From an uncultured virus (IMG/VR IMGVR_UViG_3300047170_000110) (lineage: Duplodnaviria > Heunggongvirae > Uroviricota > Caudoviricetes), in IMG/VR virus record IMGVR_UViG_3300047170_000110: 64,000 nucleotides of DNA. One strand, written 5' to 3'. A program made the translations under genes and the position numbers. The stretch's first letter is position 1. Each line of letters starts with the position of its first letter. The notes below the pieces were generated by a model. It did not search any database and was not told where the DNA came from. It saw nothing but the letters and a program-made list of their open reading frames with translations. Positions 1 through 64,000 of the stretch are shown piece by piece.

Positions 1-727
1 GGAACCAGGGCTTGGCGAGCGCGAGCGTGTGGGACGCGAGCCACACGGCTTGCTTGGCGTCGATCGTCCAATGCTCGCCCAGGTTCTCTAGGTCGATGTC
101 TTCTTTCTTGTCTACGTGAAGCACGCGGAAGATCTGGACCGGGTTGCCGAGCCCGCCGAACTTGGCGATCAGATCTTCGGCGTCTTCGACCGCGCCCGCG
201 CGGTCCTGGTAGTAGCACTCTTCATCTTCGTTCTCGGGCTTCGAGTAACCGGGGAAGAGATCGTAATAGCTGTCGGGGTAGGGCGCGGTGCCGCTCCACA
301 TGGCGGACCAGATCTGCTCGACCGTCCAAGGGCCTTTGACTTTTTTGGCCAAGACCTTCGCGAGCGCACCGAAGGGTCGGCCGGGCTGCGCCCAGAACTT
401 CTCCGCGTCGTCGGTTTGGATCCGAGACGGCCGGATCTTCTTTTTCAGCTTCTTCTCGGCGAACCGGTACATTTCAGTTGCTAGACCCTGACGGCGGTGG
501 TCGCGCGCCACTTCGGTATGTTCCGGGACAAGTTGGCCGGTTTTGGGGTCGGGGTAAAACTCGGCGTAGGCCACGACGTGGGGACCCATGCCGCCCAGGA
601 GATTGTACGCGTCCGGGTGAGTCACGACGACCAGGAAGTTCCCATCGACCTTGTCGATGTCCAGCTTGTAGCTCTTCGGCAGGGCGGATAGAACTTGGGC
701 GAGCGCCGGGTAGCGGGACGAGTCCAT
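1..727 (-). CDS. Tagged multidomain protein (GNAT acetyltransferase plus ADP-ribosyltransferase-like module), running off the window edge; absent from the ORF track
   Basis: Hand translation from ATG at 727: MDSSRYPALAQVLSALPKSYKLD...EVARDHRRQGLATEMYRFAEKK...IRPSRIQTDDAEKFW (GNAT acetyl-CoA motif A, RRQGLA)...PFGALAKVLAKK...IFRVLHVDKKEDIDLENLGEHWTIDAKQA (resembles the ART-fold R...WT pattern). No stop before position 1. GGTTATTTTTAA lies just upstream. Confidence 0.8.
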   Translation of the reverse strand, partial: MDSSRYPALAQVLSALPKSYKLDIDKVDGNFLVVVTHPDAYNLLGGMGPHVVAYAEFYPDPKTGQLVPEHTEVARDHRRQGLATEMYRFAEKKLKKKIRPSRIQTDDAEKFWAQPGRPFGALAKVLAKKVKGPWTVEQIWSAMWSGTAPYPDSYYDLFPGYSKPENEDEECYYQDRAGAVEDAEDLIAKFGGLGNPVQIFRVLHVDKKEDIDLENLGEHWTIDAKQAVWLASHTLALAKPWF

Positions 728-730
728 AGG

Positions 731-742
731 TTAAAAATAACC
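731..742 (-). promoter_or_regulatory. Class-L (late-type) promoter motif GGTTATTTTTAA
   Basis: 3 nt before ATG 727; the motif recurs upstream of many structural genes. Confidence 0.7.
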
Positions 743-757
743 TAGGGGATTGGTACT

Positions 758-1561
758 TTACTGGGCGGTCAGACCGTTCTTTCGAATCTCATCCATGCTG
801 GCTTGGAACTCGGCCTTCGTGGGCATTCGGATCGAGTATGTCTGGGAGGGCCCGATATTTTCCTTCAGGAAGGTATCGGGCAGGAAGGTATCCAGATCCC
901 GCAGCTCGGTCATTTCCCCGCTCCCGTACTGGGGTCCCCCGGCGACTTTGAGCGCGCCGAGCAGATTGCTTGCCCGGGCATATAGTTCGTTGAACTGGGA
1001 GGACTTGCGTGCCAGATCCGCTTCCGTCTTGTGGAGATCGTCATGGATGAGCGAACCGGGCGGGGGCGCTTTACCTTCGAGCACTTCAAACGCGTCCGAC
1101 GCGATTTCTTGGAGCATCTGGAGCTGGCGTCCGATAGCCGTGTCGGAGTGGAGCTTGAGGGAGGTGGCGATGTCGTGGAAGGCCTGACGGGCGGCAGAGA
1201 GCCGAGCTTTCAGGATGGAATTGTCCGTGTCGGGAAACGGATCTCTTTTTAGTTTATCCAAGACGATTCGCGCCCGTGCTCCGAGGGGATACAGATCCCC
1301 TTCATGATCCGGTTCGCACGCGTTCGTGTCTTCATGGATCACGAAGTTCGCAGGGTTCGAGTACCACTCCAATTCCTTGATGGCGGATTCGAGCTTCGCG
1401 CGGAGCGTGTCGTTGTCTTTCTTCCACGACATCTCCGCCAGGTTGGTTCGAGTCAGCTCCCGATAGCGCTCGTGTCCGGCCCGCTCGGCCTCCAGCTGAC
1501 CTTGGAGGTCCAGGAGTTGGGCTTCGAGCGCTTGGATCTTTTCTTTATCAGTAGAAGACAT
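758..1561 (-). CDS. Hypothetical coiled-coil protein
   Basis: 267-aa ORF with a heptad-rich N-terminus. Confidence 0.7.
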   Translation of the reverse strand: MSSTDKEKIQALEAQLLDLQGQLEAERAGHERYRELTRTNLAEMSWKKDNDTLRAKLESAIKELEWYSNPANFVIHEDTNACEPDHEGDLYPLGARARIVLDKLKRDPFPDTDNSILKARLSAARQAFHDIATSLKLHSDTAIGRQLQMLQEIASDAFEVLEGKAPPPGSLIHDDLHKTEADLARKSSQFNELYARASNLLGALKVAGGPQYGSGEMTELRDLDTFLPDTFLKENIGPSQTYSIRMPTKAEFQASMDEIRKNGLTAQ

Positions 1562-1675
1562 TCTTCAGCCCTATCCGAGTGGGGGACGGTCGTCGAGTGC
1601 AGAAAGCTACCGAACTTGGAAATGCTGTAGTTTCAAGCAGGTAAGTCCCCGGATGTAAAATCGATGTAAAATATT

Positions 1676-1801
1676 TCAGATGATCGAATCTTCGGTCTGA
1701 TTCGAGGGTCGAAAGAACTTTTCAAGCCCGTAGAGGACCAATCCCGCAACCCCTGGAAGGAAGAGGGACAGGAAGATCAGCCATAAGTCATCGAGCGTCA
1801 T
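1676..1801 (-). CDS. Small single-pass membrane protein (41 aa)
   Basis: MTLDDLWLIFLSLFLPGVAGLVLYGLEKFF..., preceded by a GGGAG RBS. Confidence 0.5.
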   Translation of the reverse strand: MTLDDLWLIFLSLFLPGVAGLVLYGLEKFFRPSNQTEDSII

Positions 1802-2030
1802 GCCTGCTCCCTAGCGTGGGTTGACCGCTTCCGTCAAGCCTGATAGAGCCTCGGGATGCGTGTGAATCAAACTCCGGAGGCGACCGAGCTGGTCCCCGAA
1901 ACTCCGGAAGAGTGTGAGTTGTTGAAGCGATTGGTGGAGACTTTTAGGTCCGATCCGAATCGTATCGTCCCCTCCGTCCAGCTCGACCCCGGCGGCGTCT
2001 TCTGCATCTGGAAATTTTGAGGGACCGATC

Positions 2031-2306
2031 ATGATTTTGACGATCGGCTCGCTCTACACGCATAAGAAAAACGGATCGATTTACAAGATCACGACTTGGG
2101 CGCTCGATAAGACTCGCGACATCGAGTTGATCGGGTACGTGCAGGTCTACTTCCTCCAGAAGTATTCAGCTCATTTGGGCGGCTGGACGCAGCTCCGTAC
2201 CGTTCGGAAGGGCAAGGGTTACGGGTTCTACGTTAGGACGGCGGAAGATTTCAAAGCCAAGCTGCGGCCGACGACCAAAGAAGACATCGTCAAGAATACC
2301 CGGTGA
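2031..2306 (+). CDS. DUF1653-like small phage protein
   Basis: YTHKKNGSIY...FYVRTAEDF pattern. Confidence 0.6.
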   Translation: MILTIGSLYTHKKNGSIYKITTWALDKTRDIELIGYVQVYFLQKYSAHLGGWTQLRTVRKGKGYGFYVRTAEDFKAKLRPTTKEDIVKNTR

Positions 2307-2307
2307 A

Positions 2308-2667
2308 ATGATGGGCACAGTAACCACCCGACATCTGCGACTCTCCCTGGAAGGCTCGATCCTCAATTTCAACCCCTCCGACTGGGTAAATTGCGTGACG
2401 GATGATTCGGGGAAAACACTCACTCCGGACGAAGTGAAACGCTATTTCGTCACGTCGCTTGGCGAAGGGAAAAAGTATTTACCGTTCGGGCAGCCCTGCG
2501 AGGGTTGGAGTTTTCAAACCGGATGCCCCGGGCACCCCCAGGAAGAACAGGTTCAAAAGACTTGCCGGGTCTTGGGTTGCGAGAACCGGGATTACGGTGA
2601 AGGCTTTTGCCATCAGCACGAGGGAGATCCCCTCAAGTGGAAAAACGAAATGAAGCCGGACCGATGA
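2308..2667 (+). CDS. Hypothetical Cys-containing phage protein
   Basis: CEGWSFQTGCPGH and CRVLGC...FCHQH motifs; operon context. Confidence 0.6.
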   Translation: MMGTVTTRHLRLSLEGSILNFNPSDWVNCVTDDSGKTLTPDEVKRYFVTSLGEGKKYLPFGQPCEGWSFQTGCPGHPQEEQVQKTCRVLGCENRDYGEGFCHQHEGDPLKWKNEMKPDR

Positions 2668-2790
2668 GTGACAGATTTCGCGACTCCGGAGCAGATCGTA
2701 AAAAGGATTGAGGAAGCCAGAAGGCTTGTTAAAAATCAGGACGGGGGCGGTTCGTGCTCACGTTCACTATCAAAAAAGAAGGAGAGAAAA

Positions 2791-3306
2791 ATGTCAGAAA
2801 CAACGGAAGCAGTAGTCGCCCACACCCCAGTAGTCGTGAATCTAGGGGATGAGGTGAAATGTCTTGTCACTAATTTGCAGGGGATCTGCACGAGCCTGAC
2901 TCGTGGCTTGCACGGCTGCCGCCTTGTTGGCATCCAGCCTCCGGTCGATAAGGACGGGAAGTTGCCCGAGGGTTACAGCGTGGATGAGCCGACCTGCATG
3001 GTCGTGAAGACGGGTGCGATCCCAATCCCTCCAAGCCATCCGGAAGAGATCTCCGTTGCGCTCGGCGACGAAGTGGTCGATCCGGTGACGAAGTTCGAAG
3101 GGATCCTGGTCAACGAGACGATCTTCTTGAATGGTTGCATTCGCGTCGCCGTGCAGCCTACCGTGAACGAGAAGGATGGTAAATTCCGCGAGGTCCGGCA
3201 CTTCGATGCGCCGCGCCTGAGGCTGAAGGAAGCCAAGAAGGTCCTGGTGCAATCGAAGGACAAACCCACCGGTGGACCGAGGGGTCCTCTGCCCCCGAGG
3301 TATTGA
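2791..3306 (+). CDS. Hypothetical protein made of two tandem copies of a ~65-aa domain
   Basis: LGDEVKCLVTNLQGI...LHGCRLVGIQPPVDKDGK versus LGDEVVDPVTKFEGI...LNGCIRVAVQPTVNEKDGK; the AAGGAG RBS favours ATG 2791. Confidence 0.75.
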   Translation: MSETTEAVVAHTPVVVNLGDEVKCLVTNLQGICTSLTRGLHGCRLVGIQPPVDKDGKLPEGYSVDEPTCMVVKTGAIPIPPSHPEEISVALGDEVVDPVTKFEGILVNETIFLNGCIRVAVQPTVNEKDGKFREVRHFDAPRLRLKEAKKVLVQSKDKPTGGPRGPLPPRY

Positions 3307-3555
3307 GTGGCCAAAGCCAAAACGAAAATCCTCATCACTGACTTCGAAGGATTCAACGTCCACAATCCGGAGCAGGCTGGAAAAGGCTTGCGTAAAAATT
3401 GGATTGAATTCGAGACTCTCGCGCAGGCTGAAGCTTTTGCGGAAGTCGTGAAGGATTACGGCTGGGAGGAATCGAAGGAACTCCTGAAGCGTTTCCAGGC
3501 GGTCCTCGGAGCGCCTAAGGCCGAAACGGATTCGGCGCTCGGAATTTCAGGATAA
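3307..3555 (+). CDS. Hypothetical protein
   Basis: GAGG RBS, same operon. Confidence 0.6.
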   Translation: MAKAKTKILITDFEGFNVHNPEQAGKGLRKNWIEFETLAQAEAFAEVVKDYGWEESKELLKRFQAVLGAPKAETDSALGISG

Positions 3556-3676
3556 CTCCACGCGGCTTGGCGTTATTTCGTGTCTCTTCGCGGTGAGCCC
3601 GGCTCGTGCATAGGTTTAGCCCGATTCGTGCAGGGTCTTACGCACAGACGTAAAACCTCAAAACGAAGGAGACACT

Positions 3677-3940
3677 ATGCGCGGAAATATGACGAAAGTA
3701 TTCCAGGGTAATTTTGGCAAGGACTACGGGAAGGATCTTCCGGAGCAACATGTCAAGGCCGTGGATGAAGTGCAGACGAAGTTCGGTGAGATCGCCGACG
3801 TGGTCGGCCGTGTCACCCCACAGGGCTACATCCAGCAGCTCCTCCTCGCACGTCTCTGGGAGATCAACTCCCTCGTTCGTACGAGCCTGACGAGCGGACC
3901 CGCTTTGGCGGAGTTCGACCAGATCACTCGCGTCGCGTAA
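3677..3940 (+). CDS. Hypothetical protein
   Basis: Strong AAGGAG RBS before the ATG. Confidence 0.7.
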   Translation: MRGNMTKVFQGNFGKDYGKDLPEQHVKAVDEVQTKFGEIADVVGRVTPQGYIQQLLLARLWEINSLVRTSLTSGPALAEFDQITRVA

Positions 3941-3978
3941 GTCGCGACAAGCTTTTGGCAACCGTTACCTGAATCGGA

Positions 3979-4620
3979 TCAGCTGACTTCAGGTAGCGGT
4001 TGCCCAGGGCCCGGTCCAGCGGACTCTTCTTTTTCTTCGTAGGAGAAATTGTTCGGCGATCCGCCTGAAGCCAAGTGCTCGGCGAACTCTTCGACCAACG
4101 CTTGGTTCTCTTGATGGTAGTTCCGAGACTCCTGCTGCTGGTAGATTTCCTGAAGTCTCGCGGGAGCAAATTTTTGAAAGAGTTCAAAGCGGTCATCCAC
4201 GTTGGCCAGCTCGCTATCCACCTGCTCGATCCCCGTTTGGATCCACTTGAACCCTTGGTACTCATGTTCCTTGAAGCCGTCGCGGTGACCGACGATCTTC
4301 ATCTCGTCGTTTTTGAAAAACATGTTCGAATGGTTGACCACTCCGCGCTTGCGCTCTGAAGTCAGGTTGCCCTTGTCGTCGGATGCGTAGTAGTGGAACC
4401 CCTGGTGCGCGGATTTCCCGACTTCCGGGATGATCGTGATGTAGGCGCCCCCGTCGATCTGATCGGGTTTGGCCGTGATCTCCACGATGTCGCCCGGCTT
4501 CATCTTCGACATCACTTCGTCTTTCCACGTCCAAGACCCTTTGTTGTCCGCTTGCACGATGGCAGCGAGAGCGGGGAATCGGAGGGCGAGGTCAACGGCA
4601 CGGTAGCGTCGTGGGTCCAT
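3979..4620 (-). CDS. Tagged putative internal virion (cargo) protein
   Basis: N-terminal FPALAAIVQA tag; class-L motif GGGTTATTTTAAAA immediately upstream. Confidence 0.7.
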   Translation of the reverse strand: MDPRRYRAVDLALRFPALAAIVQADNKGSWTWKDEVMSKMKPGDIVEITAKPDQIDGGAYITIIPEVGKSAHQGFHYYASDDKGNLTSERKRGVVNHSNMFFKNDEMKIVGHRDGFKEHEYQGFKWIQTGIEQVDSELANVDDRFELFQKFAPARLQEIYQQQESRNYHQENQALVEEFAEHLASGGSPNNFSYEEKEESAGPGPGQPLPEVS

Positions 4621-4621
4621 G

Positions 4622-4677
4622 TTTTAAAATAACCCGGGACCCGTCAAGGGGCTGAAATCCCCTCCGGATTAGTAAAA
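4622..4677. promoter_or_regulatory. Divergent promoter pair: class-L motif (4622-4635, -) and class-M motif ATTAGTAAAA (4668-4677, +)
   Basis: Each motif is at its usual spacing from the ATG of the flanking gene. Confidence 0.65.
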
Positions 4678-4684
4678 GCCCTGC

Positions 4685-7471
4685 ATGATACTCGCACCCG
4701 CAGGCGACTCCCAGAAGGTCCCCAACACGCCCTACGTCCAGGACCCTCAGTCCGGTCTTTGGTGGCAACCCCATCCGGTCGTGACCGAAGGGCACTGGAG
4801 CGAGGAAGGGTTCATGGAATCCTACCGGCAGCTCCCGGCCTCCGAATTGGCCGCCTGCCGGGATCTGGCGAACTCCCTGTGGGTGAACTGGATGAAGAAG
4901 AAGCCTGGGCCCACCCTGGATGTCTTCGCCACCCATACGGGCATGGGCTTCGCTCTCAACGAACTCACCAAGGTCCCGGCCGAAACGATCCGCGAGAGCG
5001 CGGTCGAAAAGATGACAAGCTGGGTCAAACAATCGAACCAGTATAGTCTCGTCACGTGCGTCCACGGGTTCCAAAAGATTCCGGCCCAGTACGCGGGCGT
5101 GATTTTGGAAAACTTGAGAGAAGCGCTCCGGCCCGACGGGATCCTGTTCCTGCGCATGCCGGACCGCGAGGTGCCGGGCTTCGAACGGGATCTGATCCCC
5201 GAGCGCTTCAAGACCGCCCAGTGCTTTTGGAGCCTGACGGCGTTCCTGGAGCTGCTCAGTCAGTACCCGGTCTTCACGATCGCCGAGACCTACCCGATGG
5301 GCCAGGGTCAACGGGATTACTTGCTCCGTCCGATCCAGCGAAAGCCTCGCGTGTGCATCGGCATGATCGCGAAGAACGAAGAGCGCGATCTTCCCCGCTG
5401 TCTCAAATCTCTCGAAGGCGTTGCGGATGGGCTCGTGCTGATCGACACCGGCTCGACCGACAAGACCATGGAGATCGCCCAGGAGTGGGCGGATGCCCAG
5501 AAGTTCAAGAAGGGATCCGTTCAGATCCGCCAGTACCTGAAGGCGTCAGAGCAGGACGAATCGGGCGAATGGAAGCTCTGGGACTTCTCCAAGGCCCGCA
5601 ACCAGTTCGTCGAGGCGATCGAGCGCATGGGCTTCGATTACGTCCTCTGGATGGATGCGGATGATGAGCTGAAGACCAAGCGGCTCAAGAACCTTTGCTT
5701 CCTCGACCAGTACCCGGTCCAGGCGGTCGCGATCAATTCCGGCAGCCTCCGATGGCCACATCACCGGCTCTGGAAAACGAATCTTGGCATTCGGTTCTCT
5801 GGACGCTGCCACGAATACCCGCACTTCGGAGGTCAGCGGGATTACTACCACACGGACTTGGAGATCTTCCACGACGCCGCCCCGACGGTAGGGATCGAGA
5901 ATTCTAACCCCCGAAACCTCCGGATCCTGGCTCGCGAGTTCAAAGAAGCGCCGACTCCTCGGTGCGCGTTCTATCTTGCCAACACGTACAAGGATTGCGG
6001 GCGCTGGGAGGAAGCGGCCGTCGCTTATAGAAAGCGCATGGAGTACGGCCACGGCTTTTTGGACGAGTACCATTTCGCGGCACTCTATCTCGGGCGCGTC
6101 TTGCGCGCGGCAGGGAAGGTCGATGAGGCCCGCCAGGTTCTGCTGAAAGCCGGTTCGGAGCGTCCCGATTGGGCGGAGTTCTGGATGGAGCTTGCTTACC
6201 TGGAAGACAAAGCCGGAAGCAACGACAAGGCGATTGGTTATGCGCTACTCGCGAAGGATTTGCCGGTCGCACCCACTCAGCTGTTCCGCGAGCGCAACGC
6301 CTACTCCGATCAACCCTACCGGGTGATCTCGTGGGGACATGAGAAGCGCGGCGAAGTCGAGCTGGCGCTCAAGTACGCGATCCTGGCCCGCGAGAAGATC
6401 GGGGCTCCCGACAAGGACTGGGAGGACCGGATCGAGCGGCTCACCGGAATTTTGCAGCAGCTGAAGAGTGTCACGCAGGAAGTTCGGACGACTCTCTCGC
6501 AGAGTATCGCGGGGAAAGAGATGGCTGGGTTTTCCAGAAAGCCCCAGAAGAAGATCGAGCAGATCGTCCTGCATCGACCCGGCGCGATCGGGGATGTCAT
6601 CATGACGCTCAACGGGATCCCTGCGCTCAAGCGCAAGCATCCCGGGGCGAAGATCATTTATCGGACCCATCCGACCACCATGAACCATCTGGAAGCTTTG
6701 ATGCTCGCGGCGGGCGTGGATCAGGTTCTCGCGACGGACAAGAACTATCCTGTCCCCGATGAGGAGATCAACCTGATCGGCTACCCGGTTCGGGCGGAGG
6801 GGTATCCGGAGAAGCCGATGAAAAAACATCTCATCGAATACTTCGCGGCCGAGATGGGAGTGGAGCCGGACTTCGACTCGTTCGTCATTCCGGTTCCGCG
6901 TGAGCCCCTGGGGGTCGTGCCGGATCTGGACATTTTTCGAAAAAATTACATCACGATTCATCCACAGGCGGGCTGGTCGATGTACAAGAACTGGCCGATC
7001 GAACGGTGGCAGAAAGTCTGCGCAGATTTGAAGCAGGAACTGGAAGTCGAGATCTTTCAGCTGGGTGGCCCGGTGGACTCGCGGATCCCCGGGGTAGACC
7101 ATAGTCTCCTGGGGGCCTCGTTCGACGCCAACCTGACTGTGCTGGCATTAGCCAAGATGCACTTGGGGGTGGATAGCTGGACGAATCACGCGACCAATAT
7201 CCAGTGGGGGGCGAAGGGCCGCACGCGAGCGGCCATCCTCTGGGGGTCTACGCAGCCCTCGGCGGCGGGCTATACAACCAATGTTAATTTATCAGTAGGG
7301 CTCCCCTGTCAGCCCTGCTTCCGGGAGGATCCGAAGATCTCCCAGGCTTCTCGCGGGGTCTGCCCGAATCCAAGCGGTCAGACCTACGAGAACCCGAAGC
7401 ATGCCTGTATGGACCAGCTATCCGTGGAACGCGTCCTCAACGAAGCTTTGAACCTGTGGAGAAGTTTGTGA
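4685..7471 (+). CDS. Multidomain glycosyltransferase: degenerate SAM-MTase + GT2 + TPR + GT9-like
   Basis: MIAKNEERDLPRCL, IDTGSTD, DFSKARN, WMDADD, GRCHE (GT2); TPR-like helices; PGAIGDVIM, KNWPIERW, GVDSWTNH, CQPCF (GT9/GT-B); LRPDGILFL (class I MTase). Confidence 0.88.
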   Translation: MILAPAGDSQKVPNTPYVQDPQSGLWWQPHPVVTEGHWSEEGFMESYRQLPASELAACRDLANSLWVNWMKKKPGPTLDVFATHTGMGFALNELTKVPAETIRESAVEKMTSWVKQSNQYSLVTCVHGFQKIPAQYAGVILENLREALRPDGILFLRMPDREVPGFERDLIPERFKTAQCFWSLTAFLELLSQYPVFTIAETYPMGQGQRDYLLRPIQRKPRVCIGMIAKNEERDLPRCLKSLEGVADGLVLIDTGSTDKTMEIAQEWADAQKFKKGSVQIRQYLKASEQDESGEWKLWDFSKARNQFVEAIERMGFDYVLWMDADDELKTKRLKNLCFLDQYPVQAVAINSGSLRWPHHRLWKTNLGIRFSGRCHEYPHFGGQRDYYHTDLEIFHDAAPTVGIENSNPRNLRILAREFKEAPTPRCAFYLANTYKDCGRWEEAAVAYRKRMEYGHGFLDEYHFAALYLGRVLRAAGKVDEARQVLLKAGSERPDWAEFWMELAYLEDKAGSNDKAIGYALLAKDLPVAPTQLFRERNAYSDQPYRVISWGHEKRGEVELALKYAILAREKIGAPDKDWEDRIERLTGILQQLKSVTQEVRTTLSQSIAGKEMAGFSRKPQKKIEQIVLHRPGAIGDVIMTLNGIPALKRKHPGAKIIYRTHPTTMNHLEALMLAAGVDQVLATDKNYPVPDEEINLIGYPVRAEGYPEKPMKKHLIEYFAAEMGVEPDFDSFVIPVPREPLGVVPDLDIFRKNYITIHPQAGWSMYKNWPIERWQKVCADLKQELEVEIFQLGGPVDSRIPGVDHSLLGASFDANLTVLALAKMHLGVDSWTNHATNIQWGAKGRTRAAILWGSTQPSAAGYTTNVNLSVGLPCQPCFREDPKISQASRGVCPNPSGQTYENPKHACMDQLSVERVLNEALNLWRSL

Positions 7472-7689
7472 AAAAATTCCTTTTGGCTTTTGTGTTCGGT
7501 CTATCGGTCGGGGCCTGCGGTCCGCAAGAAGTGTTCGTGGTCGTGCCGGAAGTGAGCCCGGCGCCAGCCCCGTCCATCTCTCCCGCGCCCGTCGTTTCGC
7601 CCGAACCTTCCCCGAGCTGCACGCCGCCCGCCCATCACGGCCCGTGGCCTTGCCGGTGCTCGGACAATACTCAGTGCGAGTGCCAGTAA
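7468..7689 (+). CDS. Small Pro-rich lipoprotein
   Basis: MKKFLLAFVFGLSVGA-C lipobox; GTGA overlap with the GT stop. Confidence 0.6.
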   Translation: MKKFLLAFVFGLSVGACGPQEVFVVVPEVSPAPAPSISPAPVVSPEPSPSCTPPAHHGPWPCRCSDNTQCECQ

Positions 7690-7768
7690 AGTCGTTTGCT
7701 TAGACCCCTAAAATCAGAGGGTTAGGACTCGGCTCGGTCCGGTTCCGAAACCCGAATTATTTTAGGGT

Positions 7769-8563
7769 ATGGAAAACTCTAAGCCCTCTTCCGCAGTCGT
7801 CAAGAAGTTCAAGTTCGGCCGTCAGGCGAGGAAGTTTGACCCCCGGGTGAAGCATCTGGGCGCCGTGCTCGCGCAGCATCCTGCGCTTCCTGCGGTCCCG
7901 GCTGAAGCCAACTGGACTCACGGGATCAAGGACTTCGGGATGATGTTGAACGACACGCTCGGCGACTGCACGTGCGCGGCCGTATTCCACGCACGTCAGA
8001 TTTGGACGGCCAACACGGCCGTAGAGAGCACCGAGCCGGACGCGATGGTACTCAAGCTTTACGAGAAGGCCTGCGGGTACAACCCAGCCGATCCCAACAC
8101 GGATGGCGGTGGCGTCGAGCAGCACGTCCTGAGCTACCTGTACAACACGGGCGTTCCGCTCGCGGACGGCACGGTGGACAAGATCCTGGGCTACGTCGAA
8201 GTGAACGTCCAGAACCACACGGAAGTGAAGATCACGATCAACGAGTTCGGCCTCGCCTACATCGGCATCTCCGTCCCGAACAGCATCTACGACGCTTCCG
8301 GCGAGCCGCTTCAGGTTTGGGATTACGTCCCGGGCAGCGACATCGAAGGGGGTCACGCGATCATCCTGGTCGGATACGATCCGACCGGACTCACGTTCAT
8401 TTCGTGGGGCGGTCTCTACAAGATGACCTGGGCGTTCTTCGATAACTATTGCGAAGAAGCCTACGCGATCGTGGACAAGAACTGGATCGCCAAGACGGGC
8501 AAGACTCCGCTCAGCATGACGATGCAGCAGCTCGAAGATCTCATGAAGGAAATCAAAGAGTAA
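7769..8563 (+). CDS. Papain-fold (C1-like) cysteine peptidase
   Basis: LGDCTCAA (catalytic Cys), GGHAIILVGYD (His), ISWG; class-L-like motif upstream. Confidence 0.75.
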   Translation: MENSKPSSAVVKKFKFGRQARKFDPRVKHLGAVLAQHPALPAVPAEANWTHGIKDFGMMLNDTLGDCTCAAVFHARQIWTANTAVESTEPDAMVLKLYEKACGYNPADPNTDGGGVEQHVLSYLYNTGVPLADGTVDKILGYVEVNVQNHTEVKITINEFGLAYIGISVPNSIYDASGEPLQVWDYVPGSDIEGGHAIILVGYDPTGLTFISWGGLYKMTWAFFDNYCEEAYAIVDKNWIAKTGKTPLSMTMQQLEDLMKEIKE

Positions 8564-8570
8564 CCCTCCC

Positions 8571-8807
8571 GTGCGCAAGCTTTTCCGGGCGGTCAAACAT
8601 GCCGCCGGGACGGGTTGGCGGGTTCTTTGGGGCCTGTTCTTGAATGGACGGCTTTTGATCTCTCCCGCGTGGGTGAGGCATCGGCGCCAGCTTTGTCACG
8701 TGTGCCCGAAGTACGCGGCCAAGCAGGATTTCTGCATGGAATGCTTTTGCATCGTGAAAATCAAGACGAAGCTGGAAGAAGCCAAATGTCCGGACGACTG
8801 GTGGTAA
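8571..8807 (+). CDS. Small Cys-rich protein (CxxC..CxxCxC..K..CP..W)
   Basis: CHVCPKY...CMECFC...KTKL...KCPDDWW; paralog at 45589. Confidence 0.65.
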   Translation: MRKLFRAVKHAAGTGWRVLWGLFLNGRLLISPAWVRHRRQLCHVCPKYAAKQDFCMECFCIVKIKTKLEEAKCPDDWW

Positions 8808-8912
8808 AATGAACGACTGGATTCAGAGCATGTTGAAGAAGGGCGTTTCCATTTCCATTCCGGTCAGTTGGATCGTCGCGGGCGCAAAAAAGGTGAAGCA
8901 GTTCTTCCAGCG

Positions 8913-9350
8913 TTAAATAGATTCGTCCTTGCGGGCTTCCCGTAGGGCGCGCAGGCGAGCGGATCCGGCGTCCACGATGCGTTGGATTTTACGATCCTGC
9001 TTGCTGGGACCTAAGAATGTTACGTAACTGCGTTGGATGAGTTTTATCTTGCGCTTACGTTTGCGACGTTGCCGTTTGTCCGGGTGGTTCTTTTTCATCC
9101 ACGCCCGGTAGATCTTGTTCGCATCCCGTGAGGGGATCGAGAAAAACTTGTTCGAGTATTCGCCTCGGGTGAATCGGGTGAAGGAGATTTCCAAGGGACC
9201 GCATTGTCCGGGAATAAAATCGACAACGTCTTTCGGGTTGATCGCATTGAGACGGGCGACCAGTTCGGGATCTGTCGGAGTGAACTCCTTACAGACCCCG
9301 ATCGGTTGCCCGTTCAGCATGATGTGAGCGCCTTTTAAAACTTCGCTCAT
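8913..9350 (-). CDS. Hypothetical basic protein
   Basis: ORF with ATGA coupling to the upstream gene. Confidence 0.6.
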   Translation of the reverse strand: MSEVLKGAHIMLNGQPIGVCKEFTPTDPELVARLNAINPKDVVDFIPGQCGPLEISFTRFTRGEYSNKFFSIPSRDANKIYRAWMKKNHPDKRQRRKRKRKIKLIQRSYVTFLGPSKQDRKIQRIVDAGSARLRALREARKDESI

Positions 9351-9673
9351 TCTTCCTCGTTGTCCAGATCGTCTTCGTCGAGGTCTTCTTCCTTTTCTTC
9401 CTCTTCTTCCTCGCCATCCAGATCTGGAGAGAAACCCAACCGGTCCCAGGCGTCCGAGAGCTGCTGGGTGGCGTCTTCGATGTCTTGGGTCTGATCCAGT
9501 TCGCTCAGCTTGATCGTCACGTCCGAGACGCTGTTGCTTCCCGTGATGACGATGCTGTCCCCGTGGATCAGCTGAGCCAGTTGATCGATGTCCAATTCGA
9601 TCGGAGAGATGAGGATCGGTTTGGGTTTTGAGGATTCTTTCTTCGGTTCCGGTTTCTTCGGTGCTTTGGCCAT
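9347..9673 (-). CDS. Hypothetical protein with acidic C-terminal tail
   Basis: AAGGA RBS; poly-E/D tail. Confidence 0.7.
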   Translation of the reverse strand: MAKAPKKPEPKKESSKPKPILISPIELDIDQLAQLIHGDSIVITGSNSVSDVTIKLSELDQTQDIEDATQQLSDAWDRLGFSPDLDGEEEEEEKEEDLDEDDLDNEEE

Positions 9674-9692
9674 TTCAATTTCCTTTCAGGGG

Positions 9693-10736
9693 TTATCCGC
9701 GAGCGACTTGGAGGATCTCGGTCTTGACGGTTTCGATCTGCTCGGGGCTGTACTTAGCAGAAGTCAGAAGTTCTTCAACCCCTTCTGTCCAATCTACCTG
9801 AGCAAATTTCTGCTGATCCAAGGACAGATCCGAATGGGTTTCTTCGAGAGGCGAATCGATCTTCGCGGCCTTGATGTCCAAGTCCTTCACGCAAGGCGGG
9901 ATGTAGGGCGGGATGCGGCTCGCCTCGACATGTAGCTGGTACCAGTGGAGCGAACCCTCGGGGATTTGTTCCAGGCTCTTGATCTGGTGCAGCTCGATGA
10001 TCGACTTGATTGGGATGAAGCGCGGGCGCCAGTCGAACTCCAGATCGTGGATGTCCACGACGATGCAGCCCTTATTCGGCAAATCTCCGTAGTTCCACTG
10101 ACCCGGAGCGCCTGAATACCAGGCGTGCGGCAGGTTGAGCCGCTGGTACTTGTGGATGTCCCCACAGGCGAAGTATTTCACGCCTTGAATGTCCGGTACG
10201 TACACGCCGGAAGTCGCCTTCCAGCCCACATCCGTCACGATCCCCTTGAAGCATTCGTGCAGGACGATGACGTGCTGGTTGGAGTAGTTGGAGCGTAGGT
10301 ATTCCTCGAACTCCTCTTGTTTCTTGAGGCCGGTCCAAGGGCAAGCCAGGACTCGAATCTCTCCGAAGGTGAGAGATTGGGGGCCCGCGAGCGTGACGGT
10401 CACATTCGGGATGTTCAGGAGCTTCAGGTAGTTCTGTTGGAATTCTCCGACGGCCATCTCGTCATGGTTGCCAGGCGTCACCAGAACCGGGCAGACTTCC
10501 CCGAACTCTCGGAGAACGCCCAGGAGAGCCAGCAGCTCCTCGATGGTCGTGCTGGAGTTCTCGAACAGGTCGCCCGCGATAATCGCGAGATCGACCTTCT
10601 CGCGCCGGGCTACCTCGATGACTTGGCGCCAATGCCACACCTGCCTCTCCAGGTATTCCATGGGATTGAGGGATTTGGCGGTGAGGCGGCGACCGGCTCC
10701 GGCATGCCAGTCCGAGGTGTGTAGGAGTTTCAGCAT
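9693..10736 (-). CDS. sbcD: SbcD/Mre11-like metallophosphoesterase nuclease
   Basis: HTSDWH, AGDLFE, PGNHD, GDIH, YSGAP motifs. Confidence 0.9.
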   Translation of the reverse strand: MLKLLHTSDWHAGAGRRLTAKSLNPMEYLERQVWHWRQVIEVARREKVDLAIIAGDLFENSSTTIEELLALLGVLREFGEVCPVLVTPGNHDEMAVGEFQQNYLKLLNIPNVTVTLAGPQSLTFGEIRVLACPWTGLKKQEEFEEYLRSNYSNQHVIVLHECFKGIVTDVGWKATSGVYVPDIQGVKYFACGDIHKYQRLNLPHAWYSGAPGQWNYGDLPNKGCIVVDIHDLEFDWRPRFIPIKSIIELHQIKSLEQIPEGSLHWYQLHVEASRIPPYIPPCVKDLDIKAAKIDSPLEETHSDLSLDQQKFAQVDWTEGVEELLTSAKYSPEQIETVKTEILQVARG

Positions 10737-10999
10737 CAGAGTTCCTTGTCGATCAAGAGGTGATAGGGATCGATCGTTTCGATCGAGATGTAGAATTTGT
10801 GTTCGGCCCTCAGGGGCTTCCCCTCGGCCTGGACTTTGATCCGGGCAGGGAGTTCGGCGAAGGCAGTCCCAGCCTTAGCGACGCAGATAGCGCTCGTCAA
10901 CTCCAAGTCCTTCTTTTCAACCCGGACCTTCACGGCCGCCCAGGGCTTTTCGAGGATGACCGGATAGTTGGGTATTTCGGATTTGTGCAGGAGGTGCAT
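10736..10999 (-). CDS. Hypothetical protein
   Basis: Coupled to sbcD. Confidence 0.6.
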   Translation of the reverse strand: MHLLHKSEIPNYPVILEKPWAAVKVRVEKKDLELTSAICVAKAGTAFAELPARIKVQAEGKPLRAEHKFYISIETIDPYHLLIDKEL

Positions 11000-11002
11000 C
11001 GG

Positions 11003-11437
11003 TTACTCTAACGGGTTGTTCGATTTCCACTTCACTGAGACGAAGAAATCTTTCGAGTTAAAGGCCATGACCCGGAACTTGGCGTCCGAGAAGCAGACCT
11101 TGATCTTGCTGTACTTGAGCCCGGCTTTCTTGAGGTCTTGGACTTTACCTAGAACCTTTGTGTAATAAATCGCCGCGCCGTACTCATGGAGGTTCATAAA
11201 TTCGGGGGGCTTGCCGAGGAGGACCAGGTATCCGATCATGGTGTTCTTGAAATTGCGGATCTCGAAGCACTTGATCGAGTCGGAGCGGCAGATCTCCTTG
11301 AACTGGATCTCTTCTTGTGTCGGTTGGAGGGAGAAGTACAGGTAGGTTTTACCTTGGATGATTTTGTGGATAGGCGCGGATTGAGCGATCTGGTTGATCT
11401 CAGATTGGAGCGCTTTGGTGAAAGTGAGTTTGACCAT
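11003..11437 (-). CDS. Hypothetical protein
   Basis: Class-M motif CTTGGTAAAA 7 nt before the ATG. Confidence 0.65.
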   Translation of the reverse strand: MVKLTFTKALQSEINQIAQSAPIHKIIQGKTYLYFSLQPTQEEIQFKEICRSDSIKCFEIRNFKNTMIGYLVLLGKPPEFMNLHEYGAAIYYTKVLGKVQDLKKAGLKYSKIKVCFSDAKFRVMAFNSKDFFVSVKWKSNNPLE

Positions 11438-11457
11438 ATCCTTCTTTTACCAAGATC

Positions 11458-12645
11458 CTATCGGGCGCGAACGGGCATCCAATAAAGCAGGTTTTTATGC
11501 TCGAATTGCTGATACAGGATCACCGTTTGGGTGAAGATCTCCATGTTCAGTTCGTGGTTCTTGTCCATGCATTTCAGGTAGTCGCGCAAGCAGGCCGCTT
11601 GGAAGTTCACCCGCATGGGGGTGGGTGCGGCATTTTTGGTCTTGCCGTCGATCTGCACTTCGCTGTGTGAAAGCCGGGCTGAGATCGTGTAGGTGTCATC
11701 GATGATCGAGAATTCGAGAGGCACCTCCTGGAACTCCTTCTCGCCTCGGTAGAAAACGGTAGCCCTCTCCACTTTTTTACCGAATTCGGCCGGGTCGAAC
11801 GTCAAGCAGGAGTCCTGCTTGGCCCTCGTTTCGGTCGCACCCGTCGGGATGTGTTCCATCGGTTTCACGAAATTCGGTTGCATCCACCGGAGCTTCTTGA
11901 AGCCTTGTGTGTTGAGTTTTACTTCCGCCATCGTCAACCGGTTCGACTGCTTTAGCACGAGTGCCGAGAAGTCCTCGATCTTGGTGAAGGGGGTGAGGAA
12001 GTCGTGCAGGGTCATCAGCTTCGTGAAGTTGTGGACCGCCTGGAAGTCGTCCGAGCGGAACGTGTGCCAATAGGCCCCTAGCTCGTCTTCCGAGTAGACC
12101 TGGAACTTGTCGTCAGCGAGCTTCTCGAACGCGATCCGTTCGGGGATTTTTTTCTTCTGCCCGAAGCTGTCGGGGAGGTCGAGATTCGCGTACAGCTCGT
12201 TCATGAGGTCTTGGGCGAAGATGATCCCGGGGGTCTCGTTGAACTGGTCGAGGTTTTGGTGGTTGCGCTCCCACGTATCCCCGTTCCGAAGCGGGATGCG
12301 GAAGTTTTGGCCGGATGCCATGAATTGGACACGCTTGTCGCCCGATGCCCGGCCCGATGCAGGCTTGACGAGATAGAGCGGCTCCACGTCGAACGGGTAG
12401 TTGGACAGATAGGACATGTCGAGGAAGATGGGTTCTTCAAGCTCTTTCGTATCGGCGACCAAGACGGCTTCGATGTAGCTGGAATCCGCGCCGACCGAGA
12501 CATGCAGGTCGTCGCCCTCGCGGGCGAGCCGAAGCTCCAAGCCCTTCTTCGATTCCGTCGTGGAGGCGAGCCACTTGGAGGCGGCCTCGATGAACATCGC
12601 GAAGGGTTTTACGGGGAGTTGTATTTTTGCGTTCGCTTTAGCCAC
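11458..12645 (-). CDS. Probable DNA sliding clamp (beta-clamp-like)
   Basis: ~395 aa, three-domain size, C-terminal VNFQAACLRDYL...LLYWMPVR resembling the beta-clamp end; next to the helicase, with a clamp loader elsewhere in the window. Confidence 0.55.
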   Translation of the reverse strand: MAKANAKIQLPVKPFAMFIEAASKWLASTTESKKGLELRLAREGDDLHVSVGADSSYIEAVLVADTKELEEPIFLDMSYLSNYPFDVEPLYLVKPASGRASGDKRVQFMASGQNFRIPLRNGDTWERNHQNLDQFNETPGIIFAQDLMNELYANLDLPDSFGQKKKIPERIAFEKLADDKFQVYSEDELGAYWHTFRSDDFQAVHNFTKLMTLHDFLTPFTKIEDFSALVLKQSNRLTMAEVKLNTQGFKKLRWMQPNFVKPMEHIPTGATETRAKQDSCLTFDPAEFGKKVERATVFYRGEKEFQEVPLEFSIIDDTYTISARLSHSEVQIDGKTKNAAPTPMRVNFQAACLRDYLKCMDKNHELNMEIFTQTVILYQQFEHKNLLYWMPVRAR

Positions 12646-12651
12646 GGAGCC

Positions 12652-14046
12652 TCACAGGGTCATCGGTTTCAGGGTGCTGGCGGAAGGGGCGTGGGAAGCG
12701 TCCGCGCCGTTGCCGAACGATTCGGAGAACCCGCAGTATTCAAATTCCGCCTGCAAATTAAATTTACACGGTGCGAAGTTTCGAAGCTTATTCTGATCCA
12801 CCTCGACTAGTCCACCCGCTTCTTTGATGGCGTCGTTCCAATCCCACAACCACACCCCGTCGGAGTGGTGGCGGATCGATTTGGCATACTTGATATTTTT
12901 GGTTTCGTCATCGATCTGGACTACCATGATGACTGCGCAGCGGGTGCGCTCGGCGAATCGTTTCATCAGACGGAAGGCTTCCCCGATGTTCCACCACATG
13001 CTCTCCTTGGGGTTGATCGTCGCCATCAGGTTGATGTAGTCGATCACGACGATGTCGAAGTTCATCGGTTCGATCATCGTGATGAGCTGGGGGACGTTTA
13101 GATCTCGCGAAGGGCAGTTGTACTCTAGGCGCTTGCCGAACTTCTCCCCGTGGGCGAGGAACCGGGCGAAGATCTGATCGGATTTCTTGCGCTCAGCCGC
13201 CGTCAGTGTCTGGAGCTGGAAGCGATTGCTCGGGATTCGAGTGAGGTTCGGTTGGTTGCGGAGCAGGCACTCGGCCTTGCCCATTTCGAACGTGTTGTAA
13301 TTGACCGAGAAGGCTTGGGTGGGTTGGATGCCCTTGACGAATACTTCGTAGGGCGTGAGGCCCCCCAGGTGCGCCTGGATGGAGAGTTGATTGGCCAGGG
13401 TGGATTTGCCGCCGCCCGAGGGGGCTCCGAACGTATAGAGACGACCCCGGCCCAAGCCTCCCTGCGTCTTGTCTATGAATTTGAAACCGGTTTGCATGAA
13501 GCGATCTGCGACCGCCTGATTCATGGTCTCTTCGTAGAAATCCATCGCCTTGTCGTTGTTGAACCCGTAGGTCAGCAGGTCATCCAGCATGTCAGGGTTC
13601 TGGAGGGCCGCGAGCCCCCGTTCCAACGTCACCTTGGCTTGGAGGATGTCCCCCTGTTGGGGAACAAGCAGCTCGGTTACTTTCTTGGCGACCGCGCCCA
13701 TCACCCGGCCCTGCCGGTAGTAGTTGAGCTGCTCCATCGCATGCTCGATTTCGTGGGATTCGAAGGCGGGCACATCTCCCTTCAGGAGAGTCTGGGCGCC
13801 CTCAGAGAGGACCGGATCGCTTACGAAGGTCTGGAGGCTCGGAAACTGCTTGCCGTTGTTCTTGAGGTTCTGGAGGCGTTCCCAGATCTCCCGGGCGAGC
13901 GGAAGCCCGAACCAGTCCGCAGACAGGTTGACGATGAAGGTCGGTTCCTTCTTGTCTAAAATGGACTTGAGAACCCGGGTCTCTAGGACCGGATCAAACT
14001 GCTGCACAATTACACACTCCCCACGCGGTAAAATGCGGATTAGCAA
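12652..14046 (-). CDS. dnaB: DnaB-like replicative helicase
   Basis: GAPSGGGKST Walker A, FEM, VVIDYINLM Walker B, VQI, KLRN. Confidence 0.88.
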   Translation of the reverse strand: MLIRILPRGECVIVQQFDPVLETRVLKSILDKKEPTFIVNLSADWFGLPLAREIWERLQNLKNNGKQFPSLQTFVSDPVLSEGAQTLLKGDVPAFESHEIEHAMEQLNYYRQGRVMGAVAKKVTELLVPQQGDILQAKVTLERGLAALQNPDMLDDLLTYGFNNDKAMDFYEETMNQAVADRFMQTGFKFIDKTQGGLGRGRLYTFGAPSGGGKSTLANQLSIQAHLGGLTPYEVFVKGIQPTQAFSVNYNTFEMGKAECLLRNQPNLTRIPSNRFQLQTLTAAERKKSDQIFARFLAHGEKFGKRLEYNCPSRDLNVPQLITMIEPMNFDIVVIDYINLMATINPKESMWWNIGEAFRLMKRFAERTRCAVIMVVQIDDETKNIKYAKSIRHHSDGVWLWDWNDAIKEAGGLVEVDQNKLRNFAPCKFNLQAEFEYCGFSESFGNGADASHAPSASTLKPMTL

Positions 14047-14097
14047 AAATTATCGGGTGAGACAAGCTTCGCGGCAACCCGGGGTTAATTTTAAGAT

Positions 14098-15126
14098 ATG
14101 GCTCTCCCACCGCCGCCTCCCGGATATTTGAACAGAAAAGTCGCCCAGTCGATGGAAGAGGCGGTCCAGACCTTCACGGCGGATCACATCAAGACTCTCG
14201 TGAAGGCGGGTATTCAGCGCTACATCGAGAGCTTCATGAATAAGGACGGGGGCAACCGGGGTCTGTATGAAACCTTTACTAAAATGGGGCTTCAGTACAT
14301 CACCGACAAGTCCTTCGATGCGACTAGCGACCCCACCCTCCGCAAGCTCCAGATCGCCCGATTGTTTGAGCAGCTTCATCAACAGCTGCCTGCCATCTTG
14401 ATCGTCGATTCGGACTTCAAAAATTTGCCGATGAATTTCACCGGACTGGAGCGGGTTCGTTTCCAGAACGGCTACTGGTACGGCACGCTCCAAGTGGTCC
14501 GCCAGCTCACCATCTCGGTCGTGGCCGGGACGACTTCCCAAACCAACACCGACTTCCTCCAGAGTCTTCTCTCCGTCATGTTCGGGGAGATCAAGTTCCT
14601 AGCCGGGGGAGGGCGGATGACGGGCAACCGGGCCCTGGGCGAGACCTGGGTGATGACGTTGGGCCTGCCGGTCCTGGGCGGGATCACGCAGACTCCGATC
14701 GGGGAAGATCCGAAGGACAAGGCGTGGGCGACGACGATCGAGATCCCCGACATCTTGTTCGAGGACAGCATCACGATCCAGCAGAAGCTTTCCACCTTCA
14801 CGGCCGGTCAGCGGATCATGAATCCTACGGGGAACATCGGCGATACACCGCCGGTCATTTACGCGCCCGCGACGATCCCGATGAACCAGAGCACGCAGGT
14901 GCGGCTCAATTACTTCCAGCCGTCCATCCAGCGGGTCATCATCTCGGATCCGAACATCGCGACGTACGAGCCGCAGAGCCGGATGATTACGCCTCGCAGG
15001 CTCGGTACTTTCGAGCTTCAGGTGATCCAACCGAATCCGCCTCCGGGTCAGGGGCTTTATAACCAGCAGAACGGTTCGACTATGAAGGTCGTTGCGTCGC
15101 AAACCATCAAGGTTACGCCTCGATGA
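14098..15126 (+). CDS. Late structural protein (possible tail completion/neck) with Ig-like C-terminus
   Basis: Class-L motif GGGGTTAATTTTAAG; C-terminal ISDPNIATY...ITPRRLGTFEL Ig-like strands. Confidence 0.5.
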   Translation: MALPPPPPGYLNRKVAQSMEEAVQTFTADHIKTLVKAGIQRYIESFMNKDGGNRGLYETFTKMGLQYITDKSFDATSDPTLRKLQIARLFEQLHQQLPAILIVDSDFKNLPMNFTGLERVRFQNGYWYGTLQVVRQLTISVVAGTTSQTNTDFLQSLLSVMFGEIKFLAGGGRMTGNRALGETWVMTLGLPVLGGITQTPIGEDPKDKAWATTIEIPDILFEDSITIQQKLSTFTAGQRIMNPTGNIGDTPPVIYAPATIPMNQSTQVRLNYFQPSIQRVIISDPNIATYEPQSRMITPRRLGTFELQVIQPNPPPGQGLYNQQNGSTMKVVASQTIKVTPR

Positions 15127-15236
15127 GCCTCTGGAAGCTGTTAGGCAATCTGTTTTATGCTATCGGGATTTCGGTCGCTTGTACGATCGTGCTATTCGCC
15201 GCGATGACTCTCATCCATGTTTTCTCAGGACCTTAA
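15123..15236 (+). CDS. Small membrane protein (37 aa)
   Basis: ATGA overlap; a single hydrophobic stretch. Confidence 0.4.
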   Translation: MSLWKLLGNLFYAIGISVACTIVLFAAMTLIHVFSGP

Positions 15237-15253
15237 TTCAAGGCAATAAGACC

Positions 15254-15658
15254 TCAATTTGAGGTAGGGAAAACGAGGATCACTTGGCTATCGTAGAACG
15301 GGCCGTAAAGCGAATGGCCCGGATCCATTTTCGAAACGACGGGGATCCAGCCCGGGTGCAGCGGCCACGGGCACCAGCCTTGGATCGGTAGGAGTGGGAG
15401 CCCTTTGTTGACCTGGAGAAACTGGGAGACGACCTTCGGGTCGTAGTACCCACGCTCGCCTTTCGGGCGCGACTGGAAGTAGCCGTCGAGGATCCGGAGG
15501 TCGTCAGCCCGTTTGGGGTTGAGCGGAAGGAAAGTTCCTTCGAGTCGTGCGCCGCGAGGGACCGGGTCGGCATGGTTCAGCCAGAGGGTTCCGCTCGTGG
15601 AGGGCACGAGGAGGCCCAAATAGTTCGGTTCCAGATCGGCCAGGCAGAGTTCGCGCAT
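15254..15658 (-). CDS. Hypothetical protein
   Basis: ORF following the 15665 gene. Confidence 0.55.
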   Translation of the reverse strand: MRELCLADLEPNYLGLLVPSTSGTLWLNHADPVPRGARLEGTFLPLNPKRADDLRILDGYFQSRPKGERGYYDPKVVSQFLQVNKGLPLLPIQGWCPWPLHPGWIPVVSKMDPGHSLYGPFYDSQVILVFPTSN

Positions 15659-15664
15659 CGGTCG

Positions 15665-16600
15665 TTACCCTCGGAGGTAATTTACCAGGAGCTTGGAGCT
15701 TTTCATCTCGCGAAAGACTTTCGCTCCCAGGTGGCGCTCGATGTGGGTCTTGAGCTTCGCGTACGAGAGGCCGTCCCGCTTCATCCCCTTACGTTCGAGA
15801 AACTGACGAAATTGGATCTCGTGGGGCTCCTCGGCGAAGTTCAAAAGGAGTGCGACCCCTTGGAAAGCGACTGGACTGAGCATCTTCCTCAAGTCTTCAC
15901 GGAGCACGACGGTTGTCTGGTCGGCGTCGATCTCCAGAGCGTTCGACGCGTAGCTTTGGTGGACGACCTTCTCCAGCGCTTCCTCGTCATCGATCTTGGA
16001 ACGGAGCATCCGGGGCGAGCGGTTATCCAGGTACGTGTTGGTTTTTTGCTTCACGCAATAGGACAGGTAGTTGGCAATTTCTTCAGGGTCGGTCGTTTTG
16101 AAGTTCGTCCACTCCTTGTTGAGGATGGCAAGAGCTTCGCAGGTCAGGTCCTGTTGGATGTCGATCCGATGTTCGTGCATCCGGTCAAATTCCGGAAGGA
16201 AGCGGCCTCGGTAGGATTGTCGTTTGATTGCGCCCTTGAAGAGCTGCCCGACGATCTCGTCCCGAGAGAGGCTGGGCAAATTGGCCAGTCGCTCCTGAAG
16301 GATTTTGAGGTCCGCTGTCTTGAGGATTTTCCTGGCGAACAGGTAATCTTCGAGGCACGGGATCTTCTTGCGCGGGTCGCACATTACCTGCGGCAAAACT
16401 TGAAGCAGGTAAAAGTTTCCGGACCATAGCGGTGTCGCGAGCTTACTGTCTACACCCAAAGCCTTCAGCCGATCCTTCAGCTGTTTCGGCCTTTTGATGA
16501 GGCGCATACCGTACAGCAGAGACTCCTTGGCCACGCATTCCATTTGATGCGGAGCCTTTCCCCACTCAATCGCCAATCGGCGAATTCTTTCCATGAACAT
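15665..16600 (-). CDS. Hypothetical protein, possibly a divergent sigma-like factor
   Basis: DIQQDLTCEALAIL...IANYLSYCVKQKTNTYL resembles sigma region 2; helical C-terminus. Confidence 0.4.
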   Translation of the reverse strand: MFMERIRRLAIEWGKAPHQMECVAKESLLYGMRLIKRPKQLKDRLKALGVDSKLATPLWSGNFYLLQVLPQVMCDPRKKIPCLEDYLFARKILKTADLKILQERLANLPSLSRDEIVGQLFKGAIKRQSYRGRFLPEFDRMHEHRIDIQQDLTCEALAILNKEWTNFKTTDPEEIANYLSYCVKQKTNTYLDNRSPRMLRSKIDDEEALEKVVHQSYASNALEIDADQTTVVLREDLRKMLSPVAFQGVALLLNFAEEPHEIQFRQFLERKGMKRDGLSYAKLKTHIERHLGAKVFREMKSSKLLVNYLRG

Positions 16601-16702
16601 GTAGGGAAGATGCTGAGGCAGGAGATTGCATCTTGCAAATAATTAATGTGATGCGCTGTGCAAAATGAATAAATTACCTGAGCGATCAGGTTAAGTGTCG
16701 GG

Positions 16703-17212
16703 TTACTTTTTGGGTTTCCGGAGGGATTCGATCTGCTCGCGGCGCAGTGGGAATTTCTGCTTGAGCATGTCCGCGACGGTGCTCCGGATCACGCGGGCTA
16801 CCCCGGCAGGCTTGCCGAGTTGACTGGGCATCTCGTACCCCGCAAGCCGGAGTAACTCCATGTAAAGTCCCGGGAGTTCCACAACCGTTCGCATTTCCTC
16901 GTCGGGTTTTTTCTTGATCTCTTTTTTCAAGACCATCTCGCGGGCGACAAGAGCGGCGAATTCCAAAAGCTTTTTACGGGCGGCTAAATCGTGCGGGAAA
17001 ATCGCAACCGAAGTCGGCTCGACCTCATGGCTTCGCTTGGGGTTGGCGATCATGTACGCGAGCGCGTGGAGGTTTTGATGACATGCGTTATCCAAGTCGG
17101 CCAAATTGGAAGGCGCATCCGATCCGCCTAAGGATTTTGGGACCCGATGGTGCTCGTGATAGAGGGACTCTGGATAATCTTTTCGGCAGATTTCGCAGGT
17201 GAAAGAACGCAT
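16703..17212 (-). CDS. HNH endonuclease-domain protein
   Basis: CEIC...HHRVPKSLGG...NL...CHQNLH. Confidence 0.8.
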   Translation of the reverse strand: MRSFTCEICRKDYPESLYHEHHRVPKSLGGSDAPSNLADLDNACHQNLHALAYMIANPKRSHEVEPTSVAIFPHDLAARKKLLEFAALVAREMVLKKEIKKKPDEEMRTVVELPGLYMELLRLAGYEMPSQLGKPAGVARVIRSTVADMLKQKFPLRREQIESLRKPKK

Positions 17213-17360
17213 GAGTCAACAATAACGCCGATTCCGAGGAGGGAGATGAGAATGAAATAGCCGAACTGACCCATAGTTATAAACTGAGGGGTCAGTCGCG
17301 TTATGTCAATTCGGGCCTAGCTTTTTTAGAAAACTTGGCCTTCGCTTTTTCGGAAACCGA

Positions 17361-18590
17361 TTAGAAGCCGGAGTTCAGTCCCACACGAAGGAAGAGCGCG
17401 GAAGTGTGGAGTTGGTAGTAGATGAACTCCACACCGGAACTGACGATGTAGTTGAGCCGGTTCCCTACGATCGCTGCACCTTCGGTGGCCATCCACTGTG
17501 TGGCGAGCGGCAGGAGGGTCAAAGCCACGGGATCGAACTCGTAGATCTTACCGGTAGCGTTCAATTGGATGAGAAGGCGGTTGTTCATCGCGGAGGAATT
17601 TGAAGGTCCCCCCGTGACGAGCGGGTTGATCCGAGGAATCGAGTGGGTGCCGGTCGTGTAAGTTTCCGTCGCAGGGACGTAAGCCAAAGCAGAAGACCAC
17701 GTCGTGGTGGACATGGAATACTGATAAATGACGGCGCTGGCTCCGCCCTTAACGAGGATCAGTTTGTCGGAGTCGTATCCTGGCAGCCAGTGAAGGCCGT
17801 TTCCTGCCCCTACGGCAACAGGAATCGCGCCGGTAGCGGTGGACCACGTGTTTCCGGAGATCGAATAAGCCAGAAGGGCCGTGGCGGCGTTCCCCACGAA
17901 GTAGATGACGTTGCACCAGTAGGCGTTAGCTCCGGAGGTGAGGGCGGAAGGGATAGCCGCCACCGTCAGCGAAGTAGCCGAAGCCGCAGCGGCGGTCGTG
18001 ACCATAACGGTGATCGGGGCTGAAGAGGTCCCGAAGTTCAGGATCGTGTTCGCAGCCATCGCGGCAGGCAGGGCGTTGACCGCAAGAGTCGTGGCTCCGA
18101 GGCTGGCGTTGGAGGAGAGCTGGACGGCGTTACGGTTCGTGTAGTTGTCCTGCCCGTTCATGTCGTACGCCGGGTCGGGTTTGCACATGTCGGCATCCGT
18201 ACCGATCGTAGCGGGCAATCCGGTGACCGTCTTGGCTGCCGACCACGTGTTGGTTCCGATGTCGTAGTTGTAGAAGACCGGAGTACCGGCGCTCGCGATG
18301 ATCGCCCAGAGCGAACCCTTGGCAGTCGTTCCGTAGCCTGGGTCGAAGATCATGCAGGTGCCCGCACCCACCGTACCGCCGGTAGGATTTGCGAGCTGCT
18401 GCCATGTGCAGGCATACGTATCGAAACGCCAGAAGTTGGTGGCGTTGAAAAGCTGGTAGATGAAACGGTTGTTCCCACGGGGATCCGTTGCGTTCACCAC
18501 CCCGGTCGCGCTTGCTCCCGCAGCCGCAGGGGTTTGTTGTTCCCAGATGGGAAGATCCAAAACCGGAAGATTATTGTTTACGACTGACAT
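17361..18590 (-). CDS. Beta-propeller (Kelch-like) virion/fibre-tip protein
   Basis: Repeated YDIGTNTWS / YSISGNTWS / YSMSTTTWS blades; last gene of the fibre operon. Confidence 0.7.
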   Translation of the reverse strand: MSVVNNNLPVLDLPIWEQQTPAAAGASATGVVNATDPRGNNRFIYQLFNATNFWRFDTYACTWQQLANPTGGTVGAGTCMIFDPGYGTTAKGSLWAIIASAGTPVFYNYDIGTNTWSAAKTVTGLPATIGTDADMCKPDPAYDMNGQDNYTNRNAVQLSSNASLGATTLAVNALPAAMAANTILNFGTSSAPITVMVTTAAAASATSLTVAAIPSALTSGANAYWCNVIYFVGNAATALLAYSISGNTWSTATGAIPVAVGAGNGLHWLPGYDSDKLILVKGGASAVIYQYSMSTTTWSSALAYVPATETYTTGTHSIPRINPLVTGGPSNSSAMNNRLLIQLNATGKIYEFDPVALTLLPLATQWMATEGAAIVGNRLNYIVSSGVEFIYYQLHTSALFLRVGLNSGF

Positions 18591-18611
18591 GGAGGGCTCC
18601 TTTGGCTAAGT

Positions 18612-19145
18612 TCAGATAGGGTTAAGATTGCGACGGAAAGAGCTTTGATAGATCAAAGCGGACTCCGCCTGAGATTGACCTGCGGGGGAGAAACTCGTTC
18701 CGAGCGTCACGCTCCCCACCGAGTTGGTCGAGGCCTGGAGGGTGGAATTCGTCGTGACCGTTCCACTCACCGTGGTCGTGACCGTATTCGTGATGTTGGC
18801 GTTGAGGGCCGCTCCGGAAGCGGAAGCGGTGAAAGTCAGGGATCCGAGCTTCTTCAGGATGCGCTCCAAGAAGCCCCCCATAAAGCTTGCGCTCGGCACC
18901 GAAAGATCTTCGTAGAAGATCTGGATCTTATCCGTGTTCGTTAACGCAGAGGTATTTTGTGCAAGAGTCAGGACGTTCCCTGCAACCGTACCGCCGTATC
19001 CGGAGAGGGTCGGGTTGTAGAGCACTTGATTTTGAGTCGCGTCCAAAACGAGCAGGATGTTTTCTTGCACTATGGATGTGTAACCGTTGAACACGATCTG
19101 GTTCGAGGCTGGGAGGAATGTGTAGTTTGTAACGATTGTCCGCAT
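18612..19145 (-). CDS. Fibre adaptor/structural protein
   Basis: GGAG RBS places the start at MRTIVTNYTF (19145); YTF...ILLVLDATQNQVLYN phage structural pattern. Confidence 0.7.
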   Translation of the reverse strand: MRTIVTNYTFLPASNQIVFNGYTSIVQENILLVLDATQNQVLYNPTLSGYGGTVAGNVLTLAQNTSALTNTDKIQIFYEDLSVPSASFMGGFLERILKKLGSLTFTASASGAALNANITNTVTTTVSGTVTTNSTLQASTNSVGSVTLGTSFSPAGQSQAESALIYQSSFRRNLNPI

Positions 19146-19158
19146 TTTTATCTCCGGT

Positions 19159-20673
19159 TCAAAGGGCCACGGCCCAGAAGTAAGCGTTAGGATCGGCAGG
19201 ACCCGTCGCACCTGTTGTTCCCGATCCCGTAGGTCCAGTAGATCCGGTGAAGCCTGTGTTGCCTTGCACACCTGTGGCTCCTGTCGAGCCTGTGTTGCCT
19301 TGCGCACCTGTTGGCCCTGTAGAGCCTGTTTGCCCGATAGCACCCGTAGGACCTGTCGCTCCACCCGTCCCGGTCGCCCCGGTGACCCCGGGAGCCCCGT
19401 CATTCCCCGTGGAACCTGTCGGACCTGCACCGGTTGCACCGGTGCTTCCTGTCGAGCCCGTGGGTCCAACGATCCCCGTATTACCTGTCTGACCGGCAGC
19501 TCCGGTCGGGCCTGTAACACCAGTGGTGCCTGCGATACCCGTGAGTCCGGTTGCTCCCGTTCCGCCTGTTTGTCCCGCAGCTCCCGTAGGTCCAGTCGAT
19601 CCGGTGAAGCCCGTGTTCCCCTGCGCGCCAGTGACGCCCGTCGGACCCGTCTGTCCTACAGCCCCCGTGGGACCAACGATCCCTGTGAGACCTGTCGCAC
19701 CGGTTCCGCCGACGGCTCCGGTGGGTCCCGTTACTCCATCCGCACCGCTAGGTCCGGTCGATCCCGTGAGGCCAACTGCGCCAGTGGTGCCTACGGCACC
19801 CGTCTGACCCGTCGATCCTACGGCCCCTGTGGCCCCAGTGATCCCAACCGCGCCCGTTTGGCCCGTGATCCCAACGGCCCCAGTCTGTCCGGTCAGACCA
19901 ACTGCGCCCGTTGATCCGACAGCCCCCGTAGCTCCAATCGCTCCGGTCGTACCGACCGCACCGGTTGTGCCTGTGATCCCCACGGCCCCAGTGGCACCCG
20001 TGATGCCGATGGCACCCGTGCTTCCAGTGATTCCCACCGCACCGGTCGCGCCTGTGACTCCAATAGCCCCAGTCGCACCCGTGATTCCCACCGCGCCCGT
20101 CGCGCCCGTATTTCCATCCGCTCCGGTAGAACCGACCGCTCCGGTCGGACCCGTCAGACCAATTTGACCCGTGCCTCCCGCGTCACCTGTCGCGCCAGTC
20201 GGGCCGGTATTCCCGGCAGGACCAGTCGGACCCGTGTTGCCGATCGGATCGAGGCGTTCGAACATATCGGAATTTCTAGCCAGCTCGACCAGATAGGGGG
20301 GCAATCCCTGGAGGTCCGGGCTCACATCCCAAGCGAGGCCCTTCAGTGCGGAGGGCGCGCAGACAAAGCCCTCCTGTCCTGTGTAGTTGTTCGGATCTTC
20401 GATCGCATCTGTATCCGCGTATTGAACCGTGAAAGTAGGGGTGATGGGATCCGGCGTATCGATCGACAGCACCACGTACCGCGATACTGCACCTGGATTG
20501 ACGGCACTGGAAGTCGTGTCCAGAAAAAAGAGACATCCGGCTTCGAGATTGCTTCCAGAGAAGATCCCCGCACCGTCCAGGACGGTTCCTGAGATTTGGA
20601 ATTGATTCGGTTCACCGGAGACGGGAACCGAACTGGTGAGAGTAAATTTCGCGGAAAAGTAGTTAAGTGCCAT
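19159..20673 (-). CDS. Collagen-like (Gly-X-Thr) fibre protein B1
   Basis: ~140-aa N-terminal domain then a long GXT/GAV run; ends AYFWAVAL. Confidence 0.9.
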
Positions 20674-20679
20674 CTTTTA

Positions 20680-23600
20680 TCACCAGATGAGTTGAACGTA
20701 GTTATCAGCGTTAGCTGTCAATCCAGTGAGCGTCATCGTTACGACCCCGTTCCCTGCACTTCCGGAAACAGCAGCGGTGGAGGTCAGCACACCCGCTCCG
20801 TAAGTTCCCGAGGTGTAGCGAACCGCCAACGGACGCTGGATGTTCCCCAAGACGTTTTGCCCCGTCGTTTCTGGGAAGGTGATCGTCACGCTTGTGTTCG
20901 CTCCGATTTGAGCGGCCGAAAGATAAACTTTCATGCTCAAGTAGAGGACGGTCGAAGCGGGTCTCGTGATCGTCACGGCATTTCCGCTCAAAGCCACCGA
21001 AGTGGTGGCGATGTCGGAAGCGGGTCCAGCGACCATCAGCTGCACGGCCGGAGTTCCGTTTGTCAGAAGCGAAACCGTCGAACCGGTTGCCCCTGCGGCA
21101 CCCGTCGGACCGGTGGAGCCCGTAGCTCCTGCGGCACCTGTCGGACCAGGAACAGTAGAATCTGCTCCGGTCGCGCCCGTCGCGCCCGATCCGGTGGCTC
21201 CGGTAGCACCTGTGGCACCTCCGGCTCCAGTAGATCCAACCGCACCCGTGCTTCCGGAAGATCCCGTCGCACCAGTTGTTCCGGCAACTCCTGTAGGCCC
21301 TGCCGCACCCGTGCTTCCGGTAGGACCTGTCGCTCCACCCGCCCCGGTCGCCCCGGTGCTGCCCGAGCCGGTCGCACCTGTAGCTCCTGCCGCTCCAGTT
21401 GCACCTGTAGCGCCCGATCCCGACCCACCGCCAGAGGCGGCCAGATCGTCGAGCGCTTGACTCACGTTGGTCGGCACTACTGCCCAATTTGAAGGCGTAC
21501 TCGGGGTGTAGGCGAGCGTACCGCTGATGCCTCCCTGCGCGACGATCGGTCCGCCGAAGTAGTTAGTTCCGCCCTGGGAGTAGAGTGCGTAGTTGGTTCC
21601 GGCAGCCGTCGGCGTTGCGATGTAGATCCCGTAGAACGTGCCAAAGGTCCCGCCGTTGTTCGAGGGTGCCGCAACGTAGGCGCCGTAGCCGGTACCGATC
21701 GTTCCATTGGCGTTGGAGATCGCGACCGCCAAGTAAGCGCCGTAGGCGTTCGTGATGGTACCACCGAACACGCAGTAGACTTCGCCATCGAGAGCGGTCG
21801 CGTACGTCAGAGTCCCGGAACCCTGGTGGTTCACCATGCCCGAGACCCCTTGTCCCAGGTACATGTTTTGGGTGTTGCCGTTGTTTGTGACGACCGAACC
21901 GCCGAAAGCCTTGAACTGGGCGACGCTCGCGGATGCCGGATTCGGTGCGATCAGGCTCTTCAAGCCGTAAACAAATCCGCCCAAGGATGTGGAGGCTCCG
22001 TTGATATTCAGCGATTGCAATGTACCGAGAGAAGTAAGGGAAGAGGCCGTCACGTTTGGGGCGAGCGTAGTGCCAGTGAGGGCCGACGCCGCAGGCGGAG
22101 TCGCGGCCAAGAAGTCTAGGCCATCCTTGACGCTGCCTGGAACGGAGGCCCCCCAGTTGCTGGGGGTAGCGGGGATGTAATTCAGGTCGATCGCCGAGTT
22201 GCCCTGCACGACCCGGGTTCCGGTCAACACGTCGATCGATTCGTTGCGCCACACGTTCGAGAGAACGTAAGGGGCGGTTCCGGTCTTGTTGATCTGCGCG
22301 AAGGTCGAGCCAGAGATCTGGAGCGACACGTTCAACAGACTCATCATGTCGGGAGAGTTGGCGGTCGAGGTGATCGTGGCTCCGGAAGTGAACCCGCGAC
22401 CTCCGTCGATGATTAGGCTACCGGCGGTTTGCGTGATCGCGCCGAGCGATTCGTTGTCGTACAGCGCGAGCGTGACGTTCGAGCTGTTGAGCGTGATGGG
22501 GGGTGCGCCGCGAACGCGCCACGTGCTCACCTGCGAGCCTGCCGCCGGAGTGCCCCCGATATTCAGCGGGCCGCTGATCGTACAGTCCACGAACTCGTGC
22601 CAGTGAGCCCAAGATCCCGTGTACTGGACACCGCCACCGCCACCGAAGTCGATATTGGTGTGGTAATTGCGACCTTGCGAGCTGTCGATCAAATCGGGCT
22701 GCGTTCCGCCCGGGTAGGCGATCTTGAAGTCCTTGAAGCGGATCCGGGTGGAGGCGCCGGTAATCGTGAAATTGCCGTTCACGCGGATAGCTTGTGAATC
22801 GACGATCCCACCGACACCTTGGATCGTCAGGTACGCGCCGTAGTCGGCGATCGTGACGTTCTCGGTAGGGGAATCGTGCAGCCAGATGACCACGTTGGGT
22901 TCATCGGAAGCCTGAGCCTGGTTGACGGCTGCCTGGATGCTCGTGAGCGGTTGTTCGAACGTACCGACCTGGGTGCCGGTGTACGTGCTCAAGACATGAA
23001 TTTCGTAATAGCCTGCGGCAGGCGCGATCGGACCGGTCGATCCGGTAATTCCGGTCGCACCCGTGGCGCCCGTCGCTCCCGTAATCCCATCGTTCCCATC
23101 GGCTCCGGAAGGACCGGTGGATCCGCTTGGGCCAGTTACTCCCGTGTTTCCCGTCGCTCCCGTTCCCCCGGTTTGGCCTGTGGCGCCAGTTCTACCGGCC
23201 ACCCCATCCGTTCCGGTGGCACCCGTATTTCCCTGATTTCCGGGGACACCCGTAACCCCTTGAGGTCCTATCGCGCCCGCCGCGCCCGTCCCTCCTGTTC
23301 CTCCGGTGGCGCCCGCCCCCCCCGTGTTGCCAGTCCCTCCGGCCGCACCCGCCGCGCCATCCGTCCCGGTCGCACCCGTTGAGCCTGTCGCGCCATGCGA
23401 TCCGTCGATTCCCGAAGGACCGGTTGCCCCTGCTGCACCGACTGCACCCGTCGCTCCGGAAGGGCCAGTCGCTCCCGCCAATCCTGTCGGACCGGTAGAA
23501 CCTGTTTGGCCTGCGCCGGTTGGACCCGTCGCACCCGTGATTCCTACGCCTGTCGCACCTGTGGAGCCGGTTGCTCCTGTTCCGCCTGTCGCACCTGTTG

Positions 23601-23775
23601 GGGCACCTGCGGGACCGGTCGCACCCGTCGCTCCTGTGGCACCGGAACCGGTCGCACCCGCGTTACCCAACCCCAAGTCAATTTCCGATGCAGCTTCATC
23701 GCTTTCCAGAGCTGTCTGTAAGAGGAGGTAGGTTTTTGGGGATAAAAATTTGGGCGGATTCTGCGGTTGGCTCAT
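20680..23775 (-). CDS. Collagen-like fibre protein A1 with central beta-helix-like domain
   Basis: Two GXT tracts flanking [14 protein letters not shown] (beta-helix start); repeated YxPxTPSNW...ALDxLAA. Confidence 0.9.
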
Positions 23776-23834
23776 GGGGGATCCTCTTCCCCCTTAAACT
23801 AATCCATGAATCGGAACGAATTTGAGCCCTTCGG

Positions 23835-24326
23835 TTACGTCTTCTCGACCTTAACAATGTGATCGGTTAGCAGATCCAGCGTGACCATTCGGGTTTTAGA
23901 TTTCTTTTTGAATCCGCAGTGGAAGTAGCTTTTACCCCCATCTACCCAGGCATTTTTGCAGCGACAAGTTTGGATGTGGTGATGGGCCATGCTGAAGATC
24001 ACCTGGTTGCAGATCAGGCAGTGGAGCGCCGGTTGAAGCCGGTGCTTTTCCATCGCGTCGGAGTCTAATCCGGAGACAAAAAGCCTGTCCGTGAGAGGAT
24101 TTTTCCAAAGGAACAGGTAGTCTTTATGCCCCTTCGTACGGTCCGGATTTTTCACGCTGTAGACCGCGTACGGGAGATCGTTTCCCTCTAAGCAGAACTC
24201 ATTTAAAAAACGGAGACCTCCGGAAAACTTCTTCCGAACGGCAAGATGACTAAATCCGTACCACTTGCTCTTTTTGATTCGAGGCGCGGGCCGCTTGGGC
24301 TTTTGTTTCGTTTTCTTCACAGGCAT
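23835..24326 (-). CDS. Hypothetical Zn-binding phage protein
   Basis: CLICNQVIFS...CRCKNAWVDGGKSY. Confidence 0.65.
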   Translation of the reverse strand: MPVKKTKQKPKRPAPRIKKSKWYGFSHLAVRKKFSGGLRFLNEFCLEGNDLPYAVYSVKNPDRTKGHKDYLFLWKNPLTDRLFVSGLDSDAMEKHRLQPALHCLICNQVIFSMAHHHIQTCRCKNAWVDGGKSYFHCGFKKKSKTRMVTLDLLTDHIVKVEKT

Positions 24327-24335
24327 GTGAAGGTT

Positions 24336-24863
24336 TTACCGGAATTTGTGGGATCCGCAATTTTTGCCTTTTCGGCGAAGGCGTTTACGACGCATCTGCT
24401 CTCGGGTTTTCGCCCGGTGGCAGGGAATACAGAGGGTTTGGAGATTTTCCAGGCCGCAAGAACCGCCGCCATGCGCGACGGGGAAGATGTGGTCCATCTC
24501 CCAGTAGTGCTCGGAAAGGGGGAAGCCGAAACCGTAGAGGATCCGGTAGTGGAGGCTCAGACGGAGGTACGCCTCTTCGCTTTGCATGCGGAGGGCGTGG
24601 AGGACTTCTCTCAGCTGGCCGGTGTCCAGGTTGCAGGTCGCGCAGATCCCTCGATCCCGTTTGAGGACCTGCTCGCGAGCATACCCGGGGTTCGAGCGGA
24701 TCTTGAATTCATGCACGCACGGGTCGGAGCAAAAGGTCCGCTTGGGGGGTTGGGTTTCCTTTTGGCAGTGGCGACAGAGCGGACGACCGTTAGGTCCCTT
24801 CGGGAGATCCTCGGGGTTTTTCCAGCCTTTGTCTTTGAGGGTTCTCTCCCGGGTGAGTTTCAT
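24336..24863 (-). CDS. HNH endonuclease
   Basis: RDRGICATC...MDHIFPVAHGGG...NLQTLCIPCHRAKT. Confidence 0.88.
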   Translation of the reverse strand: MKLTRERTLKDKGWKNPEDLPKGPNGRPLCRHCQKETQPPKRTFCSDPCVHEFKIRSNPGYAREQVLKRDRGICATCNLDTGQLREVLHALRMQSEEAYLRLSLHYRILYGFGFPLSEHYWEMDHIFPVAHGGGSCGLENLQTLCIPCHRAKTREQMRRKRLRRKGKNCGSHKFR

Positions 24864-24875
24864 CCGGGCACGGCT

Positions 24876-25106
24876 TTACGCGACGACGATGTGACCCTGG
24901 GCGATGAGATCCGCGAGGTTGGATTTCTTCACGTCATCGACCGACATGCCCATACGGGCGAAGATGTCCACGGGCTGCCAGTTGGTCAGCACGAAGTCCT
25001 GAATCTCGGGGTTCGGGAAGTGGATCCGCACCGCACCGGCGACCATCGGGGCTTTTTTCACCGACAGCTTCTTCTCGATCAGACCCTTCATCAAGGCGTG
25101 GCTCAT
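24876..25106 (-). CDS. Hypothetical protein
   Basis: ATGA-coupled. Confidence 0.65.
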   Translation of the reverse strand: MSHALMKGLIEKKLSVKKAPMVAGAVRIHFPNPEIQDFVLTNWQPVDIFARMGMSVDDVKKSNLADLIAQGHIVVA

Positions 25107-25843
25107 GTTCCGTCTCCTTCGGCTTCTTGTTCTTCGGTTTCTTCCTCGTCCAGCTCTTCCACGTCTTCGGGGCTCAGCTCGACGGTACTCTCTTCTTCGC
25201 TCTCGACCGGATACATGGGGCGCGTGTGCAGCGCCTTCATGTCGTAGTCCAAAAGCAAGACCGCGTCAGTTCCGATCAGCTCGATTTTGCGGGTGCGGAA
25301 ACTGTAAGCCAGGGGATCCCCGATCCCGTGCTCTTCGGCGAGCTGCTGGATCTGGCCTTTGAACTTCGCGGCGAATTCTTCGGGGCTCGTGATTCCGAGC
25401 TTCTCCATGTTCGCAGCCTTCTCCGCTTCCTTGGCCGCAGGATCTTCATCCCCGCCCGCGCCGGGCGCGACTTCCATCGGAGGTGCAGGAGCCAAGGCCG
25501 GATCCGTCTGGATCATCTCGGGCGGATCCATTCCTTCGTCATCGCCTTCGGCAGCGAGCAAGGTCTGAACGGCAGGGTAGGTCCCTTGGGCCAAGACTTT
25601 GGAAAGGGTCGGGTAGGAATTGTTGAGAAGCTTTTGAGTCTTCATATCTAAATAATAAGGGCGAATCATGAGAGACTCTTTGGCCTCAAACGGCTTAGCC
25701 TCGATCCCACCCATTTCGACCGTGTCGCGGGCTCCCTCCATCGCGTCCTCTTGGCCGCCGGATTGGTCGGCCCCGGACTGATGCGGGCTAGGCTGGGCCA
25801 GCTCGAAGGGGACGTTGCCGCTTCCCGGTTGAGGCTGGCTCAT
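25103..25843 (-). CDS. Acidic tagged putative internal head protein (possible second start at 25645)
   Basis: Tandem tags YPTLSKVLA and YPAVQTLLAA; class-L-like CCTTATTATTTAG 2 nt before internal ATG 25645. Confidence 0.7.
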   Translation of the reverse strand: MSQPQPGSGNVPFELAQPSPHQSGADQSGGQEDAMEGARDTVEMGGIEAKPFEAKESLMIRPYYLDMKTQKLLNNSYPTLSKVLAQGTYPAVQTLLAAEGDDEGMDPPEMIQTDPALAPAPPMEVAPGAGGDEDPAAKEAEKAANMEKLGITSPEEFAAKFKGQIQQLAEEHGIGDPLAYSFRTRKIELIGTDAVLLLDYDMKALHTRPMYPVESEEESTVELSPEDVEELDEEETEEQEAEGDGT

Positions 25844-26565
25844 ACGGGTGCCGCCTCAGGTTCCGGTGCTTGCGTGGAAGGTTCCGGGGTGTTGGGCGCG
25901 GGCTGCTCTTTGGCGCCAGGCTCGATGATCGGAGCCGGGTTCACATCGACGGGAGCTTGATCGGGTTGCTTGAAAGCCGCGCTGTAGAAGAGTTTCACGA
26001 CTGTCGCGGGGCTCTCCGAAAGGAGCACTTTCGCCAGGTCGGCAAGGATGTCGGCCTTCTTGGTCGGGTCTGCGAGCTGCTGTCGGATCGCATCCATCCC
26101 GGCTTTGTACGCATCGAACTCGGTTGCGTCCGGGAGGATTGCCTGTCCGAGTTCCAAGATGTGGGCTTTGGAAAATTCGGCCAAAAGCTCCGCGTCCGAT
26201 TTCTGTTCGAGGGAGCGGAGCACGTAGGCTTCCAACTCTTCTTGCGTCGCCAGTCCGGCGGCGTTCTGGAGCAGGTATTCGACGAGCTTCTGGCGGTCGC
26301 GCTCGGACAGACTTTGGTAGAGAGCGTTTGCCGCCATCTGGGCAGCGATGTCGGCTGAAAGCGCCGCTTGGCTTTCCGCTTCATGGATCGCTTCACCCAA
26401 CCGGGTTTTGAGAGCTGCGAGGCCGTCGATCGCGGTGCCCAGTTCCTGGGCGAGCTGGATCAGGTTGTGGGATTGGGGGTAGCGCTCGACTAACAGGTCG
26501 CCGAGCTGGCGGAGATTGGCTTCGTGGTCTTCGAAGCGATCCAACATTTTTTGGAAGTCGGACAT
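25840..26565 (-). CDS. Helical hypothetical protein (possible head-associated)
   Basis: GGAG RBS; in a late-type operon. Confidence 0.7.
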   Translation of the reverse strand: MSDFQKMLDRFEDHEANLRQLGDLLVERYPQSHNLIQLAQELGTAIDGLAALKTRLGEAIHEAESQAALSADIAAQMAANALYQSLSERDRQKLVEYLLQNAAGLATQEELEAYVLRSLEQKSDAELLAEFSKAHILELGQAILPDATEFDAYKAGMDAIRQQLADPTKKADILADLAKVLLSESPATVVKLFYSAAFKQPDQAPVDVNPAPIIEPGAKEQPAPNTPEPSTQAPEPEAAPV

Positions 26566-26814
26566 TCACTTCTCCAAGAGGACTTTGTGAAGCCGCTCGG
26601 CGATATCCGGGCAATCTTCTTCGACGAGCGCTGCAATGATCTCGTTGAAGGAAAGCGTTTCGGCTTGCGCCTCGACCTTTGCTTGGATCTCGGCCTCCAG
26701 GAGGTGGGCTTCTTCTGCCGTAATCACTCCGGTATCCTTGAAAATCTTCAAGGATGCCTGGGCATCGGGGGAGTTGGCGAGGACCTCTTTTAGCTTGGCA
26801 AAGTCTTGTTTCAT
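26566..26814 (-). CDS. Hypothetical protein
   Basis: Class-L variant AGGTTATTGTCA plus GGGGAG upstream; N-terminal FAKLKEVLA weakly resembles the tag. Confidence 0.7.
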   Translation of the reverse strand: MKQDFAKLKEVLANSPDAQASLKIFKDTGVITAEEAHLLEAEIQAKVEAQAETLSFNEIIAALVEEDCPDIAERLHKVLLEK

Positions 26815-26858
26815 AGTTTATCTACTCCCCTGACAATAACCTGGAGTGCGTGTGAATC

Positions 26859-27863
26859 ATGTCTGAGCTAGTTAACGGGCTCCGGACCTATCGTCCCGAT
26901 CTCGATTCTTATGTCTTTCATTCTCCACAATTGGCCGAACAGGTAAACTCCTGGGTCAAGGGCGTGAAGGATGGATCGGTCTCCCGGGCTCTCCTTCTGA
27001 CCGGAGCATCCGGCTTAGGGAAAACGACTCTGGGCATTGCCGCCTGTGTCAAACTTGGAGCAGTTTCTCAAGATATTCAAGAAATTAACTGCGGCACCTA
27101 CCGGACCTTGGAGAATGCGCGCGGGCTTCTGGACATGCTCGAATATTCGCCCTCTCACAGCGACTATCGGGTGCTGGTGCTCGATGAGTGCCATCAGATG
27201 GTCGAGAATGCCCAGCAGGCGTTTTTGACGCCCCTGGAGAAACTCCCCAAATCCACGATCGTCGTGGCCTGCACATCCCAGCCGCAGGATCTGAATCCGG
27301 CGTTCCGTCGCCGGTTTTATGAGCTGCGCCTGACCGAGTATGATGACGACTCGATCCTGGAAATCCTGGCAAACCTCCCGATCAAGCTGAAGCCCGCGAT
27401 GATGGCGACGATCGTCCAGATGGCTGGGGGGAATCCAGGCCGGGCCATCGCGCTCGCCGAAAGTAATCCGAATACCGAGGACAAGGAAAAGCAGAACGCG
27501 CTCATCAAAGAGCTGCTCGTCATCGAAAACTTCGTCGCTTCCCTTTTCGAAGCGGACCGTAAAAAGATCCTGCTGCACGCCAAGATGCTTCGTGAAGAGA
27601 ATCGTAAGGTCTTCTTCGAGAAGGTCCTCCAGTACCTGGAAGGCGCCTGGCTGGTCGCCGGAAACCTCACACCCGCTTTACCTCCGAAGGAGCTGGCCTT
27701 CATCCGAGATCGGGTGAAGGGGCTTCAATGGCCCGGACTTACGCCGGACCAACAGGCCCAAAAGCAGCAGCAGTACCTAGGGAAGGTTTACAACGACATG
27801 GTCAAACTGTCGGCGCTGTCTTCGTATCAGCTGCGGGCGTGGGCAATGACCGGACTTCTTTAG
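26859..27863 (+). CDS. Clamp-loader AAA+ ATPase (DnaX/RFC-like)
   Basis: GASGLGKTT, VLDECHQM, AQQAFL, FRRR. Confidence 0.85.
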   Translation: MSELVNGLRTYRPDLDSYVFHSPQLAEQVNSWVKGVKDGSVSRALLLTGASGLGKTTLGIAACVKLGAVSQDIQEINCGTYRTLENARGLLDMLEYSPSHSDYRVLVLDECHQMVENAQQAFLTPLEKLPKSTIVVACTSQPQDLNPAFRRRFYELRLTEYDDDSILEILANLPIKLKPAMMATIVQMAGGNPGRAIALAESNPNTEDKEKQNALIKELLVIENFVASLFEADRKKILLHAKMLREENRKVFFEKVLQYLEGAWLVAGNLTPALPPKELAFIRDRVKGLQWPGLTPDQQAQKQQQYLGKVYNDMVKLSALSSYQLRAWAMTGLL

Positions 27864-28148
27864 CTTCTTTTTCTTCACCCGTTCCAGTTGTCGGAGGCTT
27901 TGGTTCACCGCAACCCGAAGGTGTCCGGACGGAATTCCGAAGTAGCTACAAAGCGTGAACCACTGGACCGCCGAAAGCTGCTGGAGTCCTTTCTCGACCC
28001 GGCACATCGCGCTCTGGTCGATGCCTAGAAGAGTTCCCAAAGAGGCTTGGGTAAGATTTCCATTCTTGCGAAGCTTTTTTACGTATTCGCCCAAACTTTT
28101 GTTGATAAACTCGGGCGACAGGACGCTTGTGTCTAAGGGCGTAGGCAT
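27777..28148 (-). CDS. XRE-family HTH protein
   Basis: LRKNGNLTQASLGTLLGIDQSAMCRVEKG. Confidence 0.75.
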   Translation of the reverse strand: MPTPLDTSVLSPEFINKSLGEYVKKLRKNGNLTQASLGTLLGIDQSAMCRVEKGLQQLSAVQWFTLCSYFGIPSGHLRVAVNQSLRQLERVKKKKLKKSGHCPRPQLIRRQRRQFDHVVVNLP

Positions 28149-28163
28149 ACTTCTCTCCTTCGG

Positions 28164-29132
28164 TTAATAGCCGCCAGAACCGCAGCCGTGGTTCATCTTC
28201 CATTCGTTCAGGAAGACATCGAGTTCCGCGCGGGCTAGGTGCGCGTACTTTTTCTGGACCGTCACGAGACGCTCGTGGATCAGCGCTTTCGTATTGAAGA
28301 CTCCGTGGTTTTTCTCATGGGTTACGTGCCTCGCGAGCTTCCGCGCCTCCCACCCACACCACTCCTCGTACTTCTGTCGGTGGTTGAGATAGAGCCAGTA
28401 CAGCTCTTCAGCACTCATGTACGGACAGCGCATGCAGTTGGAGGGCATCGGAACCGAGTGTCCGACCGATCGGATGTATTCCTGGCAACCCTGACGGGTG
28501 AGCCCGAGGTCGATTAGGGGAAATTGTCGATGGATCGCTTTCCAAAAGGATTCCTCGGGAGAAAGCCACAGGACTAACTCAAGTAGAGCAGATTTTTCCG
28601 CTCGGGATTCTTCCCCGGCCGCGAACCCAATCAGCATGTTGATTTGGCCGTTCTCCTCGGCGAACCGCTTGATGGCCCGCTTGTCGCAGCCTCCCGTTTT
28701 CGAGTTCACCTTGAAGCCGTAGCCGTACTTTCGATTGATCCAGGCGTCGAGGTATTTGTAGATCGGATCTACCTTCGTCTTAATCGTGCAGCTCTTGGTG
28801 CCGAGTTGAACGAGGGTAGGCTCGAACTCTCCGCCCTCCTCGCGCTTCTGGGGCTCGATGATGTTCGGCCAGGCGGGCGAATGGTAGCCCATGTCGGCTG
28901 TGAGGTGGACGAACTCGATCTGATGGATCAGGCAGAAGCGTTTGATCTCCTGGACGTGCGTCCAGGTGTAGTCGTGCTCGTCTCCGGTATCCGATTGAAT
29001 CACAAGAAAATCACCAGGGGCGTACTTTTCTCTGAATTCAGGATCGTACACGATCCTGTAGAGGATCGCGGTAGAATCCTGACCTCCCCCGAAGGAGAGG
29101 ACGGTTAGAGATTTCCGATCGCGCGATTGCAC
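28164..29132 (-). CDS. PAPS-reductase/PP-loop family protein
   Basis: SFGGGQDS PP-loop, SDTGDE, SCT..K, IGFAAGEESR, FPL, SNCMRCPY. Confidence 0.85.
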   Translation of the reverse strand: MQSRDRKSLTVLSFGGGQDSTAILYRIVYDPEFREKYAPGDFLVIQSDTGDEHDYTWTHVQEIKRFCLIHQIEFVHLTADMGYHSPAWPNIIEPQKREEGGEFEPTLVQLGTKSCTIKTKVDPIYKYLDAWINRKYGYGFKVNSKTGGCDKRAIKRFAEENGQINMLIGFAAGEESRAEKSALLELVLWLSPEESFWKAIHRQFPLIDLGLTRQGCQEYIRSVGHSVPMPSNCMRCPYMSAEELYWLYLNHRQKYEEWCGWEARKLARHVTHEKNHGVFNTKALIHERLVTVQKKYAHLARAELDVFLNEWKMNHGCGSGGY

Positions 29133-29341
29133 GCGTACACCCCTTGGTTGACTCGGAGAACCGAGTGGATCTGAAACCGTTCATCGGGCTTGGGCGCCAT
29201 CCGATCGAGTTCGGTTTGGATGATCGCGAGCGTGAGCTGCTCCAGTCTCGGCTGGAGGTTCATCTTCTCCAGGATCTGGTGAGCAGTCATCGGGCCGAAA
29301 TATTGAAGGCATTGGGCGAGTTCGAGCTGAAGGCTGGTCAT
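29105..29341 (-). CDS. Small hypothetical protein (possible winged helix)
   Basis: FGPMTAHQILEKM; in operon. Confidence 0.5.
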   Translation of the reverse strand: MTSLQLELAQCLQYFGPMTAHQILEKMNLQPRLEQLTLAIIQTELDRMAPKPDERFQIHSVLRVNQGVYACNRAIGNL

Positions 29342-29487
29342 GATTTCACCAATTCCAAGACTTTCTCCAGGAAGGCGACGCACTTGTGGGAAGCTTTCTG
29401 GTACTGAATTTCTTTAAGTCGCTGAAGCGCGATCTCCACCGCGCGGGTCAGCAGCTCGATCTTCTTTTCGGGGGTGAGAATTTCCAT
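29338..29487 (-). CDS. Small hypothetical protein
   Basis: MEILTPEKKIELL..., coupled to its neighbours. Confidence 0.5.
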   Translation of the reverse strand: MEILTPEKKIELLTRAVEIALQRLKEIQYQKASHKCVAFLEKVLELVKS

Positions 29488-29708
29488 CAGCAGGCCCTCG
29501 CTTGCACGGCCTCTTCCCGCTCCCACTGGGGGATCTGGGATTGGGCCCACCGGACGATTTTGAATACTTGGGCGTCCGTATATCCGTAGCTCTGGAGGAA
29601 GTCACACGTGCTGTGGTGACTGTACCCCTCGTAATAGACCCGGCTCCAATAGAGGCGGCCCATCGAATTCAGACTCTCTCGACCCAAATGATTGGAGGAA
29701 CTAGCCAT
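29487..29708 (-). CDS. Small hypothetical protein, probably leaderless
   Basis: ATG 29708 lies 6 nt after a sigma70-like -10. Confidence 0.5.
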   Translation of the reverse strand: MASSSNHLGRESLNSMGRLYWSRVYYEGYSHHSTCDFLQSYGYTDAQVFKIVRWAQSQIPQWEREEAVQARAC

Positions 29709-29714
29709 ACCCTG

Positions 29715-29743
29715 ATTATCAGTACATTGGGGGTCTAAATCAA
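29715..29743 (-). promoter_or_regulatory. Host sigma70-like promoter TTGATT-N17-GATAAT
   Basis: Near-consensus hexamers with a 17-nt spacer. Confidence 0.6.
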
Positions 29744-29806
29744 GAGAAAATATCATACTAATTTAGTCAACATAAGTTCCTGAACCGACAGGGTTATTTT
29801 TTGATT

Positions 29807-30571
29807 GTGAGTACACGTACGAAAACCATGGTCCTGGGAACCGCTGTTGCGACTGAGGAAAGTCAGCTCGTCCGATTGGACGACGTGAATCGACTCGGCA
29901 CCCAATTCGTTACCGCTTCCGGCGATGGGTCCGGAAAAACTTTCAAAGAGATCGATTACTCCTGGCTGCCTTTGTGCGCCGATTCTTATAAAATCTCCCC
30001 GAACATCGAAGACTACATCTTCGTTTCCGTTCCGATCATCACCTGCGATGTCCCGAACCGGAACCTCCAGGCTTTCCCGTTTCTGGAAGTGAGCGCTTGG
30101 GACGTGAATCAAGGGAGTCCGGTTTTCCGGACTTTCGTTGGTAAGCCCACCTACACGAACCACAAGAACAACACGATCCCGCATCTGGCCAAGGGCGTGC
30201 ATTTCGACAGCACGCTCGATTACGTGCCGAAGTACGACCTTTACAAGATCAACGTGCTGCTCGGCTTCGATAAGACGAAAGATCCGGGCCTCTGCCAGGC
30301 GATCCTTTCCAACACGGGCGTGACGGGCTATTCGATGGGTGCGATGGTCGAAACCTTTATGGACTCCCTTTCAGCCAAGTTCGTGGGACTCAACGACCCC
30401 GAGTACAAGCGCCACCGGGGCGAGCGGGAGCGGGGCACCAATAAGCTTCGGTACCTCGCGTGTATTGGAGCGACGTATTTTGAAACCAGTTGTTTGGGTG
30501 ATTTCGGACGGGGCGACCCGGGCGAGCCCCCGGCCGATCACACGGCCGTCAGCGATGTCATCTTCAAGTGA
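29807..30571 (+). CDS. Putative prohead (head maturation) protease
   Basis: TYTNH (His) and GYSMGA (Ser) as in phage serine prohead proteases; YFETS; class-L motif 29791-29804 favours the GTG 29807 start. Confidence 0.65.
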   Translation: MSTRTKTMVLGTAVATEESQLVRLDDVNRLGTQFVTASGDGSGKTFKEIDYSWLPLCADSYKISPNIEDYIFVSVPIITCDVPNRNLQAFPFLEVSAWDVNQGSPVFRTFVGKPTYTNHKNNTIPHLAKGVHFDSTLDYVPKYDLYKINVLLGFDKTKDPGLCQAILSNTGVTGYSMGAMVETFMDSLSAKFVGLNDPEYKRHRGERERGTNKLRYLACIGATYFETSCLGDFGRGDPGEPPADHTAVSDVIFK

Positions 30572-30582
30572 GGAATAGATCC

Positions 30583-33006
30583 ATGGCTTCTCCTGTTCAA
30601 TCAGCTTGGTCGGAGCTTAAAAAATTGAAGACTCCCGTGAAGGCGGAGGGCGAGGCCCCGATCTTTCTGCGTGGGGTGGACTTGGATGAGCGCGGTCAGT
30701 ACAACGCGCACGTCGAAGACGAAAACGGCCAGGACATCTTCAGCTACAGCAACGAGACTGAAGTCTTGGATGGTGAGGGTGAACCCACCGGAGAGACCGA
30801 GACGGGGAGCCTGTGGCTCGTTGAAGACGGATTCATGAAAAACGCGGATGACCTCGACGGTCTCGCGAAGTACCTGAAGCAGCATCAGCTGATGCCGGAG
30901 AACGGGAGGCTTCTGGACAAGCACGAGTACGAATCGGAGATGCATCGCCGTTCCGAAGGCGCGACCCCTCCCCTGCCGGTCAACGGGCCTGCGGGAGACT
31001 GCAAAAACTACGACGACTCGCGGGACGCGTGCTTGGACGGTACCGCCATGGATCCGGTGAAGTCCGGATATGCTGCTGTTGCCGACGCGATGGATCGTGG
31101 CCAAAAAGAAACAGCCCTTGCGGAGCAGCTGAAAGACGAAGCGGCGGTGAAAGCCGCTGCTGAGGCAACTTTTGGGATCAACCGGTGGACTAACTACGGA
31201 GACGTGAACCCGGCCGAACATGGGGGCCAATGGGTCAAGTTCGACGGTGACAGCTTCGAAATCGTTGAGACCCAGTTGGCTTCCGAGGCTACGTCGGACT
31301 ATCCCGGAGTGGGTGAAGGAACGGACGTTGAGATCGTCCAACGGAAGAACCTTTCCATTTCGGACCTTTCTAAGGACGGCGCGGCGGTTATCGGGTTCTG
31401 TGATGCCGCTTCTGAGGATGACCTCGGGGATAGCCTGGTCCGACTTGTGACCGCATGGATTCCGTATTTTGGATCAGATTCCGACGACTCCATTTCAGTC
31501 TCGGAGGAGAATATGGAGCAGGACTACGCGAAGATCCTCAAGCGCTTCGGCATTCAGGAAAGCGGAGCGGAAGCGGCGCTCGCCAAGTTCCCTACCCTGG
31601 CGGAAGCCCTTTCGGGGGGAGAAGCGGAAGCTGGCGTTCCGGAGAAGGATTTGATCGAAGCCTGGGTGAAAGCTGGAGGCCAGCTCGAAAAGGGCAAAGA
31701 GGGCGATCAGTGCTGGTGCTCCAAGCGTCAACTCTATTCGTACAACACGATCATCGCCAAGTTCGTGAAAAGCCCTTCGAGCGGCAACACGGTTTACGTC
31801 AATTCGACCAAATACTCTCCCACGACTTCGCGCCTGACTCAGCATTTGCTCAACGTAGCGAGGGAGCACGGATTGGTCTCGATCATCGAGAAGCCCGAAG
31901 CGTTCTTCAAGACCGCGATGCCCGAGAAATTCCCTATGGGTTACAAGCGTACTTCTTCCAGCGCGAAGAACGAAGTCTGGGATCGTCTTTTGATCCATGA
32001 CGACGAATCCACCGCGATGGGCAAGCCCTGGGTGAAGTTGATCTCGGGCGACCCGCAGGGAGAAGCGGAACGCGAAGCGAACCGTCTCTATGGCCCAGGC
32101 AACTGGTCTTGGAAGAAGGACGGAAATCTCTTTGGCGGTTACATCGTCAGTAAAGACGGCGATGTGATCGAAGTGGCCGGGCATAACCCGGTCCAGGGCG
32201 CAATCGAAGTAGGGCAGCTGCAAGCGGGAACTGAAGAAAAATCTACCACTTGCTTTTGCGGCAGCAAAGATTTCGGAGTCAACGACGTAAGCGGAGCCCA
32301 CGAGTGTAAGGAATGTGGGAAAGAATATAACGATGAGGAGTTCAAGTCTCTTCAAAGCAACCACCACTTGGACAAGTCCAAATGGGGAAATGATTCTTCC
32401 ACTTCGCAGGTTCGAGCGACGGGCGAGCCGGATCAGGACTACGACAAGGCGTTTTTTGATGCAGTGGCCGCCGCGCTCAGCGAAGCGGGCTTCGAGGCCA
32501 CCCATCGGGAGTTCGACAAGTACCAGGGTGTGTACCTGGACGTGTTGAAAGACGGGCAAAAGATCGATCGCTTTTGGGTAAAGGATTCGTTCCAGCAAGG
32601 CACCGAGAAGTTGAACCCCGCACACAAGTATAAGAGCGCGGTCTTGATCGACGCGGATGGCGAAGAGATTTCTGCCAACGCGGGCGACTACTTCATGATG
32701 AATCCCGACGAAGTGTTCGAAGGGTGTCAGCTCCTTCTGACCGACATGCAGGGAAACGAGACTACGATCGAAGAGCCCAAGAAGTCGGATCTTCCCGATC
32801 TCTCTGAGACGAAGACGAACATCGAGTTCGAAGGCGAGCCCGACACGGTTTACGTGCTGATCGGCGAGAAGATGCCTCCCCTGGAAGAGTCGGGCGTGAT
32901 GGTCGTTCAGCATCCGGATGGTACGGTGAATGCGGGTGATCTGATCGAGTACCTGAATGCTCAAACGGGGGCGCAGGTCGCCCCTGAAGCTCCAGCTAAC
33001 CCCTAG
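30583..33006 (+). CDS. Large acidic modular polyprotein, putative internal head cargo
   Basis: Unrelated modules (NYGDVNPAEHGG; LYSYNTIIA...KYSPTTSR; CFC...CKEC; HREFDKYQG) separated by VKA/AEA/VRA linkers; FPTLAEAL tag; directly after the protease. Confidence 0.8.
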   Translation: MASPVQSAWSELKKLKTPVKAEGEAPIFLRGVDLDERGQYNAHVEDENGQDIFSYSNETEVLDGEGEPTGETETGSLWLVEDGFMKNADDLDGLAKYLKQHQLMPENGRLLDKHEYESEMHRRSEGATPPLPVNGPAGDCKNYDDSRDACLDGTAMDPVKSGYAAVADAMDRGQKETALAEQLKDEAAVKAAAEATFGINRWTNYGDVNPAEHGGQWVKFDGDSFEIVETQLASEATSDYPGVGEGTDVEIVQRKNLSISDLSKDGAAVIGFCDAASEDDLGDSLVRLVTAWIPYFGSDSDDSISVSEENMEQDYAKILKRFGIQESGAEAALAKFPTLAEALSGGEAEAGVPEKDLIEAWVKAGGQLEKGKEGDQCWCSKRQLYSYNTIIAKFVKSPSSGNTVYVNSTKYSPTTSRLTQHLLNVAREHGLVSIIEKPEAFFKTAMPEKFPMGYKRTSSSAKNEVWDRLLIHDDESTAMGKPWVKLISGDPQGEAEREANRLYGPGNWSWKKDGNLFGGYIVSKDGDVIEVAGHNPVQGAIEVGQLQAGTEEKSTTCFCGSKDFGVNDVSGAHECKECGKEYNDEEFKSLQSNHHLDKSKWGNDSSTSQVRATGEPDQDYDKAFFDAVAAALSEAGFEATHREFDKYQGVYLDVLKDGQKIDRFWVKDSFQQGTEKLNPAHKYKSAVLIDADGEEISANAGDYFMMNPDEVFEGCQLLLTDMQGNETTIEEPKKSDLPDLSETKTNIEFEGEPDTVYVLIGEKMPPLEESGVMVVQHPDGTVNAGDLIEYLNAQTGAQVAPEAPANP

Positions 33007-33452
33007 TTCGTTTTGACGTGACCTGCTCGGTGGGTTGTCACGAAATCGTTGTAGGCCTGCTTCGCCTGTAGGTCGGTGTCGTGGTAGCCCAGATTATGCC
33101 AGACGCCATCGAGGGTATGATAGGCCCGCCATTTGTGGCGTCGCTTGTCGTAGGAGATGCCGATGAATTCTCGTTTTTGATTCTGGGCATTTTGGGATTT
33201 TGTTGCCCAGCGGAAATTTCTTTTTCTATTGTTCAGGGTGTTGGTGTCGATGTGGTCAACTACCATCCGAGTTAGCTCCTTGGTCCGGATCATCAGGAAC
33301 TCGTGCATATAAAACTTCGTCCCACGGATGAGGACATAGGGATAGCGGTCCCAAAGCCAGTGGAACCGTATCAAAACCGGATAGTCTTCAGCATCCACGA
33401 CGGCTATCCTGCCGCCTTCTATTGGTATTTCCTTGTCCATTCCCGACCCCAT
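33003..33452 (-). mobile_element. Free-standing HNH-AP2 homing endonuclease
   Basis: VDHIDTNTLNNRKRNFRWAT..QN plus GISYDKRRHKWRA...LGYH..AKQAYN (AP2); opposite strand between two cargo genes. Confidence 0.85.
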
Positions 33453-33478
33453 AGCGGATTTGGGTTATATTTTAAAGT

Positions 33479-34615
33479 ATGGACAAAGCCCTCCGTACTG
33501 AATTAGTTGAGGCCCTGGCAGAAGTTGAACACCGCCAATGGCTAAAATGGGCTGAGTCCGTGCAAGGCGAAGTCAGTGAAGAGCGTAGAGCCCGCTGGGT
33601 CACCTACATGGTCCCCTACGACCAGCTCGATGAAGCCACGAAAGATCTGGATCGCGAGTGGGCCGAAGAGGCTTTGGCCGCGATCGAACCGATCCTGAAA
33701 GACACCTCCGGAGGCCCCGTGAAAGAGATGATTACGAAAGTGGAAGTGGACTCGGATACCTATCCGAGCCTCTCGCAGGCACTGGGTCGTGTGGCGGTGG
33801 AAGCGAAAGCCAAAAGGAAGGGCAAGCGTGCCAAGGCGTCTAAAAAGTCTTCGAAGTCGAAAGCCGATAAGAAGGCCTTTGCCAAGAAGATGAAGGACAA
33901 GAAGGTCAAGGCCTCGCCCGAGCATTCGGTGAAGTATGCCGGGATGTCGAAGGCCAAGTTCCCGAGCCTGAGCAAGGTTCTCGCTGACGTAGGCGGAGCG
34001 GGCGTGGATCCGCACTTGAACGACTACCTCACGTGCGCCCTTTGGTCCTCGATGGACAATGCGGACGAATCGGGCGGGGAACCTCTCGACGCGAACTACG
34101 GCGTGGAGGACCTGTCTCCCGAAGCGATGGATCAGGCCAAACGCGATTGGGCCGCGTTTCAAGAACAGGCCGGACCGCTTCTGGACGGTCTCGATCTCGG
34201 ACAGGTCGCGCACGATTTCTGGCTGACCCGCAACGGACATGGCGCGGGCTTCTGGGACGGAGACTACGAAGAGGCCATCGGGGAGAAGCTGACGGAACTT
34301 TCCAAAAAGTTCGGTGAAGTCGATCTCTATATCGGCGACGATCACAAGCTTCATATGTCGGGCGGAAAGATCCCAGCCGCAGAGGGTGCGGTCGAGAGCG
34401 CCAAAAAGTCCTGGAAGATTTACGACTGGGCCGGGAACTTGAAGTTCGACGGCAAAGCGTTCGACAGCGCGGAGGACGCGGAAGGATTTCTGTCGGAGAA
34501 GCTCGGGGACCAGTACGAAACCGACCGGGAAGAGTACGAAATCTCTCAGAAAGAAAGCCGCCCTTCCAACTACCTGGATCCCAAGGATCCGCGTGCGGGG
34601 CAGAAGAGCACCTGA
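33479..34615 (+). CDS. Modular tagged polyprotein (RyR-like, Lys-rich, DFWLTRNGHGAGFWD and DWAGN modules)
   Basis: LAEVEHRQW...VPYDQLDEATKDLDR (RyR-like); tags YPSLSQAL and FPSLSKVLA; class-L motif 33462-33476. Confidence 0.8.
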   Translation: MDKALRTELVEALAEVEHRQWLKWAESVQGEVSEERRARWVTYMVPYDQLDEATKDLDREWAEEALAAIEPILKDTSGGPVKEMITKVEVDSDTYPSLSQALGRVAVEAKAKRKGKRAKASKKSSKSKADKKAFAKKMKDKKVKASPEHSVKYAGMSKAKFPSLSKVLADVGGAGVDPHLNDYLTCALWSSMDNADESGGEPLDANYGVEDLSPEAMDQAKRDWAAFQEQAGPLLDGLDLGQVAHDFWLTRNGHGAGFWDGDYEEAIGEKLTELSKKFGEVDLYIGDDHKLHMSGGKIPAAEGAVESAKKSWKIYDWAGNLKFDGKAFDSAEDAEGFLSEKLGDQYETDREEYEISQKESRPSNYLDPKDPRAGQKST

Positions 34616-34644
34616 CATTAACGCGTCAGGCTAGATTAATCTCT

Positions 34645-34674
34645 TTGACAGCCTCGCGCCTTTGTTCCATAAAT
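34645..34674 (+). promoter_or_regulatory. Possible sigma70 promoter TTGACA...CATAAAT
   Basis: Perfect -35 with an AT-rich -10 at 17-18 nt. Confidence 0.45.
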
Positions 34675-34746
34675 TTCTCTCCGATTAATTTTCATTAATT
34701 TGAGAGAGCGAGCGAAAGCTTGCCCTCTTGTTTGAGAGGAATCCGC

Positions 34747-35187
34747 GTGGGCAAACCAAAAGGCGAAGGCAAATCCAAAAAGACTGCGATCCCTCAGGAT
34801 CTGGTTGATCGCATCCTCGGGATGAAACCGGAGAAGCTGACCGTCGCGGCGTTTTTCGAAGGCTCACGCCTCCAGGCTTCGAAAGACCAGCTGAAGAAGG
34901 ACCACAAGGTGGCCGACTTCAAGGCTTTGATCGAGAAGTTCAAGAAGGCTTTGGACGAGGATCCGGCCGTCATTGCGGCCCAGGAGAAGGTGACGGAAGC
35001 GGAAGACGCGCTCGCCAAAGCCAAGCTCGACAACATGGACCCCGACCACATCCAAGCGGTCGAAGACTTGAAGCTGTACAAGAAGAGCTGGCAGAAAGAG
35101 ATCCGCGACCGCGCGAAGGTCCATAAGTTCATGATTAAGACTCTGGATCGCCACAAAGAATCCGGAGCCCTCAAGCCCGAAGATTGA
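34747..35187 (+). CDS. Hypothetical coiled-coil protein
   Basis: GAGGA RBS before GTG. Confidence 0.7.
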   Translation: MGKPKGEGKSKKTAIPQDLVDRILGMKPEKLTVAAFFEGSRLQASKDQLKKDHKVADFKALIEKFKKALDEDPAVIAAQEKVTEAEDALAKAKLDNMDPDHIQAVEDLKLYKKSWQKEIRDRAKVHKFMIKTLDRHKESGALKPED

Positions 35188-35210
35188 GCCCAAATCGGTA
35201 AAAGGGGGAG

Positions 35211-35702
35211 ATGAACTTCCTCGGAATCGATCCCGGACAGTCCGGCGCGCTAGTCCTTTTGAGCCCCGAAGGCAAGATCCTGAGCAAGGCGATCATGCCG
35301 ATCGACGCGGCCAAGGATCTGGACAAGCAAACGACCAAGAGCTTATTCGAGCTGTTCGCTTCCGTGGGCCCGCTCCACATTTTCTTTGAACGCATCATTC
35401 CCTATGCGATGAACGGTACTTCGGCGCTGACCTTTGGCCGGATGCTCGGCATGATGGAGCAGATGATCTGGGACATGAAGATCCCGATCACCTTCATCGA
35501 AGCGGCCAAGTGGGGCAAGGAGATGCACCAGGGGATCGATGCGGACCTGAAGCCCAAAGCCAAGTCCTTGATCGCGTTCCAGCGCCTCTTCCCGGGCGTG
35601 GACATGCGCGCGACCCAAAAGTCCAAGAACCAACACGACGGGCTCGTCGATGCGCTCTTGATCGCCGAGTACGGCCGCCGCAAGCTTCAGCAGGGGAAAT
35701 AA
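35211..35702 (+). CDS. RuvC-like Holliday junction resolvase
   Basis: LGIDPGQSGA, FFE, FG, W.K, DGLVDALLIAEYG. Confidence 0.85.
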   Translation: MNFLGIDPGQSGALVLLSPEGKILSKAIMPIDAAKDLDKQTTKSLFELFASVGPLHIFFERIIPYAMNGTSALTFGRMLGMMEQMIWDMKIPITFIEAAKWGKEMHQGIDADLKPKAKSLIAFQRLFPGVDMRATQKSKNQHDGLVDALLIAEYGRRKLQQGK

Positions 35703-36655
35703 ATCAGCGAGTCGGTGCCGGGGATCAGCAAGCGGGCCATGACCGTGTGGCTCAGGAGGATTCCGGAGACGGCATTGCGCTGGAACTTGGTGACTTTGAA
35801 TCGCTTCTGATCCGTTTGGCGGACGAGGAAGTCTTCGTTGTTCACATGGTCGAAGCTTTTCGGCAGGACGAGGTTGAGCATCGTGAACGTGTCGAAGAAG
35901 CCCAGATCCCCCAGCTCAAACGAATTGTCCCCGAGGTTCATGTCGCCGAACATCTCGATCTTCGGGATCAAGCGATAGCGCACCAGCAGATGGCTCAGAC
36001 GCGGCGAAGGAATAGACGTGTTGTTGCGCGTGATCTGGATCCGAAGCGCCAGGCTCGATTCTCCAAGCCGCGCATTCAGGTTGTCCTCGGTGAGCGGGAC
36101 GAAGGTGCTATCGGCGGGAGCCTTGATAAGAGGAACGATCGCCGAGCCCTTGCGCTTGTTGCCTACGCCCAGCTGAATGTACTGAGTCTTCTTGATACTC
36201 CGGACGAGCGGGAAATCCGCATCGACGAATGCTTGTGTCGCTCCGTCTTCGAGCGTGAAATAGACCGGGCGGGTCCCAGCGTTGTAATTCGCTTTGCAGT
36301 TCACGAGCCGCAAGTTCTCGCGAGTGACATCGAACCATTCGCTCCGGCAGCCATGCATGTCCCAGCCTCCGACGAAGCCGGTGCCGTAGCAGATCTGGCA
36401 CTGGCCTTCCGGCGAAGTTTCGACCTGGAAGCACGAGCAGCGGCGCCCGGTGCGTTTTCTCCGGAAGTAGTGGAAGGGCACCCGCTCGGTTTTGACCGCC
36501 TGTTCGGTTTCCGCCGCGATTTGCGGGAGAAACTGTTCCAGGGATTGGATGTGGGGCTGGTCTTCGAGAACTTCCGTACGGCTCACGGGGGCGTCCCGTT
36601 GCTGGATGCTCTGCCTCAAACTTCTGATCGGGCCGGGGGGCCGCATCGTCGCCAT
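35687..36655 (-). CDS. Putative neck/head-completion protein
   Basis: CSC...CQICYGTGFVGGW pattern seen in large-phage head-tail proteins; class-L motif. Confidence 0.55.
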   Translation of the reverse strand: MATMRPPGPIRSLRQSIQQRDAPVSRTEVLEDQPHIQSLEQFLPQIAAETEQAVKTERVPFHYFRRKRTGRRCSCFQVETSPEGQCQICYGTGFVGGWDMHGCRSEWFDVTRENLRLVNCKANYNAGTRPVYFTLEDGATQAFVDADFPLVRSIKKTQYIQLGVGNKRKGSAIVPLIKAPADSTFVPLTEDNLNARLGESSLALRIQITRNNTSIPSPRLSHLLVRYRLIPKIEMFGDMNLGDNSFELGDLGFFDTFTMLNLVLPKSFDHVNNEDFLVRQTDQKRFKVTKFQRNAVSGILLSHTVMARLLIPGTDSLIYFPC

Positions 36656-36657
36656 AG

Positions 36658-36730
36658 CTTAAAAATACGCCGACTTTAGTCAACTCCCCGCTTGGCGATT
36701 TCGGATTCAAACCAGGGTTATCTTTTTAAA
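36658..36730. promoter_or_regulatory. Back-to-back class-L motifs (36658-36671 -, 36715-36730 +)
   Basis: GGCGTATTTTTAAG and GGGTTATCTTTTTAAA. Confidence 0.65.
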
Positions 36731-36746
36731 GAGAGGTCAACAACCC

Positions 36747-37109
36747 GTGGTCAATATCTCTTTCACAGCGGATGCACTCGCGACTAACCCTGCCATCGTC
36801 CAGGGTGGGCCGCAATTCGTCCTTCAATTGGGTCCAATTTCGGGAGTTTTGATTCCTCGGGACACGGGGAGCCCGCCCAACGATCCCCTTCGCTACGGTG
36901 GAGCTTTCCAGCTCCAGCTTCGAGTCAACGAGAGCATCTCGTTGGAAGACACGGAGTTCCAGGTGCTCGTGGACAACGCGAAAAACGGAGGCGACCCGAG
37001 CTTCCTGAATCGCATCCTCGTGCTGGTCGCGCGGGACATCATTCAAGTCCAGCAGGATGACGGATCGCCCCTGACGAAAGATCAAATTCTCGCGTACACC
37101 GCGCCCTAA
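36747..37109 (+). CDS. Late structural protein heading the second fibre operon
   Basis: GAGG RBS, class-L motif. Confidence 0.7.
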   Translation: MVNISFTADALATNPAIVQGGPQFVLQLGPISGVLIPRDTGSPPNDPLRYGGAFQLQLRVNESISLEDTEFQVLVDNAKNGGDPSFLNRILVLVARDIIQVQQDDGSPLTKDQILAYTAP

Positions 37110-39332
<2,223 letters not shown>

Positions 39333-39346
39333 AGAAGGGATAGATC

Positions 39347-45588
<6,242 letters not shown>

Positions 45589-45589
<1 letters not shown>

Positions 45590-45840
45590 TGGGTTGCTGT
45601 GGTGCCAGGACGACGAAGCCTCTTCCGGTCGTACCGGACCTCAACGTCGCGTCCGCGCAGATGCTTGCTCGGCAGAGCGGGAAAGCTTCACCGGCGGCGG
45701 ATCGGATTGAACGCCGCATCGCCTCGTGTCGGTCGTGCCCGTATTTCAACCCGGGCAATTCCGTCTGTCAGCGATGCGGCTGCATGGTGGTGGCGAAAGT
45801 CGGTAAGGAGCAGGAATCCTGCCCGGTCAGGCGTTGGTAG
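45589..45840 (+). CDS. Small Cys-rich protein, paralog of 8571..8807
   Basis: TGATG overlap; RIASCRSCPYF...CQRCGC..AKV..ESCPVRRW. Confidence 0.7.
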
Positions 45841-46393
45841 TCGCTTCGACCGGTGCTTCGGCAGGCGCGATTTCGGGAGCGCCGGGAGCCTGCATGGCTG
45901 CCGCAAGCGTAGCATCCCGTTCAGCTTCCGCCGCTTTAATCTGACGCTCAAAGGCTTTGCCGTTTGGCGTGATCCAGCAGACGACCCGCCCGCCCTGGCG
46001 TTTTCCATTCGGAGTGTTGATTTGGACGAGCTTCGAATCGATGAAGTTCATCCGCTCCAAGTCTTTGTAAATTTGCTTGTCGATCAGCTGGAGCGCTTCA
46101 CCTTGCATGCAGGGAAGCTTGCGGGTCTTGACTGCCTTAATCTGATCGATCAACTCGATGATCGTCCGAAATGCCTTGGCGTGTTCCTTGCGGAATTTCT
46201 TCGGGAAGGCAGGCTGCTCCGGAACGTCCGGCATCACTGTATGCTGCTTGCCTTCACGCCAACGGATCTCGACGATCCCGTCGGTCGTGACCATCGTCCC
46301 GAGCAACTGGTTTTCTTCGAATTTTTGGGTGACCTTGGGTTGATCGGGGGAGGGAGGCGTCGCTTCATCCGAAACTTTTGCATTTTCTTCCAT
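45827..46393 (-). CDS. Hypothetical protein (possible winged helix)
   Basis: LERMNFI...WITPNGK; class-M motif upstream. Confidence 0.65.
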   Translation of the reverse strand: MEENAKVSDEATPPSPDQPKVTQKFEENQLLGTMVTTDGIVEIRWREGKQHTVMPDVPEQPAFPKKFRKEHAKAFRTIIELIDQIKAVKTRKLPCMQGEALQLIDKQIYKDLERMNFIDSKLVQINTPNGKRQGGRVVCWITPNGKAFERQIKAAEAERDATLAAAMQAPGAPEIAPAEAPVEATTNA

Positions 46394-46441
46394 GACCGCT
46401 TATTTACCAATTCGTACGAAAGAAGGAGTCGGGCATAGTAG

Positions 46442-47404
46442 ATGAATAAAGTCACCTTTATCCGCCAGCAGTTGGCCAAGCTTGCGGTGGTGGATTTTTC
46501 CGATAATTCGGAAGCGAAGATCATCTGCCCGTATCACGACGACTCGAACCCCTCGCTCGGGATCTCTCTCATCAATCGCCCCGGCAAGGTTTCAGTCGGC
46601 GGCTTCAACTGCTGGGTGTGCGGGAAACGCAACGGAGGGGAAGGCTACGGGGGCTGGAATAAGCTTGCCGAGAAGCTCGGTCTCGAACAGTGGGAGCAGA
46701 AGAAATACGAGAACGAACCGGAGAACGAGTTCGCCACCTTGCTTCAGGACATCCGCGAGATCGAGAAACAGCAAGCCCTCGTGAATTACCAGAAGCCCCC
46801 GACCGAAGGGCCCTGGGAAGGCTCCTGGCGTGGCTTGAGCGGGGAGTTCTTACGCTCCGTAGGCTGCGAGGCCTATTGGGATCGTCGAGCTGAGGAATAC
46901 CGTCTATGGTTCCCCCTTCAGGATCTCAGTCAAAAGCTTGTCGGGCACATCGCCGCGCGAGGCGAGAACAGCGACATTGAGGACAAGTACAAATACCTGA
47001 ATAGCGAGGGCTTCCCGGCGCTGAAGCATTGGTACGGGCTCAACTTCGAAAAAAGTCCCCGGTGGGTCGTCCCGGTTGAAGGCCCTTATGACATGCTGCG
47101 CTTCCGCGCGCATGGGATCCCGGCGATTGCCGTTTTGGGGTTGGGCCAGCTGACGGATATCAAGATTCTTCAGGTGCTTTCCAAGGGCTGCACGCGAGTG
47201 CTTTTGTGCCTCGATGGAGATAAGGCCGGTCGCGATGCGACGCCCAAATACGCCCAGGAGTTCAAGAAATTCGGCTGTGAAGTCCAGGACGTGAACCTCA
47301 CCCGCTACCTGCCGGATCCGACCGATGGGGAGGCGAAGATCGATCCGGGCTCGTGTCCCGAGGATGCGATCCGCGACATACAAAATTTCCTCGCTCAAAA
47401 TTAA
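46442..47404 (+). CDS. DNA primase (Zn finger + TOPRIM)
   Basis: CPYHDDSNPS..FNCWVC; KYLNS; VEGPYD; LDGDKAG; DPG. Confidence 0.9.
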   Translation: MNKVTFIRQQLAKLAVVDFSDNSEAKIICPYHDDSNPSLGISLINRPGKVSVGGFNCWVCGKRNGGEGYGGWNKLAEKLGLEQWEQKKYENEPENEFATLLQDIREIEKQQALVNYQKPPTEGPWEGSWRGLSGEFLRSVGCEAYWDRRAEEYRLWFPLQDLSQKLVGHIAARGENSDIEDKYKYLNSEGFPALKHWYGLNFEKSPRWVVPVEGPYDMLRFRAHGIPAIAVLGLGQLTDIKILQVLSKGCTRVLLCLDGDKAGRDATPKYAQEFKKFGCEVQDVNLTRYLPDPTDGEAKIDPGSCPEDAIRDIQNFLAQN

Positions 47405-47455
47405 CTTTACACTTCGCAGAAAGTAGTCAAAATTAATTTGAATTAAACAGAGGGG

Positions 47456-48477
47456 ATGGAAGTGATGGAAGGGGGACATGAAGTGCTTTGCCATGAATGC
47501 AAACGCTCAGGTCCTTGGTCCTCTCGCATCTCTTCTCCGGGAGCCGCTACCGTCGCGTGTCTGGGGTGTTTCGAGCTGAGGCGAACACTTCGGGTCACCA
47601 CGCAGTTTCAGCGGCAGTTAGAAGAACGTCGGGTCGCCGAGCGGCTGGAGCCGCATCAACCGGAGCCCGCATGAAACCAAAAGGTGCCCATGGAACAAGG
47701 TGCATTGAAGTTGGCAGTAGCCCCACACCCCGATGAAGAAAAGCAGTCGATCAACGAAATGGCTAGGAAGATCCTAAGGGATCTGAGCATCCAGCCGAGC
47801 ATCGACCAAATTCGAAAGCTCGAATACAAACTGGGTCAGATCATGCTCCACGCGCACGTCGAAGCCACGGAGGAAGAGCGCAATCGCTGCTACGATTACA
47901 CGCTCTACTGTCGAAATCGGTTTCTCAACACCAGGCACGACATCCCTCAGGACAACGCCCTTGCGCTCGAAGTCGCCGCTGATGGAATTTTCAAAGGATC
48001 CCGAGCCCCTAAAAACGGCATCCCTCTCGGTAAGTAAGATGCCGAAGACGACGCGGGAAGTTCGCGCGAAATGGCGCGAAGTCGCTCAGAGGTTTAAGGA
48101 CAAGTTGACCTCCGAGCGCGACGCGTATGACGATATGGATCCGTTGGACGCCGAGGGGCTCCGTACGATTCAGTTTTTAGAAGGCCTTTGCGATCGGGTG
48201 GTCGTATTGGCGGACGATTTAGATTCTCTGGAGGGGAACGATGGAGACGAAAACCGGCCACTGGAGCTGCAAGGAAAAGCGCATTGAATGGCTCCAACAG
48301 AATCAGGATCTGTGGAAAGGGAAGATCGATCCCTACCGGCCTCGGGAGCATCGGAGCGAAATCGATCAGCTCGCCAAGGCGATCCAGGCCGCCGGTCTCT
48401 ATAGCCCCAAAACGGTCCTATGCGACATCAAAAGCGGTATGGTAAAGCTTCTCAAGGACGAACGATTCGTCCACTGA
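47456..48477 (+). CDS. Cluster of small hypothetical genes (47456-47674, ~47684-48037, ~48039-48287, 48241-48477)
   Basis: Co-oriented ORFs after an AT-rich TTTACA-containing intergenic region. Confidence 0.55.
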
Positions 48478-48490
48478 GAAGAGGGATCTG

Positions 48491-49258
48491 ATGCGATACG
48501 AAGGCCGCTGGTGCGACTCTCCCAAGACCGAGGTGAGTCTGAAACAAATGGCCGCACCCTACGATAACATCTTCGTCGGTTCGGATCCGTGCGACGGATT
48601 CAGCCGCGCAGATGCGGAAAGCTTCCAAGCCTTTTTGAACGTCTCGGATTCGGAATGCAATTACTTCGATCCGCTCCCCGGCCAGAGGATGCACTGGCAC
48701 CCCATCAACGAGATGGGTTACTGGGGCTACGCTCCGCTTTTTTACTGCAAAAAAGTGCTCGACTACCACTACGGGCAGAAGAACAGAATTTACCTTCACT
48801 GTCACGCGGGGGCGCACCGTTCCCCCATGATGGGCTTCTGCTGGCTTCTGTCCCGAGGGCATACGGTGAAAGACGCAGCCAGGATTCTCTGGAACGGAGA
48901 TAATCCCCGGAGTGGTCACTGGGAAGTGGGCGCATTCAAGCGCGACTTGACGATCTATCGGGTGCTGCCACGGAGGCTCATGGAATTCTATCGGCGGGTG
49001 AAAGAGAATCCGACCTATAGCCTGATGGGATACCTCTACAACCACCAGGACGGGTTCATTGAGAACACTCGCGAGGTGAAAGGCAATCTCTCGGATCAAG
49101 AAATGAAGATGCTCTGGGAAAACATGCCCAAATTCTACGAGAAGGATCCGGTAGGCGTAGATCAGGCAATGCGCGAGCTGTTCCGCAAGGGGGTCGAGCA
49201 ACTCGACATCGCTAAGCCCCTTTTCAAAATGTTCGAAGTGAGCGAGGATGGGGTCTAG
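48491..49258 (+). CDS. Cys-based protein tyrosine/dual-specificity phosphatase
   Basis: IYLHCHAGAHRS (HCxxGxxRS). Confidence 0.85.
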   Translation: MRYEGRWCDSPKTEVSLKQMAAPYDNIFVGSDPCDGFSRADAESFQAFLNVSDSECNYFDPLPGQRMHWHPINEMGYWGYAPLFYCKKVLDYHYGQKNRIYLHCHAGAHRSPMMGFCWLLSRGHTVKDAARILWNGDNPRSGHWEVGAFKRDLTIYRVLPRRLMEFYRRVKENPTYSLMGYLYNHQDGFIENTREVKGNLSDQEMKMLWENMPKFYEKDPVGVDQAMRELFRKGVEQLDIAKPLFKMFEVSEDGV

Positions 49259-49264
49259 TGGTGT

Positions 49265-49341
49265 TCATCCTTAGCTCAGTTGGTTAGAGCACGAGCCTGT
49301 TAAGCCCGGGGTCCCTGGTTCGAGTCCAGGAGGATGAGCCA
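49265..49341 (+). tRNA. tRNA-Asn(GTT)
   Basis: TCATCCT/AGGATGA acceptor stem, CTGTTAA loop, TTCGAGT T-loop, encoded CCA. Confidence 0.95.
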
Positions 49342-49342
49342 C

Positions 49343-51751
49343 TCATTTCAGATCAGAAGGGTCCATGTAGCCGGACATGACCGTCGTCCCACCCGTTCCC
49401 GGCGCCATCACGTTGGCCACGCGGCTGCGACCCGCAGGCGTGTTCTGGGAAGCGCGTGGTGCCGTATAGCGGGAGAGGCATTGAATCTCAGCCTCGTATC
49501 GGCGCATGTCGAGCATCGCTTTGGCGGAATTGAAAGAGCTGTATCGATTGAGTGAGTCGCGAGCGGAAGCTGCAATCTTTTGCGCGGACTTCGGATCCAC
49601 GGGGAGCGCCGATACTCCCATGCGGTTCAGCACGTACGCCATCACGTGGGCCTTCTCGGAACCGAGCTTGTGGTAGAGCACGTTCATGAGCGCCGACTGA
49701 TCCTTGAAGAGATCCGGGCTGTGGTCCTTCATGAGGGACGAGACGGTCTTGTTCGCTTCCGATAGGCCTAGCGGTCCACAGCGGTTATTTCGCCAGATCG
49801 CGATTTGGGAAAGCTTCGCCACAGGACTCGCACGGCCGATCTTCTCAGCCTGTTTGTAGAGGGACTGCTTGACCTCTTCTGTTTCCGGTGCTCCGCCTTC
49901 GGGTTCTCCTGTCGGGATCTCGTCGGAATTTTCCGGGACTTCGACCCGGCCTTCGTCTCCCCCCGCTTCCTCTTCCTCGCCGCCGCCTTCCGCTTCTTCG
50001 GCTTGCTGCTTGAGGAGGGCGATCTTCTGGCGGCTCTTGATGTCGGTCTGCTGGTCCTGCTCGATGTTCTTCGGGTTGAAGCCTGCGGCGGTCGCCCACT
50101 GGACGAGCGTGACCGGGTAGTCGTTTTGCTGGAGCTTCTCCAGAACGTCGAGGGCCTTCTCGTCTTGGTTCGGCTTGAGTTGCTTGGACCACTCGATCGT
50201 AGGGACCTGGAGATCTCCGACCGGCAGCTGCATGATCTGCCGCTGGGTCATCCGCGAAGCGGTGATCTGATTCATCCGAGCCCAGACGGGAATGGAGGAG
50301 TCGTACTGCGCCAGGTATTGGTAGCGTTGAAGGGTCTCTTCTGCCGTACCGAAGGGTTTCGGAGTCGGGGTCGTGCGGATACGGTGGGCCAGTTCCGCAG
50401 GCGAGCGCTTCACGAATCCGTGGATTCGGGCGATCGTCGGGAACAGGGTCTTCATGAAAAACTTGTGCGTAATCTTCGACCGAAGCGTTGCGAGAGTTTC
50501 AACAAAAACCGAACGAGCCTGCTCGGCGTTATTGTAGGTCGCATCCCCCGAGAGCAGTGCATCCGAGATGCCGATGCACTGCATTTTATACTTCGCGAAA
50601 AGCTCCAATTCGTCCGACCACTTGTAGAAGTCGGCCCCTCCGCCGACCGGTTCGGAGATGTCCACGCCCGTGCGGGTCGAGATGACGCCGCCGTTAGGGT
50701 CTTCGTTCGCTTGGATGATGAGACCCGCAATCGCGTCCATTTCGTCGATGCTCGGTTCCCAAACCCCGTCGATCCCGGCTTTGACCTGGATGAAGGAGCG
50801 GGCGCGGCGGCGGGTGGAAGCGAGTTGGGCGTTCAGGAGCGCTTTTTCGATCGCCCAGAAGTAAAGCGTCCGTGTCAGAAGGGACGTGCCGATGGAATCG
50901 TTGGGTGCGGCTTTTCGTGCGAGGTAAATGGTTGAGATCGGATCGAGCGGCAAGAAGCCCTGTTGCTTGCTGGCGGCCTCCAAGAATGCCGGAGGCAGGG
51001 AACGGCGGGCGTCCATGTCGCGCGGATCCGTGCTGCTGAGGAACTTTTTGAATCCGGCCGAGAGGGTGAAGTCGCACTTGGGGTCGAAACCGTACACCGG
51101 CAGCGGCGTGATCTTGATGAAGTCAGGATCGTGCGGGACGACGCCCGAGAAGATTCCGCGTCGCTGGTCGTAGATGAGGGAGGAGATATTTTTCCCGAGC
51201 ACCAAAAATTCGTAGGTGAGATCGGGCATGAGGAGTTGGACGTTCAAAGCGTCCATGCACTCCTGGTAGACTTTGAGGATCTCGTTGTCCTCGATTCCAG
51301 CGAGCGAGAAATCGGACCAAGGCAAGCCTCGGATGATGTCGATCCCTGGACCGATGGTGGGGTCGCGCAGGTAAATGCGGCGGTAAAGCAGGTCCAGTCC
51401 GGCCGCGTCCCGGGGGATCCAGTCTTCGAGGATCGAACCCTCTTCGAGCTGGTCATAGACCGGGTTGTAGTGGTCGATGTTGTAGCCGCCCGGCCCGCGT
51501 CCGCCGAAACCTGCGCCACCCCCGCCACCCCCGGGGCCGCCTGCGCCCATACCTCCGCCCGGTCCCCCCGCGTAGCCGCCTCCGCCTCCGAAGTTGGAGA
51601 CGATGCGCGAGCGGGTTTTTTTAGCCGACTCGGCGGAAGCGGCGAAACTGGCCGAACGGGAGCCGGTCACGACGTTGAGTGGATCCGCGTCGGGAGTTCT
51701 GAATTTATCGTACGGACCGTTGAGGGTCGCGTATTTGCCAAACTTGAACAT
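49343..51751 (-). CDS. Portal protein
   Basis: YRRIYLRDPTIGPGID, GTSLL.R, LLSGDATYNNA; downstream of the terminase. Confidence 0.8.
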   Translation of the reverse strand: MFKFGKYATLNGPYDKFRTPDADPLNVVTGSRSASFAASAESAKKTRSRIVSNFGGGGGYAGGPGGGMGAGGPGGGGGGAGFGGRGPGGYNIDHYNPVYDQLEEGSILEDWIPRDAAGLDLLYRRIYLRDPTIGPGIDIIRGLPWSDFSLAGIEDNEILKVYQECMDALNVQLLMPDLTYEFLVLGKNISSLIYDQRRGIFSGVVPHDPDFIKITPLPVYGFDPKCDFTLSAGFKKFLSSTDPRDMDARRSLPPAFLEAASKQQGFLPLDPISTIYLARKAAPNDSIGTSLLTRTLYFWAIEKALLNAQLASTRRRARSFIQVKAGIDGVWEPSIDEMDAIAGLIIQANEDPNGGVISTRTGVDISEPVGGGADFYKWSDELELFAKYKMQCIGISDALLSGDATYNNAEQARSVFVETLATLRSKITHKFFMKTLFPTIARIHGFVKRSPAELAHRIRTTPTPKPFGTAEETLQRYQYLAQYDSSIPVWARMNQITASRMTQRQIMQLPVGDLQVPTIEWSKQLKPNQDEKALDVLEKLQQNDYPVTLVQWATAAGFNPKNIEQDQQTDIKSRQKIALLKQQAEEAEGGGEEEEAGGDEGRVEVPENSDEIPTGEPEGGAPETEEVKQSLYKQAEKIGRASPVAKLSQIAIWRNNRCGPLGLSEANKTVSSLMKDHSPDLFKDQSALMNVLYHKLGSEKAHVMAYVLNRMGVSALPVDPKSAQKIAASARDSLNRYSSFNSAKAMLDMRRYEAEIQCLSRYTAPRASQNTPAGRSRVANVMAPGTGGTTVMSGYMDPSDLK

Positions 51752-52095
51752 TACTCTCTCCCAGATTCGACCGGCAGTGGCTCAGTGACGTTGTGGCTCG
51801 GGCAAAAATGAGCAGGGCGACCTTCCAGGAGTTTTACTATTTCCATCGCGCTTTTGCAGATCGGGCACTTCTTCTGCTGCTGTTGGGAGCGTACCTGTTC
51901 GACTAAGGGGGAAGCGGCTTGTGGGGCGGCGTTGATCCGCGAAAGGGCTCGCCGGGCGCGCTCATCGAGCGAACCCTGGGTCGTGCTCGCAAGCGCCAGG
52001 TTGTAGGAGATTTCCTTCAAGATTTTGGGATCTTGATCCTTGTGGGTGCCCGCTAGAATGCAGTAGATCTCGTCTTTAGAGAGGGACTTACTCAT
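51751..52095 (-). CDS. Zn-ribbon protein
   Basis: CPICKSAM...FCPSHN; class-L-like motif. Confidence 0.7.
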   Translation of the reverse strand: MSKSLSKDEIYCILAGTHKDQDPKILKEISYNLALASTTQGSLDERARRALSRINAAPQAASPLVEQVRSQQQQKKCPICKSAMEIVKLLEGRPAHFCPSHNVTEPLPVESGRE

Positions 52096-52109
52096 ACTTG
52101 AGAATAAAC

Positions 52110-54128
52110 CTACTTCCTTCCGAACCCCCGGTACTTGGCGACTCCGGGGACAACCGCTCCGGCACTCGGGCGGGGATTGTTTCGACCTTGGGTCATGGAG
52201 TTGAAACCGGCCACGAACCCGCCTTGGCCCATCGACTGACGCACACCCCCGTACAGGGCGTATTGCTTCTGGATCTCCTCGTTCAGGAAACGGGAGCCGC
52301 CGAGCATGAATGCGCGGAACAGGTCATCGTCCCCGACGAGAGGTTTGAGGACTTTCCGCCCGGCCTGGCGGACGGTCAGGGTCTGCCAGATGAGGCTCGC
52401 CACCGGTTTGTCCCGCGCCATGACTAGCGGATTGGGCGCGTCCTTCACGTCGGTCATGGCCACCTCGCAGGGAGGCAGGACCATGTTTCCGGAGAGCAGC
52501 ATCTGTTTGAACGGGAGGATGTCTTTTTCGAACGAAAGGCTATGGGCAATCGCCTCGATCTTCATGTCCCGGAGGCGCTGGATCTGATCGAGAGATTGCC
52601 AGCGGTCGTATACGACGTGCCGGATCCGGAAGGCCTTCACGATCGGCAAGATGAAGTGCTCGAACATGGACGGGAAATGGATGCTCAACCCCGCCGCAGG
52701 TTCCGGGTACAGGTTGAAGAGAGCCCGGACGACGGGCTTTTTCTGGGAGCCATCGAACCCGAAGAGCGCGGCGCCAAAAGCGTTCTGGTTGTAGCCGTTG
52801 TCGAGGGATAAAAGCAGGGGCAAGTTTTTATCGACTTTGACCGGCTTGGCTTTCAAGTAGAGGTACTGGTCCCCCATCTGGTCGGTGTGGACTTCTTTGG
52901 TGGCCATCAGGATCGGATGATGGTGCTCGGCGGGTTGGCAAAGCTTCTCCATCACGCGGGCATCCCCGATGAAGGGAGAATCGGAGAAGGGAGGAACGGC
53001 CCCGAAGTCGCGTTCGAATTCGACCTGGGACAGGGACGGGTTGATCGCCCGGCAAGTCCTTTCGCTGAAGTCCGGGTTCGATTCCCAAGTGCTTCGATGG
53101 ATGGCGACCGCGAACGGATTCTCGGGTGCAGTCTTCGTCAAGCGCATGATCTTGTCTTGCACGTTGTAGGGCGAAGATGCGTTGTACATGATCGCCATCG
53201 GGACGTTGTTTTCCCCGGCCAAGAGCTTGTTGATCGCCTTCTGGCGGATCGTCGCGAGCGAATTGGTCAGCGCGGAATAGTTCTTATCCGCGTCCATGAC
53301 CTTCTTTTTGGAGGTACCCTCTTCGGAGTTCAAGAAGGCGATTTCGTCGATCGCGCCGAACAGGCGGGTGCGGCCTTTTTTCTTACGGTCGTCGGAGCCG
53401 GTGAACGAAAGCTGAAGTCGCTTGTGCGTGTACAGGATGAAGCTGTCCTTCACCGTGCAGAGGGGGATGGAGAGGCGCTTGGATTCGTTCTTCAGGAACT
53501 CGTGGTACTTCTTGAACCAGGGTGCGTTGTCCACGAGCCCCGTGAAGGGCATCCAGAGGTTCTCTTCAGCCTGCTCGGCGGAAAGCGCCGAGAAAGTCCC
53601 GAGTACGATCTCCATCTTCGGCAGGTTGTAGAAGTTGACCGGATCGGGAAGGATCAGCCACTGATGGGTCTGGTAGGAGCTGGCGCAGGCGACGAGCTTC
53701 GATTTTCCGGAACGCTGACCCAAGTTTCCGATGAATTCGTTTTTGATGGAAGGCTTGCTCGGGTGGATTTCTCCCGGAGTGAAGAGTTCCATCCGGCGCA
53801 TCCGGCATTTGGGGCAGATCCCGTACTCCAGGAACTGGACGTGGTCTTTGATCTCCTGCAAGCTTTCGTTAAAAAGCTCGTTGAGGTACTCGGGGTCCGA
53901 GCAGCGCGGGCAGTAATCCGAAAACAGGTGCATGCCCGCTTCGACCTGCCAGGGCAGCAGGGTGGCGTCGCAGAAGTTCCGATCCGTGATCCACTCGATG
54001 AAGTTCGGCGCCTTCGGGATGTCGCGCTCGTCGATCTCGGCAAAGCGCGTGAGATCGAACCCGCTCTGAACCACCTGCCTGAGAATGTCGTCCGGATTAA
54101 ACCGGACCTGTTTAGATTTGGTAGCCAT
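52110..54128 (-). CDS. terL: Terminase large subunit
   Basis: GQRSGKS Walker A, GAIDE Walker B, NASSP, TWESNP, FERDFGA, LD, YDRWQS, DDLF nuclease Asp residues. Confidence 0.9.
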   Translation of the reverse strand: MATKSKQVRFNPDDILRQVVQSGFDLTRFAEIDERDIPKAPNFIEWITDRNFCDATLLPWQVEAGMHLFSDYCPRCSDPEYLNELFNESLQEIKDHVQFLEYGICPKCRMRRMELFTPGEIHPSKPSIKNEFIGNLGQRSGKSKLVACASSYQTHQWLILPDPVNFYNLPKMEIVLGTFSALSAEQAEENLWMPFTGLVDNAPWFKKYHEFLKNESKRLSIPLCTVKDSFILYTHKRLQLSFTGSDDRKKKGRTRLFGAIDEIAFLNSEEGTSKKKVMDADKNYSALTNSLATIRQKAINKLLAGENNVPMAIMYNASSPYNVQDKIMRLTKTAPENPFAVAIHRSTWESNPDFSERTCRAINPSLSQVEFERDFGAVPPFSDSPFIGDARVMEKLCQPAEHHHPILMATKEVHTDQMGDQYLYLKAKPVKVDKNLPLLLSLDNGYNQNAFGAALFGFDGSQKKPVVRALFNLYPEPAAGLSIHFPSMFEHFILPIVKAFRIRHVVYDRWQSLDQIQRLRDMKIEAIAHSLSFEKDILPFKQMLLSGNMVLPPCEVAMTDVKDAPNPLVMARDKPVASLIWQTLTVRQAGRKVLKPLVGDDDLFRAFMLGGSRFLNEEIQKQYALYGGVRQSMGQGGFVAGFNSMTQGRNNPRPSAGAVVPGVAKYRGFGRK

Positions 54129-54134
54129 GCATTC

Positions 54135-54359
54135 TCACTGGTAGTAGGGCGAGGGGCTTGGGGCTTCCCGGAGGAAATAGTTGGGGAGCACGTCGCGCGA
54201 GAGGGTGATGACCTTCTCGTTTTCGAGGTTCGCGATCTCGGCCGGGTGGTTGATCGACTCGATCCGGAAACCCACCTGGACGTAGTGGATGAGGAAGCCG
54301 CGTGCGAAGTGGTGATCCCCGAGCCTGGCTAGAAACTCGGGGTACGTGAGCTGCATCAT
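54135..54359 (-). CDS. Hypothetical protein
   Basis: Coupled in the terminase operon. Confidence 0.55.
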   Translation of the reverse strand: MMQLTYPEFLARLGDHHFARGFLIHYVQVGFRIESINHPAEIANLENEKVITLSRDVLPNYFLREAPSPSPYYQ

Positions 54360-55165
54360 GGCTCGCGCGGGGCCTCTTCGTCTTTGACCTCTTTCAGGTC
54401 GAAAACCTTCAGGAGCCGCGTCTGCGCGATCTCCAGCACTTCGTTAAGCGAGGGTCCGATCCGAAGGGTCGCGGCCTGAATGGTCTTCATCATGAGCGCC
54501 TGACGCTCCACCGGTACGACCTTCTCGGTCTCCGTCATCAGCCACTTCATTTCCGTGCCGACCGTGTAGATCATGTGCTCGACCATCTTGGTCAGGATGT
54601 CCTTGTCGATCTTCCGGTAGAGCTTAGCCGGGTCCTGGGATTTCTCGACATCTTTGGTCAACTTCATGACCTGCTCGGAGAGCGAGCTGACGGCGAAGGC
54701 CGCATCGGGGGAGGGCATGGACTCGTGGGATTGAACGGCGCGCTCCAGGGATTCGAGGATGGCCGCCAGGTTGAGCTTCTTGATCTCGAACGTGTTGACG
54801 TGCGAGGACTCGCGCAGCTGGGTGGGCACGTCGTTGAACTTCTGGAAGAGGCTCGCCATGTTCGCGGGAGGCGGGGGCGCGCTCAGGTAGACGATGGGCG
54901 CCTGAGGGGCCTGGGGCGGCTCTGTAGGGATCTCGGGCGGCGGGAGGGGCTCGGCGGAGGCCAGCTCGGCCGAGGCCGCCTGGAGGACGCCATCGATCTT
55001 CTCCAGCAGCTCTTCATTGGGTACCAGTGGGTTTCCAGTGGGTTTCGGGTCGTTCCCAGCGGGTTCCCGGGGGGTTCCCGGTGCGACGACCGCTTTCGCT
55101 TCTTTCAGCGCGGCGCGGGCGGCGGCTAAGATGCTGTCCCCTTGGGGAGAATTGGGATGACTCAT
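54356..55165 (-). CDS. Helical protein, candidate terminase small subunit
   Basis: Position upstream of terL and a class-L motif (55175-55187); function inferred from context only. Confidence 0.45.
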   Translation of the reverse strand: MSHPNSPQGDSILAAARAALKEAKAVVAPGTPREPAGNDPKPTGNPLVPNEELLEKIDGVLQAASAELASAEPLPPPEIPTEPPQAPQAPIVYLSAPPPPANMASLFQKFNDVPTQLRESSHVNTFEIKKLNLAAILESLERAVQSHESMPSPDAAFAVSSLSEQVMKLTKDVEKSQDPAKLYRKIDKDILTKMVEHMIYTVGTEMKWLMTETEKVVPVERQALMMKTIQAATLRIGPSLNEVLEIAQTRLLKVFDLKEVKDEEAPREP

Positions 55166-56478
55166 ACGCTCCCCTTAAAAATAACGCAGAGACCGTGCTT
55201 GGCAGCTTTCTGCCGGATCGATTCCCTCAGGATCTCCTGCTTCTTCAAATTCGGGTCGGAGATCAGATCGAAGCAGCCGGAGATCAGGCTGAAGATCATC
55301 CGCTCCTCGTCATCCATCTGATGGATGACTTTTTCGATCAGGTGATACTCGTTTCGCAGCTCGAAGTATTCCTGGTGATCGTTGGTCGATTGGATCGACT
55401 CGATGTTCCATTTGCTGTCGGAGTCCTGGTCGTGTTCGTTGTGGGTCGGGGCGTTCAGGCTGAGGACTTGGACGAGCTTGGCGTTCTCGTAAACTTTTTG
55501 GACCTTCTCGACGGCCATTTTGGCTTCGCGGGCGATGTCCTCCGCCTTGGCGGGTTGCTGGGTGGTTTGCTCGATCCCAAGCCGGATCTTTTCGAGCTTC
55601 TGGTAGACGTGCCAGTTGGCGACGGGGAGCTTAATCAAATTCACCTCGCTCTTGAGGTGAAGTAGGATCGACTGGCGGATCCAGCTTTTGGCAACGACCG
55701 AGAAAGCGGCGAACCGGGTGGGCGTGTAGCACTTCACCGCGCGCACCAGACCGAAAATGCCGTTCTGGAAGTTGTCGAGCGTCTGCGCGTCGTTCCCGGG
55801 AGAAGCGGAACCTTTCGCCAGCGTGTAGACCATTCGGAAGTAGGGGGCGATCAGCGCCTCACGGAGTTCCACGTAGCGCTTCCAGACCGCTTGGGTTTGG
55901 ATCACTTGGGTGGCGAGTGCTTGCGAGTCGTAGAAACCCAGTTCGTTTTCGATCCGGCGGACCTTGCGTTCCAACTCCAAATAGCGAGGGGAGTTCATTC
56001 GAGCGGCTTTATGCATGTCTTCCAGGAGCTGGCCGTAACCTTGGGTGAGTTCCAAAAATAGCTCGATCGCTTCTTCGAACACCCCGCGTAGGAAGCCCGC
56101 TTGCTTAGTGAGCTGGCAGAAGCGCTTCGGATTGTCCCGAAGGCGGAGGAGCGCGAAGCTGTCGATCAGGACGCGTTTCTCGGAATTCTGGAGGAGCTTT
56201 TTTTTCTTCGGATCCCCGCCGTCGTCTTCGTGATCTTCTTTATTGTAATAGTTTTTGCCCTGGGTGTTTCCGGAGGCGATCCGGAACATCACTTCCTGGA
56301 AGTAATCGCGGAGCCTCGGGAACTGCTCGGTGAGTGCCAGAGCGTGCGGGTAGAGGTGCGCGTCCAGCTCGTCGAACTTCGCGATGATCTTGTCCTGAGG
56401 AAGCAGCGGGATCTTGAAGATCCGCTCTCGCAGGGCCTTCGCGATGGGGAACTCGGAGGTTTCTGGGCCTGTGTTCAT
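55162..56478 (-). CDS. Sigma-70-family RNA polymerase sigma factor
   Basis: DNFQNGIFGLVRAV..Y.P.RF..FSVVAKSWIRQSI (region 2), LIKLPV, SLNAP (region 3); degenerate region 4. Confidence 0.88.
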   Translation of the reverse strand: MNTGPETSEFPIAKALRERIFKIPLLPQDKIIAKFDELDAHLYPHALALTEQFPRLRDYFQEVMFRIASGNTQGKNYYNKEDHEDDGGDPKKKKLLQNSEKRVLIDSFALLRLRDNPKRFCQLTKQAGFLRGVFEEAIELFLELTQGYGQLLEDMHKAARMNSPRYLELERKVRRIENELGFYDSQALATQVIQTQAVWKRYVELREALIAPYFRMVYTLAKGSASPGNDAQTLDNFQNGIFGLVRAVKCYTPTRFAAFSVVAKSWIRQSILLHLKSEVNLIKLPVANWHVYQKLEKIRLGIEQTTQQPAKAEDIAREAKMAVEKVQKVYENAKLVQVLSLNAPTHNEHDQDSDSKWNIESIQSTNDHQEYFELRNEYHLIEKVIHQMDDEERMIFSLISGCFDLISDPNLKKQEILRESIRQKAAKHGLCVIFKGSV

Positions 56479-56510
56479 TCCCAGACGTTTTACTAATTAG
56501 GGCAAGGGTT

Positions 56511-56586
56511 TGGTGTTTCCGATCGGATTCGAACCGACGTTCTCCACGTGAAAGGCGGATGTCCTGGGCCGCTAGACGACGGAAAC
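56511..56586 (-). tRNA. tRNA-Glu(TTC)
   Basis: GTTTCCG/CGGAAAC acceptor stem, CTTTCAC loop, TTCGAAT, CCA. Confidence 0.95.
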
Positions 56587-56673
56587 GCGCACAAACCTAA
56601 GCGAGGGTGAGCTTCACTCTCGGGCGGCAGCAGCGATCTGGAAATTTCCGTGGCGGGTCATGGAAGGATCAGA

Positions 56674-57018
56674 TTACGGGAGTTCAGGAGCTTTGGCAAT
56701 CTTGACCAGACGTAATTTTCTACGTGGTGATTTTGCGGGGATAATTTCATTGATATAGTGGACGAAGGTCTGGGCGGGGTCGAGGATGGTCATCTGGTGG
56801 ACGGTCCCGACGGGCGCCTCGATCAGGACGGTCGCCCCATGGAGAAGCAGCTGGAGGGCGATCATGTTCGCTTCCGCCCGGATGCGGTCGGAGAACCGGT
56901 CTACTTCCGAATCGATCTGCTTTCGGAATTCAGGATCCGAATGATAGCGGGCTAGGGCCGCCTTCACCAGCTTATCGTCGAAGAACTTCAGCTCCACCCG
57001 CTTCTTACCCGTAGCCAT
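56674..57018 (-). CDS. Hypothetical protein
   Basis: Class-M motif ATTGGTAAAA 7 nt upstream. Confidence 0.7.
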   Translation of the reverse strand: MATGKKRVELKFFDDKLVKAALARYHSDPEFRKQIDSEVDRFSDRIRAEANMIALQLLLHGATVLIEAPVGTVHQMTILDPAQTFVHYINEIIPAKSPRRKLRLVKIAKAPELP

Positions 57019-57025
57019 GATCTAT

Positions 57026-57054
57026 TTTTACCAATTCGTGGGGTTATTTTTAAA
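57026..57054. promoter_or_regulatory. Divergent class-M (-) and class-L (+) motifs
   Basis: TTTTACCAAT and GGGTTATTTTTAAA, 5 nt apart. Confidence 0.65.
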
Positions 57055-57059
57055 GCACG

Positions 57060-57554
57060 ATGCTGACCGTAAAAGAACTCATTAGTCAGAGTAAATCGCA
57101 TAGACCAGTTTTAGTCTCAAACGCCTCGATCGTTTCGATCAGCTTCAAGCCGACCAATGTAGGTAAGGACGCGCTCGGGTACTACCGGTCGATCAAAGGT
57201 TCCGCGCTGACCAATCAAAAGGGCAAGAAGACGAAGACGTTCGAGATCCGGCTCTACTGGGGCGGCAGGGGTACCTCCCAGTATATACCGGCCGCGCTCC
57301 GCCAGAAGGGCAAGCCCTACGTGGGTCCGGAAAATCCTCCGCCCTTCACGCTCATGACGAAGGCTTGGGTGAGCTGCTCGTGCGAATATTTCCTCTACAA
57401 CTGCGAAGTCGCCGACGCGGAAGAGGACTCAAGTTCTATTAAATATTCCAACGGGAAGGGTTATTCGCCGACGGGGCCAAACCCCCATCATATCCCGCAC
57501 ATCTGCAAACATTTGATCGGAGCGCTCCGTAAGGGAGCCCTCGTAAAGAAGTGA
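57060..57554 (+). CDS. SWIM-type Zn-finger protein
   Basis: VSCSCEYF...ICKHL. Confidence 0.75.
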   Translation: MLTVKELISQSKSHRPVLVSNASIVSISFKPTNVGKDALGYYRSIKGSALTNQKGKKTKTFEIRLYWGGRGTSQYIPAALRQKGKPYVGPENPPPFTLMTKAWVSCSCEYFLYNCEVADAEEDSSSIKYSNGKGYSPTGPNPHHIPHICKHLIGALRKGALVKK

Positions 57555-57586
57555 AAACTTACACTAACTTCTAGTGGGCATCCGCA

Positions 57587-58833
57587 CTAACTTCTAGTGA
57601 TCGTTTTCTCGGGCAGCGGTTTGACGAGCACGAGGTGCATGCCGGGTTTCTCGGGAACTTTCGGGAAGCGGTTGAAGGTTCGGCGGTAGAGGAGGATTCC
57701 GAGCCACGCGAAGAGCGCGAGGATCCGGACGATCGATCGTAGCGTCGCGGGGATGAGCGTGATGATGATCCCCCAACAGACGATCGAAAAAAGGACGTAC
57801 TCATTCCGCGACATTGGGATCCTTTTTCAGAAGGTAGCGTCCGAGAGCCTGGAGGGGGAGTGCGGTGGAATACTCGAAGCTATCGACTGGGAAAATAGGA
57901 ATGTCTCTCCAGAAGAATTCTAACCGCTCCCGGTTTAGGGTTTTTTGAGGTTTCACGGTGAAGCCGGGGAAATTCTGACGGAAGGCGTCTCCCAGCTCCA
58001 CGTAGCCGGAGTGAGTGAATTGGAGGGTCAGGTAGTCGAGTACGGGAATCAGGAAGGCGCTCGGCGGATACATGCTCTGGCAACGCCGTTCGGTATCCGA
58101 TTCGTACAAGGCCTGCCAGATTCGTTCGATGTCGTCCGGGAAGATTCGGTTGAGGGTCAGCCCTCTCTGGGTTCGAATATGGATCGTGCGGCGTTCAGGG
58201 TACCGAAAGGGAATGGGATTGGAATCGGTCACGGATCATCTCCTGGGAGATCGGTTGGGTGAAATCTATCACCCCTAACTTTACCAATTCCTCATCCGTT
58301 GCGGTGAGTGCCTGGACCGTTCCGACCTGGTAGCGGGAAATTAGGAACCCCAAGTCCTTCATTCTCCGCTCCAGATGGTGGGTATAGCGGTCCCGAGCGA
58401 CCGACGATCGGACCCACAGCTCGCAAGACTTGTTACGGTCAGCCAGCTCCTCCGTGAGTTTCGCGACCTGCTTTTGGAGAGCCTCGGCTTTCTTGATGGC
58501 TGCGTCGTGCGCCCGCATCACATCGTCCTCGCGGCAGGTGATGAACCGTTCCTCGGAGACCCTCCAAAGCATCAATTGGTTCTCGTAGTTGGACCGGAGG
58601 CGTCTGCGTTCCTTACGCTCATGGTCGAGCGCGGCTTGGAGTTCAGAAGGCCGACAGGGGCGCTCCGGGTGGTCGTCTCCACAATTCGGGCAGATCCGGG
58701 CCTGGGTTTCCAAATGCCCCTCGTCATCGTCTGAGTGATTCATGCGGGGGGCTATACCACATCGCGCAAAATTAATTGAGATTAATCGCCCGCTCTGGTA
58801 GCTCCGAGCTATGGGATATTCGGACGAAGACAT
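57587..58833 (-). CDS. Three hypothetical genes (57587-57814 membrane, 57801-58232, 58195-~58743)
   Basis: Co-oriented overlapping ORFs. Confidence 0.55.
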
Positions 58834-59518
58834 TGTTGAAAAGCATCCGTCCTACGCGGTCGTGGAATTCTCCCGTTGCACGGGCGGCGGACGGAGATTT
58901 TTCGGAAGCTCAGTCCAATCGGACTCTTACATCCAACTTCGCATCCATCAAGCGGAGCGCAAGCACGGTTCAGGCTACGACCGGATTGGACGAACCGACC
59001 TGCTCCCGATCATCGAGGTGAGCTTTAGTCCGGCCCAGTTCGCCCAGCTGCTCACGACGATGAATGTCGGCGAGGGGACACCTGGCACGATCCAGTACCT
59101 GCATGGCAAGCGGGTCGAGCAGGTTCCGGAAGCGAAAACGGAAGCGGAGCGGTCCTACGAGCATTTGAAGAAGCAGCTCAAAGACCGGATGGCGGGTTTC
59201 ATGAAAAAGCGCGAGGAGATCCGGAAAATCCTGGAGGATAAGGCGACGATTGGCAAAGCGGACCGGAAGCAGCTCGCGGGCCTCCTCGATACGATCCTCA
59301 TGGAGATCAGCGACAACCTCCCGTTCTATTACCAGCTTGTAGAAGAGGGCGTAGTCAAGATGGTGTGTGAAGCGAAGGCCGAAGTGGATTCGTTCATCAC
59401 GGCCGTCGTCCATCGCACCGGATTGGAAGCGCTCCGGAGCCAATCGCCCCGGATCGAGTTCAACAAGGATTCCCATTTGGTGGAAGGTCGGGTGGATCCC
59501 ACCCCGGAGCAGAAATGA
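58811..59518 (+). CDS. Hypothetical phage protein
   Basis: HPSYAV..SR...FFGS...IEVSFSPAQFAQLLTTMNVGEGTPGTI. Confidence 0.75.
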   Translation: MGYSDEDIVEKHPSYAVVEFSRCTGGGRRFFGSSVQSDSYIQLRIHQAERKHGSGYDRIGRTDLLPIIEVSFSPAQFAQLLTTMNVGEGTPGTIQYLHGKRVEQVPEAKTEAERSYEHLKKQLKDRMAGFMKKREEIRKILEDKATIGKADRKQLAGLLDTILMEISDNLPFYYQLVEEGVVKMVCEAKAEVDSFITAVVHRTGLEALRSQSPRIEFNKDSHLVEGRVDPTPEQK

Positions 59519-60000
59519 AGGAGCGGACGTTAGCCGAAGCGCAGGCCTGGTTGAAAGAGCGGCAGGACAAGGGGGAGCACTGCCCTTGCTGCGGCCAGTT
59601 CTCGAAGATTTATAAACGGAAATTGAATAGCGCGATGGCCGCGACGCTCATTTTCGTCAACCGGTACTTCGCCCAGCATCCGGAAGCGGAGTGGCTGCAT
59701 GTCGAGCGCTACTTGAAGGGGATCCCGAAGATCCCGCCTTCCCTTCGCGGGGATTTCCCGAAGCTTCGGTACTGGAACCTGCTTGAAGCGCAAAGCGCGG
59801 AACGGGATGACGGGAACCCGCGAGTCGGCATGTACCGGATCACCGAGAAGGGGAAGCGTTTCGTTCGCGGGAAGGTCCAGGTCCCCAAGCAGGTGATCTT
59901 GTATAACCAGGGGGTCCTGGGGTTCAGCGAGGAGTCGCTCCATATCGTGGAAGCGCTCGGCGAGCACTTCGATTACGACGAAATGATGTATCGGACTTAG
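59515..60000 (+). CDS. Hypothetical winged-helix-like protein with CPCC knuckle
   Basis: CPCCGQ..YKRKL...KLRYWNLL...YRITEKG. Confidence 0.75.
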   Translation: MKERTLAEAQAWLKERQDKGEHCPCCGQFSKIYKRKLNSAMAATLIFVNRYFAQHPEAEWLHVERYLKGIPKIPPSLRGDFPKLRYWNLLEAQSAERDDGNPRVGMYRITEKGKRFVRGKVQVPKQVILYNQGVLGFSEESLHIVEALGEHFDYDEMMYRT

Positions 60001-60011
60001 GGAGGGATTTT

Positions 60012-61569
60012 ATGAGCGTGGACACTCGAACGATCCAGAGACTTCAGAACGAATTGAAAAAAGCGCAGGCCCAGCTCGGCACTGCCCGCAAGGATTTCGA
60101 GTGGATCGCTACCGAGTGGCCCCCGATGACACTTCAGCACGCGAAGATGCGGGCTCAGGAAGCTTTGGAGGACCTGGGCACAGTCCCGCCCGATACGTCG
60201 GATCTTGTCCTAAATAACGAAGCGGAATTGCGGGCTCATTTTGCAGCGAGCACGAAAGAAGAAGTCATTGAGGAAATGATTAATCTTTTGAATGCCGTGA
60301 AGAAGCTTGAGGAAGTCGGACCGCAGATGCTCCTCTCTGCGATCTCGGAGCTGAAGCTCGCGAAGTCCGAGATCCACCAGGTTTTGGAGGCAACGAAGCC
60401 CTGGGTATCCGGGAATCCGGATAGCTCCCGTCTGGATCTCTGCCACTTGAATGCCTGCTCGCTTCGGGCTTGGGGGATGGTGATCCGCGCGTTGGAGTTG
60501 CTCGAATGAAGGATCCAAAGAAGAACCCCTTGGAAGTTTTCTGGCCTGGGCATGAGGTGAGACCTTCAGGCGCGGGGTGGATGTGCAGCTGCCGCAGCTG
60601 GGGTTGGACGAAAGATCAGATCGAAGAGCACAGGCAGTACACGCAGACGAGTCCGGCTGAGAAAGCGGTGGATGCCGCTTGGGAACGGAACCAGAGGGAG
60701 TGGAGAGCATGATCGACATCCGGCCCGGTCAAGTCGTATTCGTAAAATCCTTCGGGGTGAGAAGCGAGCGGGTAAGGTTCAATTACAAAACCAAACGTAG
60801 CTGCGAGGAGATCTGCATCCTGCTGGGGACCTGGAAGGAGAAAGACCCCCTCCCTACTCCCAATCAGCTGACCTCCCTTCTGGGGGAGATCGGTTATTTT
60901 CCGGGCGACCTAATCACCCAGGTTTTTGGGGAAAAGGGATTCAAAAAGATGGAAGAGGCGTACCGGAAGAAGTATTTCGACGAAACTTCCACGTGAAGGA
61001 GCATCGGCCATGGTGATTGACATCTCAAAAAGTAAGGCCGTCTTCATTTGCCGAGAGTACGGTGCCGGGCGGATCTGGGGGATCCAGAAGTTGAATCGGC
61101 ATTTTTCGGTTTACTGCTATTGGTTTTCTATTGGTGCGACTTGGTGAGAGGAGAAAAGAAATGAGAGACAGAGGACGCGGGCGAGGTCCGGACGGAATTT
61201 CAGCCGAGCCGGGTGTGTTTTTAGGAATGCTAGTATTCGTCGGTATTTGCGCCGCCGCGCTTTTTGCGTTCGGTGCGATTTACCGGGCGTGTGCGTGAGA
61301 GGAGTGCAATGCTGACAGAGGAACAACGCCGAGAAAACTTCAGGAAGCTTTGGATTGATTTAGGTCCTAAAATGGCCGCTAAAAACGTAGGACGCGACAA
61401 AGAGGCGGAAGACCTGTTTATGCTGGGTTGGGCTTTGGGCGCTCAGGAGGGTGTTCAAATCGGCGTTGATGAGGCTGTTGCGATTACTCACGAAATTAGG
61501 TCTGGAAATGACGGTATTCGTCGATGCGGGGATTGTGAACAACCTCGCGGCCTTTGCGAGTGCAACTGA
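60012..61569 (+). CDS. Cluster of small hypothetical early-type genes (60012-60509, 60506-60712, 60709-60996, ~61011-61147, 61309-61569)
   Basis: GGAG RBSs and ATGA couplings. Confidence 0.6.
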
Positions 61570-61606
61570 GGATAGACCTGAAATTTCTACAAGACAGGAG
61601 ACTAAA

Positions 61607-62056
61607 ATGAGCTACCGGGATTACGACAAAACAGAAATCGTCGATTTCAAAACGCTAGAAGGCAAAATCCTCAAGAACATCGAAAACAAGGGCGACGAGT
61701 TGATTTTCACGACTACCGAGGGGGAGACTTATCGCCAAGTTTACTATGATGACTGCTGCGCAAGCTGTAGCATCGAAGAGATCCACGGCGACCTTGTCGA
61801 CCTGATCGGCTCACCCATTCTTATGGCCGAAGAGGTTTCCAATACTGCGCCTGATGCGGAGCTACAGGCAAAGCGGGATAAGGAAAAAGCCGACACGCTA
61901 GCCAAGGGGGAATACTACTCCGATTACCAATATGAGAGCGAAACGTGGACCTTTTACAAAGCCGCGACGATCAAAGGCTCAGTGACAATCCGCTGGTACG
62001 GCTCATCAAACGGCTACTACTCGGAGTCGCCTACTTTTGAGAAGTTTTGGGAATAG
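61607..62056 (+). CDS. Conserved small phage protein (DCC...WTFYK...WYGSSNGYYSE)
   Basis: AGGAG RBS before ATG 61607; recognisable motif. Confidence 0.8.
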   Translation: MSYRDYDKTEIVDFKTLEGKILKNIENKGDELIFTTTEGETYRQVYYDDCCASCSIEEIHGDLVDLIGSPILMAEEVSNTAPDAELQAKRDKEKADTLAKGEYYSDYQYESETWTFYKAATIKGSVTIRWYGSSNGYYSESPTFEKFWE

Positions 62057-62063
62057 TCCTGAG

Positions 62064-62590
62064 ATGACTGCGCCCCACCCTATTGTTCTAGTCCTGGCGG
62101 CGACAATGAAAGAGTTTGAACACCACGCAATGGTGAGGTTTGAGGAAGGCGCAGAAGGCGAGCTGAACAGATCGCGCGGGCGGGCGGTAATCGATGGGGT
62201 TGAGTATCAGTGGATTAAGGATCGAAACACCGTCAGAGGTCGAAGCGGCTTTGAGTTTGAGCGGTGGGGCCGGAGCTGGCTTCACCCAGAAGCGGAAGAA
62301 ATTGAACAAGAGATACGGGTTAGGCTTGGACGCTAGCCCGTGCGTCCCGGGTCTAAACCGTGACCAGTAAAGGGAAACTCATGTTGAATCAATACACGCA
62401 CTTCGATATTTGCCAGAATGAAAACTGCGAGCGCAAGTGGTGTGTGGATCGCAGAAATGCGAAATGCATAAAAGAGGACGGTTGTGAGATTGAAGCAAAG
62501 AGCAAAACCAATCGGTGCAAATGGTGCCACACTAAGTTTTTCTGCTCGGGTTACGGCGAGTGCCCTCTGCACGGGGACCATGGGCCATGA
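62064..62590 (+). CDS. Two small hypothetical genes (62064-62336; ~62381-62590 Cys-rich)
   Basis: Co-oriented ORFs. Confidence 0.5.
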
Positions 62591-63228
62591 GTGATCTGAG
62601 CCTAGCGGCAGAGCTTTTGACGGGGGAGGAGCAGGGGAACAACCTAAAGCTCTTTTACGCGAAATGGTACGACCAGTTCGATCCGTACACGCTACGCGTG
62701 TTTTGCCACTACTACGCCCGCTACGGTATCCCGACGATCGAGTTGATCGATTGGCTGAAGGAACAGATCGCGGGCCGTAGTGCGATCGAGATCGGAGCGG
62801 GATCCGGTGACTTAGGCTTCCACCTCAACATTCCGATGACGGACAACTACAATCAGGAAATGCCGGATGTAAAAAAATATTACGCGATCACCGGTCAACC
62901 GACGATCCGGTACGGGAAGGACGTGGAGAAGCTCGACGCGCTGGAAGCTCAGGCGAAGTACAAACCCCAGGTCATCATCGGCTCCTGGGTCACTCAGTGG
63001 ATCGATCCCAATCTTCCCCCACCTCCGGGGGGAGGGAACATGTATGGGATCAAGGAGCCCGAGCTGTTGGAGCGGCTGCCTCCCGGCGGCAGTTATATCC
63101 ATATCGGCGCGCATGGGATTCACGATTTCAAGAAGATCTTGGCGCTCCCTCACGAGACGTATGAACTTCCGTTTCTCCGCAGCCGCCGACCGGACAACGT
63201 CGTTTACGTCTGGAACAAACCCCTTTGA
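62587..63228 (+). CDS. SAM-dependent methyltransferase-like protein
   Basis: AIEIGAGSGDLG motif I; VEKLDALEA; IIGSW. Confidence 0.7.
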   Translation: MSDLSLAAELLTGEEQGNNLKLFYAKWYDQFDPYTLRVFCHYYARYGIPTIELIDWLKEQIAGRSAIEIGAGSGDLGFHLNIPMTDNYNQEMPDVKKYYAITGQPTIRYGKDVEKLDALEAQAKYKPQVIIGSWVTQWIDPNLPPPPGGGNMYGIKEPELLERLPPGGSYIHIGAHGIHDFKKILALPHETYELPFLRSRRPDNVVYVWNKPL

Positions 63229-63234
63229 TTCGAT

Positions 63235-63342
63235 GTGGTCGTTCGCCTAAAGGGTAAGGCACCTCCCGGCGGAGGAACGAGGGTGAAGTGGCGCTGAAGT
63301 AGCCCTCGTGGTGGAGAGTTCGAATCCCTCCCGATCACACCA
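63235..63342 (+). ncRNA. Atypical tRNA-like RNA (108 nt, CCA end, no canonical anticodon loop)
   Basis: GTGGTCG/CGATCAC acceptor stem + A-CCA; GCC/GGC D-arm with GG; GTTCGAATC T-loop; CCTCC-CGGC-GGAGG arm; ACGAGGG...CCCTCGT extra arm. Confidence 0.8.
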
Positions 63343-63372
63343 AAAACAAAGGGCCCCTTGCGGAGCCCTTTG
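63342..63372 (-). terminator. Rho-independent terminator of the tail-tube gene (possibly bidirectional)
   Basis: CAAAGGGC...GCCCTTTG hairpin followed by a T-run on the minus strand. Confidence 0.7.
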
Positions 63373-63407
63373 CCGAGGAGGTAAGTGGTGACAAAGCCGC
63401 TTACGCT

Positions 63408-63929
63408 TTACTGAACTCGAATGCGGGAGACGTAGGCCAGCTGACCGGTGATCTTGTGGATGTAGTTTCCATCCGCCGTCCACGCGTCGGGGTTCTTCGT
63501 CTTCAGCCAGCAACCCGAATATTGGTACACGCGGTACGGATCGGTGCCCTTGTACAGGAACTCTTGGATGACGAAAGGCCGCGTCTGGTCGGTCAGATCC
63601 TGGAACACGCTCGTGTAGCCGAGCGTGATTTCCAGCTCTTCATCCCACACTTCCGTGCGGGCGAAGCTGACCGTGAAGCCGGTGGCTTTGCCAGGGACGT
63701 AATCGACAGGCTTGCCGATGGTCACCTTGGACAATTCGTAAACGTGCTCGCCGTCCCGGTTGTAGGCGCCTTCCGGCTGCCAGGAGTTGATGCGGCCCAC
63801 GATATTCCCCGCCACGACCAGAGCGGCCCCGTGGTAGGTCATGGTCGTCGGGGCACCTGGATCGGTGAAATCCAGGGTGGCGCTTTGCACGCCGAAGGCA
63901 TTGGTGGCGAATGGACTTGGATTCGGCAT
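63408..63929 (-). CDS. Tail tube protein (contractile-tail type)
   Basis: VGRINSW...HVYEL...YVPG...LTDQTRPFVIQE...YSGCW; AAGGAG RBS; class-L motif 63954-63966. Confidence 0.75.
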   Translation of the reverse strand: MPNPSPFATNAFGVQSATLDFTDPGAPTTMTYHGAALVVAGNIVGRINSWQPEGAYNRDGEHVYELSKVTIGKPVDYVPGKATGFTVSFARTEVWDEELEITLGYTSVFQDLTDQTRPFVIQEFLYKGTDPYRVYQYSGCWLKTKNPDAWTADGNYIHKITGQLAYVSRIRVQ

Positions 63930-64000
63930 GGGGTGTCTCCTTGAACTCTCTGATTAAAAATAACCTGGGTTTACGAGCTAGGCGGCATTCCCTGACCCAC

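Follow-up and report, generated by a model that had tools for sequence, protein, structure and literature searches.

What is a tRNA gene for once its anticodon side is closed? The tRNA genes of phages are usually explained in one of two ways: they help with codon usage, or they replace the host tRNAs that defence nucleases destroy. A tRNA body with its anticodon side sealed would suggest a third use, either as a processing signal that shapes the transcripts of the phage or as a decoy or acceptor that is stable and ends in CCA. The question is raised by a 108-nt tRNA-shaped element at 63235-63342 (+), located by sequence reading and folds in a large uncultured phage from moss samples. The window, by which we mean the whole 64,000-nucleotide stretch of DNA analysed, is a jumbo-phage contig with a terminase, a portal, a sigma factor, a DnaB-like helicase and four collagen-like fibre genes.

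Anatomy of the tRNA-shaped element

The element is a cloverleaf plus one surplus arm (Table 1). As the initial annotation had claimed, an acceptor stem, an A discriminator, an encoded CCA, a D-loop GG and TTCGAAT can all be read directly at their coordinates. The elbow and tertiary nucleotides that are kept comprise U8, A14, G18G19, A21, G53:C61, the UUCGAAU loop, A73 and CCA, with A14, G18, G19 and A21 of the D arm in canonical placement, and the parts read by RNase P, by 3' trimming and CCA enzymes and by T-loop modifiers are retained. The wobble in the acceptor stem is G4:U (4:69), and position 3:70 is G3:C70. The acceptor/T branch has 7+6 positions, one of them A.C, where a standard branch has 12 bp (7+5), and the sequence thus bears out the 13-position branch with a G4:U wobble that had been proposed. 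With the T stem taken to be 6 bp long, U 63312 occupies the place of nucleotide 48 and an A15:U48 Levitt pair becomes possible. Compared with a standard tRNA there are at least four length changes (the 3-nt linker, the 4-nt loop, the 33-nt arm and the additional T-stem position), which sit in loops or junctions or add whole pairs, and 28 of the 29 modelled pairs are standard.

Table 1. Features of the element and of the DNA on either side of it
Feature	Coordinates	Strand	Basis or remark
Upstream ORF, 222 aa from GTG, class I SAM-methyltransferase fold	62560..63228	+	translation, motif, model
6-nt leader TTCGAT, ORF stop to acceptor stem	63229..63234	+	sequence
Acceptor 5' strand GUGGUCG	63235-63241	+	7/7 pairs with 63332-63338, one G:U; mean pair probability 0.98
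Linker UUC, 3 nt against the usual 2	63242-63244	+	sequence
D arm GCCU/AAAGGGUA/AGGC	63245-63260	+	stem probability 0.90
Single A between D arm and hairpin	63261	+	sequence
Hairpin CCUCC-CGGC-GGAGG at the anticodon-arm site, 5 bp, 4-nt loop	63262-63275	+	probability 0.92
Single A between hairpin and extra arm	63276	+	sequence
Extra arm, 33 nt: 7-bp stem ACGAGGG/CCCUCGU, 19-nt loop	63277-63309	+	probability 0.99
11-nt tandem repeat TGAAGTGGCGC/TGAAGTAGCCC inside the extra arm	63284-63305	+	9/11 alike
GGU between extra arm and T arm	63310-63312	+	sequence
T arm GGAGAG-UUCGAAU-CCCUCC, 6-position stem, one A.C mismatch	63313-63331	+	canonical-register probability 0.28
Acceptor 3' strand CGAUCAC	63332-63338	+	sequence
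Discriminator A73	63339	+	sequence
Encoded CCA	63340-63342	+	sequence
G+C-rich hairpin, scored intrinsic terminator for the convergent minus-strand gene	63345..63374	-	terminator scoring
Convergent virion structural protein gene	63408..63929	-	phrog_985; 88% identical in the related contig G001

Pairing is predicted unevenly across the arms. The T stem in its canonical register has a mean pair probability of 0.28 against 0.90-0.99 in the other four helices, its A.C mismatch falls at the second innermost position, and the MFE fold pairs it in a slipped, competing register. The earlier statement that pairing is intact in all arms therefore holds for four helices and fails for the T stem. The cloverleaf is retained when the fold includes 60 nt upstream and 45 nt downstream. 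Fold energy of the whole element lies at z = -1.1, with equally good folds in 24 of 200 shuffles, and that of the inner 48 nt at z = -2.06 (15 of 500 shuffles as good); taken alone, thermodynamic stability is unremarkable.

At the site of the anticodon arm, a loop of only 4 nt (CGGC) closes a perfect 5-bp stem, and both U33 and the 7-nt anticodon loop are absent. With 4 nt standing where an anticodon loop should be, codon pairing is impossible; judged from its sequence, the element is non-decoding as encoded. This CCTCC-CGGC-GGAGG arm without U33 or a 7-nt loop had been described in the initial annotation, as had a 33-nt arm with a TGAAGT-GGCGC-TGAAGT core, and both were found again in the letters; the loop of the 33-nt arm is better described as an 11-nt tandem repeat than in that form. 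Each of the two hairpins, the one in place of the anticodon arm and the one forming the extra arm, is perfect.

Several further readings of these two arms were tried and set aside. The second repeat unit with its preceding C spells CUGAAGU, a Phe-type (GAA) anticodon-loop string, and a pseudo-anticodon arm was ruled out here since the string has no stem of its own (its flanks are G/A mismatched and give at most 3 pairs). The window holds no second copy of the 33-nt hairpin at up to 3 mismatches, and a CCTCCCGGCGGAGG look-alike in the upstream ORF (12/14), considered as a repeat element, is within chance, with 4 found against 1.69 expected. An anti-Shine-Dalgarno sequence (CACCUCC) and a mini-ORF (GGAGG, then GTG AAG TGG CGC TGA) were judged coincidental by-products of the GGAGG/CCUCC stem.

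We scanned both strands of the window for sites that combine T loop and T stem with a perfect 7-bp acceptor and NCCA. Three sites were found, namely tRNA-Asn, tRNA-Glu and the element, while 60 dinucleotide shuffles gave a mean of 0.067 sites, with one site in 4 of the 60. With three sites against 0.067 per shuffle, tRNA descent is secure.

Standard tools do not call a tRNA at this place. ARAGORN reported two tRNAs in the window and none at the element, and Rfam at gathering score (29 bits for RF00005) returned the same two, tRNA-Asn and tRNA-Glu, with no RF00005 match at the element. Lowering the threshold did not produce one, either at E<=0.5 across the window or at E<=10 on the 401 nt around the element. 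Rfam at E<=10 on those 401 nt gave six weak, unrelated matches, including sRNA-terminator look-alikes, and none to a tRNA, tRNA-Sec or tmRNA family. Thus the finder and family searches that had been suggested for this locus yielded no tRNA call even at E<=10, and no known Rfam family, which the initial annotation had allowed for as an explanation, was matched. The tmRNA search of ARAGORN was likewise negative at the element, and its intron search found no gene there at default and 90% thresholds; at 80% it forced a call of tRNA-Ala(ggc) by placing a 21-nt 'intron' ahead of the anticodon, and this call we disregarded.

We also submitted 3015 single-deletion variants, each lacking 1-55 nt, to ARAGORN. 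Long-arm tRNAs were called in 34 of the 3015, each with 9-13 nt removed inside 63283-63304, and the anticodon was abnormal in all 34, being either a two-base 'gg' or a 'gcg' forced from the closed hairpin. No single deletion restored a standard anticodon loop by ARAGORN (0/3015). A structure (covariance) model of the element aligned ordinary tRNA-His, tRNA-Ala and tRNA-Thr genes over their full length, the 33-nt arm being the sole deletion. Since the model aligns class I tRNAs and ARAGORN accepts the element with a shortened arm, its body is that of a regular tRNA. As far as its letters tell, the element is a real, unusual tRNA derivative that cannot decode as encoded.

Gene neighbourhood and search for relatives

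The element lies directly behind an ORF that the initial annotation had labelled MTase-like, and three lines of evidence agree with that label: an IEIGAGSGDLG SAM motif in the translation, an AlphaFold model with pLDDT 94, and Foldseek matches to the PDB. Nearly all of the Foldseek matches listed are SAM-dependent methyltransferases (TM 0.30-0.43), and the exceptions comprise one structural-genomics hypothetical protein, two whole mitoribosome-assembly entries and one bifunctional sulfoxide synthase. The protein matched no family in Pfam or PHROG. An ATG at residue 10, where the Atlas entry for this protein begins, is the more likely start. Its metagenome homologues number 228, the closest being 100% (P0004), 74% (P0002) and 64% (P0003) identical.

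The tRNA-Asn of the same phage likewise starts 6 nt past an ORF stop, which suggests that co-transcription and processing are normal for this phage's tRNAs. The element is placed as a processing module would be, starting 6 nt past the stop with no promoter-like site between: a promoter scan found none in those 6 nt, and its sole promoter-like site lies at 62825-62853, inside the upstream gene. On the other side, the hairpin at 63345-63374 is followed by only TTTG when read on the + strand, and the convergent structural gene at 63408..63929 is the last gene syntenic with relatives; the window stops 658 nt past the element. Among the 49 ORFs scanned against Pfam, none carries a TROVE/Ro60, RNA-ligase or other tRNA-related domain, and none is an integrase.

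The sole close relative found in IMG/VR is G001, a 223-kb contig whose terminase is 70% and whose neighbouring structural gene is 88% identical. G001 encodes five ordinary tRNAs, and it contains neither the element (the match is only 22 nt of a T arm) nor a homologue of the MTase-like gene; its DNA behind the structural gene differs from that of the window. Contigs with structural-gene relatives in two runs (X5, X6) diverge exactly at 63408, and the element is absent from them. The stretch is present in three other moss-metagenome runs, and the element is identical in the two compared (X3, X4); this identity among moss samples is that of one phage population, not independent conservation. Runs X1 and X2 may be the source of the window. 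No RNA run is listed among those with the stretch, and the four runs compared all consist of contigs. The initial annotation had considered that relatives might carry a normal tRNA here, and the comparison is neutral on this point, as the relatives have neither tRNA nor element and synteny stops at 63408. Because they carry neither, covariation and decay are not demonstrable.

Searches by sequence returned fragments of the element at most. In blastn against 50,697 phage records, 5 records matched and none covered >=80% of the query: three jumbo-phage records match the T arm (query 84-122), annotated as tRNA-Phe, at E 0.1-0.5, and two match the 3' flank hairpin (query 124-147), where no feature is annotated. 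Exact words from the element in IMG/VR gave 0 matches for a 30-mer, 0 for a 17-mer of the D arm, and 3 for a 17-mer of the extra arm, the last without tRNA-like flanks and by eye apparently coding sequence. In 185,579 species genomes an exact 21-mer of the T arm and acceptor had 0 matches, and an exact 18-mer had 1 in species genomes, on a Brocadia MAG contig with no ARAGORN gene and with flanks that are not tRNA-like. A loose pattern (hairpin stem with free loop, gap, T loop) run on metagenome contigs gave at least 80 loci, none of which resembled the element by eye; the window's own sequence is absent from those 80.

Searches by neighbourhood and by structure had the same outcome. The upstream protein as a single query found no viral relative, and a 40-sequence profile of it found 123, from which 80 loci were kept. 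Combining ARAGORN with a shape scan for long CCA-ended elements, we found a sealed element beside the MTase-like gene in 0 of the 80 kept viral loci; ARAGORN alone reported 8 ordinary tRNAs in 5 of them. That the element follows an MTase-like gene, as had been noted, is correct for this phage, where the stop lies 6 nt before it, and the association is not conserved across these loci. The structure model, a weak probe as it was built from one sequence, found the element in none of 83 whole viral records; it gave 0 matches in a batch of 34 of these records and in all 3 weak matches (<=28.5 bits, 2 records), which fell on ordinary tRNA-His, tRNA-Ala and tRNA-Leu genes. Across the collections searched, the element is a singleton. 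A limited open-access full-text literature search, which is not proof of absence, returned no phage tRNA-like gene of the same architecture.

Retained RNA, crippled gene and other explanations

We regard it as an even call that the element encodes a non-decoding RNA of tRNA origin, which is retained for the sake of its tRNA body and cut out by tRNA-processing enzymes behind the methyltransferase-fold gene. We infer transcription, RNase P and CCA processing, stability and any function of the released RNA, in the following sequence. The element would be transcribed together with the upstream gene, and host RNase P would cut at a predicted site between 63234 and 63235. The 3' end would be trimmed back to the encoded CCA. 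The upstream mRNA would thereby end 6 nt past its stop codon, and a stable 108-nt CCA-ended RNA would be released, in which the anticodon-side half (the closed hairpin and the 33-nt arm) may be a free handle for something else, or for nothing.

Constraint is argued for mainly by what has survived at least four length changes: all but one of the 29 pairs remain standard, and the tertiary nucleotides are all kept; neutral decay with so many indels should bring many stem-breaking substitutions. Counting against a retained RNA are the apparent lack of a homologue, and hence of covariation or a sign of selection, together with the absence of both the element and its upstream gene from G001 and the divergence of the two distant relatives at the end of the structural gene. 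The 11-nt tandem repeat resembles replication slippage, which is typical of unconstrained sequence, and the T-stem mismatch with its competing register and the fold z of only -1.1 count in the same direction. The initial annotation had inferred a non-decoding RNA, and of this the non-decoding part stands on the sequence, with neither covariation nor decay to decide the rest. We consider the anticodon-nuclease decoy that it suggested unlikely, since the RNA lacks the region read by those enzymes. Enzymes that recognise the acceptor end, the elbow or the long arm may take the RNA as a decoy or substrate, or it may be an amino-acid donor.

Many of the same observations suit a crippled tRNA gene on its way out, which would be functionless even if it may still be processed, and which we consider a serious but lesser possibility. 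The anticodon loop would have lost 3 nt, the variable arm would have been enlarged by an insertion and an 11-nt slippage duplication, and the other tRNA features would persist only because there has been too little time for decay. A singleton absent from G001 and the X5/X6 relatives, in a variable accessory stretch where synteny ends, fits this history, and so do the tandem 11-mers (9/11 alike), the A.C mismatch, odd 3-nt linker and additional T-stem position, the want of any Rfam tRNA score even at E<=10, the low overall fold z and the 0/80 association with the MTase-like gene. Such a history fits poorly with length changes confined to loops and junctions or adding whole pairs, with two perfect hairpins in the replaced anticodon arm and the extra arm, and with conserved tertiary nucleotides retained throughout. 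Moreover, the collections searched, of genomes (18-mer) and of viruses (17-mer), contain no tRNA from which the D arm could recently have been copied, and dead DNA is usually shed quickly by phage genomes. Rather unlikely, in our estimate, is a sink for defence enzymes of the DUF1814/AbiEii-MenT type that read the CCA end and the long arm, or, as a variant, an amino-acid donor charged independently of the anticodon and acting outside the ribosome. Nucleotidyltransferase toxins of this type, MenT3 among them, are reported to add CMP to the tRNA 3'-CCA, with a long variable loop as key determinant (PMC11162799). If so, an RNA that has no anticodon but ends in CCA and carries an outsized arm would absorb the toxin and leave translation undisturbed. 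For the donor variant, A73 and the long arm point to Leu as the charged amino acid under the identity rules.

A precursor of a decoding tRNA, in which an intervening sequence or editing restores a 7-nt anticodon loop, for example via CUGAAGU, appears quite improbable. The string is indeed U33-GAA-R37-like, the direct repeat TGAAGT...TGAAGT could mark excision points, the T arm weakly matches the tRNA-Phe of three jumbo-phage records by BLAST (E 0.1-0.5), and intron-bearing tRNAs are reported for Lak megaphages (Devoto et al. 2019, PMC6784885). Against it, CUGAAGU lacks a 5-bp stem (3 pairs at most), none of the 3015 single deletions gives a standard anticodon loop, the ARAGORN intron search is empty at default and 90% with only the forced tRNA-Ala(ggc) at 80%, and two separate excisions would be required. 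We know of no bacterial enzyme for such splicing. That the element is no RNA gene, but a site of recombination or attachment in the DNA with a partial copy of a host tRNA gene, or a look-alike arisen by chance, is highly improbable. The element does sit exactly at the synteny break with relatives, and recombination in phage genomes commonly takes place at tRNA genes. An attachment site, however, copies only the 3' part of the host tRNA, whereas the element has the two acceptor strands as well as a D arm and a T arm; none of the 185,579 species genomes contains its 21-nt T-arm/acceptor word, no integrase was found in the 49 ORFs scanned (Pfam), and the shuffle control excludes a chance look-alike.

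A class of phage RNAs may hide among the rejects of tRNA finders, and a single case cannot carry that claim. The element is nevertheless a clear case that lends itself to testing, its ends being predicted at 63235 and 63342.

Comparison with known RNAs

With canonical phage tRNAs (RF00005; the tRNA-Asn and tRNA-Glu of the window) the element shares the 7-bp acceptor stem, the discriminator and encoded CCA, a 4-bp D stem with an 8-nt A14/G18G19/A21 loop, UUCGAAU, and placement directly behind an ORF. It differs from them in lacking the 7-nt loop and U33 and in having a 33-nt arm, a 6-position T stem with an A.C mismatch and a 3-nt 8/9 linker. Class II tRNAs (Leu, Ser, Tyr) resemble it in that a paired extra arm separates the T stem from the anticodon stem; A73 is the discriminator of Leu and Tyr tRNAs under the identity rules, and ARAGORN accepts the element as a long-arm tRNA once the arm loop loses 9-13 nt. 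Its 33-nt arm with a 19-nt loop is, however, far above the usual size, it has no anticodon, and its D arm is of the class I type (4 bp/8 nt) as against 3 bp/11 nt in the class II tRNAs of G001.

Bacterial tRNA-Sec has an 8-bp acceptor and a 5-bp T stem, a 6-bp D stem and a UCA anticodon, and it is ruled out by the 7/6 split, the 4-bp D stem, the missing anticodon and the lack of a family match at E<=10. A tmRNA (G3:U70 and a tag frame) is ruled out by G3:C70, by 108 nt without a tag frame, and by the negative ARAGORN and E<=10 Rfam searches. Phage T4 'species 1 and 2' are small stable RNAs from a tRNA gene cluster, with tRNA-type precursors and tRNA-like ends; the parallel with the element is drawn from these general properties, not from a comparison of sequence or structure. 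Allo-tRNAs have a 12-bp branch split 8/4 or 9/3 and a usable anticodon (Mukai et al. 2017, PMC5389517). Set against that description, 13 positions in a 7/6 split and the absence of an anticodon loop rule them out. The tRNA genes of Lak megaphages are over-long and intron-bearing and bacterial tRNA finders fail to classify them, as Devoto et al. 2019 (PMC6784885) report. Removing one anticodon-loop insert turns those genes, so described, into a recognisable tRNA, whereas for the element no single deletion suffices.

Another non-decoding RNA is YrlA, a bacterial Y RNA that also occurs in phages and whose D arm, T arm and tertiary pairs are like those of a tRNA, according to Chen et al. 2014 (PMC4201824). 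By the same account, M. smegmatis YrlA is cut by RNase P and has CCA added, and YrlA is permuted, its acceptor-like stem being a closed stem-loop while its 5' and 3' ends form the Ro60-binding stem, and it lies beside the Ro60 gene (PMC4201824). Tested against this account, YrlA and the element have in common tRNA-like D and T arms without decoding; unlike YrlA, the element forms an acceptor stem from its ends, has no TROVE domain among the 49 ORFs scanned and has no Rfam match.

The remaining comparison is with mascRNA and menRNA of MALAT1 and MEN-beta and with the t-elements of plant mitochondria, tRNA-like 3'-end processing modules that are eukaryotic or organellar and conserved across species. 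The likeness lies in a non-decoding tRNA shape directly behind another transcript unit, with an expected RNase P cut and CCA. The element differs from these modules in keeping a full D arm and an extra arm, no relative sharing its shape was found in the collections searched, and no such Rfam family was matched. By this analogy, it would work most like the tRNA-shaped processing modules of MALAT1 and of plant mitochondria.

A shared hairpin stretch and a possible tRNA look-alike on another contig

A near-identical stretch of ~120 nt, recovered incidentally through a loose pattern scan of metagenome contigs that matched at least 80 loci, is common to 10 of the loci listed, on different contigs, and is a conserved element. 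Within it, GTTCGAATCC lies about 38 nt downstream of a CCTCC-NNNN-GGAGG hairpin. On a separate 416-kb viral contig, an 80-nt sequence combines a perfect 7-bp acceptor stem with a GGTTCAAATCC T arm. ARAGORN made no call for this sequence, and regular D and anticodon arms are absent from its fold. It is possibly a further odd tRNA look-alike, in a megaphage.

Coordinates of the features discussed
Feature	Location	Match or contig
Shared ~120-nt stretch	L011, L020, L039, L042, L050, L051, L064, L070, L075, L087	metagenome contigs
80-nt possible look-alike	L136 711-790 (+)	416-kb viral contig
T>G variant	window 63224	
Mu-gpT-DE-like match	window 61576-61609 (+)	Rfam Mu-gpT-DE RNA
Collagen-like tail-fibre genes (n=4)	window 19159-23775 (-), 37128-45589 (+)	tail-fibre PHROGs
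tRNA-Asn	window 49256-49343	
86-nt tRNA-Thr	L093 1498-1583 (-) = G001:C1 about 12072-12154	relative phage G001

Other features of the window

In the stretch compared, the moss-metagenome run X3 differs from the window only by the T>G substitution, so that the MTase-like protein ends in R instead of L; the database homologue P0004 has the same variant as X3. Upstream of the DUF7448 gene lies a sub-threshold Mu-gpT-DE match (25.7 bits against a gathering threshold of 49, E 0.12). The collagen-like genes, the largest encoding 2080 aa, match tail-fibre PHROGs through many repeated stretches.

tRNAs in the window and in the closest relative

The window's tRNA-Asn, which has a non-standard A.C pair within its anticodon stem, begins 6 nt past the stop of a phosphatase-like ORF, the same spacing as between the MTase-like ORF and the tRNA-shaped element, and at its other end the CCA directly adjoins the stop codon of the portal gene, which runs convergently. 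In G001, the closest relative phage found, ARAGORN assigned an 86-nt tRNA as tRNA-Thr (Rfam tRNA score 53.5 bits). This tRNA carries a UGU (Thr) anticodon on a class II, long-arm body; the usual shape of threonine tRNAs is short-arm.
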